DNA from: Rhodothermales bacterium
Lineage (GTDB): Bacteria; Bacteroidota; Rhodothermia; Rhodothermales; VXPQ01
NCBI GenBank assembly: GCA_040904565.1
Contig: JBBDTI010000075.1
Location: 183,659-247,658, forward strand
Direction: 5' to 3'
DNA length: 64,000 nt
Below, piece by piece: positions 1-64,000 of this stretch (its first letter is position 1; each line of letters starts with the position of its first letter). Both the position numbers and the translations under genes were made by a program. The notes beneath the pieces are model-generated. The model had not been told where the DNA came from. It did no database searches and worked only from the letters and a program-made list of their open reading frames with translations.

Positions 1-126
1 CGCATCACGACCGTTCGGGCACCGATCGTCGCGGCCATCCTGCCATTCGTATATTCCGTTGCGGTCTATCCGCCCGTCAGCTAGATTGTATGGACAGCGT
101 CTACCGTACAGATCACGGATCATATC

Positions 127-1428
127 ATGAATAGACGAGACTTTCTTGCCACCGCATCTTCCGTTGTGGTACTGCCGCGGAGCGTCCTCGGTGGTCCCGG
201 CTTCAAGGCCCCAAGCGACACGCTCAATATCGCCGGCGTCGGAGCGGGTGGGATGGGCGGTGCGTACCTCCGTGAGCTGAGCAGCGAAAACATCGTGGCG
301 CTGGCGGACGTGGACGACGAACGGGCTGCGGAAACCTATGCCCGGTTCCCCGACGCTACACGCTATACGGATTTTCGGCGTCTGTTCGACAGCGAGCAGA
401 ATATCGATGCCGTCGTCGTCGGCACGCCCGATCACACGCATGCCATCATCGCCGTCGACGCACTGGAACGAGGCAAGCACGTATACTGCGCGAAGCCTCT
501 CGCCCGCACTATCTATGAGGTGCGGCGCATGACCGACGCCGCTCGGGAAGCGGGCGTCGCCACGCAGATGAGCACCCAGCAGAATGCGCACGACGATCAT
601 CGGGTCATCGCCGAGATGATCTGGGACGGTGCGATCGGTCCGGTCAGAGAAGTCCACATCTGGGACAACCGACCCATTTGGCCGCAGGGCATAGAACGGC
701 CGCCGGAGACGCCGCCCGTTCCCGATACGCTCGACTGGGAGCTCTGGCTCGGCCCCGCCCCTAGACGCCCGTATCATCCGATCTACGTTCCGTTCAGCTG
801 GCGCGGCTGGCTCGACTTCGGCACCGGTGCACTCGGCGACATGGGCTGCCACCATTTCGACCCGGTGTTTCGCGCGTTGAAGCTGGCGGCGCCCGACAAA
901 GTGCATGCGAGCTCGACCGAGGTCAATGAGGAGACGTTTCCTACCGCCTCCATCGTCCACTACGACTTCCCGGCGCGGGAGGATATGCCGCCCGTACGCG
1001 TGACGTGGTACGACGGCGGACTGAAGCCGCCGCGGCCGGAAGGCCTGCCGGACGGCGAACCGATGGGCGTTCCCGACCCGGGCGGGGCGTACTTCGTCGG
1101 TGATGGAGGCATCCTCATGACGGACGGCACGGGCCACAACCCGCGGCTGCTATCGGCCTCGGCGGCCGATTCGTACGACATGCCGAGTCCGGCCCTGCCG
1201 CGGTCCATCGGACACTACCAGGAATTCATCGAAGCATGTAAGGGAGGCCCTCGACCGGGCGCCCATTTCGATTACGGCGGCCCTATCACGGAGGCCGTGC
1301 TTCTCGGGAATATCGCGATCCGCACGGGCAAGACGCTCCGATGGGATGCCGAAAACATGCGCATCACGAACGACGACGAAGCCAATCGCTTCGTCCGCGA
1401 GCCCTACCACAACGGCTGGACGCTGTAG
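127..1428 (+). CDS. Gfo/Idh/MocA family NAD(P)-dependent oxidoreductase, Tat-exported
   Basis: Twin-arginine signal MNRRDFL; Rossmann motif GVGAGGMG; VVGTPDHTH, HVYCAKPL and DMGCHHFD motifs typical of the family. Confidence 0.9.
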   Translation: MNRRDFLATASSVVVLPRSVLGGPGFKAPSDTLNIAGVGAGGMGGAYLRELSSENIVALADVDDERAAETYARFPDATRYTDFRRLFDSEQNIDAVVVGTPDHTHAIIAVDALERGKHVYCAKPLARTIYEVRRMTDAAREAGVATQMSTQQNAHDDHRVIAEMIWDGAIGPVREVHIWDNRPIWPQGIERPPETPPVPDTLDWELWLGPAPRRPYHPIYVPFSWRGWLDFGTGALGDMGCHHFDPVFRALKLAAPDKVHASSTEVNEETFPTASIVHYDFPAREDMPPVRVTWYDGGLKPPRPEGLPDGEPMGVPDPGGAYFVGDGGILMTDGTGHNPRLLSASAADSYDMPSPALPRSIGHYQEFIEACKGGPRPGAHFDYGGPITEAVLLGNIAIRTGKTLRWDAENMRITNDDEANRFVREPYHNGWTL

Positions 1429-1461
1429 CGAATCGTTGTCGTCGACCGGCTTCTCCAGGCT

Positions 1462-1965
1462 CTAGAACGAGACGACGGCGCCGACGAGCAGTCCGGCGGC
1501 CCAGGGGCCCGGCGCGCGTCCGGCCGACAGCTGTATGGAAGCATCGAATTGTGACGTGACGGCGTAGTCCACACCGACGTCAGCCTGCACTACGCCCCCG
1601 TCGCCCCAGTCCCCTCCCGCAGCGCCCCCGCCTAGCGAGGCGAAGGGCGTCCACTTCCCCTTCGGAAAACGCGCACGTATGGAAAGCTGCATGGTCCTCG
1701 CCGCGCTGTAGACCGCCACGTTTCGGAATTCCTCGTCGGACGACGTCGCGCGGTACTGGGCGTATCGCAGTCCGGCCCACCACGTCTCGCCGCCGAGTCT
1801 ACGCCACCAGCCGAACTGAATCCCTCGAAACAGCTCCTCGCCATCCACCGCGGCGCCGCCGCGGAGCGACACCTTCCAGCCGAAATCCTCCGCCTGGGCC
1901 CGAGTGTCTGCCGCCGTAAAGCACGCTAACAGAAGCAGCAACACAGCACACCGGCTGCCGCCCAT
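1462..1965 (-). CDS. Small outer-membrane beta-barrel protein (about 8 strands), function unknown
   Basis: Likely start ATG 1965 (MGGSRCAVLLLLLACF..AQA signal peptide); amphipathic strands such as WTPFASLGGG and QADVGVDYAV; C-terminal Phe. Confidence 0.6.
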   Translation of the reverse strand: MGGSRCAVLLLLLACFTAADTRAQAEDFGWKVSLRGGAAVDGEELFRGIQFGWWRRLGGETWWAGLRYAQYRATSSDEEFRNVAVYSAARTMQLSIRARFPKGKWTPFASLGGGAAGGDWGDGGVVQADVGVDYAVTSQFDASIQLSAGRAPGPWAAGLLVGAVVSF

Positions 1966-2099
1966 CGAATGTCTTGACGCCGGCGTGCCGGTCCACCTGC
2001 GAGCACTTACGGACCGGCGTGTCCCACGCACGCACTTGATCGGCACGTTTCCTAGTTTCCTTCCTGAGTTACACGAAAGCTCGCTCATGAACCTTCACC

Positions 2100-2960
2100 A
2101 TGTTTATGGATGACGACAGCGTCCGCCTGTTCAGAACCGGTACCGGCATCATCGCCGAGGTCGACGGCCGATCCTATGTGGTTCGCCACGCGGACTGGGA
2201 CGTGCTGTTCAATACGCCGAACCTGCGCGAGCGGTTGATCGAGGTGGTGCGTGAGCGTTCGCCCGCTCCATCCTTCGATCGTGGTGACCTGCTCCCGCCG
2301 GTAGGCAGACAGGAAGTATGGGCCGCAGGGGTCACCTACATCCGCAGCAAGACGGCCCGCATGACCGAAGCGCAGGACGCCGGCGGGGGCGACTTCTACG
2401 ATAGAGTCTACGTCGCGGATCGTCCCGAACTCTTTCTGAAGGCGACGCCGCATCGGGTGGTCGGGCATGGGGCCGACATACGCATTCGTCGCGATGCCGA
2501 CTGGAACGTTCCCGAGCCCGAGCTGGCGCTCGCCGTCAACGTCGACGGCTCGATCTTCGGGTATTCGATCGGTAACGACATGAGTTCTCGTGATATCGAG
2601 GGGGACAACCCCCTATACCTGCCCCAGGCCAAAGTATACGACCAGTCGTGCGGCCTCGGTCCGGGCCTCTTCCTTCCCGCCGGGCCGCTGCCCCCTCAGA
2701 CGCTCATCCAGCTGGACATCCTCCGGGGCGGAACGTCTGTATTTTCGGATGAGATTTCACTTACGGAAATGAAACGGTCACCCGACGAACTCGTCAAGTA
2801 CCTGTACCGCGACAACAGCTTCCCCTTCGGATGCTTCTTGCTCACGGGAACGGGGATCGTCCCGCCCGACTCGTTTACGCTGCACCTCGGCGACGTCGTC
2901 CGCATCACTATCGAACCCATCGGCACGCTCCAAAATCAGGTCATACAGCATCATGAGTAA
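2100..2960 (+). CDS. Fumarylacetoacetate hydrolase family protein, probably 2-keto-3-deoxypentonate dehydratase (KdaD/XylX-like)
   Basis: Motifs [45 protein letters not shown] and LLTGTGIVP; overlaps the downstream KGSA dehydrogenase. Confidence 0.85.
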
Positions 2961-4542
2961 CCCCTCTTATCACGGCGGCAATCTCATCGGACGCGACACT
3001 TCCAAAGAGGGCACGTCCACCTATACTGCTACCGATCCGTCTACCGGAACGATACTACCGGGTACATTTTACGAGGCGACGGACTCCGAAATCGACCGGG
3101 CGGTGACGCTGGCCGACGAGGCGTGGCAGGCGTCTGCTGACGTGGAGCCTGAGGACCGCGCACGGCTGCTCGAGCGGATGGCCGACGAGATCGAACGGCT
3201 CGGAGACGCGTTCGTGGAACGGGTCGTGGCAGAAACCGGACTCGGCGACGGACGCGTTCGCGGTGAACGCGGTCGTACCACGAGCCAGCTTCGCATGTTT
3301 GCGGAACTGGTCCGCGAGGGATCCTGGGTGGATGCGCGCATCGATCCGGGTAATCCGGAAGGCGACCCGTCGCCGAAACCGGACGTACGCCGCATGCTGA
3401 TGCCGCTCGGTCCGGTGGCCGTGTTTGGTGCCAGTAATTTCCCTCTCGCCTTTTCCGTCGCCGGCGGCGACACGGCCTCCGCGATTGCGGCGGGGTGTCC
3501 GGTCATCGTAAAGGCGCATCCGGCGCATCCCGGAACGTCCGAGCTCGTCGGCGAAGCCTTGCGTCGTGCCGTCGACGCCGCCGGCTTCCACCCCGGCACG
3601 TTCTCCATGATCCACGGTCGCGACCCCGACGTCATCATGACGCTGGTACGCCATCCGCTCCTGCGCGCCGTCGGATTCACCGGGTCGCTGCATGCGGGAC
3701 GGGCGATATTCGACGCCGCCGCCGCACGCCCTCGTCCTATCCCCGTCTACGCCGAGATGGGAAGCGTTAACCCTATCTTTCTGCTCCAGGGCGCGCTCAA
3801 GCAGCGGCCGGATGCACTGGCAGAAGGACTCGTCGGCTCGGTCACGCTGGGCGCGGGCCAGTTCTGCACGAACCCTGGACTCGTTTTTGGTCTCTCCGGC
3901 GACGGTCTCGACTATTTTGTCGACGCCGTCTCCGAAGGGCTCGGGCAAACGCCCGCCTTCACGATGCTCCACCGCGGCATATGCGACGCGTATGTGGAGG
4001 GCCTCCGACGGCTCTCCGACGTCGACGGCGTAGAGGTGGCGGCGCAGGCGGAGTCCGGCGACGGAAGAGCGGGCGCGGCTGTTCTTACGACCTCCGCCGG
4101 CGTGTTTCTACGTGCACCGCGGCTGCACGAAGAAGTCTTCGGACCGAGCACGCTCGTCGTCCGCTGCAAGGACCTGGAGGAGATGGAGCGTGTCGCGGCC
4201 GATCTCGAAGGCAATCTAACGGCCGCACTGCACGGCACGCGTGAAGACCTGATTGAGGCGGACGCCTTGCTCGGCATCCTGCGTCGGCGTGTGGGACGGC
4301 TGATCTTCAACGGCTTCCCCACGGGTGTGGAAGTAGGCCACGCGATGCAGCATGGGGGCCCCTATCCCGCGACGACGGACGAACGCTCGACGTCCGTCGG
4401 CACCGCCGCGATCGAACGTTTCGCTCGTCCGATCTGCTATCAGGATTTCCCACAGGATGCGCTCCCCGCCGAGCTGCGCGATCACAATGAGCGGGGCATC
4501 TGGCGCCGGATCGATGGCGCCCTAACACGCGATGCCGTGTAG
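2953..4542 (+). CDS. Aldehyde dehydrogenase (NADP+), alpha-ketoglutaric semialdehyde dehydrogenase type
   Basis: [46 protein letters not shown] (catalytic Cys), [14 protein letters not shown]. Confidence 0.9.
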
Positions 4543-4580
4543 CGGGTGGGTTCCTCCATATGAACTTCGCCGGCAGCCGT

Positions 4581-6056
4581 CTACTCGGCGTCCGCGCGCT
4601 CGACACGCACCGCCACGTCGTAGCCGTACGACGGAGGTGCCAGAGAAAGGAGACCGCCCTCGTGCGTCAGGCGCGCCGAGCGAACATGCCGCCCCGTCAC
4701 GACGTCTATCCACCAGATGTCGTACGTACCGGCCGGAACGTCGAGCACCAGGTCCTCTCGCAGGCGGCCGGCGAGATATACGGCGTAGCTTCGACCCTCG
4801 TCCACGAGGGCTTCGCGAAGTGCACCGGGCGCGCGAACCACGACGCGCGCATCCGGCGTCATTTCGACGAAGGGCATGTCGTCTAAAAACTGCTTCAGGC
4901 TGCCAAGCTGATTGCGCAGCGTGGTGCCTCCACCTCCCGGCGCGTCATTGCTGGCTGCCCCACCAGGATGCTCGACCGTGAAGGAATAGTCCAGGTTGTT
5001 ATAGAGCCCGCCGCCGGCCATCATGAACCGCCATGCAAGCACGCGGTACGTACTGTCGGCCGTGCCTGCGAATCCCGTCTCATCCAGTCCAAGCACGCGA
5101 TCCCACCCCAGGTTCATCTCCACGGCGTCCGGCGTTGCGTAATGGAAATTGAGAATGGAAAGGCGCGGATCGACGCCGTATAGCGGGTATCCGAAGTTGA
5201 CGAAGTTCTCGGCGATTAGATGCTTCTTCGGCAGCGCCTCTTCGGTCTCCCGGATCACGTCGATTATGGCAGCCTGCCACGCGAGGGCCGCATCGGTAGG
5301 ATATTCGATTCGGCCCTGCCAGGACGCGTCCGAGGACGGCACGCCAGGATTCAGCACCCCGGCGACGTAGCCGTTGTCCGCCCACGGCTCGTTCTGAATC
5401 TCGTAGAAGACGTTGTCGAAGTCGTTCAGCGCCTCGACAATCCGTGCTACGACCCGTTCCTGGTATGCGAGGATGGGCCCGTTGTCGAGCGTATGCACGG
5501 CATGCCGCTCGACGTTGCCGGTATCGTTGACGTTGTTGGCCGGATTGAATGGGTTGATAGCCCACTGGGCGTCACCGTAGATCGACGAGAAAAACGTCAC
5601 CTCCACAACGATTCCGTAGGTATCCGCCGTGCGCACGAAGTCAGTCAAACGCTCGAAATACGCCTCATTCCACCGGTCCAGGTCGAACGGACCCGTCGCG
5701 CCGATGGCGCGCGGCCAGGGTGCCACGACCGCTTCCGGCCGAGGCGCAAGAGTGTTGTGCCGGATGCCGAACGCGCCTGGCGGCTCGAAATACGTCCCCG
5801 CAAAGACGCGTGTGTAGTTCAGGCCGTCCTCGGCCAGCGCCGCGAGGTACGTTTCGTAGTCGAAGTCGCCGTTTACGACGGCGCCGTAGTGCTCGGCGGA
5901 CGTCACGAGCACCGTCGGTTCTCCGCGAAAGAGGAAATAGTGGGGGTTGTCCGGGTGGAGCGCAATCGGCTGCGCCCCGACGCCGACCGCCCCCGCGACG
6001 AATCCCCACACTAAGAGCAGCAGCATACATGTATTCAGCAGAGTCGCTCTCATCAA
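4581..6056 (-). CDS. Secreted GH-A clan (GH5-like) TIM-barrel protein with C-terminal beta-sandwich, uncharacterised
   Basis: Signal peptide ending GAQ; HPDNPHYF start; NYTRVF, EIQNEP (acid/base Glu), NFHY, LDETGF (nucleophile-like Glu); C-terminal YDIWWID. Confidence 0.7.
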   Translation of the reverse strand: MMRATLLNTCMLLLLVWGFVAGAVGVGAQPIALHPDNPHYFLFRGEPTVLVTSAEHYGAVVNGDFDYETYLAALAEDGLNYTRVFAGTYFEPPGAFGIRHNTLAPRPEAVVAPWPRAIGATGPFDLDRWNEAYFERLTDFVRTADTYGIVVEVTFFSSIYGDAQWAINPFNPANNVNDTGNVERHAVHTLDNGPILAYQERVVARIVEALNDFDNVFYEIQNEPWADNGYVAGVLNPGVPSSDASWQGRIEYPTDAALAWQAAIIDVIRETEEALPKKHLIAENFVNFGYPLYGVDPRLSILNFHYATPDAVEMNLGWDRVLGLDETGFAGTADSTYRVLAWRFMMAGGGLYNNLDYSFTVEHPGGAASNDAPGGGGTTLRNQLGSLKQFLDDMPFVEMTPDARVVVRAPGALREALVDEGRSYAVYLAGRLREDLVLDVPAGTYDIWWIDVVTGRHVRSARLTHEGGLLSLAPPSYGYDVAVRVERADAE

Positions 6057-6078
6057 TCGTCCCGATGTCTTGAGGATC

Positions 6079-8022
6079 TCACAAATCCAGCTCGTCCACG
6101 TCGGCCGCGTGCGTCATGATGAAATCGAACCGAGCAGAGGAGTCTTTCCCCATCAAATCCGAAATGACGCGCTCTGTCTCGAGCCGCTCGTCGTCACCTA
6201 TTTTGACCTGGAGCAGGATCCGTTTCTCCGGATCCAGCGTCGTCTCTTTGAGCGTCTTAGGCATCATCTCACCGAGCCCCTTGAACCGCTGAATGTCGAC
6301 ATTGACCTTCCGCTTGCCCTTGTTGATCTGTCGGATGATGCGGTCCTTGTCCGCATCGTCAATCGCCCAGTACGTCTCCTTACCCGCGTCGAGCCGGTAG
6401 AGCGGCGGCTGGGCGATATAGACGAATCCGTCGTCGATGAGTGGCCGCATGTAGCGGTAAAGGAAGGTGAGAAGCAGCGTGGCGATGTGATGTCCGTCCG
6501 AGTCGGCATCCATCAGAAGGATCACCTTGTGATAGCGCAGGCGCGAGAGATCCAGTTGATCGCCCAGGCCGCAGCCCAGCGCGTCCACCACATTGGATAG
6601 TTCCTTGTTCTCCTGCACCTTCTTGAGCGTCGCCTGCTCGGCGTTGAGCACCTTCCCCCGGAGCGGAAGAATGGCCTGAAACATTCGATCGCGCCCCTGC
6701 TTGGCGGATCCTCCCGCCGAATCCCCCTCCACGATGAACAGCTCGCTGTTGACGGGATCGGTCGACGAGCAGTCGGCCAGCTTCCCGGGCAGATTCAGTC
6801 GGTGGCTGACGCTCGACTTCTTCCTTGCGGTCCGCGCCGCCGCACGGGAGGCATGGCGCGCTTTCGCCGCCTGAATGACCCTCGTCGCGATAGCCTCCCC
6901 CGTAGTAGGGTGCGCGTTGAGGAACTGCTCCAGCTCCAGGCGAATGGACGAAACCACGAGCGACCGCGCCTCGGGGTTATTCAGCTTCTCCTTCGTCTGC
7001 CCCTGAAATTGCGGATCGATGACGAACAGGTTTACGATGGCGACGAGGCCTTCTCGTATGTCGTCCGCGGAGATGTCTACGCCTTTCGGCATCATATCGT
7101 GCGTTTCCATATACGATCGGACCGCACTGCGGACCGCGTCGCGGAAGCCCTGTTCGTGCGTACCGCCTTCGATCGTAGGAATGCCGTTAACGAAGGAGCG
7201 GACGTTCTCCCTGGGAGCTTCGGTCCACTGCAGGGCCACCTCGACGCGGGCGCCCTCCGCCAGCTCCTCCTGCCGCTCGAGGAACTGTTCCTGATGCACG
7301 GGCCGTTCTCCGAGGTCCTTTACGACGCGATCGAGATACTCCGCGATGCCGCCCTCGTGGTGGTATTCATGGCGTTCGCCCGTCGCCTCGTTCCGGAAGG
7401 TGATTCGCAGCGCGGCATTGAGGTACGTCTTGACCTCGAGATTTTCCTTGATGGATTCCGTATCGAACTGGACCGACTCGAAGATGTCGGCATCCGGGCG
7501 AAAGTAGATCGACGTCCCCGTCCCTCGAGAACTTGCATCAACTTTCTCCACCTTCGTCATGGGCACGCCCCTTTCGTACCGCTGCCGCCAGGTCGCTCCC
7601 TCGCGCTTCACCGTCGCCACCATCTCTTCGGAGAGTGCGTTCACCACGGATGCACCCACGCCGTGGAGTCCGCCCGACGTGATATAATTCGTCTGATCGA
7701 ACTTGCCGCCGGCGTGGAGCGTGGTCAGGATGAGCTGAAGGGTCGACACCTTTTTCGTCGGGTGTTTGTCGACCGGTATGCCCCGACCGTTGTCGGTTAC
7801 GGTCACGGACCGGCCATCCTGATGCACGATCACCTCGATCTGAGAGGCATAGCCGTTCGTGGCCTCATCCACGGCATTATCGACCACCTCCCAGAGCAGA
7901 TGGTGCAGGCCCGGCTTGCCCGTCCCGCCGATGTACATTCCGGGACGCTTGCGCACGGGCTCCAGCCCCTCCAGGACCTGGATGTCCGCCCCCGTGTATC
8001 TTCGCGTAAGTACTTCAGCCAT
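6079..8022 (-). CDS. parE: Type IIA topoisomerase subunit B (topoisomerase IV ParE-like)
   Basis: LEPVRKRPGMYIG, EVVDNAVDE, GGLHGVG, TOPRIM EGDSAGG, PLRGK, MDADSDG, RFKGLGEM; short form without the long GyrB insert. parE vs gyrB is inferred from the partner subunit. Confidence 0.8.
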   Translation of the reverse strand: MAEVLTRRYTGADIQVLEGLEPVRKRPGMYIGGTGKPGLHHLLWEVVDNAVDEATNGYASQIEVIVHQDGRSVTVTDNGRGIPVDKHPTKKVSTLQLILTTLHAGGKFDQTNYITSGGLHGVGASVVNALSEEMVATVKREGATWRQRYERGVPMTKVEKVDASSRGTGTSIYFRPDADIFESVQFDTESIKENLEVKTYLNAALRITFRNEATGERHEYHHEGGIAEYLDRVVKDLGERPVHQEQFLERQEELAEGARVEVALQWTEAPRENVRSFVNGIPTIEGGTHEQGFRDAVRSAVRSYMETHDMMPKGVDISADDIREGLVAIVNLFVIDPQFQGQTKEKLNNPEARSLVVSSIRLELEQFLNAHPTTGEAIATRVIQAAKARHASRAAARTARKKSSVSHRLNLPGKLADCSSTDPVNSELFIVEGDSAGGSAKQGRDRMFQAILPLRGKVLNAEQATLKKVQENKELSNVVDALGCGLGDQLDLSRLRYHKVILLMDADSDGHHIATLLLTFLYRYMRPLIDDGFVYIAQPPLYRLDAGKETYWAIDDADKDRIIRQINKGKRKVNVDIQRFKGLGEMMPKTLKETTLDPEKRILLQVKIGDDERLETERVISDLMGKDSSARFDFIMTHAADVDELDL

Positions 8023-8062
8023 CCCGTTCTTTTCGTTCTCCTCTAGGTTCGTTCCCCATCCG

Positions 8063-10384
<2,322 letters not shown>

Positions 10385-10501
10385 CGTATACAGTATGACA
10401 ACTTGGATCAGCGGCGGTGCCCTGTGGAGATGGCGTCTCCGCCGCCCTGGAATGTCGCATCGGAACCACCCGCGCTGCCCGACCCGCGGGGCTTCGTGCA
10501 G

Positions 10502-10710
10502 CCAACACCCATATCTCCAACACCCTATCTAATGCAATAACGGCGCTAGGAGAGGCCCGTGAGTACAGCAGCTGCTCCGGCGTTTCCGCGCGGCGCCCCT
10601 GTGGCATCCTGGCAGTGTCGGCAGCAGTCCCAACGAAATCGATTGGGATCGCCGCTCGCAATAACGGATCGCAATAACGGATTCCGGCTCCCGATAATGT
10701 ACAAATTATC
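10502..10710. repeat. Cluster of short direct repeats and palindromes upstream of parC
   Basis: CCAACACCC(A)TATCT x2 (10502-10530); GCAATAACGG x3 (about 10534, 10658, 10671); palindrome GATAAT-GTACAA-ATTATC (10693-10710). Confidence 0.6.
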
Positions 10711-10841
10711 CTGCAGCAGTGACAGTAGTGCGTCATCGCCGGCGAACAAAAGGCCATCGGCCGACCCGAATCCCTTGTGACGGGTGTCGATGCGACGCCG
10801 GGATGCAGCGGCGACGCTGGCACGGTGCAGCCTGGATGCTT

Positions 10842-11489
10842 CTATGATTCGTAGGCCAGCGTGAAATAGTCGTGGCGGTGATCGGCATGCAATCGGAGCA
10901 CGTTGGCGCGGGTCAGCAGCACGAGCGTGCTCGAAGCCCGGCCTCTGGAGATGTTGGCGATCCGGGCGAACTGCTTGACCGTGATCTTCCCGTATTTCTC
11001 GAGGTACCGCATGAGCATGAGCTCGTTGTCGCCGAATTCGAACGTTACGGCCGAGGCGTCCTCGTCCTTCATCAGCCGGATCGCTTCACGACTGGCTTCC
11101 ACGCTTTTGTCGTTCACCCGTACGTAGGCACTGTGATCGGATCCATTTTTACGGGAGCGCAGATAGTGGGGCCTACTGGAACTTGCCGGCACATGCACGA
11201 TCACGACGTCGCGGCGCCGCGCCACGGGCACCCGTTCCGCCGTAAATTCGAGCGGAGGTGAAACGTGAGCGTTGAGTGCCCGTCGAAGGGCGAATTCTTC
11301 TTCCTCGGCATCGCGGAGGCCGACGATCGTACCGTCGTCGTCGACGCCCAGGAGCAATCGCCCGCCCTTCGTATTAGCCAGGGCGATCATCTCCTTCGCA
11401 ATTCGCTCCGGCTTCGGGACCTTGCGCTTAAATTCCAGATTGGCACCTTCGCCCAGGGAAACGAGCTGTGCCAGTTCTTGAAGCGTCAT
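10842..11489 (-). CDS. AlbA_2 (Schlafen-like) domain protein with C-terminal winged helix-turn-helix
   Basis: GEGANLEFKR, ALANTKGGRLLLGVDDDG, AYVRVND; C-terminal YLEKYGKITVKQFARIANIS HTH. Confidence 0.8.
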   Translation of the reverse strand: MTLQELAQLVSLGEGANLEFKRKVPKPERIAKEMIALANTKGGRLLLGVDDDGTIVGLRDAEEEEFALRRALNAHVSPPLEFTAERVPVARRRDVVIVHVPASSSRPHYLRSRKNGSDHSAYVRVNDKSVEASREAIRLMKDEDASAVTFEFGDNELMLMRYLEKYGKITVKQFARIANISRGRASSTLVLLTRANVLRLHADHRHDYFTLAYES

Positions 11490-11513
11490 GACACTGTCCG
11501 GGTCTGTTCACCG

Positions 11514-11542
11514 CAAAACTAACGAAATGTCCTCCGGACAAA
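11514..11542 (-). promoter_or_regulatory. Putative Bacteroidota-type housekeeping promoter of the AlbA_2 gene
   Basis: Minus-strand TAGTTTTG (11521-11514) matches TAnnTTTG; TTTG lies 17 nt upstream (slightly short spacer). Confidence 0.4.
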
Positions 11543-11549
11543 AAGGATC

Positions 11550-11558
11550 TGTGGATAA
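11550..11558 (-). promoter_or_regulatory. Perfect DnaA box TTATCCACA
   Basis: tgtggataa on + strand in the gpsA/AlbA_2 intergenic region. Confidence 0.45.
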
Positions 11559-11648
11559 CTCGGCTCATCATGGCTGGCAGTAACCCGTTATCCTACAGAT
11601 AGTTACACACCGACGCGCCACGGGGCCCTTACTGCCTGGCGCTCCCCC

Positions 11649-12674
11649 TCAGGTCAGTACGTCCGGCAGCCAATCTTCCCGCTTCGGGGCGCGCGTCATG
11701 AGCTCATCCACGGCGATCTGCGGCTGCTTGCCGTCGAACAGGATTCCGTACACCGCTTCCGTGATCGGCATCTCGATCCCGTATCGAACGGACAGCTGAT
11801 GCACGGAGTCCGCCGTTCGAACACCTTCCGCCACCATGCTCATGTCACGTTCCACTTCTTCAAGCCGCTTCCCCCGTCCGATCAGCTCTCCGACGTGCCG
11901 GTTGCGGCTGTGGCGGCTCATACACGTAACGACCAGGTCACCGATGCCGGCGAGCCCGGAGAACGTGCTGCCTTCCGCACCCATCGCAAGTCCGAGCCGC
12001 TTCATTTCCGCGAGGCCGCGCGTGACGATGGCCGCCTTCGTGTTGTCACCGTAGCCCAGTCCGTCCCCGATACCGGCACCGATGGCCATCACGTTCTTGA
12101 CGGATCCTGCGATCTCCACGCCCAGCACGTCATGATTCATGTATACCCGCAATCGGGAGGTCGCGAACGTGCTCTGGATTTCGTGAACCGTATCGGTTGA
12201 GTAGGCGGCCGCGACGACCGTCGTGGGCTTTTCCTCCGCTACTTCCTCGGCGTGGCTGGGACCGGAGAGGACGCCGAGGTGCGCCATGGGCACGGTATCG
12301 AGGACGTCGTGGAGGACCCGCGTCGTCGTCAGCAGACTGTTGTTTTCTATGCCCTTGGCCACCGATACGCAGAGAAGATCATCGGATGCATGCCCGCGCA
12401 CGTTCTTCGCACAGTCCCTGATCGCATGTGACGGCGTGGCGAATACCCACATGTCGCAACCGGTCACGGCATCTTCCATCACGGACGTGACGGACAGTTC
12501 GTCCGGAAGCTGCGCGCGCGGCAGATAGGTGGGGTTGCGGCGGTGTCGGCGCATGTGCTCCGCCGCCTCCGGTCGGCGAGCCCACAGCGTCACCTCATGG
12601 CCCGATTTCGCCAGCACGATAGCCAGCGCCGTACCCCAGCTGCCCGCACCCAGCATTGCTATCCGCTTGGCCAC
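11649..12674 (-). CDS. gpsA: NAD(P)H-dependent glycerol-3-phosphate dehydrogenase
   Basis: GAGSWGTALA, SVAKGIE, LSGPSHAEE, KNVMAI, GLAGIGDLVVTC-SRHSRN, VAEGV; GTG start. Confidence 0.95.
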   Translation of the reverse strand: MAKRIAMLGAGSWGTALAIVLAKSGHEVTLWARRPEAAEHMRRHRRNPTYLPRAQLPDELSVTSVMEDAVTGCDMWVFATPSHAIRDCAKNVRGHASDDLLCVSVAKGIENNSLLTTTRVLHDVLDTVPMAHLGVLSGPSHAEEVAEEKPTTVVAAAYSTDTVHEIQSTFATSRLRVYMNHDVLGVEIAGSVKNVMAIGAGIGDGLGYGDNTKAAIVTRGLAEMKRLGLAMGAEGSTFSGLAGIGDLVVTCMSRHSRNRHVGELIGRGKRLEEVERDMSMVAEGVRTADSVHQLSVRYGIEMPITEAVYGILFDGKQPQIAVDELMTRAPKREDWLPDVLT

Positions 12675-12749
12675 GTCGGTTCTGTATCTCTGAATACGGA
12701 CGAAGAGAAAACGAGCCGGGCGCCTGCCGGCGCCGGCACCGCCTGCGCG

Positions 12750-13433
12750 CTAGAGATCGCCCCTGCCTCGCAGTCCGCGAGCCGGGCGAAACGAGCTAAT
12801 TCGACTCTCGGTGCCCGTCAACAAGCGGCGGATGTTCGATCGATGGGCGTAAAGGATGCCGAGCGCCATAAGCCCGCTGAAAATGAGCAGGCTCGGATCC
12901 AGGGCGTCGATGCCGAAGACGTAGCGGCGAATGGCGAGCGCGGAAGGAAACGCCACAACGGCCGAAATGGACGCCAAGGATACGTATCGCGAGGTGAGAA
13001 GCACGACGACGAATACGGCGAGGGTGATCCACATCGTGATGGGCGTAAGCGCGAAGAGCACGCCGCCCGCCGTATTGACGCCCTTACCTCCCCGGAATCC
13101 GGCCCATACCGGATACATGTGCCCCACGACGGCGGCCAGGCCGGCCAGCAGCCGTACGACGGTCCCCATCTGCCAGACCTCGATGCCAACCGGAAGCGCA
13201 TCGAGGCGGAGCGACGCCACGACGCCGGCCGCGAAAAGGCCTTTTCCGAGATCTACGACCGTCGCCAGCACGCCGGCCTTCCACCCGAATACGCGGAAAA
13301 CATTCGTCGCCCCCGCATTACCGCTGCCGTACGCGCGAACGTCGTCGCCGTAGAGCAGCTTACCAACCCAGACGCTGCCCGGTATCGAACCGACCAGGTA
13401 GCTGAGAATCAGTATGACGATCAAAGATAGCAT
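12750..13433 (-). CDS. plsY: Glycerol-3-phosphate acyltransferase PlsY
   Basis: SYLVGSIP, GSGNAGATN, GHMYP-FRGGKGV, HRSNIRRLL; multi-TM protein next to gpsA. Confidence 0.95.
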   Translation of the reverse strand: MLSLIVILILSYLVGSIPGSVWVGKLLYGDDVRAYGSGNAGATNVFRVFGWKAGVLATVVDLGKGLFAAGVVASLRLDALPVGIEVWQMGTVVRLLAGLAAVVGHMYPVWAGFRGGKGVNTAGGVLFALTPITMWITLAVFVVVLLTSRYVSLASISAVVAFPSALAIRRYVFGIDALDPSLLIFSGLMALGILYAHRSNIRRLLTGTESRISSFRPARGLRGRGDL

Positions 13434-13576
13434 CTGGCGCTACAAAATCCGAAAATGTGCTGGATACCCGGTTGACCCGGAGCGGTCGTCTGCACACGAG
13501 AGTTCTCCTGTGCGATCACTCCAAAAGATAGTACATAAACGTTTTTGATACCGGGTTTGGTTTCCTCAGGGGCGGA

Positions 13577-14584
13577 TTACCCGGTCGACGGGCGGATCGT
13601 ACCGATCTCGAACGACGTCTCTCGCAGGTTCTCGAGCAGCGTCTGAACGCGAGAAAGGTCGGCCCCTGAGACGATCACGACGAGTCCGACGCCCAGGTTG
13701 AGCGTGCGCCTCAGGTCGTCCTCAGGCACGCCGCCCCGCTGCTGGATGAGATCGAAGATAGGCGGGCGCTGCCAGGCGTCGTAATCTACCTCGAACGTCA
13801 ATCCGTCAGGAACGACGCGCGCCGTATTGCCCGGAATGCCGCCGCCCGTGACGTGCACGATGCCGCGCGCCAGCCCGGCCTCTACGAGTGCCCGGATCGG
13901 CTTGAGGTAGGATCGGTGGATGGCAAGCAGAACCTCGCCGACGCTCTTTCCTTCCAGCTCGTCCGGACGAGCGTCGACGTCGAAATGCTCGAACAATACC
14001 TTCCGAGCCAGCGAGTATCCGTTCGTATGCAGGCCGGACGACGGCAGGCCGAGCAGAACATCTCCTGACCGGATGGCCGATCCGTCCACAATCTTGTCCT
14101 TTTCGACGACGCCCACGACGGTTCCGGCCAGGTCGTATTCGCCCGGAGCGTAGATATCGGGCATCTCGGCCGTCTCACCACCGATCAACGCACAACCGTT
14201 CTCTTTACACGCCGTCGCAAAGCCTCTCACGACGTCCTCCGCGGCCCCCGGATCGAGCCGGCCCGTAGAGAAGTAATCGAGGAAGTACAGCGGCTCGGCA
14301 CCGCACACGGCGATATCGTTGACGCAATGATTGACGAGATCCTGCCCGACCGTGTCGTGCCGGTCCATCTTAAAGGCCACCTTGAGCTTCGTGCCGACGC
14401 CGTCGACGGACGAAACGAGGACCGGACGCTCGTAGCGAGCGACATCCAGCTCGAAAAACGCTCCAAAGGCGCCGATGTCCGTCAATACACCCGGCGTAAA
14501 GGTTTCGCGCACCAGGGGCTTGATGCGTCGAACGGTTTCTTCGCCGGCTTCGATATCGACGCCGGCGTCGCGGTACGTGGTCAT
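13577..14584 (-). CDS. purM: Phosphoribosylformylglycinamidine cyclo-ligase (AIR synthase)
   Basis: YRDAGVDI, DGVGTKL, CVNDI, GGETAEMP, SSGLHTNGYSL, HVTGGG. Confidence 0.96.
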   Translation of the reverse strand: MTTYRDAGVDIEAGEETVRRIKPLVRETFTPGVLTDIGAFGAFFELDVARYERPVLVSSVDGVGTKLKVAFKMDRHDTVGQDLVNHCVNDIAVCGAEPLYFLDYFSTGRLDPGAAEDVVRGFATACKENGCALIGGETAEMPDIYAPGEYDLAGTVVGVVEKDKIVDGSAIRSGDVLLGLPSSGLHTNGYSLARKVLFEHFDVDARPDELEGKSVGEVLLAIHRSYLKPIRALVEAGLARGIVHVTGGGIPGNTARVVPDGLTFEVDYDAWQRPPIFDLIQQRGGVPEDDLRRTLNLGVGLVVIVSGADLSRVQTLLENLRETSFEIGTIRPSTG

Positions 14585-14661
14585 GGTCTATCTGAAGATC
14601 AGGTGGTTGAAATCGACGGCAACGTCTTCTCCGAGCACTCTTCTGAGGATCAGGCCCCGCA

Positions 14662-15495
14662 TCAGGCGCGGAAGGTCGTGCGACCGAACCGGGCCTGAAA
14701 CCGGACCTGAAGGCGGTAGCGCAGTGACAGTTCGATCGGCTCGGACCAGAGATCGAATTTCCGCCGTTGTATCTCGTTGAGAATTTCCAGACCGCCCAGC
14801 CACCATCTCTTCAAGGCGTTAGCCTGCCGAGACGGAACCTCGTTGGCAAGTTGTTCGCAGTGGGCAAACGCATTCTTTGCACGAATGGTCTGCTTCCAGA
14901 GCAACCGCTTCATGTTTTCGTCCACGCGTCCCGCGCGAAGTTGTTCGAGAGGTACCCCATGCTGCTCCAGATCGGCTAGAGGGATGAACAAGCGGTCCCG
15001 GGCGAGATCGTCTTTGAGCGTCATCAACCGCCCAACCCAGAAGAGTCCCGTCGCCATCTCGTCTGCGAATCTCAGCTGCCACGAGCCCGTTGCGCGCGCC
15101 AGGTGAGCCAGCGCACGCGCATGGGATCCGGCCCACTGCCTTACAAACGCCTTGACCTCACGCGAATCCGCGAAGCGCGCCGGACGAGAAAACGTCTCGG
15201 ATGCCGCGACCTGCGCCGCCAGAAGTTCGATGGGTATGCGGCCCTCCGCACAGCCGGCATAAGCGTCCTGGGCCACGTCGGAAGGCACCACCTTCAGCGC
15301 CTCCGCATCCAGCACCCTATCACGCTCCGCCGTGAAATATGCCGTGAGATCGGAGCCGTCGAGCGATGGCGCATACGGATCGGTCAGGGCCAGATGGAAA
15401 TGCCAGAGTGCACGGGCAATCGGTCGCTGCTGACGCGTCCATCCATCCCGGTAAAAAGGTTTCGGAAGTCCCTCTTCTTCTGTCGGCTCCCTCAC
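14662..15495 (-). CDS. Squalene/phytoene synthase-fold protein with degenerate Asp-rich motifs
   Basis: DDLARDRLFIPLADLEQHGV and LEILNEIQRRKFD segments are typical of SQS_PSY; GTG start overlaps the aconitase stop (GTGA). Confidence 0.65.
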   Translation of the reverse strand: MREPTEEEGLPKPFYRDGWTRQQRPIARALWHFHLALTDPYAPSLDGSDLTAYFTAERDRVLDAEALKVVPSDVAQDAYAGCAEGRIPIELLAAQVAASETFSRPARFADSREVKAFVRQWAGSHARALAHLARATGSWQLRFADEMATGLFWVGRLMTLKDDLARDRLFIPLADLEQHGVPLEQLRAGRVDENMKRLLWKQTIRAKNAFAHCEQLANEVPSRQANALKRWWLGGLEILNEIQRRKFDLWSEPIELSLRYRLQVRFQARFGRTTFRA

Positions 15496-17447
15496 GCGTC
15501 CTCCATCCTGCGCTTTACGACACCGATCAGACTCCCTTCCAGCACCATCTCCACCTCCCGGTTCGTCAAGTCATGCGTCATCTCGTAGCGTTCGTCCCTC
15601 GTTCGATTGTGGATCGATACCGAAGCGCCCGTCCGAAGCGCATCGCGCAGGCCCTCCGCGCCGAGTTCGTCGTCCTGCTCGATGCGATCGTAATCCGAGG
15701 GGTCGGCAAACATCAGCGGAAGTATACCAAAATTCGCAAGGTTCTGCCGGTGGATACGGGCGTAAGATTTGACCAGAACGGCGCGCAGGCCTAGATGTCT
15801 CGGTGCGAGCGCCGCATGCTCTCGGCTCGACCCCTGCCCGTAATTGGCCCCGCCGACGACGAAGAATCCCGACTCCCGATAGGGCTCCGTCCTTTCGTAA
15901 AACGTGTCGTCTACCTGCTCGAAGACGAACTTGCTGATCTCCGGAATGTTGCTCCGGTATGGAAGAATCCGTGAACCGGCAGGCATGATCTCATCCGTCG
16001 AAATGTCGTCCCCCACCTTGAGCAGCACGGGTCCGGCGAGCCGGTCCGGAAGCCCGTCGAATTCCGGCAGCGATACGACGTTGGGGCCCTTTTCGAGCGC
16101 AACGTCCGAGACATGCGAAGCCGGTTCGACGAGCTGATCGGTATTCACCTTGACCGTCTCCGGTTCGACGACCCGGGGATAGGTCATGTCGAAGAGAACC
16201 TCCAGATCGCGGGGATCCGTGATCGCGCCGGTCAGCGCCGAGGCGGCCGCCGTCTCCGGGCTGCAGAGATAGACGGCGTCTTCCTTCGTTCCGCTTCGAC
16301 CCGGGAAATTGCGCGGCACGGTCCGCAGGCTGATCCGCCCGGTGGCCGGGGCCTGCCCCATACCGATGCAGCCGTTGCAGCCCGCCTGATGAATCCGCGC
16401 ACCGGCCCGCGTCAGTTTCTGGAGCTCTCCGGCATCCATGAGCTGCTCGAGAATCTGCCGCGAGGTCGGATTGACATCGAACGAAACCCGGTCGTGCACC
16501 TGCCTGCCCGCTACGATACGCGCCGCCACGGCAAAATCACGGAATCCGGGGTTGGCGGACGAACCGACGTACGTTTGGTAGATTTCCTGACCTTCTACCT
16601 CGCGCACGGGAACGACGTTACCTGGACTGCTCGGCCTGGCGATCAGGGGAACGAGGTGGGAAAGGTCGATCTGCTCCTCGTCGTCATATCTCGCATCGTC
16701 GTCGGCCACGATCTCCGTCCAGTCCTGCTCGCGACCCTGCGCTTTAAGGAAGCGGCGCACGGCGTCATCCGACGGAAAGACGGTCGTCGTGGCTCCCAGC
16801 TCGGTGCCCATATTCGCGATCACGTGCCGGTCCATCGCAGAAAGGCTCCGCAGTCCCGGTCCGTAATACTCGATGATCCGTCCCACTCCCCCGTCCACGT
16901 CGTGACGGCGAAGCATTTCCAGTACCACGTCCTTGGCACTAACCCAGTCCGGCAGCTCCCCGGTAAGCCGCACCCCCCAGATCCCCGGCATGTCGATGTG
17001 ATAGGGGTCGCCGGCCATCGCCAGCGCCACCTCGAGGCCCCCCGCGCCCATGGCGAGCATGCCGATGGCGCCCGCCGCCGGTGTGTGACTGTCCGACCCG
17101 AGCAGCGTCTTGCCGGGCTTACCGAAGCGCTCCTGATGCACCGGGTGGCTGACGCCGTTTCCCGGTCGACTATACCAGACGCCGTATTTCCGGCAGGCGC
17201 TGCGCAGAAAAAGGTGATCGTCCGGATTTTTGAAATCCGTCTGCAGCAGATTGTGGTCCACATACTGCGCCGACAGTTCGGTCTTAACCCGACGCAGCCC
17301 CATCGCCTCGAGCTCCAGCATGACCAGCGTGCCCGTAGCGTCCTGGGTCAGCGTTTGATCGATTTTAAGGGCAATCTGCTCGCCGGGAGTCATCTCACCT
17401 TCGATGAGGTGATCGGCTATTAATTTCTGCGCGACGTTCCTTCCCAT
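15492..17447 (-). CDS. Aconitate hydratase (short ~650-aa type)
   Basis: QDATGT, DHN, GSDSHT, GCNGCIGMGQ, RNFPGRSG, STDEIMPAG, NYGQGSSREHAA. Confidence 0.9.
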   Translation of the reverse strand: MGRNVAQKLIADHLIEGEMTPGEQIALKIDQTLTQDATGTLVMLELEAMGLRRVKTELSAQYVDHNLLQTDFKNPDDHLFLRSACRKYGVWYSRPGNGVSHPVHQERFGKPGKTLLGSDSHTPAAGAIGMLAMGAGGLEVALAMAGDPYHIDMPGIWGVRLTGELPDWVSAKDVVLEMLRRHDVDGGVGRIIEYYGPGLRSLSAMDRHVIANMGTELGATTTVFPSDDAVRRFLKAQGREQDWTEIVADDDARYDDEEQIDLSHLVPLIARPSSPGNVVPVREVEGQEIYQTYVGSSANPGFRDFAVAARIVAGRQVHDRVSFDVNPTSRQILEQLMDAGELQKLTRAGARIHQAGCNGCIGMGQAPATGRISLRTVPRNFPGRSGTKEDAVYLCSPETAAASALTGAITDPRDLEVLFDMTYPRVVEPETVKVNTDQLVEPASHVSDVALEKGPNVVSLPEFDGLPDRLAGPVLLKVGDDISTDEIMPAGSRILPYRSNIPEISKFVFEQVDDTFYERTEPYRESGFFVVGGANYGQGSSREHAALAPRHLGLRAVLVKSYARIHRQNLANFGILPLMFADPSDYDRIEQDDELGAEGLRDALRTGASVSIHNRTRDERYEMTHDLTNREVEMVLEGSLIGVVKRRMEDA

Positions 17448-17628
17448 GGTTGGTCGCCGTTGTTGTTGTCCGTTTCGTACACTTATTCTGTTGCGTACTT
17501 AAAACCGTACACTAACAATGTACCGTGCTGCCCGGCGAATGATCGACGGAATCGACGCGTCGCCGCGGGCTTCACATTTTCGTCGCGTTTTTTTTCGACG
17601 CCTCCCACATCGCATCTATATCGTACCC

Positions 17629-19068
17629 ATGACCTACGTGACATCGGTCCGTCCCTCACGCATCGACCTGCACGCGATCACCCTCATGCTGCTCGCCCTC
17701 TTGCTGCCGACTTGGGGCTGCGGTGACGGCGCGATGCCGGTGGGCGAAGGTGTACAGGCCCGCATCCATCCATCCGCCGAGCAGCCCCGCTACTGGCAGA
17801 TGGGCGACGAGCCCGTCATGCTCCTGGGCGGCTCACGCGAAGACAATCTCTTTCAGATCGACGACGTCGAGGATCACCTTGACCTGCTCGAATCCGCAGG
17901 TGGCAACTACGTCCGCAACACGATGAGCTCGCGCGACTCCGGCGATGTATGGCCGTTTGCCCGGCTCGAAAGCGGACTGTACGACCTCGAGCGGCCGTCC
18001 GAGGGCTACTTCGACCGTCTCTCCCACCTCCTGAAGGCCGCGCACGAGCGCGGCGTGGTCGTGCAGATCGAACTGTGGGACCGCTTCGACTATGCGCGTG
18101 AGCCCTGGCTGGCGAATCCGTTCCGTCCAGCCAACAACATCAATTACACGATCGAAGAAAGCGGGCTACGCAACGAGTATCCCGCCCATCCGGGCAGCAA
18201 CGACAATCCTTTCTTTCGCACGGTCCCGGGCGAAAATGATCACGCCCTGATCCTCCGCTATCAAAGAGCCCACGTCGATCGCATTCTCGATCTAACGCTT
18301 CCTTATCCGAACGTGCTTTACACGATGGACAACGAGACGAACGGTATCGAGAGCTGGGGCGCGTATTGGGCGCGCTACATCCAAGAGGCCGCCGATCGGG
18401 CGGGGGTGGACGTCTACACGACGGAGATGTGGGATGCATGGGACCTTCGCGACGAACAGCACCGACGTACGCTGGATCATCCCGACCTCTACGCATTCGC
18501 AGACGTCTCCCAGAACAATCACAACACCGGACAGGAGCACTGGGACAACCTGCAGTGGGTGCGGTCGTACATCGAAGCCGACCCACGCCCCCTGAACACG
18601 GTCAAGACGTACGGCGCCGACGGTGGCCCATACGGCTCGAGCCGTGACGGAACGGAACGGTTCTGGAGGAATGTTGTCGGAGGGGCGGCATCGGCCCGAT
18701 TCCATCGCCCACCGTCGGGCCTCGGACTCAGCCCCCTCGCACAGGCGCATCTCACGAGCGCACGCCTGTTCGTCGACGCGTTCGATCTCTTTCGCGCGCA
18801 ACCGGATGTCGATCATGTCCGATTGACGGACCGGAATGCGAATGAGGCCTATCTCTCACATATCCCCGGCGATCAATCCGCCGTGTATTTCACCGACGGC
18901 GGCTCGGTCGGACTCGACCTGTCGGGCGAAACGGGTACGTATGCCGTGCGATGGCTGGATGTGGAGGGCCGCCGATGGCAGCCGGCTAACGACGTGGAGG
19001 CCGGCGGCGTGATACGACTCGATGCACCGCCGGACGGACACTGGGTTGCGCTCCTCGAGCGGCTGTAG
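17629..19068 (+). CDS. Putative lipoprotein, GH-A clan-like TIM barrel plus C-terminal beta-sandwich (paralog of 4581-6056)
   Basis: Lipobox-like LLLPTWGC; GGNYVRNTMS, VQIELWDRFD, TMDNET; C-terminal YAVRWLD. Start uncertain (17629 or 17686). Confidence 0.7.
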   Translation: MTYVTSVRPSRIDLHAITLMLLALLLPTWGCGDGAMPVGEGVQARIHPSAEQPRYWQMGDEPVMLLGGSREDNLFQIDDVEDHLDLLESAGGNYVRNTMSSRDSGDVWPFARLESGLYDLERPSEGYFDRLSHLLKAAHERGVVVQIELWDRFDYAREPWLANPFRPANNINYTIEESGLRNEYPAHPGSNDNPFFRTVPGENDHALILRYQRAHVDRILDLTLPYPNVLYTMDNETNGIESWGAYWARYIQEAADRAGVDVYTTEMWDAWDLRDEQHRRTLDHPDLYAFADVSQNNHNTGQEHWDNLQWVRSYIEADPRPLNTVKTYGADGGPYGSSRDGTERFWRNVVGGAASARFHRPPSGLGLSPLAQAHLTSARLFVDAFDLFRAQPDVDHVRLTDRNANEAYLSHIPGDQSAVYFTDGGSVGLDLSGETGTYAVRWLDVEGRRWQPANDVEAGGVIRLDAPPDGHWVALLERL

Positions 19069-19126
19069 TAGGCCGTCGATTCGTCCGCATCTCAGGGTCG
19101 CGCCGGCCGCGACGGGCCCTCGCCGG

Positions 19127-19912
19127 TCACGACGTCTTCCAGGGCGGATCAACCTTCTTCAGAAACGCTTCGATACCGGCCCGGCAGTCATCCGTGCTGC
19201 GAGCCCGGGCGTTAAGCTCCACCGCATATCTGAGCGCCTCGTCCATATCCATATCGACCGTATCGCCCAGCATGCGCTTCGTCATCCGAACCGCCGAGGA
19301 GCTCGACTCGACGGTGAGATCGCGCACGAGGCCGTCCACCTCCGCGTCGAGATCGACCCGCGAGACGGCCTTCGTAATGAGCCCGAGCCGAGCCGCTTCC
19401 TCAGCCTGGATGACGTGCCCGCGCAGCAGCAGATCGCGCGCGGCCGCCTCTCCCACCTTACGCCGGACGAAGATGCCCACGATGGCCGGGACGAAGCCGA
19501 TCCGAACTTCCGTGAATCCGCATTTCGCATCCTCAACTGCCACCGCAATGTCGCACACGGCTGCCAGTCCACATCCTCCCGCGATGGCGTGGCCGTTAAC
19601 CCTTGCAATAACGGGCTTCGGGTGGACGTAGATGCTTCGGAACAGATCGGCCAGGCGTTGGGAATCCGCTTCATTTTCTTCCCTCGTCGCATCCTGAAGC
19701 GCCCCGAGCTCCGCGAGGTCGGCACCGGACGAAAAGGCGCTGCCCGCACCCGTCAGCACGATGCAGCGTACCGCGTCGTCCGCTCCGGCGGCTTCCATCG
19801 CTCGTCCGAGCGCATCGACGACCTCCCCACTGAGCGCATTACGCTTTTCCGGGCGATTGAGCGTGATCCTCGCGACGCGATCTTCGATATGGGTCGTGAC
19901 GGGCGGCGTCAT
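19127..19912 (-). CDS. Enoyl-CoA hydratase/isomerase (methylglutaconyl-CoA hydratase-like)
   Basis: ITLNRPEKRNAL, FSSGADL, GHAIAGGCGL, FTEVRIGFVPA; ATG 19912 overlaps the thrC stop (ATGA). Confidence 0.85.
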   Translation of the reverse strand: MTPPVTTHIEDRVARITLNRPEKRNALSGEVVDALGRAMEAAGADDAVRCIVLTGAGSAFSSGADLAELGALQDATREENEADSQRLADLFRSIYVHPKPVIARVNGHAIAGGCGLAAVCDIAVAVEDAKCGFTEVRIGFVPAIVGIFVRRKVGEAAARDLLLRGHVIQAEEAARLGLITKAVSRVDLDAEVDGLVRDLTVESSSSAVRMTKRMLGDTVDMDMDEALRYAVELNARARSTDDCRAGIEAFLKKVDPPWKTS

Positions 19913-21189
19913 TGCGGGAGATGCTCGCGCAGGGCATCCAGCATAGCCGGCACCGTCTCGACGGCCACGTCCCGATCCCACAGGGCCGAGAGCCGGTCGG
20001 GCGACTCCGGCTCGATGCCGAGTGCGCGTTCGACCGTCTCGGGAAATTTAGACGGATGTGCCGTGGAGAGCACGACGACCGGCCGAGATACCGGCCGGCG
20101 TCGTACGGCTTCGAGTCCGACCGCCGTGTGCGGATCGGCGACGTATCCCGTCTCATCGTACACGCGCTGCATGGACGCGATCGTTTCATCGTCCGTTACG
20201 CTCTCACCGGCGATGAGCGTTCGCATACGCTGCCTCGAAAGGAGCGCATCGAGGCGCTCGAAGTTGCTGGGCGCCCCGACATCCATCGCGTTCGAGAGGG
20301 TACGCACCGTAACACCGAACTCCACCTCCTCTCCCGAAAGGACGCGTGGGAAAAAGTCATTCGCGTTGTGGGCGGCGAGAAATCCGCTCACGGGTAGGCC
20401 GGAAAGGTACGCCAGGACACCGGCCGTCAGATTGCCGAGGTTTCCACTCGGCACGCAGCACGTCAGCGGGACATCGCCGAGGTGCTTCACGGCCCACGCG
20501 TAGTAGAGCATCTGCGGCAAGAGGCGCCCGATGTTAATGGAGTTGGCGGATGACAGACCGGCATCGGCCAGGTCGGGGGCCATGAAGGCCTCCTTCACCA
20601 TTCGCTGGCAGTCGTCGAAATCGCCTTCTACGGCGAGGGCGCGTACGCCCGGTCGGGCGACGATGAGCTGGCGTTCCTGAACGGGACTTACCTTTCCCTT
20701 CGGGTAGAGTAGTACGACGTCGATGCGATCCTGGCCCGCGAAGCCGTCGGCCACGGCGCTCCCCGTGTCCCCCGACGTAGCGACGAGTATCGTCACGTCC
20801 TCGTCCCTCCGATCGAGAAAATGACCCATCCAGCGCGCCATCGTGCGTGCCCCGAAATCCTTGAACGACAGCGTGGGACCGTGAAAAAGCTCCAGAACGT
20901 GGACGCCGTCCCATTTCGGGGCTTCGAGCGGGATCAGGGGAACGGGGAAATTGAGGGCGTCGGTCGTGATGCGGCTGAGCGCATCCCGGCCGATCTCGTC
21001 GCCGACCCACGTGCTGAGTACGCGCCGGCCCATCTCTGCGAAGTCGGCGGCTTCGAAGGCATGGTCGAAGTCCGGTCTCGGGACCTCGGAAGGAACGAAG
21101 AGCCCTCCGTCAGGTGCTAATCCCTGCAGAAGTGCTTCTTCGAACGTTCGGCCGTCGCCGCCGCGCGTACTGCGATAGAAAACGGGCAT
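19909..21189 (-). CDS. thrC: Threonine synthase
   Basis: GLAPDGGLF, ELFHGPTLSFKDFG (PLP Lys), ATSGDTG, SANSINIGR, VPSGNLGN, STAHPSKF. Confidence 0.96.
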   Translation of the reverse strand: MPVFYRSTRGGDGRTFEEALLQGLAPDGGLFVPSEVPRPDFDHAFEAADFAEMGRRVLSTWVGDEIGRDALSRITTDALNFPVPLIPLEAPKWDGVHVLELFHGPTLSFKDFGARTMARWMGHFLDRRDEDVTILVATSGDTGSAVADGFAGQDRIDVVLLYPKGKVSPVQERQLIVARPGVRALAVEGDFDDCQRMVKEAFMAPDLADAGLSSANSINIGRLLPQMLYYAWAVKHLGDVPLTCCVPSGNLGNLTAGVLAYLSGLPVSGFLAAHNANDFFPRVLSGEEVEFGVTVRTLSNAMDVGAPSNFERLDALLSRQRMRTLIAGESVTDDETIASMQRVYDETGYVADPHTAVGLEAVRRRPVSRPVVVLSTAHPSKFPETVERALGIEPESPDRLSALWDRDVAVETVPAMLDALREHLPQ

Positions 21190-21199
21190 ATCGGCTCGA

Positions 21200-22189
21200 C
21201 TATGCTTCGACGGCTTCCGCGCTGCGTTCGGCCATCTCCGCTACGCCGTCATCGTTAGCGTACGTGACGATACCGCGCGACGGAACACCCTTCGCGCGAC
21301 TGGCCTTTACCATGGCATCGCGGATCGATACGGCGTCCTCGCGCGATCCCGCTACGGCGAACATGGCCGGACCCGACCCGGTGAGCGCACAGCCGAAAGC
21401 GCCCGCATCGAGCGCCGCGCTGCGCACGTTGTCGTAGCACGGAACGAGACCGGCGCGGACCGGCTCTACGAGCCGATCCTCCATCGTGCACCGTCCGACG
21501 GTCTCCCAGTCACCGCATCGGTAGGCATCGACCAGGAACGCAAGCTCGGACGCATTGTGGACGGCGTCTCGAAGCGACACCCTCTCGGGGAGCATGTCAC
21601 GTGCCTCCTTCGTCAGCACCTCCACTTCAGGGAGCAGCAGGGCAAGATGAAGGGTTCGGGGCAGCTCGATGCGGCGATATCGCGACGGTTGGCTCGACGA
21701 GACGAGCACGAGTCCGCCCAGCAACGCCGGCAGGGCGTTGTCGCCGTGGCGCCCGCCCGAGGCGAGATCCTCTGCGTCCAGCACGGATTCGATCAGGGCT
21801 TCTTTTTCGAGCGGACATCCATAGACCACGTTGGCGGCCCACGCACCGGCGACGGCACTGGCCGCGGAGCCCCCGATGCCTGAGCCGAGGGGAATACCTT
21901 TCTTGAGCGTAAAGGCAACACCGCCGTCCACTCCCAGAATATCCAGGACGCCCTTTGCTGCAATGACGGCCGTATTCATGTTCGGGTCCCTCGGGGCGAT
22001 CCAGGATACGTCGCCCTGCGCGTGAGCGAGGTGGACCCCCGGCGCATCGGCACGCCGGGCCGCAATGACGTCCCCGATACCTGAGATGCAAAGGCCGAGG
22101 GCGTCGAAACCGGGCCCCAGGTTGGACAGGGATGCAGGCCCGAAAATGTGAACCTCGGCACTCGTTTGGTCGACTTGAATATCACTCAT
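21200..22189 (-). CDS. thrB: Homoserine kinase
   Basis: PASLSNLGPGFDALG; GHMP motif IPLGSGIGGSAAS; HGDN; LTGSGP. Confidence 0.93.
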   Translation of the reverse strand: MSDIQVDQTSAEVHIFGPASLSNLGPGFDALGLCISGIGDVIAARRADAPGVHLAHAQGDVSWIAPRDPNMNTAVIAAKGVLDILGVDGGVAFTLKKGIPLGSGIGGSAASAVAGAWAANVVYGCPLEKEALIESVLDAEDLASGGRHGDNALPALLGGLVLVSSSQPSRYRRIELPRTLHLALLLPEVEVLTKEARDMLPERVSLRDAVHNASELAFLVDAYRCGDWETVGRCTMEDRLVEPVRAGLVPCYDNVRSAALDAGAFGCALTGSGPAMFAVAGSREDAVSIRDAMVKASRAKGVPSRGIVTYANDDGVAEMAERSAEAVEA

Positions 22190-22264
22190 AGGGTACAGGG
22201 ATACGGCCGGATTCGACGCCGCGCACGGTCGCTGCGGCGTCCCATATAACGGGCGCTCTTAACG

Positions 22265-23734
22265 TCAGCGTACTCGTGGAAGATCCCCCACCCCCTTCGT
22301 CGGAAGCGTCGTTTCCGACTGGCGAAGATATGCATCCACCCCCCGGGCGGCCTCGCGCCCTTCGGCAATGGCCCATACCACGAGCGACTGCCCTCTGCGC
22401 ATGTCTCCGGCCGCGAATACACCGGGGCGCGAGGTCATGTAGTCGTCGTCCGTCTTTACGTTGCCCCGTTCGTCCAGGTCGACGTCGAGCGCTGCAATCA
22501 CGCCGTCCGGTTCCGGTCCGACGTATCCGATGGCGAGCAGCACGAGATCCGCGTTCCACAGATGTTCGGACCCCGGCTTTTCTTCGAAGCGCATGCGGCC
22601 GGATTCATCTTCCTGGGGAGACACCTCGACCGTACGCAGTTTCTCCACCACGCCGTCGCTGCCGAGAAATTCCTTCGTCATGATACTCCAGCGCCGGTCG
22701 GCACCTTCCTCGTGCGAGGAGGTGATCGAGAGGACCATCGGCATGAACGGCCAGGGCTGGTGCGGAGGGCGGTCTTCCGGTGGAACGGGGAGCAGCTCGA
22801 ACTGCGTGATCGACCGGGCGCCCTGCCGGTTGGCCGTGCCGATGCAGTCGCTCCCGGTATCACCGCCTCCAATGACGATGACGTCCTTGTTCGTGGCGAG
22901 GATCGGATCGACGCCGTCCAGTTCGTCACCTTCGTTGCGCTTGTTCTGCTGCCAGAGAAAGTCCCACGCGAAATGGACGCCGTCCAGCTCCCGCCCCGGC
23001 ACGGGCAGATCCCGCGGCTTCGTCGAACCGCCCGACAGCACGATAGCGTCGAAGTGATCGAGCCGCGAGACGGGGTAATTCTTCCCTACCTCGGCGTTCG
23101 TGACGAACTTGACGCCTTCCTCCCGCATCACGTCGACGCGCCGTTCGACGATCCACTTTTCGAGCTTGAAGTCGGGAATCCCGTAGCGCAGCAAACCGCC
23201 GATGCGATCGTCGCGCTCGAAGACGGTAACGGAGTGCCCCGCCTGATTGACCTGATCCGCCGCTGCGAGTCCGGCCGGCCCCGAACCCACCACGGCGACC
23301 TCGCATCCCGTGCGCTCGACCGGCGGACGCGGTGCGTACCACCCTTCATCCCATCCCCGATCGGAGATATTCTTCTCGATCTGCTCGATCGTGACGGGTG
23401 GCTCGTTGATCCCCAGAACGCAGGCCGACTCGCACGGAGCCGGACAGATGCGACCGGTAAATTCCGGAAAGTTGTTCGTGGCGCGAAGCCGCTGAAACGC
23501 CTCGTCCCATCGATCGCGGTATACCAGGTCGTTCCAGTCAGGAATGATATTCCCCAGGGGACAACCCGACTGGCAAAACGGCACGCCGCAGTCCATACAC
23601 CGCGCCGCCTGCTGCTTGACCTTCTTGACCGGCAGCTCCAGATAGATGTCACGAAAATCCTGCTTGCGTTCCTCTACAGGGCGCCGAGGAGCAAGCTCCC
23701 GGTCATACTCAATGAAGCCTGTTATCTTTCCCAT
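22265..23734 (-). CDS. gltD: Glutamate synthase small subunit
   Basis: RCMDCGVPFC--GCP, NNFPEFTGRICPAPCE, GSGPAG, GGGDTGSDC, GDMRRGQSLVVWAI. Confidence 0.96.
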   Translation of the reverse strand: MGKITGFIEYDRELAPRRPVEERKQDFRDIYLELPVKKVKQQAARCMDCGVPFCQSGCPLGNIIPDWNDLVYRDRWDEAFQRLRATNNFPEFTGRICPAPCESACVLGINEPPVTIEQIEKNISDRGWDEGWYAPRPPVERTGCEVAVVGSGPAGLAAADQVNQAGHSVTVFERDDRIGGLLRYGIPDFKLEKWIVERRVDVMREEGVKFVTNAEVGKNYPVSRLDHFDAIVLSGGSTKPRDLPVPGRELDGVHFAWDFLWQQNKRNEGDELDGVDPILATNKDVIVIGGGDTGSDCIGTANRQGARSITQFELLPVPPEDRPPHQPWPFMPMVLSITSSHEEGADRRWSIMTKEFLGSDGVVEKLRTVEVSPQEDESGRMRFEEKPGSEHLWNADLVLLAIGYVGPEPDGVIAALDVDLDERGNVKTDDDYMTSRPGVFAAGDMRRGQSLVVWAIAEGREAARGVDAYLRQSETTLPTKGVGDLPRVR

Positions 23735-23804
23735 CTATATACATCTCTATGTGCTCAACTCATCTCGTACATCCACACCGGCCTGTGCGGACCGGCCGCC
23801 GCGA

Positions 23805-26800
23805 TCAGGCCGCGACCTGTTCCGACAGGGCTTCGTCGCCCGATTCCTCCTCGAGGCGCAGCAGCGCATTGCGATACTCGACCGGCATAACCTTGACGAA
23901 CTCCTCGAGAGAAGCCTCCCAGTTCTCCAGCACCCAGCGCGCGGTCTTGCTGTCCGTGTAGCGGTAGTGGTTTTCGACCATTTCACGGAGCTCCGTAATG
24001 TCGGCTGGATCGGTGACCTCTTCGAGGTCCACCATCTCGATATTGCACCTAAGGGTTCTAAACTCCAGGGTTCCGTCGAGCACGTAGGCGACGCCCCCGC
24101 TCATCCCCGCCGCGAAATTGCGGCCCGTCGGTCCGAGCACGACGACGCGCCCGCCCGTCATGTATTCGCAGCCGTGGTCCCCGATACCTTCGACGACGGC
24201 ACGGACGCCGCTGTTGCGAACGCCGAACCGCTCACCGGCCTGCCCGCGCACGTATACCTCGCCGCGCGTCGCACCGTAGAGGGCCACGTTCCCGACGATG
24301 ATGTTATCGTGAGGCGTGTAGGAAGCTGTTTCGGGCGGACGGATAATCAGGCGTGCGCCGGAAAGGCCCTTTCCGAAGTAATCGTTTGCATCGCCGCTCA
24401 ACCGCACCGTGATACCGCGCGCCCCGAACGCCATAAAGCTCTGTCCGCCCGAACCCGTCATATTCATCCGGATCGTGTCGTCGGGAAGGCCCTTCAGCGG
24501 ATAGCGCTTGCTGACTTCGGCCGACAGCAACGTGCCGACCGTACGATGAGTATTGTTGATCTTCACGTCGAACTCCACGGGCTGGCCACGCTGGAGTGCA
24601 TCCTCCGCCTTCTTGATGAGCAGATGGTCGAGCGCTCGCTCGATGCCGTGATCCTGCTCGGTCGCGTGAAACTTGCGAAGCGCGGGCGGCACCTCGGCCT
24701 TGACGAGGATGGGGGAGAGATCGAGGTGCCGCGCCTTCCAGTGCTTGACGCCGGACCGGGCCTTCAGCCGCTGAACCTGTCCGACCATCTCGTCGATCGT
24801 CCGAAATCCGAGCTGCGCCATCACCTTGCGCAGCTCCTCCGCCACGAAGTGGAAGTAATTGATCACGTGCTCCGGCTTGCCCTCGAATTTCTTGCGGAGC
24901 TCCGGATCCTGCGTGGCGATGCCGACGGGACACGTGTTGAGGTGACACTTGCGCATCATGATGCAGCCCATGGCCACCAGCGGCGCCGTGGCAAAGCCGA
25001 ATTCGTCGGCTCCGAGCAGACAGGCAATCGCCACGTCGCGCCCGGTCTTTAGCTGGCCGTCACATTCGAGCTTTACGCGGCTGCGGAGGCCGTTCCGCAT
25101 GAGCACCTGGTGGGCTTCCGAAAGCCCGAGCTCCCAGGGCAGTCCGGCGTGCATCAGCGAAGTCGCCGGCGACGCGCCCGTCCCGCCGTCATGGCCGGAG
25201 ATGAGAATTACGTCGGCCTTCCCCTTCGCCACGCCGGCAGCCACCGTGCCGACACCCACTTCGGAGACCAGCTTGACGGTCACCCGCGCGTCCGGATTCG
25301 AATTCTTGAGATCGTGGATGAGCTGCGCCAGGTCCTCGATCGAATAAATGTCGTGGTGCGGCGGTGGAGAGATCAGTCCGACGTACGGCGTGGAATGACG
25401 CGTCTTGGCGATCCACGGATACACCTTCTCACCGGGCAGCTGACCACCCTCGCCGGGCTTGGCACCCTGCGCCATCTTGATCTGGATCTCGTCGGCGCTC
25501 GTCAGATAGTCGATCGTGACGCCGAATCGTCCGGAGGCCACCTGCTTGATGCGGCTCCGCTTCTCACTGTCCCGACGATACCGGCTCGGGTCTTCTCCCC
25601 CCTCGCCGGTGTTGTTCTTACCGCCGAGGCGATTCATCGCCACGGCCAGCGTCTCGTGTACCTCCTGCGAGATGGAGCCGTACGACATGGCGCCCGTCTT
25701 GAAGCGCTTTACGATTTCGGTCCACGGTTCTACCTCGTCGAGAGGCACCGGGTTAACGTCCGCGTCGTCGAATTCCAGCAGGCCGCGCAGCGTACCCAGG
25801 GTCTTCGTTTGATCGTTGATCCGCTCGGCGAAATCGTCGTACGTATCGGGCTGCCCCGAACGCACGGCATGCTGAAGGCGGGCGATCGACATGGGATTGA
25901 ACATGTGAAACTCGCCGTTGCGACGCCACAGGTATTTCCCGCCCGGCTCGAGGTCCGTCGCAAAGGATATTTCGACCTCCGGATACGCCTTTCGGTGGCG
26001 GATCCGGGCTTCCTCGGCGATGACGTCGAGGCCGATGCCGCCGATCCGGCTGGCCGTCCCGGCGAAATAGTCGTCGATGACCTCCTGCGAGATGCCGATG
26101 GCCTCGAAGATCTGCGCGCCGCGATAGCTCTGCACGGTGGAGATGCCCATCTTGGACATCACCTTCAGGATGCCCTTCCCGACGGCCTTGATATACTTTG
26201 CCTTCGCCTCGTCGGACGATACGTCTTCGTCTGCCAGGAGGCGCACGATGACCTGGAGCGCCAGGTAGGGATTCACCGCGTCGGCTCCATAGCCGATGAG
26301 CGCGCAGAAGTGATGCACCTCCCGCGGCTCACCGCTCTCGACGACGATCGAGGCACGCGTCCGCAACCCTTTTCGGATGAGGTGATGATGTACGGCGCCC
26401 GTTGCGAGGAGTGCAGGGATTGCCACCCCATCCGGGCCGGCGCGGCGGTCGGAGAGCACGAGGACGGAGCGGCCTTCCTCCACCGCCTTTTCCGCCTTTC
26501 GGCGGATACCGTCGAGAGCCCCGCGGAGTGCATCCCCGCCACCGTCCGCATCGAATATCATGTCCAGCCGTTCGGCCTGGAGCTCGTCGATACCTGAATT
26601 CGGCAATCGAGTAAGATCCCGATCCGTCAGTATCGGCTGCTTGAGTATGAGCTTCCGGCAGTGCTGCGGCGTTTCCTTAAAGAGATCGCGTTCCGACCCG
26701 AGCTGCGTAAACAAGGAGGTCACCAGCTCCTCGCGTATAGCGTCGAGAGGAGGATTCGTCACCTGCGCGAAGAGCTGGCGGAAGTAATCGTAGAGCAAGC

Positions 26801-28337
26801 GCGGGTTGTCCGACAGCACCGCGATCGGCGTGTCGTCCCCCATGGAGCCCAGCACCTCCTTGCCGCGCATCCCCATCGGCTTCATGAGGACGCGCTCGTC
26901 TTCCAGCGTATAGCCGAAAAGCTTCTCCCTGGTATGCAGCTCATCCTGATCGTACCCCGCCGGCTTACCGTGATCCGGCAGATCCTGGATGTGCACCGTG
27001 TTGTCGCGGATCCACTCCCCGTAAGGCCGGCGCGTGGCCAGCCGGGTTTTGATTTCCTCGTCGCTGATAATTCGATGCTCCTGCAGATCCACAAGAAACA
27101 TCTTCCCGGGCTGCAGGCGTCCCTTCGACTCGACGTTCGCTGGATCCACTCTCAGCACGCCGGTCTCCGACGAGAGAATAACGCAGCCGTCTTTCGTGAC
27201 CGTGTAGCGCGACGGGCGGAGGCCGTTTCGGTCCAGCACGGCCCCGATGTACCGGCCGTCCGTGAACGGCAGGGTGGCCGGTCCGTCCCACGGCTCCATC
27301 AGGCAGGAATGATACTCGTAGAACGCACGTTTCTCCTCACTCATCTCGTTCGCATACTCCCACGCTTCCGGCACGAGCATCATCATCGCGTGGGGCAGGG
27401 AGCGGCCCGTATGATAGAGCAGCTCGACGGCGTTGTCCAGCACCGCCGAATCGCTCTGCCCTTCCGTGAGGATAGGCAGCAGTTTCTTCATGTCGTCCCC
27501 GAAAAGATCCGACTCGAAGAGTTCCTGCCGCGCGTTCATCCAGTTGACGTTCCCGCGCAGCGTGTTGATCTCGCCGTTATGAGAGATAAAGCGGAACGGC
27601 TGAGCGAGGCTCCATTGCGGCAGCGTATTCGTCGAGAAGCGAGAGTGAACCATGGCGAGCGCGCTCTTCATGAGCGGATCGCTGAGATCGGGATAGTACT
27701 CGCCGAGCTGCTCGACGGTCAGCATGCCCTTGTACACGAGCGTACGTGAGGACAGAGACGGAATGTAGCACGTATCCTTTTGCTTCAGATCCGAGTCCGC
27801 AATACTGTGCTCGACGACCTTTCGGATCACGAAGAGCTTGCGCTCGAAGGCATCCTGATCCTTAACTCCGCGTCCCTTTTCGACGAAGACCTGCCAGATG
27901 TCGGGTTCCTGCTGGCGGGACGCCTCTCCCACGCGCGCGTCGTTAGTCGGTACTCGGCGCCAGCCGATGACCTTCTGGCCTTCGGCCTGAACCACTTCTT
28001 CGATTTTTTCTCTGCAGGCGGTGCGCTCGTCGTAGTCCTGCGGCAGAAATACGAGTCCGGCCGCATACGATCCCGGCTCCTTCGATCCGGCGCCCAGGTC
28101 GTCCAGAATGGATGCAAAAAATTCGTGCGGCAGTTGCATGAGGATTCCCGTCCCGTCGCCCGTCCGCTCGTCACAGCCACACGCACCGCGGTGCTCCAGG
28201 TTGATCAACATTTCGATCCCCTTCTTCACGATATCGTGCGAGGGCGTATTCTGTACGTTACAGATAAAGCCTACGCCGCACGCGTCGTGCTCGTAGAAGG
28301 AGTCGTACAAGCCTTCGCGAGTACGTGAGTATTGCAT
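23805..28337 (-). CDS. gltB: Glutamate synthase large subunit
   Basis: EHDACGVG (N-terminal nucleophile Cys), [41 protein letters not shown] (3Fe-4S), GXGXG C-terminal domain. Confidence 0.98.
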
Positions 28338-28369
28338 GTGCTCCTCGGTAATTGTGATCTATTTGAAAG

Positions 28370-28404
28370 AACGCCGGTCAGGTCAGGCCACAAGACCGGC
28401 CGTT
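28370..28404 (-). terminator. Possible intrinsic terminator or hairpin between cimA and gltB
   Basis: Minus-strand stem AACG-GCCGGTC...GACCGGC-GTT followed by CTTTC (weak U tract). Confidence 0.35.
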
Positions 28405-28422
28405 AATGCAGTCGAAGCCTGT

Positions 28423-30093
28423 TCAGGCAGGCGGCATCGCCGATACCGTCGCCTGCTCCGCTGCGGCACCGCCGCCGGTCGACGCCGTTCTCTTTGCAAT
28501 CGTAGCTCCTTTTCGCATCAATTCGTAGCGGACGCCGTCGGCGATCGCCTGCCAGCTCGCCTCCAGAATATTTGCCGAGACGCCCACGGTGCTCCACGTT
28601 TCCTCACCGTCGGTATGCTCGACGAGCACGCGCACATAGGCAGCCGTGCCGTCCTTCGGACTGACGACGCGTACTTTGTAGTCGGTCAGGCGAATGTGCT
28701 CGAGACCCGGATAGAAGGCCACGAGCACTTTTCTCAGCGCGTTGGAGAGCGCATCGACCGGCCCGACGCCTTCGGCGGCGAGCAGCTCGCGATTGCCCTC
28801 GACGCTGAGCGCGATCGTTGCTTCGGTGCAGTCCACCCCCTGGTCGTTCAGCTCGCTCCGTACCCGGAGGCGCTCGAGCGTGAAGAAACTCGTTTCCTCG
28901 CCCTGTATCTGCCGGAGCAGCAGTTCGAACGATGCTTCCGCCCCTTCGAACTCATAGCCCAGGTGCTCGAGCTCCTTGATGCGCTTGACGGCCCGTGCCG
29001 CCTCGTCGTCCTCGCCGAGTTCGAGCCCCAGCTCTTCCGCCTTGTATCGAACGTTGCTGCGCCCGGAAAGGTCGGAGACGAGGACGCGGCGCTTATTGCC
29101 CACTTCGTCCGGCACCAGGTGCTCGTAGGCCCGGGGATCTTTCATCACGGCCGAGACGTGGATGCCCCCCTTATGGGCGAACGCACTTCGCCCGACGTAC
29201 GCCGAACGATCGATGGGATCGAGATTGGCGATCTCGTTGACGTAGTGCGCGAGATCCGTCAGCTCCCGGAGACGATCCGGCGGCACGCAGTCGTAGCCCA
29301 GCTTTAGCTGGAGCCCGGGTACGACGGCCGTAAGGTCCGCATTGCCGCACCGTTCGCCGATCCCGTTAAACGTCCCCTGAACGTGGCGCGCGCCCGCTTC
29401 GACGGCCAGCAGGGTGTTTGCCGTCGCGCAGCCCCCATCATTGTGTGCGTGGATGCCGAGCGTGGTATCGAAGCTCTCGCGGACGTCGGCCATGACCGGA
29501 GCGATCTGATTGGGCAGCGTGCCGCCGTTGGTGTCGCAGAGAACCAGCACGTCCGCGCCGGCATCGGCCGCAGCTCTCAGCGTCTCCAGTGCATACTCCC
29601 GATCTTCGAAATAACCGTCGAAGAAATGCTCCGCATCGTAAATAACGCGGCGACCGTGCGAGCGCAGGTACTCGATGGAGGAATGAATGAGGTCCAGGTT
29701 TTCGTCCTTCGAGACCCCGAGGGCCACTTCCACGTGCAGCGTCCAGCTTTTACCGAACAGGGAGACGACGGACGTATCGGCCGCCAGCATGGCCTGAAGA
29801 TTGGGATCGTCTTCCGGCGCGTACTGGACGCGTCGCGTCGAACCGAACGCGCAGATCTTGGCCGTCTCCCACTCCACGTCCCGGGCCATTTCGAAGAACT
29901 CCTGATCCTTCGGATTCGAGCCCGGCCAGCCGCCCTCGATAATGTGAACCCCGAACCGGTCCATACGCCGCGCAATCTGCAGTTTGTCGTGCGCCGTCAT
30001 CGTGACGTGCTCGCCCTGCGTACCGTCTCTCAGCGTCGTATCGAAGAGCTCTATCGCTCTGCTCTCGGTGGAATGCGTGGAAGAATTGGCCAT
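28423..30093 (-). CDS. cimA: (R)-citramalate synthase
   Basis: DTTLRDGTQGE, EGGWPGSNPKD, YDAEHFFDG, CDTNGG, AFAHKGGIHVSAV, EGAEASFELL, WSTVGVS; start 30093 or 30114. Confidence 0.93.
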   Translation of the reverse strand: MANSSTHSTESRAIELFDTTLRDGTQGEHVTMTAHDKLQIARRMDRFGVHIIEGGWPGSNPKDQEFFEMARDVEWETAKICAFGSTRRVQYAPEDDPNLQAMLAADTSVVSLFGKSWTLHVEVALGVSKDENLDLIHSSIEYLRSHGRRVIYDAEHFFDGYFEDREYALETLRAAADAGADVLVLCDTNGGTLPNQIAPVMADVRESFDTTLGIHAHNDGGCATANTLLAVEAGARHVQGTFNGIGERCGNADLTAVVPGLQLKLGYDCVPPDRLRELTDLAHYVNEIANLDPIDRSAYVGRSAFAHKGGIHVSAVMKDPRAYEHLVPDEVGNKRRVLVSDLSGRSNVRYKAEELGLELGEDDEAARAVKRIKELEHLGYEFEGAEASFELLLRQIQGEETSFFTLERLRVRSELNDQGVDCTEATIALSVEGNRELLAAEGVGPVDALSNALRKVLVAFYPGLEHIRLTDYKVRVVSPKDGTAAYVRVLVEHTDGEETWSTVGVSANILEASWQAIADGVRYELMRKGATIAKRTASTGGGAAAEQATVSAMPPA

Positions 30094-30163
30094 GGGTTGT
30101 CGTCTTTCATTCAATGCCGTGGACTGCCTGTATGCGCGGCGACCCGGTCGGTCGCCCGACGCA

Positions 30164-30727
30164 TCACGTCGGCATGAGGCCGGCGCGGCGCGCGTATTCG
30201 AAGACGTTGCCGGCTTCGAGAATGTCGGCCACGTCGCCGAGCGGCTTGAGCAGGTATTCTTCGCCGGTCGTATGGTTGGTCAGCTTGCCGACGGACGTAT
30301 CGATCTCCAGGTCGTCGCCGGTGCGCACCCGTTCGACGAGCCGCTCGATCGACTCGAACGGCACGACAAAGCCCCCATCGACGGCGTTTCGATAGAAGAT
30401 CCTGGCGTAGCTCTCCGCTACGACGGCCTTACACCCCGCTTGCTGCAGGGCGAAGGGAGCGTGTTCTCGCGACGATCCGCAGCCGAAATTAGATCCGCCC
30501 ACGATGATCGCGTACTCGCTCTCGAAGGCCTCTTCCTCCGTAAACGGCTTGCCGCCGTACGGAAGTCCTTGCTGATCCGTCGGCACGCCGCTCAGCGCGA
30601 AGCGTCCGTAAAACTTCTTCTCCTCGGGATCGGAGAGGCTGTAGACGAGGTGCTCGGCCGGAATAATCTGGTCCGTGTCGATCGCGTCTCCCAGCACGTA
30701 GGCCTTTCCTTTAATGATGTCCTGCAT
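30164..30727 (-). CDS. leuD: 3-isopropylmalate dehydratase small subunit
   Basis: [33 protein letters not shown]. Confidence 0.93.
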
Positions 30728-30775
30728 GTCGTCTCCCTTCTCTCCTGAATCTACAAACTGTGCATCGGCGCCGGT

Positions 30776-32068
30776 TTAGACGAGCACCTCGCGGGGGTCC
30801 GTGATGACGCCGGCAACCGCCGAGGCGGCTACCGTGAACGGCGAGGCTAGGTACACCGACGCATTCTTCGACCCCATTCGACCCGGGAAATTCCGGTTCG
30901 TGGTCGATATCACGACCTCCGTACCGTGCGTGCGTCCGAACGTGTCCGTCGGGCCGCCCAGGCAGGCAGCACAGGAAGCCTGACCGAGCTTGCAACCGGC
31001 CCGCTCGAAGATATCGTAGAGCGTCTCCCCGTCTACCCGCGTCGTATGCAGCTCGTTGCCAATATGGGTCGTCGCCGGCACGATGTACGTATCCACCCGC
31101 ACTTCCTGTCCTTTGAGGATTCTGGCGGCCGCCACGAAGTCTTCCAGCTTGCCGCCCGTGCAGCTGCCCACGTAGGCACGGTCGAGCCGGGTGCCGACAA
31201 CTTCCGAGACGGTAGCCTTGTTATCCGGACTGTGAGGCTTGGCCACGAGCGGCTCCATCTCCTCGACGTTGTACGTCTTGAACGTATGGAAGCGTGCGTC
31301 GTCGTCGCCGTAGACGGCCTCGAACGGGGCGTCCGTCCGGGCGCGCACGTACTCGAACGTCTTCTCGTCGGGCGGTATGATTCCGTTCTTTCCGCCGGCT
31401 TCGATGGCCATGTTCGTCAGCGTCATTCGCTCGTGAACGGGCAGATCGAAGACGGCTTGTCCGTCGAACTCGAGAGCGCGGTACGTACCGCCGTCCGTGC
31501 CGATGTCGCCGATGACCTGCAGGATGAGATCCTTGGCCATCAGATACGGCGGCAGCGTCCCTTCGAAGACGAACTTCATCGTCTCGGGGACTTTCACCCA
31601 CATCTTGCCCGTCCCCAGGATCAACGCCGCATCGGTGTTCCCCACACCCGTGGAGAACATCCCGAACGCCCCCGAGGTGCAGCTGTGGCTGTCCGTGCCG
31701 ACGAGCAGCGAGCCGGGACGGTTGAAGCCTTCCTCGGCCAGCGCCATGTGGCATACACCTTTATAGTTCGGCGTACCCGGATCGTAGTAGTAGGGCAGGT
31801 CGTGCTCCGCCGCAAACTCGCGGAGTATCTCCACGTTGCGGTTCGCGTGGTGGTTTTTCGTGAAGATATAGTGGTCGGGTATGATGACCAGCTTCTCCTT
31901 GTCCCACGGCACGGCATGTTCGCCGAACTCGCGCTTGAAGATGTCGATCGTGGGCGGTCCGCAGACGTCGTGCGTCATGAGGATGTCCACGTCGACCCAG
32001 ATATTGTCGCCTGGTGCCACGCGCTCGCGCCCGGCATGCCGGGCCAGTATTTTTTCGGTAATCGTCAC
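30776..32068 (-). CDS. leuC: 3-isopropylmalate dehydratase large subunit (short LeuC/HacA-type)
   Basis: THDVCGP, GTDSHSCT, GSCTGGK, CAACLGG, STTNRNFPGRMG. Confidence 0.93.
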   Translation of the reverse strand: MTITEKILARHAGRERVAPGDNIWVDVDILMTHDVCGPPTIDIFKREFGEHAVPWDKEKLVIIPDHYIFTKNHHANRNVEILREFAAEHDLPYYYDPGTPNYKGVCHMALAEEGFNRPGSLLVGTDSHSCTSGAFGMFSTGVGNTDAALILGTGKMWVKVPETMKFVFEGTLPPYLMAKDLILQVIGDIGTDGGTYRALEFDGQAVFDLPVHERMTLTNMAIEAGGKNGIIPPDEKTFEYVRARTDAPFEAVYGDDDARFHTFKTYNVEEMEPLVAKPHSPDNKATVSEVVGTRLDRAYVGSCTGGKLEDFVAAARILKGQEVRVDTYIVPATTHIGNELHTTRVDGETLYDIFERAGCKLGQASCAACLGGPTDTFGRTHGTEVVISTTNRNFPGRMGSKNASVYLASPFTVAASAVAGVITDPREVLV

Positions 32069-33675
32069 GCTGTTCCCCCCTGAAATGACCTCATGATTCC
32101 GTTTCCGACAAACGCCATGTTCTCTTCGTCGGAGCGATAGGCTTCCAGATGGTTGAGCGCATTGATATAGGCATCGGCGGACGCCTGGATCACGTCCGTA
32201 TGCTGGGCTCGCCCCTTGAAGTAAGCCCCGTTCTCACCAACCAGCACGGTCACCTCGCCGATCGCGTCGGCGCCTTCCGAAACGGATCGGATGGAGTAAC
32301 TCTCCAGCTCGTGGGTGCTCCCAACGGCGTGGTTGATCGCACGGTAGACGGCGTCGACCGGACCGTCCCCCGTTCCGCGCTCCTTGCGCCGTTCCCCGGT
32401 CCGGGTGTAGAGCACCTCCACCTCCGCCTCGGGCTGCCGGCCCGTGCCGACCGACACGGACATGTTCTCGAGGGTATAATGTGGATGCACGGCGTGCTCC
32501 TCATTGCCGCGCACGAGATGAACGAGATCCTCATCGAAGATCTCCTTCTTCCTGTCCGCCAGCTGAACGAAGAGCCTGTAGAGCGTATCCTTCCGGCTCT
32601 CTTCGACCTCCAGGCCCAGCCGCTCGAGGCGGCTGAAGAATCCGTGGCGGCCGGAGTGCCGGCCCAACCGGATCTGCTCCGCGGTCTGTCCAACCTCCGC
32701 CGCCTGCATGATCTCGTAAGTATCCCGCCGCTTCAACACCCCGTGCTGGTGAATTCCGGCTTCGTGGCTGAAGGCGTTCCGTCCCACGATGGCCTTATTG
32801 GGCGGCACGGGAAAGCCCGTCGCGACGGAGACCATCTTACTCGTCTCGGTCAGGTAGGTGGATTCGATGCCGGTATCCACGCCGAACTGTTCACCGCGCA
32901 CGCGGAGTGCCATGACGACCTCTTCGAGCGCGGCGTTGCCGGCACGCTCGCCGATGCCGTTGACGGTGCATTCGATCTGGCGCGCTCCGGCACGTACGGC
33001 CGCTATCGAATTGGCCACGGCCAGTCCGAGGTCGTCGTGGCAATGGGCGGAAAGCACGACGTCCGCGCCGTCGGGGATGCAGTCCCACGCGGCCTCGAAC
33101 ATCGCCGCGTACTCGTTCGGGGTACAGTAACCCGTCGTATCCGGAATGTTGATGGTCGTCGCGCCAGCCTCCACGGCCGCTCCGATGACCTCGCATAGAA
33201 AGGCGTGATCGGTACGACCGGCATCCTCGGCACTGAATTCGACGTCGTCGGTAAACGCGCGGGCCAGCTCCACCGCCTCGCGCGCCATGCGTACGATCGT
33301 GTTGCGCTTGGCCTTCAGTGTTTTACCGAACTTCGCTTCACCGAACTTCGCGTCGATGTGGATGTCGCTCGTGGCGATGAAGGTGTGGATGCGCGTCTTT
33401 TCCCCTCCGGCAAGCGCCTTGCCGGCCGCTTCCACGTCGCTCTCGAGCGCCCGCGCCAGCCCGCAAATCACGGGCCCTTTCACGTCGCGCACGATGCGCG
33501 CCACGGCTTCAAACTGGCCGGGAGAGGAAATGGGGAATCCCGCCTCGATAACGTCCACCTTCAGCTTGGCCAGCTGCTCGGCAATCCGGACTTTCTCCGG
33601 AACGGTCATCGACGCTCCGGGAGCCTGTTCCCCGTCGCGCAGCGTCGTGTCAAAAATGAATACGTGGTCTTTCAT
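32065..33675 (-). CDS. leuA: 2-isopropylmalate synthase
   Basis: [46 protein letters not shown]; C-terminal regulatory domain GDGPVDA. Confidence 0.96.
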
Positions 33676-33684
33676 GAGATCAGG

Positions 33685-33906
33685 TCATCGACATTCTTGC
33701 ATTGAGCTACTGGCAGGGCTCCAGACGGCATCCGGACGCGCGGACGGTGAACCGTCCTGCCCTTGTTGCGCCGGATGCGCCGTAAGTCGAAGTCGCTCCC
33801 GATACACGGCACCTCTGCCTGAGCGGCGTACATACGCATCGTTCATGGCGTCTCGGTCGGTCGCTATCACGTTCATGGCGAAGCTGCTGGTGGCGAGGCT
33901 ATTCAT
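33685..33906 (-). CDS. Small hypothetical ORF (73 aa) translationally coupled to leuB
   Basis: ATG overlaps the leuB stop (ATGA, 33906-33903); ends 9 nt before the leuA ATG; fills the whole intergenic gap; no recognisable domain. Confidence 0.4.
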   Translation of the reverse strand: MNSLATSSFAMNVIATDRDAMNDAYVRRSGRGAVYRERLRLTAHPAQQGQDGSPSARPDAVWSPASSSMQECR

Positions 33907-35003
33907 GACGGTATCTTCTCTGCGGCGGATACATGCTCGGCAATGCGGCGCCCTACGTCCTTTGTCCCAACCGCCGGGTGGAGGTCGTCGGCGATGTCGG
34001 CCGTTCGCATTCCGCTCGACAGCACGGCCTCGACGCCTTCTCGCACGGAGGCCGCGGCTTCCGCTTCCTGCCAGTGGTCCAGCATCATGGCCGCACTCAA
34101 GACGGCCGCGATCGGATTCGCAACGCCCTTGCCGGCAATATCCGGTGCACTGCCGTGCACCGGCTCAAAAAGTCCGACCCGCCCGCCTACGCTGGCCGAC
34201 GGCAAGAGTCCAAGTGAACCCGGAAGGGTGGCCGCTAGATCCGAAAGGATGTCACCGAACAGATTTCCGGTGACGATCACGTCGAAATCAGAGGGCCGCC
34301 GAACGATCTGCATGGCCGCATTGTCGACGTAGAGATGATCGAGCTCCACGTCGGAAAAAGACGCTTCGTGCACCCGCGCGACCACGTCGCGCCACAGCCG
34401 GGAGACGTCGAGCACGTTCGCCTTATCGACCGACGTTACGCAGCCGCGGCGGCGGCGCGCCCAGTCGAACGCAACGCGCGCGATGCGCTCCACCTCGTGC
34501 TCGGCATACCGCATCGTATTGAACGCCTCCTCTTCCTCGGTCGATATACGTCCTTTCGGCTCGCCGAAGTAAATGCCGCCGGTCAGCTCGCGGACGATCA
34601 ACATGTCCGTTCCGGCGACGCTGCTTCGCCGTAAGGGGGACGAGTCCAGGAGCGCATCCGGCACGGACACGGGCCGCAGGTTGGCATACACGCCGAGCTC
34701 CTTCCGAAGTCGGAGCAGGCCGGCCTCCGGCCGCTGATCGCCCGTCCGGTCGTCCCACCGGGGCCCACCGACGGCACCAAGCAACACGCCGTCGGATGCC
34801 TTGCAGGCCTCCAGTGTCGACGCCGGAAGGGGCGTGCCGTCCGCGTCGATAGCCGCTCCGCCGGCGCGATGCTCCTCTACCTCCAGCTGAAAACCGTAGC
34901 GGATTCCCGCCTGTTCGAGCACGCGCAGCGCTTCTTCCGTCACCTCACGCCCGATCCCATCTCCGGGAAGCCACGCAATACGATATGTCGTCTTGCTACC
35001 CAT
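33903..35003 (-). CDS. leuB: 3-isopropylmalate dehydrogenase
   Basis: LPGDGIG, GAVGGP, RELTGGIYFG, VDKANV, YVDNAAMQ, NLFGDILSD, EPVHGSAPDIAG. Confidence 0.96.
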   Translation of the reverse strand: MGSKTTYRIAWLPGDGIGREVTEEALRVLEQAGIRYGFQLEVEEHRAGGAAIDADGTPLPASTLEACKASDGVLLGAVGGPRWDDRTGDQRPEAGLLRLRKELGVYANLRPVSVPDALLDSSPLRRSSVAGTDMLIVRELTGGIYFGEPKGRISTEEEEAFNTMRYAEHEVERIARVAFDWARRRRGCVTSVDKANVLDVSRLWRDVVARVHEASFSDVELDHLYVDNAAMQIVRRPSDFDVIVTGNLFGDILSDLAATLPGSLGLLPSASVGGRVGLFEPVHGSAPDIAGKGVANPIAAVLSAAMMLDHWQEAEAAASVREGVEAVLSSGMRTADIADDLHPAVGTKDVGRRIAEHVSAAEKIPS

Positions 35004-35009
35004 GCGCTT

Positions 35010-36062
<1,053 letters not shown>

Positions 36063-36147
36063 TTAGTGGTAGGGTCAAATGGTGGGCTTCAGATCGCGGC
36101 CGCGACGGAATCCGGTACGCCGCGCCGACCGAGCATAGGCAGGCCGG

Positions 36148-36726
36148 TCAGTCGCCAAAATGCAGGGCGCGGTGCATGGCAACGCGCCCGCTTCGAGCCA
36201 TCTCCTCGATGCCGTGCTGTCGCATCATCCCGATGAAGGCGTTGATCTTCTTCGACGGTCCGGTCAGTTCGAACGTCATGGTATCGGGCGTGACGTCGAC
36301 GACCTTCCCGCGGAAGATGTCGAGCGTATCCATCATCTCCGAGCGGTTCTGTTTGGTATAGCTCACTTTCAGCAAGCACAGCTCGCGTTCGACGTGTTCA
36401 TTCGATGTCAGGTCGATCACCTCGAGCACGTCGACGAGGCGATTGAGCTGTCGGTTCACCTGCGCGATGATCCGATCGTCCCCCGTCGTCACGATGGTCA
36501 TGCGGGAGATGGTCGAGTCGTCCGTCTCACCTACCGTGACACTCTCGAGGTTGAACCCGCGCGCGGAGAACAGGTTGATCACGCGGTTCAGCGCGCCGAT
36601 CGTATTTTCGAGACGTACGGCGATGATGTGCCGATGCTCGTGCTTCTTTTCACCCGATTCGATCGGCTCGCCCTGAGCCTTCTTCCGGATGATCTGCTGT
36701 GGCGTTAAAGTGCTCGTGTCAGCCAT
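36148..36726 (-). CDS. ilvN: Acetolactate synthase small (regulatory) subunit
   Basis: ACT domain LENTIGALNRVINLFSARGFNLESVTVG; ERELCLLKV; EMARSG. Confidence 0.94.
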   Translation of the reverse strand: MADTSTLTPQQIIRKKAQGEPIESGEKKHEHRHIIAVRLENTIGALNRVINLFSARGFNLESVTVGETDDSTISRMTIVTTGDDRIIAQVNRQLNRLVDVLEVIDLTSNEHVERELCLLKVSYTKQNRSEMMDTLDIFRGKVVDVTPDTMTFELTGPSKKINAFIGMMRQHGIEEMARSGRVAMHRALHFGD

Positions 36727-36750
36727 CGTATACTGCTCGATATCAAGTGT

Positions 36751-38550
36751 TTAAACGAACGCGTTCGGCGTGAGGCGCTTCGTAATCATCTCATCCGTCG
36801 ACGCACCGGAGGGCACCATCGGGAAGACCATTTCTTCCTTGATGACCCGGAACTCCATCACCACGGGGCGATCGTTGACCTCCCAGGCTTGCTTGATGAT
36901 CTCGTCGACCTCCTCGGGCTTCTCGGCCCGCAGTCCGACGCAGTGATGCGCCTCGGCCAGCTTGACGAAGTCCGGGTTCGTCTCCGTCAGATCCGTGTGA
37001 CTGAATCGCTCCTCGTGAAACAGCTCCTGCCACTGGCGCACCATGCCGAGAAAGTTGTTGTTGATGACGACGATTTTGAGAGGCAGCTTGTGCGCGGCCG
37101 CCACGCTCAACTCCTGCGCGTTCATCACGAAACCGCCGTCGCCGTTGATGGACACGACCGTACGGCCCGTCCCCCTCAACCCGAACGCGGCACCCATGGC
37201 CGCAGGCAGGCAGAATCCCATCGTTCCGAGTCCACCCGACGTAATGTGGGAACGAGGATGGATGAACCGTCCGTACTGGGCGGCCCACATCTGATGCTGC
37301 CCGACATCCGTCACCGTAACGGCCTCGCCCTTTGATTGCTCGCGGATGCGCTGCAGGACGTACTGTGCACGCAGCCGGCCGTCATCCTGATCGTACTCGA
37401 GAGGTGCCTTTTTTCTCCACGCATCGATCTGCTGGAGCCATGCGTCCGTATCGCCGGCTTCTACGAGAGGCTCCAGCCGCTCGAGCGCGTCACGCGTATC
37501 GCCGACGATGGCGCAATCCACGTACACGTTCTTCGAGATGCTCGACGGGTCGATATCCATATGGATGATCTTTGCGTGCGGCGCCCACGATTCGAGCTTG
37601 CCCGTAACCCGATCGTCAAATCGTGCGCCGACGGCAATGATCAGGTCCGAGTTCTGCACGGCCATATTCGCGTACCACGTTCCGTGCATGCCGAGCATGC
37701 CCAGCGAAAGTTCATCGTCCTCCGGAAAGGCACCCAATCCATGTAGCGTCGTCGTGACGGGTATGCGAGTCTTTCGCGCCACCTTCGTCAGGATTTCGGA
37801 GGCATCACCACCAACGGTCCCTCCACCTACGTAAAACAGCGGCTTCTTCGCTTCAGCCATCATGCCTGCCGCACGGCGAATCTTGTTCTCGGCTCCGTGG
37901 GCCGTAAACGAATAGCCGCGAAGATCGACATCTTCGGGATACACGAACTCCGTCTCATCCAGCAGGACATCCTTCGGCAGATCCACGACCACGGGTCCGG
38001 GCCGCCCCGTGCGCGCTATATGGTAGGCATGCTTCACCGTCCTGGCCAGGTCCTTCACGTCCCGCACCAGAAAGCTGTGCTTCGTGATGCTGCGGGTAAT
38101 GCCGATCGTGTCGCACTCCTGAAACGCGTCGTTCCCGATGAGGTGGGTGGGCACCTGCCCGGTGAACACGACGATAGGCACGGAATCCAGGTAGGCGTCG
38201 GCGATACCCGTAACCGTGTTGGTGGCGCCGGGCCCGCTCGTCACGAGCACGGTGCCGACCTTTCCGGTCGCCTTCGCGTAGCCCTCGGCGGCGTGCGTGC
38301 CTCCCTGCTCGTGTCGGACGAGCACGTGCTCGAAATCCGGCTTGATGCGCGCCATCTCGTCGTAAATCTTGATGACCGCACCGCCCGGATGCCCGAATAC
38401 CACCTCGACGCCCTCAGCGTCCAGGGAGCGTAGAAAAATCTCCGCGCCGCTCATGCGTTTCGATCCGTTGACGGATGTCCGAGCCTGCTCGATACCGTCT
38501 TCTCTCGTCTCAGGCATGGACTTGGTCGTTGTGTTCTGGTCGTCTTTCAT
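36751..38550 (-). CDS. ilvB: Acetolactate synthase large subunit, biosynthetic
   Basis: FGHPGGA, RHEQG, TSGPGATN, DAFQE, DVGQHQMW, SGGLGTMG; ThDP motif GDGGF..NN; likely start ATG 38550. Confidence 0.96.
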   Translation of the reverse strand: MKDDQNTTTKSMPETREDGIEQARTSVNGSKRMSGAEIFLRSLDAEGVEVVFGHPGGAVIKIYDEMARIKPDFEHVLVRHEQGGTHAAEGYAKATGKVGTVLVTSGPGATNTVTGIADAYLDSVPIVVFTGQVPTHLIGNDAFQECDTIGITRSITKHSFLVRDVKDLARTVKHAYHIARTGRPGPVVVDLPKDVLLDETEFVYPEDVDLRGYSFTAHGAENKIRRAAGMMAEAKKPLFYVGGGTVGGDASEILTKVARKTRIPVTTTLHGLGAFPEDDELSLGMLGMHGTWYANMAVQNSDLIIAVGARFDDRVTGKLESWAPHAKIIHMDIDPSSISKNVYVDCAIVGDTRDALERLEPLVEAGDTDAWLQQIDAWRKKAPLEYDQDDGRLRAQYVLQRIREQSKGEAVTVTDVGQHQMWAAQYGRFIHPRSHITSGGLGTMGFCLPAAMGAAFGLRGTGRTVVSINGDGGFVMNAQELSVAAAHKLPLKIVVINNNFLGMVRQWQELFHEERFSHTDLTETNPDFVKLAEAHHCVGLRAEKPEEVDEIIKQAWEVNDRPVVMEFRVIKEEMVFPMVPSGASTDEMITKRLTPNAFV

Positions 38551-38685
38551 ACTGATACGCTGATCCTGGCGTGGATGCTCTCCGTGAGGTTGCTTGCACT
38601 GGGTAACGATGCATCCGACCCATCGTCGAAAAGCGACGTTCCCTTCCACCACCGGGGCGCGCTGTGCTCCCGGTCGCCGGCATTC

Positions 38686-38881
38686 AATAAATAATTACAG
38701 GGGGGCCGCATCGGCTTCGCGGGCGTCGTCTGAGGGCCAACCCCTCAACGTCCGTCTGATGCCTGATTGCACACCTGGAGAAATGCTAGGGGATTGACCG
38801 GGGGACTTAGCCCGAAATAATAATAAGGCTAACAAGGAGGACGACCGCTAGAAGCCGTCCACTACGTACAAGGTCAATCCC
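38686..38881 (-). promoter_or_regulatory. Candidate attenuator RNA of the ilv-leu operon
   Basis: mRNA segments 1 GGGAUUGACC (38881-38872), 2 GGUCAAUCCC (38799-38790) and 3 GGGGUUGGCC (38744-38735); hairpin UGAGGG/CCCUCA (38747-38731); U-rich tract 38699-38686. Confidence 0.6.
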
Positions 38882-38968
38882 TGAAAGGACCCGCGCGTCC
38901 ACATTGATCCGCTCGACGCCACACCGCTTGATGGCGCTGACTGCGATATGTGACTGCGGATAATACAT
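38807..38968 (-). CDS. Leu/Val/Ile-rich leader peptide of the ilv-leu operon (IlvL-like)
   Basis: Hand translation MYYPQSHIAVSAIKRCGVERINVDARVLSGIDLVRSGRLLAVVLLVSLIIISG* (53 aa; alternative GTG start at 38902 gives 31 aa); 11 of 13 codons at 38854-38816 are Leu/Val/Ile; same strand as ilvB and upstream of it. Confidence 0.75.
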   Translation of the reverse strand: MYYPQSHIAVSAIKRCGVERINVDARVLSGIDLVRSGRLLAVVLLVSLIIISG

Positions 38969-39312
38969 GCTCGTGTGCGTGTGACGTGGTACTGCGCTGA
39001 AGGTCCTGCGTCAGGTGTGTCCAAGAACGTTAATCCTAACGCGCTCGTCAAGTGATAGATCGGGCAATTAATCAAGTCCCCCCACAGAGAGGGGCTCTCC
39101 TCGGTAGCGCTTACAGTTTACTTATATAGTTTATATCTGATATATACCTCTCTTTTTCAGTCTCTTAAGACAGCTACCCTAATACTATTATCTGCCAGGT
39201 CACTAGCTGGGGCTCGATCCGCCTTCCATTTCATGCTATCTTCACCTCTATCCACCTCGGGGCGCCGGCCCAAAGAGCCTTCACATACGCTTCACCGGCA
39301 TTCACTGGCCTA

Positions 39313-39409
39313 AAAAGCGCTTTTACGCACGCCGCCAAAATTGAAAGCGCTTTTATTATTCGAGGTATTGAACTGTTTGTGCTCTTATCCTTAACATTGC
39401 AAGTGTTAA
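39313..39409 (+). promoter_or_regulatory. amtB promoter region with palindromic operator candidates
   Basis: AAAGCGCTTT twice with centres 30 bp apart (39314-39323, 39344-39353); TTG-N21-TAACATTG resembles the Bacteroidota -33/-7 promoter; TTAACA-N7-TGTTAA palindrome (39391-39409) overlaps the -7 element. Confidence 0.55.
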
Positions 39410-39454
39410 TCCGGATTTCGCCTTAATTCTTTAGGCCATAACGAGATCACACTT

Positions 39455-40849
39455 ATGATACGCGCAATACTCCTAGCCCTTGTCCTCGCCGTGGCGGCAC
39501 CCGTCGCGGCTTTTCCCACCGCACCGGCATCCCCTGCACCGCAAGAGCAGGTCGAAGGCGCCGATGCCATGACGGAGGCGCCTCCTGAGGAAGCGCCGGT
39601 CGAAGTCGCTCAGGCACCCGATACGCAGGCGAATCTCGACTTCGTCTGGACGATCCTGGCGGCCGTACTGGTCTTCTTCATGCAGGCCGGATTCGCCCTC
39701 GTAGAGACGGGCTTCACGCGGTCGAAGAACGCCGTGAACATCATCATGAAGAATTTCATGGATGTATCCGCGGGCGCACTCGTGTTTTTCACGGTCGGGT
39801 TCGGACTGATGTTCGGGACCACGGCCGGCGGTTGGATCGGAACGGACGGCTTCTTCCTGGCCGGACTCGCTGACGATCCGTGGACGTGGGCCTTCTTCCT
39901 GTTCCAGGCCGTGTTCGCCGCCACCGCGGCGACGATCGTGTCCGGTGCCGTGGCCGAGCGGACGAAGTTCACGGGCTACCTCATCTTCTCCGTCCTGATC
40001 ACGGCGTTCATCTACCCCGTCTTCGGTTCGTGGGCGTGGGGCGGCCTGTTCAACGGCGCAGGATGGCTCGAGGCCCTCGGCTTTATCGACTTCGCCGGGT
40101 CCACCGTGGTGCACTCCGTGGGCGCATGGGCCGCGCTGGCCGGTGCCCTCGTCGTCGGGCCGCGCGTGGGCAAGTACGACGAGCACGGCAAGCCGCGGCA
40201 CATCGCGGGGCACAGCCTTCCGCTCGCCGCACTCGGCGTGTTTATCCTCTGGTTCGGATGGTTCGGCTTCAACGCCGGTTCCACCACCGCCGGTACGGTT
40301 GACATCGCACTGATCGCCTTGAATACGTTCCTCGCCGCGGGCGCAGGAGCCACCGCGTCAATGATCACCACGTGGATCCGAAACGGCAAACCCGACGCTC
40401 CCCTGACGCTGAACGGCGTGCTGGGCGGACTCGTCGGCATCACGGCCGGGTGCGCGAACCTCTCGCCCGGATTCGCCATCATCACGGGAGCGATCGCCGG
40501 TGTCATCGTCGTCTATTCGACCATGCTGCTCGATAAATTCGTCGACGACGCCGTAGGCGCCATCACGGTTCACGGCGTGTGCGGAGCGTGGGGAACGCTT
40601 GCTGCCGGACTCTTCAATGCCGGCAACATGTTCGACATGAGCATCGTGAGCGTGCAGCTGATCGGTATCGCTGCCGCCTTCCTGTGGACCTTCCCGGTCA
40701 GCTTCGTGCTGTTCAAGCTCATCGATTCGATCGTCGGACTGCGCGTCAACGGGCAGCTCGAAGAGATCGGACTCGATCTCCACGAGCACGACAACCAGGC
40801 CTATCCGGAGTTTCTGCCGGAGGACGAGCTTTCGCTCTCCGAGGTCTAA
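39455..40849 (+). CDS. amtB: Ammonium transporter (Amt family)
   Basis: Signal-like N-terminus; FFMQAGFALVE, IVSGAVAER, DFAGSTVVH, LWFGWFGFNAGS, DDAVGAITVHGVCG (twin His); C-terminal EEIGLDLHEH. Confidence 0.96.
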   Translation: MIRAILLALVLAVAAPVAAFPTAPASPAPQEQVEGADAMTEAPPEEAPVEVAQAPDTQANLDFVWTILAAVLVFFMQAGFALVETGFTRSKNAVNIIMKNFMDVSAGALVFFTVGFGLMFGTTAGGWIGTDGFFLAGLADDPWTWAFFLFQAVFAATAATIVSGAVAERTKFTGYLIFSVLITAFIYPVFGSWAWGGLFNGAGWLEALGFIDFAGSTVVHSVGAWAALAGALVVGPRVGKYDEHGKPRHIAGHSLPLAALGVFILWFGWFGFNAGSTTAGTVDIALIALNTFLAAGAGATASMITTWIRNGKPDAPLTLNGVLGGLVGITAGCANLSPGFAIITGAIAGVIVVYSTMLLDKFVDDAVGAITVHGVCGAWGTLAAGLFNAGNMFDMSIVSVQLIGIAAAFLWTFPVSFVLFKLIDSIVGLRVNGQLEEIGLDLHEHDNQAYPEFLPEDELSLSEV

Positions 40850-40873
40850 TCCGCACCCACCCAAACGTACCGC

Positions 40874-40905
40874 GCCCGCTCCGCCGAAAGCCCGGCGGAG
40901 CGGGC
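40874..40905 (+). terminator. Strong intercistronic stem-loop between amtB and the porin gene
   Basis: Perfect 13-bp stem GCCCGCTCCGCCG/CGGCGGAGCGGGC with a 6-nt loop; no clear U tract, so it may be an mRNA stabiliser. Confidence 0.5.
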
Positions 40906-40963
40906 CTGCGGTTTCGAGATCGACCCTGCCTGTCATTCCATAAACATAGATCACACGCTTACA

Positions 40964-41659
40964 ATGAAAAAACTTCTTACCATCGGTACACTCCTGATTA
41001 CGGTAGCCATCATGACCGGCGTTTCGACACCGGTTGCCGCTCAGGACGTCAGCCTCGGTGCCGACGTGGTCAGCCGCTATGTCTGGCGCGGCACGGACTT
41101 CGGTGAATCAGCCAGCATCCAGCCATCCCTGTCGTTCAACTCGGGTGGATTTGAAGTCGGCACGTGGGCCTCCTACGCCGTCAGTCCGGTCTCGGCCGGA
41201 CTCAACGAACACGACATCTGGGTCGGCTATACGGCCGGTCCGGTGTCGGTCGGCGTGACGGACTATTACTTCCCGGCACCCGGCGGGAGCGGCTTCTTCG
41301 ATTTCGATAATGGAGAAGGCGCGCATACGCTCGAACCGTACGTCGCCTTCGGCGGCACGGAAACCTTTCCCGTATCGCTGTTTGCCGGTTACCTGGCCTA
41401 CAACGACCCGGACAACTCACTCTACCTGAATGCGTCCGTACCGTTCGCCGTGAGCGGTGTGGATATGTCGTTCGGCGTAGGTGCCTCTGCCGGCGAAAGC
41501 GGTTGGTACGGAACGGATGGCTTCGCCATCATCGACGTGGCACTGACGGGCTCCAAAAGTATTCCGATCACGGACTCCTTCGAGCTGCCCGTCTTCGTGC
41601 AGTACGTGCTGAACCCCGATGCCGAACGAACCTTCCTGGTCTTCGGCGTCTCGCTCTAG
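40964..41659 (+). CDS. TorF/Gcw_chp-like outer-membrane porin
   Basis: Signal peptide ending VAAQ; ADVVSRYVWRG and GFEVGTWAS motifs; amphipathic strands; typical position after amtB. Confidence 0.75.
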   Translation: MKKLLTIGTLLITVAIMTGVSTPVAAQDVSLGADVVSRYVWRGTDFGESASIQPSLSFNSGGFEVGTWASYAVSPVSAGLNEHDIWVGYTAGPVSVGVTDYYFPAPGGSGFFDFDNGEGAHTLEPYVAFGGTETFPVSLFAGYLAYNDPDNSLYLNASVPFAVSGVDMSFGVGASAGESGWYGTDGFAIIDVALTGSKSIPITDSFELPVFVQYVLNPDAERTFLVFGVSL

Positions 41660-41813
41660 CACCTGAACGTCAGCCGGACCGGCAGCCACGCGTCGTACGG
41701 CCGGTCGCTATTGCACGAGCAGCGGACCGCTCCGCCATCGGGCGACGCATGACAGCAACCGGACGGTGGTGGAACACCCTGCTCAACCAGGAGGACGTCC
41801 GCGTCTTCTTAGA

Positions 41814-41839
41814 AACAGGCCCCGGCAACGGGGCCTGTT
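41814..41839. terminator. Hairpin between convergent genes (probable terminator)
   Basis: 11-bp stem AACAGGCCCCG/CGGGGCCTGTT with a GCAA loop. Confidence 0.55.
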
Positions 41840-41855
41840 CCGCGTTCATGGAAGA

Positions 41856-42608
41856 CTACGTGGCCGGTGAGGCAATCTCCGGATACCGATCTCGCAGCCT
41901 TGCCAGCACGGCCCTCGTTCGTCTCAGCCCACCCTCGACCTCGTCCACCTCCTCCGCCAGGCGAACCAGGTCCGCCGGCGTGTCGACGTCATACCACGTC
42001 GGTAATACCGTCAGCCCCGCTCCCCCCTCTGCTACACGACGAACCGTTTCATCGAACACCGCATCGTGACTGTATGACATCTCGTGGAATACCTCCGGCC
42101 TCAGGTCGTTCATCCCGAGCAGGTAATAGCCGCCGTCCTCTGCCGGACCCACGACGACGGTTCGCGGTGTCGCGAGGTGCTCGATCGCTTTCTCAAGAAA
42201 GGAGCTGGGCATCGTAGGATGGTCCGTCCCCACGATGACGACCCGTCCATAGCCCGCCGAGAAGGTTTCCGCGAAGGCCCTGAGCATACGCTCGCCCAAC
42301 ATCGCGCCGCGTTGCGTAAATGTCTTCATCTGCTGGAAGAGGTCGGCGATTCCGGCGTCCAGCGCGCCGTCGGACGGAGCTGCGTCGGACGGAGCTGCGC
42401 CGGACGCATCGTCGTCTGCCGCCGATGACGGCGCCGCGAGGTAAAGTCGAACGTCCGCCGTAAGACCGGTGTACTGCTCCACCGCATCTCCCAGAAACGC
42501 AGCATATACGTCCGCCGCCTCACGCTCCGTCAGGAACGGTGTGAGCCGCGTCTTGACGCCACCCGGTACAGGCGGCTTGGCAAATACGATGAGTGCCGCA
42601 TCGTTCAC
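41856..42608 (-). CDS. DUF2064 / TIGR04282-like glycosyltransferase (CofC-like GT-A fold)
   Basis: IVFAKPPVPGGVKTRL, QRGAMLGERM, IVGTDHP, GPAEDGGYYLLG, WYDVDTPADL; start GTG 42608 or ATG 42695. Confidence 0.85.
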   Translation of the reverse strand: MNDAALIVFAKPPVPGGVKTRLTPFLTEREAADVYAAFLGDAVEQYTGLTADVRLYLAAPSSAADDDASGAAPSDAAPSDGALDAGIADLFQQMKTFTQRGAMLGERMLRAFAETFSAGYGRVVIVGTDHPTMPSSFLEKAIEHLATPRTVVVGPAEDGGYYLLGMNDLRPEVFHEMSYSHDAVFDETVRRVAEGGAGLTVLPTWYDVDTPADLVRLAEEVDEVEGGLRRTRAVLARLRDRYPEIASPAT

Positions 42609-42622
42609 AAACGAACACCACT

Positions 42623-42682
42623 GTCTGCTGAGCGGTCTGCTGAGCGGTCTGCTGAGACGTCTGCTGAGATGTCTCCCGAGAC
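42623..42682. repeat. 12-bp tandem repeat, about 5 units (GTCTGCTGAGnn)
   Basis: gtctgctgagcg gtctgctgagcg gtctgctgagac gtctgctgagat gtctcccgagac. Confidence 0.8.
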
Positions 42683-42729
42683 GTGCACGGGCCATGCTGC
42701 CAGACGTATTCCGCGGCGGCTTCGCGCGC

Positions 42730-43914
42730 TCATCGGGATACAGCCTCCGATCGCATCCTGCCGTGCGGCATGCCGTTCAGCATGCGGTGCAGCACGCGGT
42801 CGAGCACGTTGACGGCTTCCTCGACGTCGGCCTTCGACGTCGCCCTGCCGACAGAAAACCGGATCGCGGCCGAGGCCCTGGACGCATCCATGCCCATTGC
42901 CGTGAGGACGTGGCTCGGTTCGACCGCCCCGCTGGTGCACGCCGAGCCGGCCGATACGTGCATACCCTCCATATCCATGTTTAGCAGCAACATCTCTCCA
43001 TCGACCTCCTTGCCGTCGACCGGCGGCGCGACGACGTGGACGATGTGCGGCGCGACGGGAGCGGCATCGATCGGCGTGACGACCTCAACGCGATCGCCCA
43101 CGACGTCGCGGAGACACGCCGCGAGATGATCCCGAACGCTCTCCGCATGCCGCCGTCGCGCCTCGGCCTCTTCGATCGCCAGTTCGAACGCTCGAGCCAA
43201 CCCGACGATGGCCGGAACGTTCTCCGTTCCGCCTCGGCGCCCACGCTCCTGCGCCCCGCCTTCCAACAGCGGGCGGAGCGCTGCACCGCCCCGTACGAAG
43301 AGCACGCCGACGCCTTTCGGGCCGTAAAACTTGTGTGCAGAGACCGTCAGAAAGTCGACGTCGATCCGGTCGACCCGGATCGAGCCGTACCCCGCCGTCT
43401 GCACCGCGTCGCAGTGGAAGGCCGTACCGTTCGAACGACACACCTCAGCGATGTCTTCGATGGGCGAGATTGTACCGACCTCGTTGTTGGCATGCATGAT
43501 CGAAACGAGCCCGACGTCCGAGTCCAGCTGCCCTTCGACGTCCGCCGCAGAGACGGATCCTCCCGGTCCCGGCTTCATCACACGAACGAGGCGACCCTGT
43601 TCGCGCAGGCGCTCGACTGGACGCAAGACGGATTCATGCTCTGCGGCGCAGGTCAGAATCCCCCCATCCACGCCCCGAAGCACCGTGTTATTGGCTTCCG
43701 TCCCACCGCTGGTAAACAAAATCTCTCCCGGCTCCGCGCCGAGCAGTCCGGCTACCGTCTCCCGACTCTCTTCCACGGCGAAGCGCGCCTTCCTCCCGGC
43801 CCCATGCACCGACGAGGCGTTGCCGAAATGATCCGTCAGGTAAGGCCGCATGGCCTCGAACACGCGCTCGTCGAGCGGCGTCGTAGCAGCATGGTCGAGA
43901 TAGATCCGTCTCAT
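42730..43914 (-). CDS. Cysteine desulfurase (IscS/NifS group I)
   Basis: IYLDHAATTP, FTSGGTEANN, NNEVGT, HCDAVQ, SAHKFYGPKG (PLP Lys), RGGTEN, SAGSACTSG; start ATG 43914. Confidence 0.93.
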   Translation of the reverse strand: MRRIYLDHAATTPLDERVFEAMRPYLTDHFGNASSVHGAGRKARFAVEESRETVAGLLGAEPGEILFTSGGTEANNTVLRGVDGGILTCAAEHESVLRPVERLREQGRLVRVMKPGPGGSVSAADVEGQLDSDVGLVSIMHANNEVGTISPIEDIAEVCRSNGTAFHCDAVQTAGYGSIRVDRIDVDFLTVSAHKFYGPKGVGVLFVRGGAALRPLLEGGAQERGRRGGTENVPAIVGLARAFELAIEEAEARRRHAESVRDHLAACLRDVVGDRVEVVTPIDAAPVAPHIVHVVAPPVDGKEVDGEMLLLNMDMEGMHVSAGSACTSGAVEPSHVLTAMGMDASRASAAIRFSVGRATSKADVEEAVNVLDRVLHRMLNGMPHGRMRSEAVSR

Positions 43915-43924
43915 CCGTCGTCTT

Positions 43925-44000
43925 TTGTGGGCCGTTTTTCCTGTCGCCGATTTTCGCTCGTGCCGGACTTCCCTCGTGCCGATATTCCCTCGTGCCGGAA
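43925..44000. repeat. 16-bp-period degenerate repeat array directly upstream of the cysteine desulfurase
   Basis: CTCGTGCCG at 43957, 43973 and 43989, plus degenerate units near 43941 and 43926. Confidence 0.75.
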
Positions 44001-44206
44001 TGCCCAACCGCCGGGCTCGCCTCAGGCCAACATAGCGCATCGTGCCGAGCCGCGTGTAACCAACGCACCAGCGCCGGGCCGGATTCCCGCCAGATCGTTC
44101 GCGAAGATGCGAACCCGAAAGCAGCGGGCCCGGTATCAACGTCACGCCGCTGCCAGGGCATGGGCTCCCTCCGATTGCGTCCTCCAAGGATCCCACTCGG
44201 GCGGGC
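44001..44206. ncRNA. Putative structured RNA (long irregular rod), family unassigned
   Basis: Nested complementary segments TGCCC/GGGCA, CGCATCG/CGATTGCG, GAGCC/GGCTC, GCGTG/CACGC, CCGGGCC/GGCCCGG and apical GTTCGC/GCGAAC. Confidence 0.35.
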
Positions 44207-44260
44207 ACCGTAGGCTATCGACCACAGCACGCCATCCAGTCGCTTCATCATTCGGGATAC

Positions 44261-45580
44261 ATGGACAAACTCGTCATACAAGGTCACCAGCCGCTCGTAG
44301 GATCGCTGCCGGTCAGCGGCTCTAAGAATACCGCCCTTCCCCTGATGGCCGCCGCCGTTCTGGCGGACGGTCAAACCCGTCTGTCGAATATCCCGAATCT
44401 GCGGGACGTAGCTACCTTCGCCAATGTGATCCGCATTTCCGGCGCCGCCGTGCGGTTCGACGCAGACGAGCACTCGATGGTCGTCGACGCCGGCAACGTC
44501 CATCACCCCGAAGCTCCCTACGATCTCGTGAAGAAGATGCGGGCGTCGTTCTACATGCTCGGCGCACTGCTTGGGCGCTGCGGACGCGCTCGCGTCTCGC
44601 TGCCCGGAGGCTGCGCGTGGGGACCCCGCCCCGTCGATCTGCACATCGAAGGCATGAAGGCGTTCGGCGCCAGGATCGACCTGGACGAGGGATATGTGGT
44701 CGCTGAGGCGGCGGGCGGACGCCTGGAAGGCGGTTCCTTCAAGATGGAGCCCTCCAGTGTGGGCGCCACCATCAACCTCCTGCTGGCCGCCGTGACCGCC
44801 CGCGGCTCCTCACGCATCGAGAACGCGGCGCGCGAACCGGACGTCGTGGTCTTTGGAAAGATGCTTCAGGCGATGGGTGCCCGCATCAGCGGCCTCGGAA
44901 CGTCGACGCTCGAAATAGAGGGCGTCGACGCGCTCTCGCCCGTCGACTTTAACAACGCACCGGATCGCATCGAGCTGGGGACGTTCATGATCGCGGCGGC
45001 CCTCTGCGGCGAGCCGGGCCAGGTGGTCCGCATGACCGATGCCGACCCCGACGACCTCGGCGAGGCATTCATCGAGGCCTTCCGGCAGACAGGCACCGAG
45101 TTTACACTGGGAAAGGATTATGTGGATGTCATTGCTTCGGAGGAGATCGAGCCCGTGTCGATCGAAACGGGTGTCTTTCCGGGATTTCCGACCGACCTGC
45201 AGGCGCAGTGGACCGTCCTCATGACACAGGCGAAAGGCAATGCCCGAATACGCGACACGATCTACTTCGACCGGTTCAAGCACATCCCCGAACTCAGGCG
45301 CATGGCCGCCAACGCCATCGTCGTCCAGAATGAAGTAGTGGTCGAGGGAACGAGCGCCCTGCAAGCGGCTACGGTCATGAGTACGGACCTGCGGGCCAGC
45401 GTCTCGCTGGTCCTCGCCGCCATGGTGGCTAAAGGCGAGACGCACGTCCTCCGCGTCTATCATCTGGACCGGGGGTACGAAAACCTGGACGGCAAGCTGG
45501 CCAACGCCGGCATCTCGATCCGCCGAGAGCAGTACGACGAGTTCGCCAGCTCGACACCCGAGGAGCTGCGTTCCGAATAG
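44261..45580 (+). CDS. murA: UDP-N-acetylglucosamine 1-carboxyvinyltransferase
   Basis: SGSKN, KKMRASF, LPGGCAWGPRPVDLH (active-site Cys), SVGAT, ENAAREP, PDRIE, PGFPTDLQ, DLRAS, HLDRGYE. Confidence 0.97.
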   Translation: MDKLVIQGHQPLVGSLPVSGSKNTALPLMAAAVLADGQTRLSNIPNLRDVATFANVIRISGAAVRFDADEHSMVVDAGNVHHPEAPYDLVKKMRASFYMLGALLGRCGRARVSLPGGCAWGPRPVDLHIEGMKAFGARIDLDEGYVVAEAAGGRLEGGSFKMEPSSVGATINLLLAAVTARGSSRIENAAREPDVVVFGKMLQAMGARISGLGTSTLEIEGVDALSPVDFNNAPDRIELGTFMIAAALCGEPGQVVRMTDADPDDLGEAFIEAFRQTGTEFTLGKDYVDVIASEEIEPVSIETGVFPGFPTDLQAQWTVLMTQAKGNARIRDTIYFDRFKHIPELRRMAANAIVVQNEVVVEGTSALQAATVMSTDLRASVSLVLAAMVAKGETHVLRVYHLDRGYENLDGKLANAGISIRREQYDEFASSTPEELRSE

Positions 45581-45615
45581 ACGTCAGATAACCGTCTTGC
45601 CACTCCGATCGCCGG

Positions 45616-46536
45616 CTAGAGCGCCAGCACGCGGTTCATCCGCACGGCGATCTCCGCGAGACGCTCCCGCCCCCCGCCGCGAATTTCCGCCGTGGCCCAT
45701 CCGCTGTAACCGACGTCGTCAAGCGCGTCCAGCACGCCCGGCCAATTCACGTCGCCCTCGCCGAGCGGAGCTCGGAATCCGGCTCCCATTCCTTCCTCAT
45801 CCCGCAGCTCGTTGCTGAATTCCTTCACGTCCAGCTTCAGCGTCCGCGCACCCAGGATGCGGATCCAGTGCTCGGGCCAGCCGAAGGCCACGACGTTTCC
45901 GATGTCGAAATACGCACCGATCCATTCGCTCTCGAACTCATCGATGTAGCGAGCGAACTCGAGCGGACTCAACAGGAATTCGTTCCACACGTTCTCGATG
46001 GCGATGCGGACGCCGAGCGATTCGGCCTCCGGTAGCATCGTTCGTATTTCTTCCTGGGACCGTTCGTAGGCCACGTCGTACGGCACCTCGGCCGTGACGA
46101 CGGCCGGAACGAGGAGGACGGTCGACGCACGCCAGGCCGCCGCGTCGTTCAGCGCCGTGCGCAGCCCCTCCCGGCCCGCTTCCCGCACGCGAGGGTCGGG
46201 GTCGGACAGCGGCTGGTTCCAGTGGACCATGTCGACCACCCCGTGTATGGGAAGCCCGACGTCCCGCGAGGCGTCGAGCACCTCCTGCCGGGAAAGGTCG
46301 GTTGGACTGTGCATCTCCACGCCGTCGAAGCCCAGCTCCTTCAGCAGCGCAAACTTCTCGCGCACCGTGGCGTCGACGTCGATCATGTTGAACTTGACGG
46401 CCTTCATGAGGTCGGGGGGCCGTCCATCCGCCGAGTACGCGGTGGTGGACGAAGCCGCCATGGGCCCCAGCATCGCCCCGCCGGCCGCCGCCGCGGAGGC
46501 GGTCAAAAACGTTCGTCTATCCATCATTGGACTCAT
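45616..46536 (-). CDS. Sugar phosphate isomerase/epimerase family TIM barrel, Tat-exported
   Basis: MDRRTFL Tat signal; GFDGVE, IAIENVWN, YFDIGN, KLDVKEF, GEGDVNW, WATAE; ATG 46536 overlaps the upstream stop (ATGA). Confidence 0.88.
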   Translation of the reverse strand: MSPMMDRRTFLTASAAAAGGAMLGPMAASSTTAYSADGRPPDLMKAVKFNMIDVDATVREKFALLKELGFDGVEMHSPTDLSRQEVLDASRDVGLPIHGVVDMVHWNQPLSDPDPRVREAGREGLRTALNDAAAWRASTVLLVPAVVTAEVPYDVAYERSQEEIRTMLPEAESLGVRIAIENVWNEFLLSPLEFARYIDEFESEWIGAYFDIGNVVAFGWPEHWIRILGARTLKLDVKEFSNELRDEEGMGAGFRAPLGEGDVNWPGVLDALDDVGYSGWATAEIRGGGRERLAEIAVRMNRVLAL

Positions 46537-47879
46537 CCGTTGCGTTGCGTTTCGGCGTCGGCGAGGTACGACCTGTTGAGCCGCGTCTTCCCCGGGACCG
46601 GCACCGATCCCGCCGGCATCTCGCCGAACGTGAGTGATTTCGGGACGAGATCCATCTGTGCGGTCAGCATGTCGTCCCACGATACTTCCTGGCCGGTATA
46701 CGCGCTCTCACGGCCCAGAACGCCGATCATCGTGCTGTCAGCGATCTGCCGCGCCTCATTGACGGGTTGGTCGTTGCGGATGGCACGGACCAGGTCCGTA
46801 TGCTCGACGACGTAGCCGTTGGCGCCCCGTTCCGGGATGCGCAGCAAAACCTCTCCGTCGTGGGAGCGGATGATCGAGCTGTCCGTGTTCAGATCCGCCA
46901 CTCCTTCCGTGCCTACGACCCGGTTCGTGATGCGCCCCGCAGCATCCTCGAACTGGCGGCACTTGGCTTCTACGCGAACGTCGCCCGGGAAGGCGTACTC
47001 GACGGAGAAATGATCGTAGATGTGTCCGTATGAAGGATCGACTCTGGCGAGACGCCCTCCCATGGCCAGCGCGCTTTCGGGCGGCGAGCCCATAACCCAT
47101 TGAATGACGTCCAGGTTGTGCACGAACTGCTCGACGATGTGATCGCCGGAGAGCCATGTAAAGTAGTACCAGTTGCGGCACTGCCATTCCATGTCGGACA
47201 TCCCCGGCTGCCGTTCACGAAGCCAGATCGGTCCCGTAAGATAGTAGGCCTGCGCCGCCGTAATCTCACCGATCATGCCGTCGTGAATGGCCTGTATGGC
47301 CTCGACGAAGCTCGGCTGCCTACGATAGAGCGTGCCGGCTACGATCGACAGACCGCGTTCGTCGGCGAGCCGGCCCGATTCGACGATCGAATGATACCCC
47401 GCCACGTCCACCTGCGACGGTTTCTCCATAAAGACGTGCTTGTCCGCCTCGACCGTGTACCGAAGCTGTGCCGGACGGAACCCGGGCGGTGTCGCCAGAA
47501 TGACGTAGTCGACGTCGGCATCGGCGACGCCCTTGTAGTTGTCGAAACCGGTGAACTTCCGCGCGTCGGGCACATTGAGCGCGTCACCCGCATGTTCCCG
47601 CAGCCGGCCGTAAGAGTCGTCCAGTCGATCCTCGAATAGATCACCCATCGCATAGATCTCGACGCCCTCGGCAGACTCGACGGCGTTCACGGCGGCGCCG
47701 GTACCCCGGCCTCCGCATCCCACCACGCCAACCCGCATGAGATCCGATCCGGCGGCGTACGCGAAATTGCTCGATCGCATCAGGACGGATGCGCCGGCGG
47801 CTGCCGCAGCAGACGACTTGATAAAATCGCGCCGCGTAAGTCCGGCGTCGTTCGTTGCAGTCTCTTCCACGTCAGGCAC
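46533..47879 (-). CDS. Gfo/Idh/MocA family oxidoreductase, Tat-exported
   Basis: TRRDFIK Tat signal; VGCGGRGTGA, LATPPGFRP, HVFMEKP, WLSGDHIVEQFVHNLD. Confidence 0.9.
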   Translation of the reverse strand: MPDVEETATNDAGLTRRDFIKSSAAAAAGASVLMRSSNFAYAAGSDLMRVGVVGCGGRGTGAAVNAVESAEGVEIYAMGDLFEDRLDDSYGRLREHAGDALNVPDARKFTGFDNYKGVADADVDYVILATPPGFRPAQLRYTVEADKHVFMEKPSQVDVAGYHSIVESGRLADERGLSIVAGTLYRRQPSFVEAIQAIHDGMIGEITAAQAYYLTGPIWLRERQPGMSDMEWQCRNWYYFTWLSGDHIVEQFVHNLDVIQWVMGSPPESALAMGGRLARVDPSYGHIYDHFSVEYAFPGDVRVEAKCRQFEDAAGRITNRVVGTEGVADLNTDSSIIRSHDGEVLLRIPERGANGYVVEHTDLVRAIRNDQPVNEARQIADSTMIGVLGRESAYTGQEVSWDDMLTAQMDLVPKSLTFGEMPAGSVPVPGKTRLNRSYLADAETQRNG

Positions 47880-48060
47880 CTCTCTCTTGTCGATTCCGTA
47901 TTCGGTTCAATATAAGCGAGACCCGGCTTCATTGCGTCGCGCCGCAGCACGGACGTCCAACGCGGCGCATACCCATGAAGACCGCGGTGCACGGCCGCAT
48001 GGACGAGGTACGACCCTCCAACGCGGCGCGCACCCTGCCCCGAGATCCGCCGGTACCGCG

Positions 48061-49359
48061 TCAGGCGGACCGCTTGACGACGAGCAACGTGGTGTCGTCG
48101 TGCTGCTCTACCCCATCGACGTGCTCTGCAAGGCGCGCCGTGATTGCGTCGAGTACGTCCGACGCACTGCCCCCTCGCGAGGTGGCCAGCACGTCCCGCA
48201 GCCGATCCTCACCGAACTCCTCGCGTTGGGCATTTCGGGCCTCGCTCACTCCGTCGGAATAGAGCAGCAATACGCCCCCTTCCGGGATCCGGACCTGATC
48301 GAGCTCGTAACGGGCCTTTTCGAGTGCACCCAGTGCAATCCCTGCCTTCTCCAGCACACGCACGCTGCCGTCGCCATCGCAGAGCAATGGCCGATTGTGT
48401 CCGGCATTCGCATATCGGAACAGGTGGTCGCGCGGATCGACGATGCCGTAGACCATCGACACGAACGATCCGCTCTTCGTGCTGCGATAGAGCAGTCGCG
48501 TGAGCGTTTCAAGACAGGCCGCCGGGTCGGGTGCGTCCTCGTGGCGGGCCCGCAAGGAGGCCTGGACGGTCGCCATCAGGAGCGACGCCGCCAATCCCTT
48601 CCCTGAAACGTCAGCCACAGAAACCCCGATGGATCCATCCACGCGAAGCAGAAAATCGTAATAGTCTCCGCCCACGTTTTCCGCCGGGTCGCTCCGGCCC
48701 GCCAGATCGTAGCCGGGCACCTTCGGCGCCTTTTGCGGGAGCAGACGATTCTGAATGTCGGCCGCCACCCGCAGATCCTGCCGAACCTGCAGCAGCGCGC
48801 GCTCCTCTTCGTACAGGCGGGCGTTTTCGACGACCTGGGCGGATTGCGCGGCGATGATGGTCAGGAGGCGCTGATCTTCCTCCGTAAATCCGGCATCCGA
48901 TTTCTTGTTGAAAACGGTCAGGATGCCGATAAGGTCGGAACGGGCCAGTAGCGGGACGCAGAGGATGCTGCGCACCTCGTCATCCCAGTGGGTCCCGGGG
49001 AAGCGTGCGTCATCGTGCGGGTCGTTCAGCAGAATGGGCTGGCGGTGGTGAAACATCCACCCCAGAAGTTGCTGGTTGGCACGCATGGGTGCGTGACGAG
49101 CCGAGCTCGTCGACGTCCGGACCAGCGTTCGCGTCGGATCCGGGGCCTCCAGATCGACCAGCGAAATGACGCCCTGCTCCGCATCGAGCGCTCGGATCGA
49201 ACGCTTTACGATCCGCCCCATGACCTCCTTCGCATCCCGGGATGCACCGATCTCGCGAGCGAGCTCGTTGAGGACGGAGAGCTCCTCGACGGCGCGCTTG
49301 AGCCGTTCATTCTCACGACGGAGCCGCTCGACCGACGTATTTTCCTCAGGGTCATTCAT
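48061..49359 (-). CDS. GAF-domain PP2C/SpoIIE (RsbU-like) phosphatase
   Basis: N-terminal coiled coil; GAF domain (SILCVPL..FNKK..FTEEDQRLL); PP2C motifs VGGDYYD, ADVSGKG, NAGHN, YSDGVSEA, DDTTL. Confidence 0.92.
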   Translation of the reverse strand: MNDPEENTSVERLRRENERLKRAVEELSVLNELAREIGASRDAKEVMGRIVKRSIRALDAEQGVISLVDLEAPDPTRTLVRTSTSSARHAPMRANQQLLGWMFHHRQPILLNDPHDDARFPGTHWDDEVRSILCVPLLARSDLIGILTVFNKKSDAGFTEEDQRLLTIIAAQSAQVVENARLYEEERALLQVRQDLRVAADIQNRLLPQKAPKVPGYDLAGRSDPAENVGGDYYDFLLRVDGSIGVSVADVSGKGLAASLLMATVQASLRARHEDAPDPAACLETLTRLLYRSTKSGSFVSMVYGIVDPRDHLFRYANAGHNRPLLCDGDGSVRVLEKAGIALGALEKARYELDQVRIPEGGVLLLYSDGVSEARNAQREEFGEDRLRDVLATSRGGSASDVLDAITARLAEHVDGVEQHDDTTLLVVKRSA

Positions 49360-49460
49360 GGGATCGTCGCATGCTCAAGCTCCATCCGCGGTGCCACCTG
49401 CTTGGGATACGCGAGTGCGCTTCAATGTAGTGAAACGAATCCACTCGCTCGTCGGGCGGA

Positions 49461-52400
49461 CTAAAAGAGTGCACTCAGCTGTACCTGCATGCTGTGAATC
49501 ACCCGGGCGTCCGACGGCGCTCGTCCGTCGTAGGACAGGGTCGCCCGGAGATATTCGTTGACCGTATACTGCCCCCGAAGCGACCAGAGATACGACCTGC
49601 CCGGCCCCCGCCCGTCGGTCAGCTCGAACCGTGCCAGTCCCAGCGCCGTCCCCTGCACGTCCACCTCCGCCACCTCGAACCGTGCCGTCGCCCGCAGCTT
49701 TCGCGGGACGTTGTACCGCAGCTCCATGGGAAGCTTTACAAGCCGGGCCCGCCGTTGGCCGACGCCGTCCCGCTTCCACCCGTAGGCGATGGACGAAACA
49801 AGCTGGACGCGATCGGACACCGCGTAAGACGCTTCCGGTTCGAGGCGAACGCCTGAGATGTCGTAGCGTCTGGACTCGAACGTCGCGCTGAAGAGGCGAT
49901 CCTGTTCGAGCGCGGCCACGGCACGCAGTCCCCACGGCCCACCCGGCCGCGCCGTCCCCTCGGCACGCCACGTATTGACGAACCGCTCCTCGCTTCCGGC
50001 CGCCAGCTCGCTCAGGCTTCGGAGCCGGCTGAAGGAAACGTCCAGCCCGTAGTCCGGCCGACCGCGGAACAGGAAGACGTCCTGTGCCACGCGCACCCGT
50101 CCGTTCATGGTATGTACGGGATCGCGGAAGCGCCTCAGGTCGAGCAAATACACGCGCGTCACATTCGGGTCCCGCGACTTTTCTCGTACCTCCAGCACCG
50201 TGCGCGTGCTGACCTCGGAAAGCCATCGCTGCCACCGCGTGTCCGGCGACGGCCACCATCGCCGAGGGTCAAGCTCCAGGCGGAGGCGGCTCTGCACGTT
50301 CACGACGGAGGTCAACGTATCCGACGGAATGAACGTCTTGACGTACGTCCCCTCGTTCGGAAGGCGCTCCGGAAGGAGCTCGTCGATCTGGACGATGCCG
50401 TCGTCATTCGCGTCCTCCCAGACGTACTGGCCGATTTCCGGCCCCGTTCTCACGTAGATCTCTTGCAGCGTGGGCGTACGCTCCGTCATCCCCTCATACA
50501 GAAGATTGATGCGCACGGCGCGCTGCAATGGGCGAAAGCCGCCGTTGAACCGGAGGAGGAGGGATTGAACGTCCTTCCTGTTTTGCTCGATGCGAAATCG
50601 CTCCTCGAACCGTCGCGACCGGAAGCCGACGCTGCCATCCACGTCCAGCTGCGGGAACGGCCGGTATCGAACGGTAGACCGACCGGTCCAGGACGTCGAG
50701 GCCGGACGTATCGATCCGTCGATCCAGTCGTCTTCCGTGCGCCGCTCGACGTATCCTCCGACCTCCAGATCACCGCCGTCCCACGCAAGGCCGGGACGTA
50801 CCTCGACGAACCGAAAGGATGGGCGCACCAGGCTGTCCGCCCCGGCAGCCTCCTGTCGTCGATTCTCGTGCTCGATCTCGAGACGCGGCGTGAATCGCCC
50901 ACCAAGAACGGAATACGAGACGCTCCCCAGCTGCCGCACCCACCTTCCCGTTTCGGCGGCCGACGAGTCGCTGCTTTTGATCGCCTCGAGGCGGTACTCG
51001 ACGACGGGCAGTCCCTCTTCGTCCACCCGCACCGTCCCGGTCCGTCGGAGCCCTTCGAAGACGCTCCCCATCGTGATCCGGCCCACCTCCGCCTGAAGAT
51101 TCGACCGCTCCAGGAAGTCGAGTCGGACGGACCCTTCGTCGATCGTTTCGTCGGCCGACAGCGCCGTGGCAACGCCGGCCGGACGCACGGGTAGATTCCA
51201 ACGGCGCTCGAATTCGACCGGTCGAATCCGGTTGAACGACGCGAACGATCCGGCGACGAAGCGGCGCCGATATTCGCCTGAGACCCGGCCTGGACCTATC
51301 GTCGACGGATGAAGGCGCACGCCTCCGACGAACGCGTCACCGAGGTCGTCCACCGCGTCGAGCGGCGACAACCGGTTTTCATCGTGCACGCTGCGGGCCC
51401 ATTCACCGAAGAGCTCGACGCGCTCGACCGGTCGCACGGAACCGCGAAGGTCTAGAAGCTGCTGGCGCTTCGGCTTCGAAAGCGTTCGCACCGGCAGATA
51501 GCTTCCCTGACCCGGACCCCGGTACTCGTACAGGATACCGTTGACCGACCGGCCGACCCGCTCGTAGCTGCCTTCGCCTTCGCCGACCCGGCTGAACTGC
51601 ACGCGGTAGACGGCCTCGCCTTCGGACGGCGCCCTATCTAGCGCTACGAAGATCGTATCGCCGCCCGGGTGCACCTCGCGTCGATACTGTACGTATGGGG
51701 CCTCCGGATTGAACTCGACCCGCTGCGCGCCATCGCTCGAGGCCACGCCGTCGCCCGCCCGCACGATAGCCAGCGAATCGAGGCGGCTGAACCCAAACGC
51801 CTCGCTGAACTCGCTGCCGTCCGCCTCCCGAATGAACGAGACGCCGACGCGGGCGCGCGCGCCCTCGGAAGATGGCCAGAAGGTGGCTCCAGCGTCCGTT
51901 CCCACCAGAGAGCGCGTAAACTGCGACGTGGCGTACTCGAACTCGACCTGGATCCGCAGGTCGTCCGTTACGATCACATTCGGCGTGAAATGAAGCTCGG
52001 CGGTCGCATAATCTATCGTATAGTCGTTGCTCTCCCCTCGAGTTAGCGCCTGGCCGTCTACATAGACCGTTTCCGAGCCAGGGACCACCAGCACGAATTG
52101 CTCGCCCCCTGTCCCTTCCAGCCGGTACGGTCCCTGCACGCCGTCGATGGCTTCGATGACCTGCTCCCGAAAGGTCCCGCGCGAGGTCGCACCGGCGAGG
52201 GTCACTTCTCCCCCCGCGAAGCCCCCGGTCGGCGGAAGCGGCGCCCGTGCCGAACCGCCCTGAAGCTTGCGGGAAAAACGGGCAAACTCGCTATCCTGAA
52301 AACTCAGGTCGAAGTCCCCCAGCTGCGCGCTGCCATACGGCGCGTCGATCCCGATGAAGACCCGGTCGAACTCTTCGATCCGCTGCGTCGTCCCCTCCGG

Positions 52401-52964
52401 AAGGATCGGCGTGTTTTCGTCCGTCAGCATCGCCTGCACGTTCACACCGTCCGCGATCTCACCGGACACCTGCATGCGCAAGCCCGACTCTACGGTGACG
52501 TCGCGTCGATTACCGGCCAGGATGCCTCGCGTAATGGAACCGCTGTGTTGGAGTCCCGTCGGTGCGGCGAGAAGCGGACGCTGCGCGTCCGTCCCGTCCG
52601 ACGACTCCGGGAGTTCCCCCACTGCGTCTACATCGGCCGGCTCGTGTCGTCGGTATACGTCCTGAAGCCGAAAGGGCAGCGTACGGTATTCGACGACGAG
52701 CGTCTCCAGCGTGTCTGCCTCGTCGATCCAGAGCCGGGCATAGCGGTAGTCGATCCGGTACCGGGACGTGTCGAGCTGCGCCCCGTCGGCCAGTACCCGC
52801 TCGGATCCCGGCAGCACGATCGGTCGGAGCTGAAACGGCTGGTCTCCCGATGCGATCAGGGTGTCTCGATGGACGCCTCCTCCCGGCGTCGACGCCTCCT
52901 GCGCACCCGCCGGAACGGCCCCGAGCGCGACGAGACATATAAAGAAAGCGGACCGACCGATCAT
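49461..52964 (-). CDS. Large uncharacterised outer-membrane beta-barrel protein (1167 aa)
   Basis: Signal peptide ending AGAQ; long run of amphipathic strands; C-terminal VQLSALF; two PGSE-V--DG..Y-IDY modules. Confidence 0.75.
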   Translation of the reverse strand: MIGRSAFFICLVALGAVPAGAQEASTPGGGVHRDTLIASGDQPFQLRPIVLPGSERVLADGAQLDTSRYRIDYRYARLWIDEADTLETLVVEYRTLPFRLQDVYRRHEPADVDAVGELPESSDGTDAQRPLLAAPTGLQHSGSITRGILAGNRRDVTVESGLRMQVSGEIADGVNVQAMLTDENTPILPEGTTQRIEEFDRVFIGIDAPYGSAQLGDFDLSFQDSEFARFSRKLQGGSARAPLPPTGGFAGGEVTLAGATSRGTFREQVIEAIDGVQGPYRLEGTGGEQFVLVVPGSETVYVDGQALTRGESNDYTIDYATAELHFTPNVIVTDDLRIQVEFEYATSQFTRSLVGTDAGATFWPSSEGARARVGVSFIREADGSEFSEAFGFSRLDSLAIVRAGDGVASSDGAQRVEFNPEAPYVQYRREVHPGGDTIFVALDRAPSEGEAVYRVQFSRVGEGEGSYERVGRSVNGILYEYRGPGQGSYLPVRTLSKPKRQQLLDLRGSVRPVERVELFGEWARSVHDENRLSPLDAVDDLGDAFVGGVRLHPSTIGPGRVSGEYRRRFVAGSFASFNRIRPVEFERRWNLPVRPAGVATALSADETIDEGSVRLDFLERSNLQAEVGRITMGSVFEGLRRTGTVRVDEEGLPVVEYRLEAIKSSDSSAAETGRWVRQLGSVSYSVLGGRFTPRLEIEHENRRQEAAGADSLVRPSFRFVEVRPGLAWDGGDLEVGGYVERRTEDDWIDGSIRPASTSWTGRSTVRYRPFPQLDVDGSVGFRSRRFEERFRIEQNRKDVQSLLLRFNGGFRPLQRAVRINLLYEGMTERTPTLQEIYVRTGPEIGQYVWEDANDDGIVQIDELLPERLPNEGTYVKTFIPSDTLTSVVNVQSRLRLELDPRRWWPSPDTRWQRWLSEVSTRTVLEVREKSRDPNVTRVYLLDLRRFRDPVHTMNGRVRVAQDVFLFRGRPDYGLDVSFSRLRSLSELAAGSEERFVNTWRAEGTARPGGPWGLRAVAALEQDRLFSATFESRRYDISGVRLEPEASYAVSDRVQLVSSIAYGWKRDGVGQRRARLVKLPMELRYNVPRKLRATARFEVAEVDVQGTALGLARFELTDGRGPGRSYLWSLRGQYTVNEYLRATLSYDGRAPSDARVIHSMQVQLSALF

Positions 52965-53133
52965 CGTACGAGGGCACCGACGCCGTCACGAACGAGGGCT
53001 GGATTCGTTAGCGTACTCAAGAATCGTAACGGTCGTGAATGCGCGTCCTCGTCTTGGAGTTGCTGGCGGGGCTACCCGTCTGTACTCGGCTCACAGGTGT
53101 GAGTTTCGGGGTGGATGATGGGGCGCAGTGCGC

Positions 53134-54297
53134 TCACGGCCGGAGTGCCAGCCGGTACGCCCGGCGCGAACTCACCGCGTACAGCGTACCGTCGGGGCCC
53201 GCCGAAACATCGACCAGATCCTCCCCCACCTGAATCTCCATGCGCCCCTCGAACCGCCCGCGATCGTCGAAGACCATCAGTGCACGCGGGAGCAGCGCGT
53301 AGACGCGTCCGGCCGACAAAACACCCGGCGCCCTCCCGGTGGCGCGACCCGTCACGGCCACCGCCCGCACGTCCGAAAGCCGCCCCCCTCCGATCGTTCT
53401 CACGTACGTTCCGAAATGATCGTAAACGAGTACGGAACGTTCACCCACATCGGCCACGTAAAGCAGCGATTCCGGGCCCGCGGCAACGTCTACCGGGTCA
53501 ACGAGCGCGCCCGTCGGCGCATCCACGTCTCCGATGACGGCCGTCATGCGGCGATCCGCGTTCCACTTCAACACGACCCTTCGCTCCGCATCGAGGACGA
53601 AGAGTTCACCGGCGTTCGATGTCGCCACGGCGATCGGTGTGCCCGTCGGAAAGGTGTTTGCCGCGTCGTCCTGCCGCCGGTACGTGACGCCGCCTGCCGA
53701 ATCCTGGCCTCCTCCGCCCAGCGAGATCGCCCCGAGATAGGCAAAGGCCCTCGAGAAGATCTGCACCCGACGATTGCCCGCGTCCGCCACGTAGAGTACC
53801 AGTCCATTCGTCGGGTCGACGCCGGACGGATCGTCGAATTCCCCTCCGCGTGATCCGGTCCTGCCAATCGTCGCCGCAACGCTCCCATCGGCATCCATCT
53901 TCACAACCACGTCGCGTCCGGCATCCGCCACGTAGAGGGCGCCCAGCGGATCCACGGCAATGGCTCGGGCGGCACGAAACGGCTCGTGCGAGAGCGGTAC
54001 CGCTCGAACGGTGTCCGCCACCAGGCCCCCGGCATCCACCTGGGATACCTGACGCACGGCGACAAATGACTCGGAGCGAGCCGGATGCCCACCCAGGGTC
54101 AGGACGATTACGAGGGCCGCCTGAAGTGCCGTCCGAAGCGACACTGTATACGCTTCCCGATGCGCCCCATGAGGCGCCACATGGCGGGCTATATGACAGG
54201 CCACGCCTTCTACGCCTCCGGCACGACACGCTAAAGAGAAAGCGTGCGCGATGCCGGACGCGCTGGAATCCGTGATGCGATGGATGGCACGATACAT
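53134..54297 (-). CDS. NHL-repeat beta-propeller protein, probably exported
   Basis: Repeats AVDPLGALYVADAG, GEFDDPSGVD..LYVADAGNRRVQIF, LFVLDAE, PVDVAAG..LYVADVG; ATG overlaps the purD stop (TAATG); true start may be the GTG near 54143. Confidence 0.75.
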   Translation of the reverse strand: MYRAIHRITDSSASGIAHAFSLACRAGGVEGVACHIARHVAPHGAHREAYTVSLRTALQAALVIVLTLGGHPARSESFVAVRQVSQVDAGGLVADTVRAVPLSHEPFRAARAIAVDPLGALYVADAGRDVVVKMDADGSVAATIGRTGSRGGEFDDPSGVDPTNGLVLYVADAGNRRVQIFSRAFAYLGAISLGGGGQDSAGGVTYRRQDDAANTFPTGTPIAVATSNAGELFVLDAERRVVLKWNADRRMTAVIGDVDAPTGALVDPVDVAAGPESLLYVADVGERSVLVYDHFGTYVRTIGGGRLSDVRAVAVTGRATGRAPGVLSAGRVYALLPRALMVFDDRGRFEGRMEIQVGEDLVDVSAGPDGTLYAVSSRRAYRLALRP

Positions 54298-55577
54298 TAC
54301 GCGGTCAGTCCCTTTCGTCCGATGTCGCGCCGAAACTGCGCGTCGTGGAAGGAAATTTGATCGACCGCATCGTAGGCCCGGTCCAGTGCCTCCCGCAGGT
54401 CGTCTCCCAGGGCCGTGACCCCAAGTACTCTTCCGCCTGCCGTCACGACCCGACCGTCGTCGTCCGTCCCCGTGCCGGCGTGAAATACCGTCACGTATGG
54501 AGCGCGGGCGGCCTCATCGAGGCCGTCGATCGGATAGCCCGTCTCGTACGCCCCCGGATACCCGCCGGAGGCCATTACGACGCAGGCCGCCGAACCGGTC
54601 CGCATCGTCACGCCGAGCGCGTCGAGATCTCCGCGGGCGGCAGCATCGAACACGTCTACGGCGTCTTCCATCAGGAGCGGGAGCACGACCTGAGCTTCCG
54701 GATCTCCGAGCCGGCAGTTGTACTCGACCACCTTCGGTCCTTCGTCCGTAATCATCAGCCCGCAATAGAGAACGCCGCGATACGGGTGACCGTCGGCGGC
54801 CATGCCCTCGAGCGTCGGCTCGATGATCCGGCGCCGCACCTCGTCCATCACCTCGTCGGTTACGATCGGAGCAGGCGCATAGGCGCCCATCCCTCCCGTA
54901 TTGGGTCCCGTGTCTCCTTCGCCGATCTGCTTGTGATCCTGCGCAGGAGCAAGCAGCACGTAATTGCGTCCGTCGGCCAGGGCGAACACGCTCGCCTCCT
55001 CGCCCACCATGAACGACTCGACGACCACCTCTTCGCCGGCCGCACCGAATTCGCGGTCTCGAAGGATAGCCGTCAGCGCATCGAGTGCCTCGTCGACCGT
55101 TTCGCACACGATGGCTCCCTTCCCGGCGGCGAGACCGCTCGCCTTGACGACGATGGGCGCCCCCTGCTCCCGGATGTACGCAGCGGCATCATCGAACTGC
55201 GCGGCCTCGAACGTGCGATGCGCGGCCGTCGGTATCGCGTGGCGCTTCATGAAAGCCTTCGAGAACGCCTTCGATCCTTCGAGCCGGGCCGCTCCGGCCG
55301 TCGGACCGACGACGAGCAGCCCTTCGTCTTCAAACCGATCCGCAATACCGAGAACGAGAGGCTTCTCCGGACCGACGATGGTCAGGTCGATGCTACGGTC
55401 GATGGCAAACTGCACGAGTCCTTCTACGTCCGACGCCTCGATATCCACGTTCGTGCCCAGCTCTTCCGTACCGGCGTTGCCCGGCGCGACGAACAGCTCG
55501 ACGGACTTACGACTTTCGGCAAGACTCCAGGCGATGGCGTGTTCGCGTCCTCCACCTCCGACTATAAGAATTCGCAT
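54297..55577 (-). CDS. purD: Phosphoribosylamine-glycine ligase
   Basis: GGGGREHA, APGNAG, VGPEKPL, LEGSKAFSK, KASGLAAGKG, QDHK, GPNTGGMGAY, EYNCRLGDPE, TAGGRVL. Confidence 0.97.
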   Translation of the reverse strand: MRILIVGGGGREHAIAWSLAESRKSVELFVAPGNAGTEELGTNVDIEASDVEGLVQFAIDRSIDLTIVGPEKPLVLGIADRFEDEGLLVVGPTAGAARLEGSKAFSKAFMKRHAIPTAAHRTFEAAQFDDAAAYIREQGAPIVVKASGLAAGKGAIVCETVDEALDALTAILRDREFGAAGEEVVVESFMVGEEASVFALADGRNYVLLAPAQDHKQIGEGDTGPNTGGMGAYAPAPIVTDEVMDEVRRRIIEPTLEGMAADGHPYRGVLYCGLMITDEGPKVVEYNCRLGDPEAQVVLPLLMEDAVDVFDAAARGDLDALGVTMRTGSAACVVMASGGYPGAYETGYPIDGLDEAARAPYVTVFHAGTGTDDDGRVVTAGGRVLGVTALGDDLREALDRAYDAVDQISFHDAQFRRDIGRKGLTA

Positions 55578-55659
55578 GACGATCTAATTTCTCTAACTTG
55601 TGAACCGAACGTTCGTATGCATCAGGGATCGGATGCCGCCGATCTCTCATTAAGCTACG

Positions 55660-56964
55660 TTGATTCCCCTTGTCATGCCGTCACGTCGGATGCGTTTTGC
55701 GTGGTTTCAGTCCACCAACCACCCCAAATACTCCTTGGGCCGGCTCCTCGTTCAGGCCGTACTGATCCTGTCTGCCGCCGCAGCTACCACCGGTACGGCG
55801 TACGCACAAACCGACCGGCCCGATTCGGTAGCGTCGGAAGATGAACCGCCCGCTCTCGAGACGTCCTTCCGTGTGTACCCGACACCGCTCTGGACGCGAT
55901 CGACCGGATTTGCAGCCGGTATCCGCTACGCAGTCAGGAACATCGTCCTTCCGCACGATCGCGTTCTCGTAATCGCCAAACCCGGTCAGCACCTCGGACG
56001 TTATTCGGCCACCTATTTCGCGGGCGATCCGAACAGGCACGCCCTCTACGGTCTCGTAAGCGGATACTATGAAGATGGCGGACGGCGCTGGTATTTCGGC
56101 ATAGGCCCCTCCTCATCCGTAAACAACCGAATGGCCGTCGAGAAAACCAGGCTTGACGTGGAAGTTCGGCTCGGCTTGCAACCGTTTGACCGCCGCGCGT
56201 TCGTGCAGCCGGTGTGGTCCTACCAGCGCCACGACGTACGTGACTATGCCAGCTGGAATCAGGGTGCCTTCGTTCGCCTTGACGGTCCGTCGCAGGAGCG
56301 TCTCACCGCGGCCGTCACGGGTGCGCCGCTGGAGACCAACGTATACGGCCTGGATGCGGGGATCGACTTGCGCGAAGGACCGGGGCGCCGCCATCGCGGG
56401 GCCCTGCTTCAGGCCAGCGCGCGGCGCCACACGTTCCCCCAGTCGGGGAGGGATGCGTTCGACCGGTACGAGGTAGGCGCTCATCTGTGGATCGCGTTCG
56501 ATCAGCAACGGCTTTCGCTGCGCGCCCTGACGCGCCTGTCGGACGCACCGCTGACCGTACCGTTTTATCTTCTTCCCATCCTCGACGACAGATTGCTTCC
56601 GGGGTACGCGTGGTACCGTTTCGTCGGCAACGACCTCGTTGCCTTTACGCTGGAATATGCCGTTCCCATCTTTCAGTTTTTCGAGTACGCCGCAATGGAC
56701 GCCGTCCTATCTGCCGGCGCCGCAAGCGTCTACGATGACATCTCAGAGCAGTTCGAGTCGTCCATCTCCTTCGAGAAGACGGTAACGGCCGACCGCACCG
56801 CGTATCCGCTTCGACCGAGCGCAGCGATCGGCTTCGAGCTGGAATCCTTCACCGAGGACGGCTGGAGCACGCGCGTCCTGCTCGGCTGGAGTCCGGAAGG
56901 GATTCGCCTCGTTCGATTCGGCTTCGTGCACGATCTGCAATCCGTTCAACGAAACAGACGATGA
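55660..56964 (+). CDS. Omp85/BamA-TamA-like outer-membrane beta-barrel without obvious POTRA domains
   Basis: Signal peptide ending AYAQ; amphipathic strands; VPFYLLPIL and LPGYAWYRF resemble the Omp85 loop-6 (V)RG(Y/F) region; start uncertain (55660-55690). Confidence 0.6.
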   Translation: MIPLVMPSRRMRFAWFQSTNHPKYSLGRLLVQAVLILSAAAATTGTAYAQTDRPDSVASEDEPPALETSFRVYPTPLWTRSTGFAAGIRYAVRNIVLPHDRVLVIAKPGQHLGRYSATYFAGDPNRHALYGLVSGYYEDGGRRWYFGIGPSSSVNNRMAVEKTRLDVEVRLGLQPFDRRAFVQPVWSYQRHDVRDYASWNQGAFVRLDGPSQERLTAAVTGAPLETNVYGLDAGIDLREGPGRRHRGALLQASARRHTFPQSGRDAFDRYEVGAHLWIAFDQQRLSLRALTRLSDAPLTVPFYLLPILDDRLLPGYAWYRFVGNDLVAFTLEYAVPIFQFFEYAAMDAVLSAGAASVYDDISEQFESSISFEKTVTADRTAYPLRPSAAIGFELESFTEDGWSTRVLLGWSPEGIRLVRFGFVHDLQSVQRNRR

Positions 56965-57016
56965 CGGCAGTCCGCGGGATTCCCACACGAACCATGACAT
57001 TTGCACGCTCGTCGGC

Positions 57017-57673
57017 ATGAACGATCTCGTCACGCTCATAGGGACCCGCCTCCCGAGAACCGTCGCATCGTGGTTTCCTGACGTAACGTTCCGCGTGCCC
57101 ACGGAGGAACGGGTCGCGTACCTCACGTTCGACGACGGGCCCAACGACGGCCTCACGCAGCACCTCCTTTCCATTCTCGAACGCCATGACGCCCGAGCCA
57201 GCTTTTTTCTAGTGGGCTCCAACGTGCAGCGACACCCGGCACTCGTCCGCCGGCTCGTCGAGGAAGGGCACGCCGTGGGCAATCATACGTTTTCGCACGT
57301 GGACGCGTGGCGAACTCCGGCAGCCGAAGTTATTCGGGAGCTGGATCAGGCCACGGGCGTGCTCGAAGATGTCCTGGGTACGGCGGTACCCCGGTTGCGT
57401 CCACCCTACGGACGCTTCACACCGGCCATGCGCGATTGGTGCCGCCGCCGCGGCCAGATCATGACGATGTGGGACCTGGGAACGGGGGATTACCTGGAAC
57501 GGGTGAGCCGGTCTCACGTGGTACGGCACGTAGAATCCTTCATTCGTCCGGGTACCGTCATCGTCCTTCACGATAATACCTGCTGTGCGGACACCACGCC
57601 GGAGGCCGTGGACGCCATGCTGGCGGCGATGACGGCAGAGGGCTGGCGCTTCGAGCCGCTGCCCGACGGCTGA
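57017..57673 (+). CDS. Polysaccharide deacetylase (CE4/NodB)
   Basis: All CE4 motifs present: LTFDDGP, NHTFSH, RPPYG, WD-GTGDY, IVLHD. Confidence 0.92.
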   Translation: MNDLVTLIGTRLPRTVASWFPDVTFRVPTEERVAYLTFDDGPNDGLTQHLLSILERHDARASFFLVGSNVQRHPALVRRLVEEGHAVGNHTFSHVDAWRTPAAEVIRELDQATGVLEDVLGTAVPRLRPPYGRFTPAMRDWCRRRGQIMTMWDLGTGDYLERVSRSHVVRHVESFIRPGTVIVLHDNTCCADTTPEAVDAMLAAMTAEGWRFEPLPDG

Positions 57674-57706
57674 GACACGACAGTCGACGATGCCAACCTC
57701 GAACTC

Positions 57707-58804
57707 GTGACGCCCCTGCTTCCGATGGCCTCAATCGCCCTCTTCCTTGCCGCATCCTACGCCGTCCTCGCCGTCGTCCTCGCACGGCATGCCGACGCCC
57801 GCACGGCTCGTCCTCCGCGGTCGGACTTCACGCCCACGATCAGCGTCCTCGTCGCCGCGCGCAACGAAGCCGAGCGGCTGGGCGCGTGCCTTGAAGCGCT
57901 TCGGCAGCAATCCTATCCGCCGGACCACATCGAGATCATCGTCGCGGACGACCATTCGACAGACGGTACCGCCGATGTCGCACGCCGGCACGGCGTCCAC
58001 TGCGTACGCCTGCGTTCGGAGGAACCGACGGGGAAGGCGGCCGCGCTCCACGCCGCCTTCGAGATTTCCCGGGGCAGCGTACTGCTGGTAACGGACGCCG
58101 ACTGCCGGCCTCCTCGCGACTGGGCGCGTAACCTGACCGCCCAGTTCGACACTCCTCGTGCAGGCATCGTCTGCGGCGTTACATCCATCCGCGACGGCGG
58201 TTTACTGGCACGGCTCCAGGCATTCGATTGGGCCCTCCTTCTGACCGTCGCCGCCGGGCTCTCAGCCATTGGGAAGCCGCTCACGGCCATGGGCAACAAC
58301 ATGGCCATCCGCCGCGAGGCCTATCTCGCGGTGGGGGGATACCCGGCGCTTCCGGATTCCGTCACCGAGGATTATGCCCTCTTCCGAGCCGTGGCCCACC
58401 GGACATCATTCGACGTAGAGCTGCTTCTCGACGCCGCTCTGGAAAATCGGACCGAACCGCTTTCGCGTCTCCGCGACGTCGTCGCGCAGCGGCGACGATG
58501 GGCCCTAGGCGGACTCCGCAGCGGACCCGGCGGCTATCTCTTCTATCTGTTCGTCTGGTGCGTACACGCGGCCATCGTAGCCGGCCTAATTGCGGCTCCC
58601 CCTGCCGGCCTTCTCGCCCTCGGCATAAAGACGGCGGCAGACGCGCGGATTCTGTACGAAGCCGGACGCAACGTCCGGCTCAACCGTGCGTGGGCGGCCC
58701 TTCCGGCTTTCGAAGCCTACCTCTTCGCGTACGTGCTTTTGATGCCCCTGAGCCTGCTCGCGAGGCCGTCGACCTCGTGGCGGGGGCGGACATATACACG
58801 CTAG
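57707..58804 (+). CDS. Membrane-bound family 2 glycosyltransferase
   Basis: N-terminal TM; VAARNE, DDHSTDGT, GKAAAL, TDAD, TED, QRRRW; C-terminal TM helices and WRGR. Confidence 0.9.
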   Translation: MTPLLPMASIALFLAASYAVLAVVLARHADARTARPPRSDFTPTISVLVAARNEAERLGACLEALRQQSYPPDHIEIIVADDHSTDGTADVARRHGVHCVRLRSEEPTGKAAALHAAFEISRGSVLLVTDADCRPPRDWARNLTAQFDTPRAGIVCGVTSIRDGGLLARLQAFDWALLLTVAAGLSAIGKPLTAMGNNMAIRREAYLAVGGYPALPDSVTEDYALFRAVAHRTSFDVELLLDAALENRTEPLSRLRDVVAQRRRWALGGLRSGPGGYLFYLFVWCVHAAIVAGLIAAPPAGLLALGIKTAADARILYEAGRNVRLNRAWAALPAFEAYLFAYVLLMPLSLLARPSTSWRGRTYTR

Positions 58805-58835
58805 CCGTACTCACGCGAGGCGGTGCGCGTCTTCG

Positions 58836-59747
58836 CTACGGCTCTACGACCGGCCGATACCCCTTTCCGACGACGACCTGAAGGGCTCCAGGCAGCACCT
58901 CTATCTCGACCGGCTCGTTCGTGACGAGCTCGCCGTCCACGTTAAACCACATCCCGGGCTGCGATTGAACGCGCACGCGGCTCGCACGAAACGTATCTAC
59001 GAGGTCGGATTCGGCCAGATTCCCGGCGACGAGACGCGTCGCGACGTTGGCCAGCTCGGCGGCGGATCCGGTGCGAATGACGACGACGTCGAGCAGACCG
59101 TCCTCCGGGTTGGCGAAGGACGCGACACGCTTTCCACCCCCTACGGTTCGTCCGTTGGCCACGACGATGTTGAGCGCCGTCACCTGACGGGCCGTCTGGT
59201 CGTCGAGCGTGATATACGTATCGTAGTCACGCAGGTCCGGCAGCATGGACGCGGCGCCGATCAGATAGGCGAGCGGCCCCCAGACTGCCTTCATCTCCGG
59301 CGTCATCGCCTCGCCGATCTCGCCGCTGAATCCCCCGGATGCCGCATTGATACCGTATGCCTCGACGGCCGGAGACCGTACCCGAAACGCGTCCATCTGC
59401 CGACGCTCGCCCTCGGCAAAGAGGTCCAGAGCCGCTCCCGGATCGTCCATGGGTATGTCGAGCATCCGGGCGAAATCATTGCCGGTCCCGAAGGGTAGCA
59501 CGCCGAGCGTCGGACGATCGTCGCATCGCAGCAGCCCGTTCACCACCTCGTTGACCGTCCCGTCTCCGCCGCCGGCAACGACGACGTCGAACCCTTCCCC
59601 GGCCGCCTCGACGGCCATTTCGACGGCATCGCCCTCCCGTTCCGATATCCGACAGGTTACGCCGTCCCGATCGCCTACCATGCGAAGAAACGCATCGACG
59701 CGATCCGTCGACCCTGCGTTCTCGTTCACGATGGCACAAATGTTCAA
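58836..59747 (-). CDS. Diacylglycerol/lipid kinase family protein (YegS/DagK-like)
   Basis: IVNENAG, GGGDGTVNEVVNGL, LPFGTGNDFAR, NGRTVGGG, DGLLDV, NVDGE; TTG start. Confidence 0.9.
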   Translation of the reverse strand: MNICAIVNENAGSTDRVDAFLRMVGDRDGVTCRISEREGDAVEMAVEAAGEGFDVVVAGGGDGTVNEVVNGLLRCDDRPTLGVLPFGTGNDFARMLDIPMDDPGAALDLFAEGERRQMDAFRVRSPAVEAYGINAASGGFSGEIGEAMTPEMKAVWGPLAYLIGAASMLPDLRDYDTYITLDDQTARQVTALNIVVANGRTVGGGKRVASFANPEDGLLDVVVIRTGSAAELANVATRLVAGNLAESDLVDTFRASRVRVQSQPGMWFNVDGELVTNEPVEIEVLPGALQVVVGKGYRPVVEP

Positions 59748-59772
59748 AACAACCTCCGGAAGTGGATAACTC

Positions 59773-59868
59773 GATGCAGCATTCCCGGACGTCGGGATGC
59801 AGCATTCCAGTATGCCTGGACGCGGGATTCCCGGACTCCGGTACTTCTGAATGGACCAACCGGAATCC
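59773..59868. repeat. Short direct and inverted repeats between mutS and the lipid kinase
   Basis: GATGCAGCATTCC at 59773 and 59796; ATTCCCGGAC at 59781 and 59827; inverted GGATTCC/GGAATCC. Confidence 0.6.
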
Positions 59869-62541
59869 TTATTCCAGCAACCGCCGCAATTCGCTGAGCT
59901 GGAGCAGGGCCTCGATGGGTGTCATCCGATCCGGGTCGAGCGCGCGCAATCGTTCCTTCAGCGCCTCCGCCACGGGATCGGGTTGCGCTTCGAAGAGCGA
60001 CATCTGGAACCGCTCGGTATCGGCGTCCGGCACGGCCGAAGGGACCGGCCTAGCGGCCCGTACCCCGTCGCCCGCCGCCGATTCGCCGTCACCTGAACCT
60101 TCTCGGAGATGTTCGACGGCCAGATGCTGGCTCTCGAGCGACCGCAGGATTTCACGGGCCCGAGCGATGACGGGTTCGGGCAACCCAGCCATCCGGGCCA
60201 CCTCTATTCCAAACGAATGGTCGGCCCCTCCCGGGACGAGCTTGCGCAGGAAGATGATTCGGCCTTCGTGCTCCTCCACCTGGATCCGCGCGTTGCGGAC
60301 CCGCTCGAAGCGATCGGCCAGCTCGTTCAGCTCGTGGTAGTGCGTCGCGAAGAGCGTGCGTGCCGCTACGTCCGGCCGCTCGTGCAGGTACTCGACGAGC
60401 GCCCACGCGATCGACAGCCCGTCGAACGTGCTGGTGCCGCGGCCGACCTCATCCAGCAAGATCAAAGAGCGCGGCGTCGCGTTGTTGAGGATGTTGGCCG
60501 CCTCATTCATCTCCACGAGGAACGTGCTCTCTCCCGCCGCCAGATTGTCCGACGCGCCGACGCGCGTGAAGATACGGTCCACTACCCCGATGCGTGCCGC
60601 CTTCGCAGGGACGAACGAACCGACCTGGGCGAGCAGCACGATAAGACCGGTTTGGCGCAGTACGACGCTCTTCCCAGCCATATTCGGCCCGGTAATGATG
60701 ATGATCTGCTCGGCATCCGGATCCAGATACGTAGAATTGGGGATGAACGGCTCGCCGGCCGGGAGCGTCCGCTCGACGACGGGATGGCGACCGTCTTCGA
60801 TCTCCAGCGTGCGCTTGTCGTGTACCTCCGGACGCGCATAGCCGTATCGCACGGCTACTTCAGCGAGCGCCCCATAACAATCCAGCACCGATAGAAGCTC
60901 CGCATTGCGCTGCAGTACCTCCGTATGTTCGGCCACCGTCGTGCGCAGCTGGTTGAACAGCTCGGCCTCGAGGCTATCTATCTTGTCTTCGGCTGTCAGG
61001 ATTTTCTCCTCGTACTCCTTAAGCTCCGGCGTAATGTAGCGCTCGGCATTGACGAGGGTCTGTTTGCGGATGTAATCGTCGGGGACCTTATCCTTGTGCG
61101 TGTTCGTGACTTCGAGATAGTACCCGAAGACCTTGTTAAACCCGACCTTGAGCGACGAGATACCCGTCCGCTCCGCCTCTTCCTTCTGCATCGTGGCGAG
61201 CCAATCCTTCCCCGATCGGGCGACGTCCCGCAGCTCATCGAGCTCTTCGCTGTAGCCGTCGCGTATGAGCCCGCCGTCCCCGATATTCGCCGGCGGCTCG
61301 TCCACCAGCGCCCGGTCGATCCGGTCGATCAGATCCGTACAAAGGGTCAGCCGCTCTGCCACGCGCGCCAGCTCCTCGCACGTCTCGTCGGCGAGGTGCT
61401 GCTTGATGGAAGGGATTTGCCGCAGCGTGAGCTTGACGGCCGTGACGTCCCGCGGCGTCGCGCGGCCCGTCGCCGCCCGCGCGGCGAGCCGCTCGAGATC
61501 TCCCACGTGATCTAGCTCGTCGCGCAGCGTGTCGCGGAGCGTGCGGGACCTGTACAGCGCCTCGACGGCGTCCAGCCGCCGCTCGATGGCCGCGACGTCC
61601 CGCAGGGGACGCACGAGCCAGCGACGGAGCCGGCGGCCGCCCATCGCCGTCTTCGTCTCGTCCATAATGTCGACGAGCGTACCTTCCCGTCCGTCTTCCC
61701 GCAGCGTCGTGATCAGCTCCAGATTACGCTTCGTCTGCGGATCGAGTGCCATGTAGTCGTCGCTCTCGTATCGCTTTATGGTGCGGACGTGCGGGAGACG
61801 CCCTTTCTGCGTGTCGCCCAGATAATGCAGCGCCGCACCGGCAGCGATAATGCCGAGACGCATCCCCTCGATGCCGAATCCCTTAAGCGAATGCGTCTCG
61901 AAATGCTGCAGAAGCGTTTCATTGGCGAAATCGAAGCCGAACACCCAATCTTCCAGGGTCGTGACCGTGAATCGTCCGCGCGGAAGCCGATCCCGCTCCT
62001 TCTTGTCCACGAGCACCTCCGCCGGATAAATCGTCTGCAAGAGGTCGCCGAGCTCCTCCGCGCCGACCTCGGCCGTCAGGAACTCGCCCGTGGAGACATC
62101 CACGAACGCAAAGCCGATCTCGTCGCCGTCCCATCGCACCGCGGCGAGGTAGTTCGACTGCTTCGGATCGAGGAGGTGATCGTGGAACGAGACGCCGGGC
62201 GTCACGACCTCGACCACGTCCCGCTTGACGATGGTCTTCGCATCCTGCGCGTCCTCGAGCTGCTCGCAGATGGCGACGCGGTGGCCTGACTCGACGAGCT
62301 TGGGCAGGTAGTTATCCAGTGCGTGATGCGGAAAACCTGCCAGGGGAACGTCGTGAGCCTTGCCGTTGGCCCGTTTCGTCAGCGTGATGCCCAACAGTTT
62401 GCTGATCCGCTTGGCATCTTCATCGAACGTCTCGTAGAAGTCCCCCATGCGAAACAAAAGGATGGCCTGAGGATGGCGTGCCTTGATCTTGTAGTACTGC
62501 CGCATCAGCGGCGTACGACCTTTGTTCTTAACCTCTGCCAT
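59869..62541 (-). CDS. mutS: DNA mismatch repair protein MutS
   Basis: TPLMRQY, GDFYETF (Phe-X-Glu), Walker A TGPNMAGKS, STFLVEM, DEVGRGTST, FATHYHEL; C-terminal clamp-binding QMSLF; likely start ATG 62541. Confidence 0.97.
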   Translation of the reverse strand: MAEVKNKGRTPLMRQYYKIKARHPQAILLFRMGDFYETFDEDAKRISKLLGITLTKRANGKAHDVPLAGFPHHALDNYLPKLVESGHRVAICEQLEDAQDAKTIVKRDVVEVVTPGVSFHDHLLDPKQSNYLAAVRWDGDEIGFAFVDVSTGEFLTAEVGAEELGDLLQTIYPAEVLVDKKERDRLPRGRFTVTTLEDWVFGFDFANETLLQHFETHSLKGFGIEGMRLGIIAAGAALHYLGDTQKGRLPHVRTIKRYESDDYMALDPQTKRNLELITTLREDGREGTLVDIMDETKTAMGGRRLRRWLVRPLRDVAAIERRLDAVEALYRSRTLRDTLRDELDHVGDLERLAARAATGRATPRDVTAVKLTLRQIPSIKQHLADETCEELARVAERLTLCTDLIDRIDRALVDEPPANIGDGGLIRDGYSEELDELRDVARSGKDWLATMQKEEAERTGISSLKVGFNKVFGYYLEVTNTHKDKVPDDYIRKQTLVNAERYITPELKEYEEKILTAEDKIDSLEAELFNQLRTTVAEHTEVLQRNAELLSVLDCYGALAEVAVRYGYARPEVHDKRTLEIEDGRHPVVERTLPAGEPFIPNSTYLDPDAEQIIIITGPNMAGKSVVLRQTGLIVLLAQVGSFVPAKAARIGVVDRIFTRVGASDNLAAGESTFLVEMNEAANILNNATPRSLILLDEVGRGTSTFDGLSIAWALVEYLHERPDVAARTLFATHYHELNELADRFERVRNARIQVEEHEGRIIFLRKLVPGGADHSFGIEVARMAGLPEPVIARAREILRSLESQHLAVEHLREGSGDGESAAGDGVRAARPVPSAVPDADTERFQMSLFEAQPDPVAEALKERLRALDPDRMTPIEALLQLSELRRLLE

Positions 62542-62701
62542 TATCCTTCCGGATCTCCTTGTTTCTACTCTTTTAACGTTCTCATTCCGACACTTCTCCG
62601 CACCCGACAACGTACCCATTTTCACGAAACCGAGACCCTTGTGTTCGGGTCAAAATATATGGTGTAAGGTTCTTTGAATCGGTCTCCCTGCTTCTTACAC
62701 G

Positions 62702-63268
62702 ATGAGTACGGCGATGTCGTGGTATGACGTATATGAAAATGTGGACGTGCAGCGCATCACCCGTTCCAAAGCCGCCGGCGTAACGGGACTCGTGGCCGTC
62801 GTCCTGCTAGTCGGCGTCATTCCCATCACATTAGGACTGGAGGGAACCATTCCCCTGTGGGTCGCCGTCCCGTTCGCACTCGGTATATGGACGGCCTACG
62901 CGGCCTGGTGGATCCGCCGGCTCGAGCAACTTAGACGCGTCGTGTGGTGCGTCAAGATCTCCAGGGAGGAAATCGCCGGGTACGATTATGCGCGCCGGCG
63001 CATCATCATCCCATGGCCCGATGTCGAACGCGTGGAGATCGGCGAGTCCGATCTCACGATCTACGGCCCGCCGGCCACCTCCCTGGAGATTACCCATCTG
63101 TTTGAAGATTTCCCCGAAGTGAGTCACCGGGTGATAGAGAACGCACGACGGCACGATCTGCCCGTCTTCGTGAACGGCAAGCCGTGGCAGCAGCTCGACG
63201 TGTACGAAGTCTTTCCGTTTCTGTCGTCGGATGCCTCGTCGCCGCAACCGGGATCGACAACGGCCTGA
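62702..63268 (+). CDS. Hypothetical membrane protein (2 TM plus a PH-like soluble domain)
   Basis: Two hydrophobic helices followed by IIIPWPDVERVEI, a bacterial PH-like pattern. Confidence 0.6.
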   Translation: MSTAMSWYDVYENVDVQRITRSKAAGVTGLVAVVLLVGVIPITLGLEGTIPLWVAVPFALGIWTAYAAWWIRRLEQLRRVVWCVKISREEIAGYDYARRRIIIPWPDVERVEIGESDLTIYGPPATSLEITHLFEDFPEVSHRVIENARRHDLPVFVNGKPWQQLDVYEVFPFLSSDASSPQPGSTTA

Positions 63269-63359
63269 GGGCGTGCGCGGGATAGGAGGCAGCGTCCGGA
63301 CGCCACGCAGCTCTACGGGCACGCTCTATCGGTCGACATCGGATGCAGACGACCGCACG

Positions 63360-64000
63360 CTATGAAGGCCCTCCGTCCTCCCCATCTCTCCGAAAAAACG
63401 CCTCGATCCGGGCATGCTGCGTGCGGGCATCCTCGTAGCCGATGTCGATCAGCCGGGAGACGTAGTCGTGCTCGAAAAGCAGCATGCTCAGCCAGTCCGG
63501 ACTCTCTGTTTCTCCCGTACCGACCAGTTTCGAGAAGATGCCCATCGTCTTCGGCAACGTCCACTCGTAGCTTCGCGACAGCTTGCCGAGATCGACGGAG
63601 GGGCGCAGCAGCAGCAGTTTAACCGGACGCAACCCGTCCCACTTCCCCTCCGGCAGCCGCTCGAGCAGCTGATTGATGCGTTCCAGCCCCATCGCGTCGT
63701 CGTCCAGCGCATCCAGAAACACCGCGTTCGTCAGGAGGCCGAAGATCTGCGAAGCCGGCGGATACCCGTAGACCACGGGCTCGTCCGCCTCGGAGCGCGT
63801 TCGATTGTAGCGCGTCGAGATCGCGAGAATTCGATCCGCACCAAGATGGATCGCCGGCGCGAGCGGCGCGGCCAGCCGGATGCCGCCGTCGCCGTACCAT
63901 GCATCGCCGATCTGAATCGCGGGAAACAGAAACGGCAGGGACGTAGACGCCATGATGTGGTCGATCGTGAGCTGCGTATTGATGCCGATCCGGTTCGGCC
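63360..64000 (-). CDS. Patatin-like phospholipase, C-terminal part (5' end outside the window)
   Basis: MASTSLPFLFP and catalytic DGG motif YGDGGIR; APAIHLGADRIL; LIDIGYEDA. Confidence 0.85.
   Translation of the reverse strand, partial: PNRIGINTQLTIDHIMASTSLPFLFPAIQIGDAWYGDGGIRLAAPLAPAIHLGADRILAISTRYNRTRSEADEPVVYGYPPASQIFGLLTNAVFLDALDDDAMGLERINQLLERLPEGKWDGLRPVKLLLLRPSVDLGKLSRSYEWTLPKTMGIFSKLVGTGETESPDWLSMLLFEHDYVSRLIDIGYEDARTQHARIEAFFRRDGEDGGPS

Follow-up and report, generated by a model that had tools for sequence, protein, structure and literature searches.

A putative Leu/Ile/Val-sensing leader and four-segment RNA switch upstream of the ilvB operon in Rhodothermales

Introduction

Does the DNA ahead of the ilvBNC-leuBACD-cimA operon of a Rhodothermales bacterium encode a sensor of leucine, isoleucine and valine, and, if so, which step of gene expression would that sensor control? 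The question is raised by a short unannotated ORF that lies upstream of ilvB on the minus strand of the window, by which we mean the whole stretch of 64,000 nucleotides analysed here (contig JBBDTI010000075.1, positions 183,659 to 247,658). A first-pass annotation had read this ORF as a translated leader, rich in Leu, Val and Ile codons, that controls the operon in the manner of IlvL and IvbL of E. coli.

Three enterobacterial leader-peptide attenuators of branched-chain operons, ilvL (ahead of ilvGMEDA), ivbL (ahead of ilvBN) and leuL, are well known, and leader-peptide control of such operons is already textbook knowledge; what sets the locus described here apart is its design. Attenuators in Bacteroidetes/Chlorobi were reportedly predicted by Vitreschak et al. 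in 2004. Among the matches listed in searches of open-access full text, viewed as titles and abstract openings, no paper ties Salinibacter or Rhodothermus to such a leader, in keeping with the earlier remark that none had been described for Rhodothermota.

Results

The operon and its leader ORF

The first enzyme gene, the ORF upstream of it and the codon run near the end of that ORF are located as follows.

36751..38550, minus strand: ilvB, the first enzyme gene of the operon (NCBIfam TIGR00118, 784 bits).
38807..38968, minus strand: uORF1 (leader peptide), 53 codons from the ATG at 38968 to the TAA at 38809-38807.
38816..38854, minus strand: control run of 13 codons, CTT CTA GCG GTC GTC CTC CTT GTT AGC CTT ATT ATT ATT, read as LLAVVLLVSLIII.

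According to NCBIfam, the gene order is ilvB, ilvN, ilvC, leuB, leuA, leuC (hacA type), leuD and cimA, extending from 38550 down to 28423, and the operon is thus composed as the first-pass annotation had it. The ilvD gene of the same genome is located elsewhere, on contig C22, and no ORF with a Leu/Ile/Val run was seen upstream of it. A promoter scan of the minus strand between 38300 and 39500, which covers the sigma-70 type only, returned no sigma-70 promoter.

uORF1 is on the same strand as ilvB, and its stop is separated from the ilvB ATG (38550) by 256 nt, one fewer than previously claimed. Its translation, MYYPQSHIAVSAIKRCGVERINVDARVLSGIDLVRSGRLLAVVLLVSLIIISG followed by the stop, agrees with the ORF as originally proposed, as does the presence of GTG 38902 as an alternative in-frame start. 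In the control run, 11 of the 13 codons specify Leu, Val or Ile, and two residues then separate the run from the stop. Eight of these 11 codons end in U or A (CTT three times, CTA, GTT, and ATT three times). Such codons had been called atypical for this genome, and rightly so: in the long ORFs of the genome, the G+C content of which is 61.5%, CTT and CTA make up 12.8% and 2.8% of Leu codons, ATT 19% of Ile codons and GTT 12.4% of Val codons, and all four are minor codons.

The exceptional nature of the run was assessed by a screen of the whole 4.02 Mb genome, covering stop-to-stop segments of at least 20 aa in all six frames. A stretch with at least 11 Leu/Val/Ile residues out of 13, ending no more than three residues from the stop, is present in just 2 of 94,063 segments, the first being uORF1 and the second the C-terminus of a 307-aa ORF; a run like that of uORF1 is therefore unlikely to have arisen by chance.

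Conservation of the leader across the order

A search of 41 related genomes located ilvB in 39. All 17 same-family loci with upstream DNA have a Leu/Ile/Val run that ends 2–3 codons before a stop and is positioned about 200–350 nt upstream of ilvB, and the run is also visible in two loci of other families. A covariance model (R1), built from 19 sequences covering positions -48 to +112 around the leader stop, matches 51 of the 151 genomes of the order, once per genome and in 26 of 73 genera. When applied to a phylum-wide sample, R1 matches 8 of 151 genomes, seven of which belong to the same order; the eighth match is weak (E = 0.004) and is probably a false positive. Of the 54 aligned R1 matches, 52 come with an ORF that begins with ATG and finishes in the run at a constant position of the model; these ORFs have 44–111 codons, mostly 47–67. 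Of the other two, one is the weak outgroup match and one lacks an ATG. Thus the proposal that relatives would have the same kind of run before a stop upstream of ilvB was confirmed, both within the family and across the order.

Since R1 covers only the last 16 codons of the leader, the long open frame upstream of them is independent evidence. In all 38 representatives this frame stays open over 52 codons or more, compared with 15 of 76 control frames that are open for at least 44 codons. In 27 of 29 representatives the motif GGGAT, which belongs to segment A described below, shares the reading frame of the stop, although the spacing between the two takes 12 different values between 54 and 114 nt. 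The intervening insertions and deletions therefore came in multiples of three, as is expected of a translated sequence.

The composition of the run is also a common feature. In 33 of the 38 representatives the run includes all three of Leu, Ile and Val, with Leu dominant. Summed over these 38 representatives, ATT occurs 101 times and ATC 12 times, which is the reverse of the usage of Ile codons in the genome, and CTT occurs 114 times. Thr is absent from the peptide encoded in the window, and this had been taken as a fit to isoleucine synthesis by the citramalate route; that argument does not extend to the relatives, as 18 of 38 representative leaders have Thr among their final 18 codons (for example, ...LILITG-stop and ...IIITV-stop).

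The genes that follow the leader were typed with Pfam for 44 of the 54 matches, 10 near-identical ORFs of genus g8 having been left out. The first downstream ORF is ilvB in 25 cases and ilvD in 17, with two uninformative, so that the single copy in each genome precedes one of these two genes in 42 of the 44 cases submitted. Taken together, the comparison makes it very probable that uORF1 is a leader peptide. A translated Leu/Val/Ile leader that controls the operon, as first proposed, is strongly supported by its recurrence, by the open frame and by the in-frame GGGAT at 12 distances; missed at that stage were the putative RNA switch and a second ORF that overlaps ilvB.

Alternative pairing of RNA segments

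The region from the control run to the start of ilvB contains a series of pairing elements and the second ORF, all on the same strand.

38872..38881, minus strand: segment A, GGGATTGACC (codons G-I-D-L), complementary to B.
38839..38860, minus strand: hairpin H1 (GGACGGCT / GGTCGTCC), at the start of the run and followed by U-rich codons.
38807..38832, minus strand: hairpin H2, in which TTAGCC (38832-38827) pairs with GGCTAA (38812-38807), the stop codon included.
38790..38799, minus strand: segment B, GGTCAATCCC, beginning 8 nt past the stop, with A or C as its partner.
38774..38786, minus strand: conserved block GCATTTCTCCAGG, its 3' end forming the base of hairpin P in the fold; kept in three alignments (A1, A2 and A3).
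38698..38777, minus strand: hairpin P, a long hairpin tipped by C:D, whose 3' arm contains the AUG of uORF2 (fold).
38732..38746, minus strand: C:D hairpin, GAGGG-GTTGG-CCCTC (fold).
38744-38735, minus strand: segment C, GGGGTTGGCC, complementary to B.
38547..38711, minus strand: uORF2, 54 codons (MRPPCNYLL...ISVSV), the TGA of which (38549-38547) overlaps the ilvB ATG (38550-38548) as ATGA.

Three mutually exclusive helices, A:B, B:C and C:D, were identified, and they correspond to the 1:2, 2:3 and 3:4 type. Segment A is a near-copy of segment C, both being complementary to B, and the conserved "GI" of the leader peptides follows from this. The minimum-energy fold contains a 10-bp A:B helix. 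In the fold of the full RNA of the window, A:B encloses H1 and H2 and is followed by P with C:D at its tip; A38711, U38710 and G38709 of the uORF2 AUG are paired in P, and this default fold therefore masks the start of the next cistron. When folding starts past the stop, B:C forms and the uORF2 AUG is largely free. When it starts at 38792, which removes the first 7 nt of B, P is back.

Hairpins H1 and H2 lie within the part enclosed by A:B. The loop of H2 holds the three ATT codons, and its arms, as read from the sequences, are identical in L002, L003, L005 and L022. At the site of H1, relatives were seen by eye to have different arms, namely GGTCGAC/GTCGACC, GGCCGA/TCGGTC and CCGACG/CGTCGG. 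The arms of the C:D hairpin are GAGGG/CCCTC in the window and GGGGTTG/CAACCCC in many relatives.

The fold energies in the window are no better than those of shuffled sequence (unremarkable z-scores of -1.4 to +0.3), and the case for a switch thus rests on conservation and not on stability. The consensus helix found by RNAalifold is B:C (GGTCAATCCC with GGGGTTGGCC). In an alignment of 53 distinct sequences that was itself fitted to the structure of the model, 99% of the cells of this helix are paired and 5 of its 10 pairs show compensatory changes (for instance, U-A 26, C-G 18 and U-G 8). None of 500 shuffles reached these values, and slid controls fall to 20–60% paired. The A:B duplex is better than 200 shuffles (p ≤ 0.05) in 20 of 38 representatives; in the other 18 (p > 0.05) it is weak or absent, as in the 12-species genus g8 and some other lineages. 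B:C and the outer stem of P could also coexist as a pseudoknot, a class of structure that lies outside the models of the folding programs.

A different account of the element would dispense with a sensor altogether: uORF1 might encode a small hydrophobic protein with its own role, or the RNA might bind a protein or ligand, the ORF being incidental. Classical leaders have 14–32 codons, and the length found here, 47–67 codons in most, would suit such a protein, yet the hydrophobic tail of uORF1 is only about 15 residues long, the N-terminal two thirds of the peptide vary freely between genera while the run, the stop and the frame are kept, and the peptides of uORF1 and uORF2 have no notable match in Pfam or NCBIfam (the sole match is DUF2633, E = 0.32). 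A bound ligand would agree with the conservation of B and C in primary sequence, which goes beyond pairing alone, and ilvB-linked riboswitch classes exist elsewhere in Rfam, a ppGpp class among them in the part of the literature consulted (PMC10272879). Against 4227 Rfam families, a cmscan of 38300-39600 gave no match at E ≤ 10, and the element of the window is therefore not a member of the Rfam ilvB motif models (ilvB-OMG and others), nor does it match the amino-acid leader families for Leu, Thr, His and Trp. The element occurs solely before ilvB or ilvD, with one copy per genome, and an explanation without a sensor appears very improbable to us.

The second ORF and the position of start codons

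An ORF equivalent to uORF2 is present in all 29 ilvB-type leaders outside family f3, with 42–94 codons, mostly 54–57. In these 29 leaders its ATG is located 11–28 nt past C. A similar position, 13–28 nt past C and directly behind the C:D hairpin, is taken in 15 of 17 ilvD-type leaders by the ATG that starts ilvD itself, and in family f3 (7 loci) the start of ilvB is found 41–68 nt past C. In 23 of the 29 leaders uORF2 stops close to the first in-frame ATG of ilvB, at most 34 nt ahead of it or 19 nt into the gene; ATGA overlaps are seen in the window and in L005, L060 and L064, and TGAtATG in g8. The frame of uORF2 is open for at least 42 codons in all 18 representatives and is open across at least four families, with peptides that are unrelated between genera.

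Pairing at the ilvB ribosome-binding site was also considered. Anti-Shine-Dalgarno pairing at ilvB of the window was rejected, the nearest GGAGAG being 33 nt before the ATG, which is too far. For family f3, inspection by eye suggests that CTTCACAGG could pair with CCTGTGAGG, where ilvB has its ribosome-binding site.

The fit between the hairpins and the starts that they cover was compared among 37 representatives. The 5' arms match the start regions of their own lineage better than they match those of other lineages, with a mean difference of -1.1 kcal/mol (Wilcoxon p = 0.009, mean rank fraction 0.41); the effect is modest.

The effect of a ribosome on the leader was modelled in 52 leaders. 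Masking the footprint alone caused a downstream change in 0 of 52. When pairs across the ribosome were forbidden, the accessibility of the start in the window rose from 0.29 to 0.47, and over the 52 leaders it went up in 30, down in 8 and was unchanged in 14, the mean gain being small (from 0.40 to 0.46). The effect on accessibility thus depends on the assumption that A:B cannot form while a ribosome sits between A and B. Under the same restriction, the probability of B:C at equilibrium is at least 0.45 in only 21 of 52 leaders, so that about half of the lineages are not explained by an equilibrium switch. For these lineages kinetic, co-transcriptional folding would need to be invoked, and both classical and Rho-dependent attenuation stay as alternatives.

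Transcription across the region was viewed through one metatranscriptome, the only one with a match, which covered a minor part of the stretch (0.09 of words). Its contigs that align to the window come from relatives, 85–95% alike. A 265-nt contig of one relative, with 16 differences, corresponds to 38580-38843 and includes the run, the stop, B and P, extending into uORF2; a second contig of a relative corresponds to 38775-38889. Both are compatible with a continuous transcript, and the first is weak evidence that uORF1 may be co-transcribed with the operon, although such contigs give no ends, strand or expression level, and DNA is possible in such libraries.

Terminators and the level of control

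By the analogy with IlvL and IvbL, a terminator would be expected between the leader and the operon. From the leader stop to ilvB, a consensus scan of the window called nothing that resembles a terminator; its sole call was H1, inside uORF1. Strict criteria gave 0 of 53 leaders; these criteria also missed a candidate in genus g8 that a relaxed version caught. Among the otherwise scattered candidates of the relaxed version, that of g8 is the only one at a conserved position: it consists of a hairpin and GTATTTTA inside uORF2, about 148 nt past the leader stop, in 11 of 12 loci. The leaders thus do not share an intrinsic terminator of the usual form. The likeness to the E. coli leaders holds for the run of codons and its proposed sensing role; the terminator that it implied is not conserved, and between the leader and ilvB the window contains none of the usual form.

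These observations bear directly on classical ribosome-mediated transcription attenuation, as known for E. coli ilvL, ivbL and leuL. In that case C:D or P would be an unusual terminator, B:C the antiterminator and A:B the anti-antiterminator, and the present leaders have precisely the four-segment logic of such attenuators. In the window, UAAUUAUUUAUU (38697-38686) comes directly after P, H1 with the U-rich run after it resembles a pause signal, the g8 candidate has the appropriate form, and the need for kinetic, co-transcriptional folding in about half of the lineages to obtain B:C is shared with classical attenuators. However, the U-rich tail after P is, by eye, absent from the other four non-g8 genera of the family, the C:D hairpins of ilvD-type leaders precede an A/C-rich sequence and then the ATG without a U tract, and the scans for terminators gave the results stated above. 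We regard classical attenuation as unlikely, if somewhat less so than the next possibility.

That possibility is Rho-dependent attenuation, in which the switch would set the translation of uORF2 (or ilvD), and the output would be termination by Rho in the untranslated spacer before ilvB. The tnaC and mgtA-type leaders follow logic of this kind. Between the regulated AUG and ilvB there are about 165 nt, with an open frame in all 29 leaders, and this spacer would be protected from Rho only while translated. In several lineages uORF2 is C-rich and G-poor (for example, L052, L064, L071 and L073, with C 0.41–0.43 and G 0.23–0.28), but uORF2 of the window is not C-rich (C 0.28, G 0.30), and ilvD-type leaders do not have any spacer. 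Moreover, termination by Rho would be a consequence of a translational switch and not an alternative to it. As the primary output, it seems to us a doubtful candidate, a little behind the classical attenuator.

Discussion

Proposed mechanism

The preferred reading, to which we assign a probability of about 0.5, is that uORF1 serves as the Leu/Ile/Val-sensing leader of ilvBNC-leuBACD-cimA and acts through a four-segment switch, with translation initiation as its most likely output. As to the output alone, we put the odds of a translational one at about even.

Two states of the leader can be envisaged. In the OFF state, with charged Leu, Ile and Val tRNAs plentiful, or with no ribosome present, segment A within uORF1 would pair with segment B just past the stop. 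C would then be folded with D at the tip of P, and P would hold the uORF2 AUG in base pairs. In the ON state, we infer that a ribosome awaiting Leu-, Val- or Ile-tRNA would stall on the 13-codon run, which is situated between A and B. Such a ribosome would melt H1 and H2 and separate A from B; B would then be free to capture C, P would open, and the uORF2 AUG would become accessible.

The next step would be a relay, in which uORF2 is translated and its ribosomes are handed to ilvB. This coupling is proposed because the stop of uORF2 overlaps the AUG of ilvB (ATGA). In relatives in which ilvD is the first gene, the hairpin sits on the ilvD start itself and the control of ilvD would be direct. 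Translation of uORF2 may, in addition, shield the spacer from Rho, and in genus g8 it might prevent the terminator located inside uORF2 from forming.

Comparison with known systems

The leader resembles ilvL, ivbL and leuL in several respects. All have a short upstream ORF with a run of cognate codons, rare or wobble-read codons included, and overlapping alternative helices of the 1:2, 2:3 and 3:4 type, and sensing is multivalent, as suggested here by the joint presence of Leu, Ile and Val in most representatives. In contrast to the enterobacterial leaders of 28–32 codons, the one described here is longer (53 codons, and 47–67 in most relatives), and its control codons are placed between segments 1 and 2, whereas theirs are in segment 1. 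Additionally, helix 3:4 here lacks a U tract and does not have the usual form of a terminator; its position overlaps a start codon or is adjacent to one.

In ermC, stalling of a ribosome on the leader ORF causes four RNA segments to change partners, and a masked initiation region is freed. The same re-pairing of four segments to free an initiation region, as in the translational attenuation of ermC, cat and ermB, is proposed here. The stalling signal would differ, being an uncharged Leu, Ile or Val tRNA in place of an antibiotic acting with a specific nascent peptide, and the second ORF described here overlaps the start of the enzyme gene. In ermB, as reported in the part of the work consulted, regulation depends on two leader peptides (PMC8274638), which loosely parallel uORF1 and uORF2.

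Control by an amino acid at the level of translation has been described for the polycysteine leaderless short ORFs of mycobacteria, in which stalled ribosomes unmask a ribosome-binding site (Canestrari et al., 10.1101/834739, as consulted in part). The attenuator proposed here would likewise respond to amino acids at that level, in another phylum and with other amino acids, whereas the mycobacterial ORFs are leaderless and short. No relay ORF is mentioned in the consulted portion of that paper. The position of the ribosome would also be different: in the leader described here it would separate A from B and not cover the masking strand.

Further parallels are the ilvB-II, ilvB-OMG and ilvB RNA motifs (Narunsky et al. 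2023, PMC10272879). As presented in the consulted part of that work, these are conserved RNAs upstream of ilvB with uORFs rich in branched-chain codons, a description that fits the present element as well. The same part describes them as transcription attenuators, in contrast to the translational output favoured here.

Implications

A broader proposal, which we put forward tentatively and with somewhat less assurance than the preferred reading, is that in this one order the masking of a start codon has replaced the terminator of the textbook attenuator. The sensor ORF would hold the ribosome in the loop closed by A:B, and the freed strand would open the hairpin of the next start. Where ilvD no longer leads the operon, having been lost from that place, the start that was once regulated for it would have survived as a relay ORF of about 55 codons, open only to hand ribosomes to ilvB.

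The design is distinctive in combining a leader of about 53 codons, control codons between the first two segments, the absence of a terminator and a hairpin on a start codon, together with a second ORF that stays open apparently only to relay ribosomes to ilvB. For annotation, the practical yield is two unannotated ORFs and an RNA element for roughly one in three genomes of the order, and the element is a candidate for a new RNA family, with one copy in each of 51 of 151 genomes. If the proposed mechanism is true, it would be a clear example, from outside Actinobacteria, of translational attenuation that senses amino acids, and it would show how an attenuator is rewired upon the loss of the first gene of its operon.

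Gene neighborhood of the branched-chain operon

The branched-chain operon ilvBNC-leuBACD-cimA is followed by a further gene on the same strand:

23805–28337, minus strand: gltB, glutamate synthase large subunit (NF008730, 1743 bits)

The start of gltB lies 86 nt past the end of cimA, and the gene may be cotranscribed with the branched-chain operon. Within the operon, leuC and leuD (30164–32068, minus strand) are matched by models of the archaeal-type hacA and LeuD-DmdB subfamilies with higher scores than by the bacterial leuC/leuD equivalogs. With cimA adjoining, these matches are compatible with an isopropylmalate isomerase that would also serve the citramalate route.

The operon in the window does not include ilvD; three ILVD_EDD paralogues are found elsewhere in the same genome (contigs C22, C61, and C58; loci L082–L084). 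Inspection of the region upstream of the best ilvD match (C22:22938–23903) revealed no ORF with a Leu/Ile/Val run. In two genomes of the 12-species genus g8, the ilvB match (L011 in G009 and L014 in G017) contains one in-frame TAA near its 5′ end. A difference in start site or a mistake in the assembly could account for it, or the gene could be broken.

Upstream spacer and leader N-termini

The leader, a small ORF rich in Leu, Val, and Ile codons (uORF1), is divergent from a transporter gene:

39455–40849, plus strand: amt, ammonium transporter gene (TIGR00836)

The intervening spacer (38969–39454, 490 nt) includes an A+T-rich stretch at ~39110–39180 (tatatatcagatataaactatataagtaaactg), which may hold the promoters of both amt and the leader. 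A sigma-70 scan of 38300–39500 found no sigma-70-like site on the minus strand.

Among the uORF1 N-termini of all families, a His codon recurs 4–7 codons past the ATG of otherwise unrelated leaders (N-termini MYYPQSH, MLFTSPH, MSSTFLH, MTQHS, MSHGRH, and MTSAHRH), and may represent a conserved nucleotide signal near the start of transcription or translation.

Variants of the region between leader and ilvB

The seven leaders of family f3 (L033–L035, L037, L054–L056) are not accompanied by uORF2, the second small ORF, and ilvB starts 41–68 nt past segment C, a pairing partner of segment B. By eye, CTTCACAGG, the block that follows B, is complementary to CCTGTGAGG in the Shine-Dalgarno region of ilvB, so the proposed masking of the start codon by a hairpin may be realized here through a different 3′ arm.

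In genus g8 (L039–L049, L012), 11 of the 12 species carry within uORF2 a hairpin that resembles a terminator:

~148 nt past the leader stop: arms GAACGCTG...CAGCGGTTC or GAAACGC...GCGTTTC, then GTATTTTA

Polymerase would read through this hairpin only with translation of uORF2 close behind. In g8, the hairpin together with uORF2 would constitute a two-stage design, which is absent from the window.
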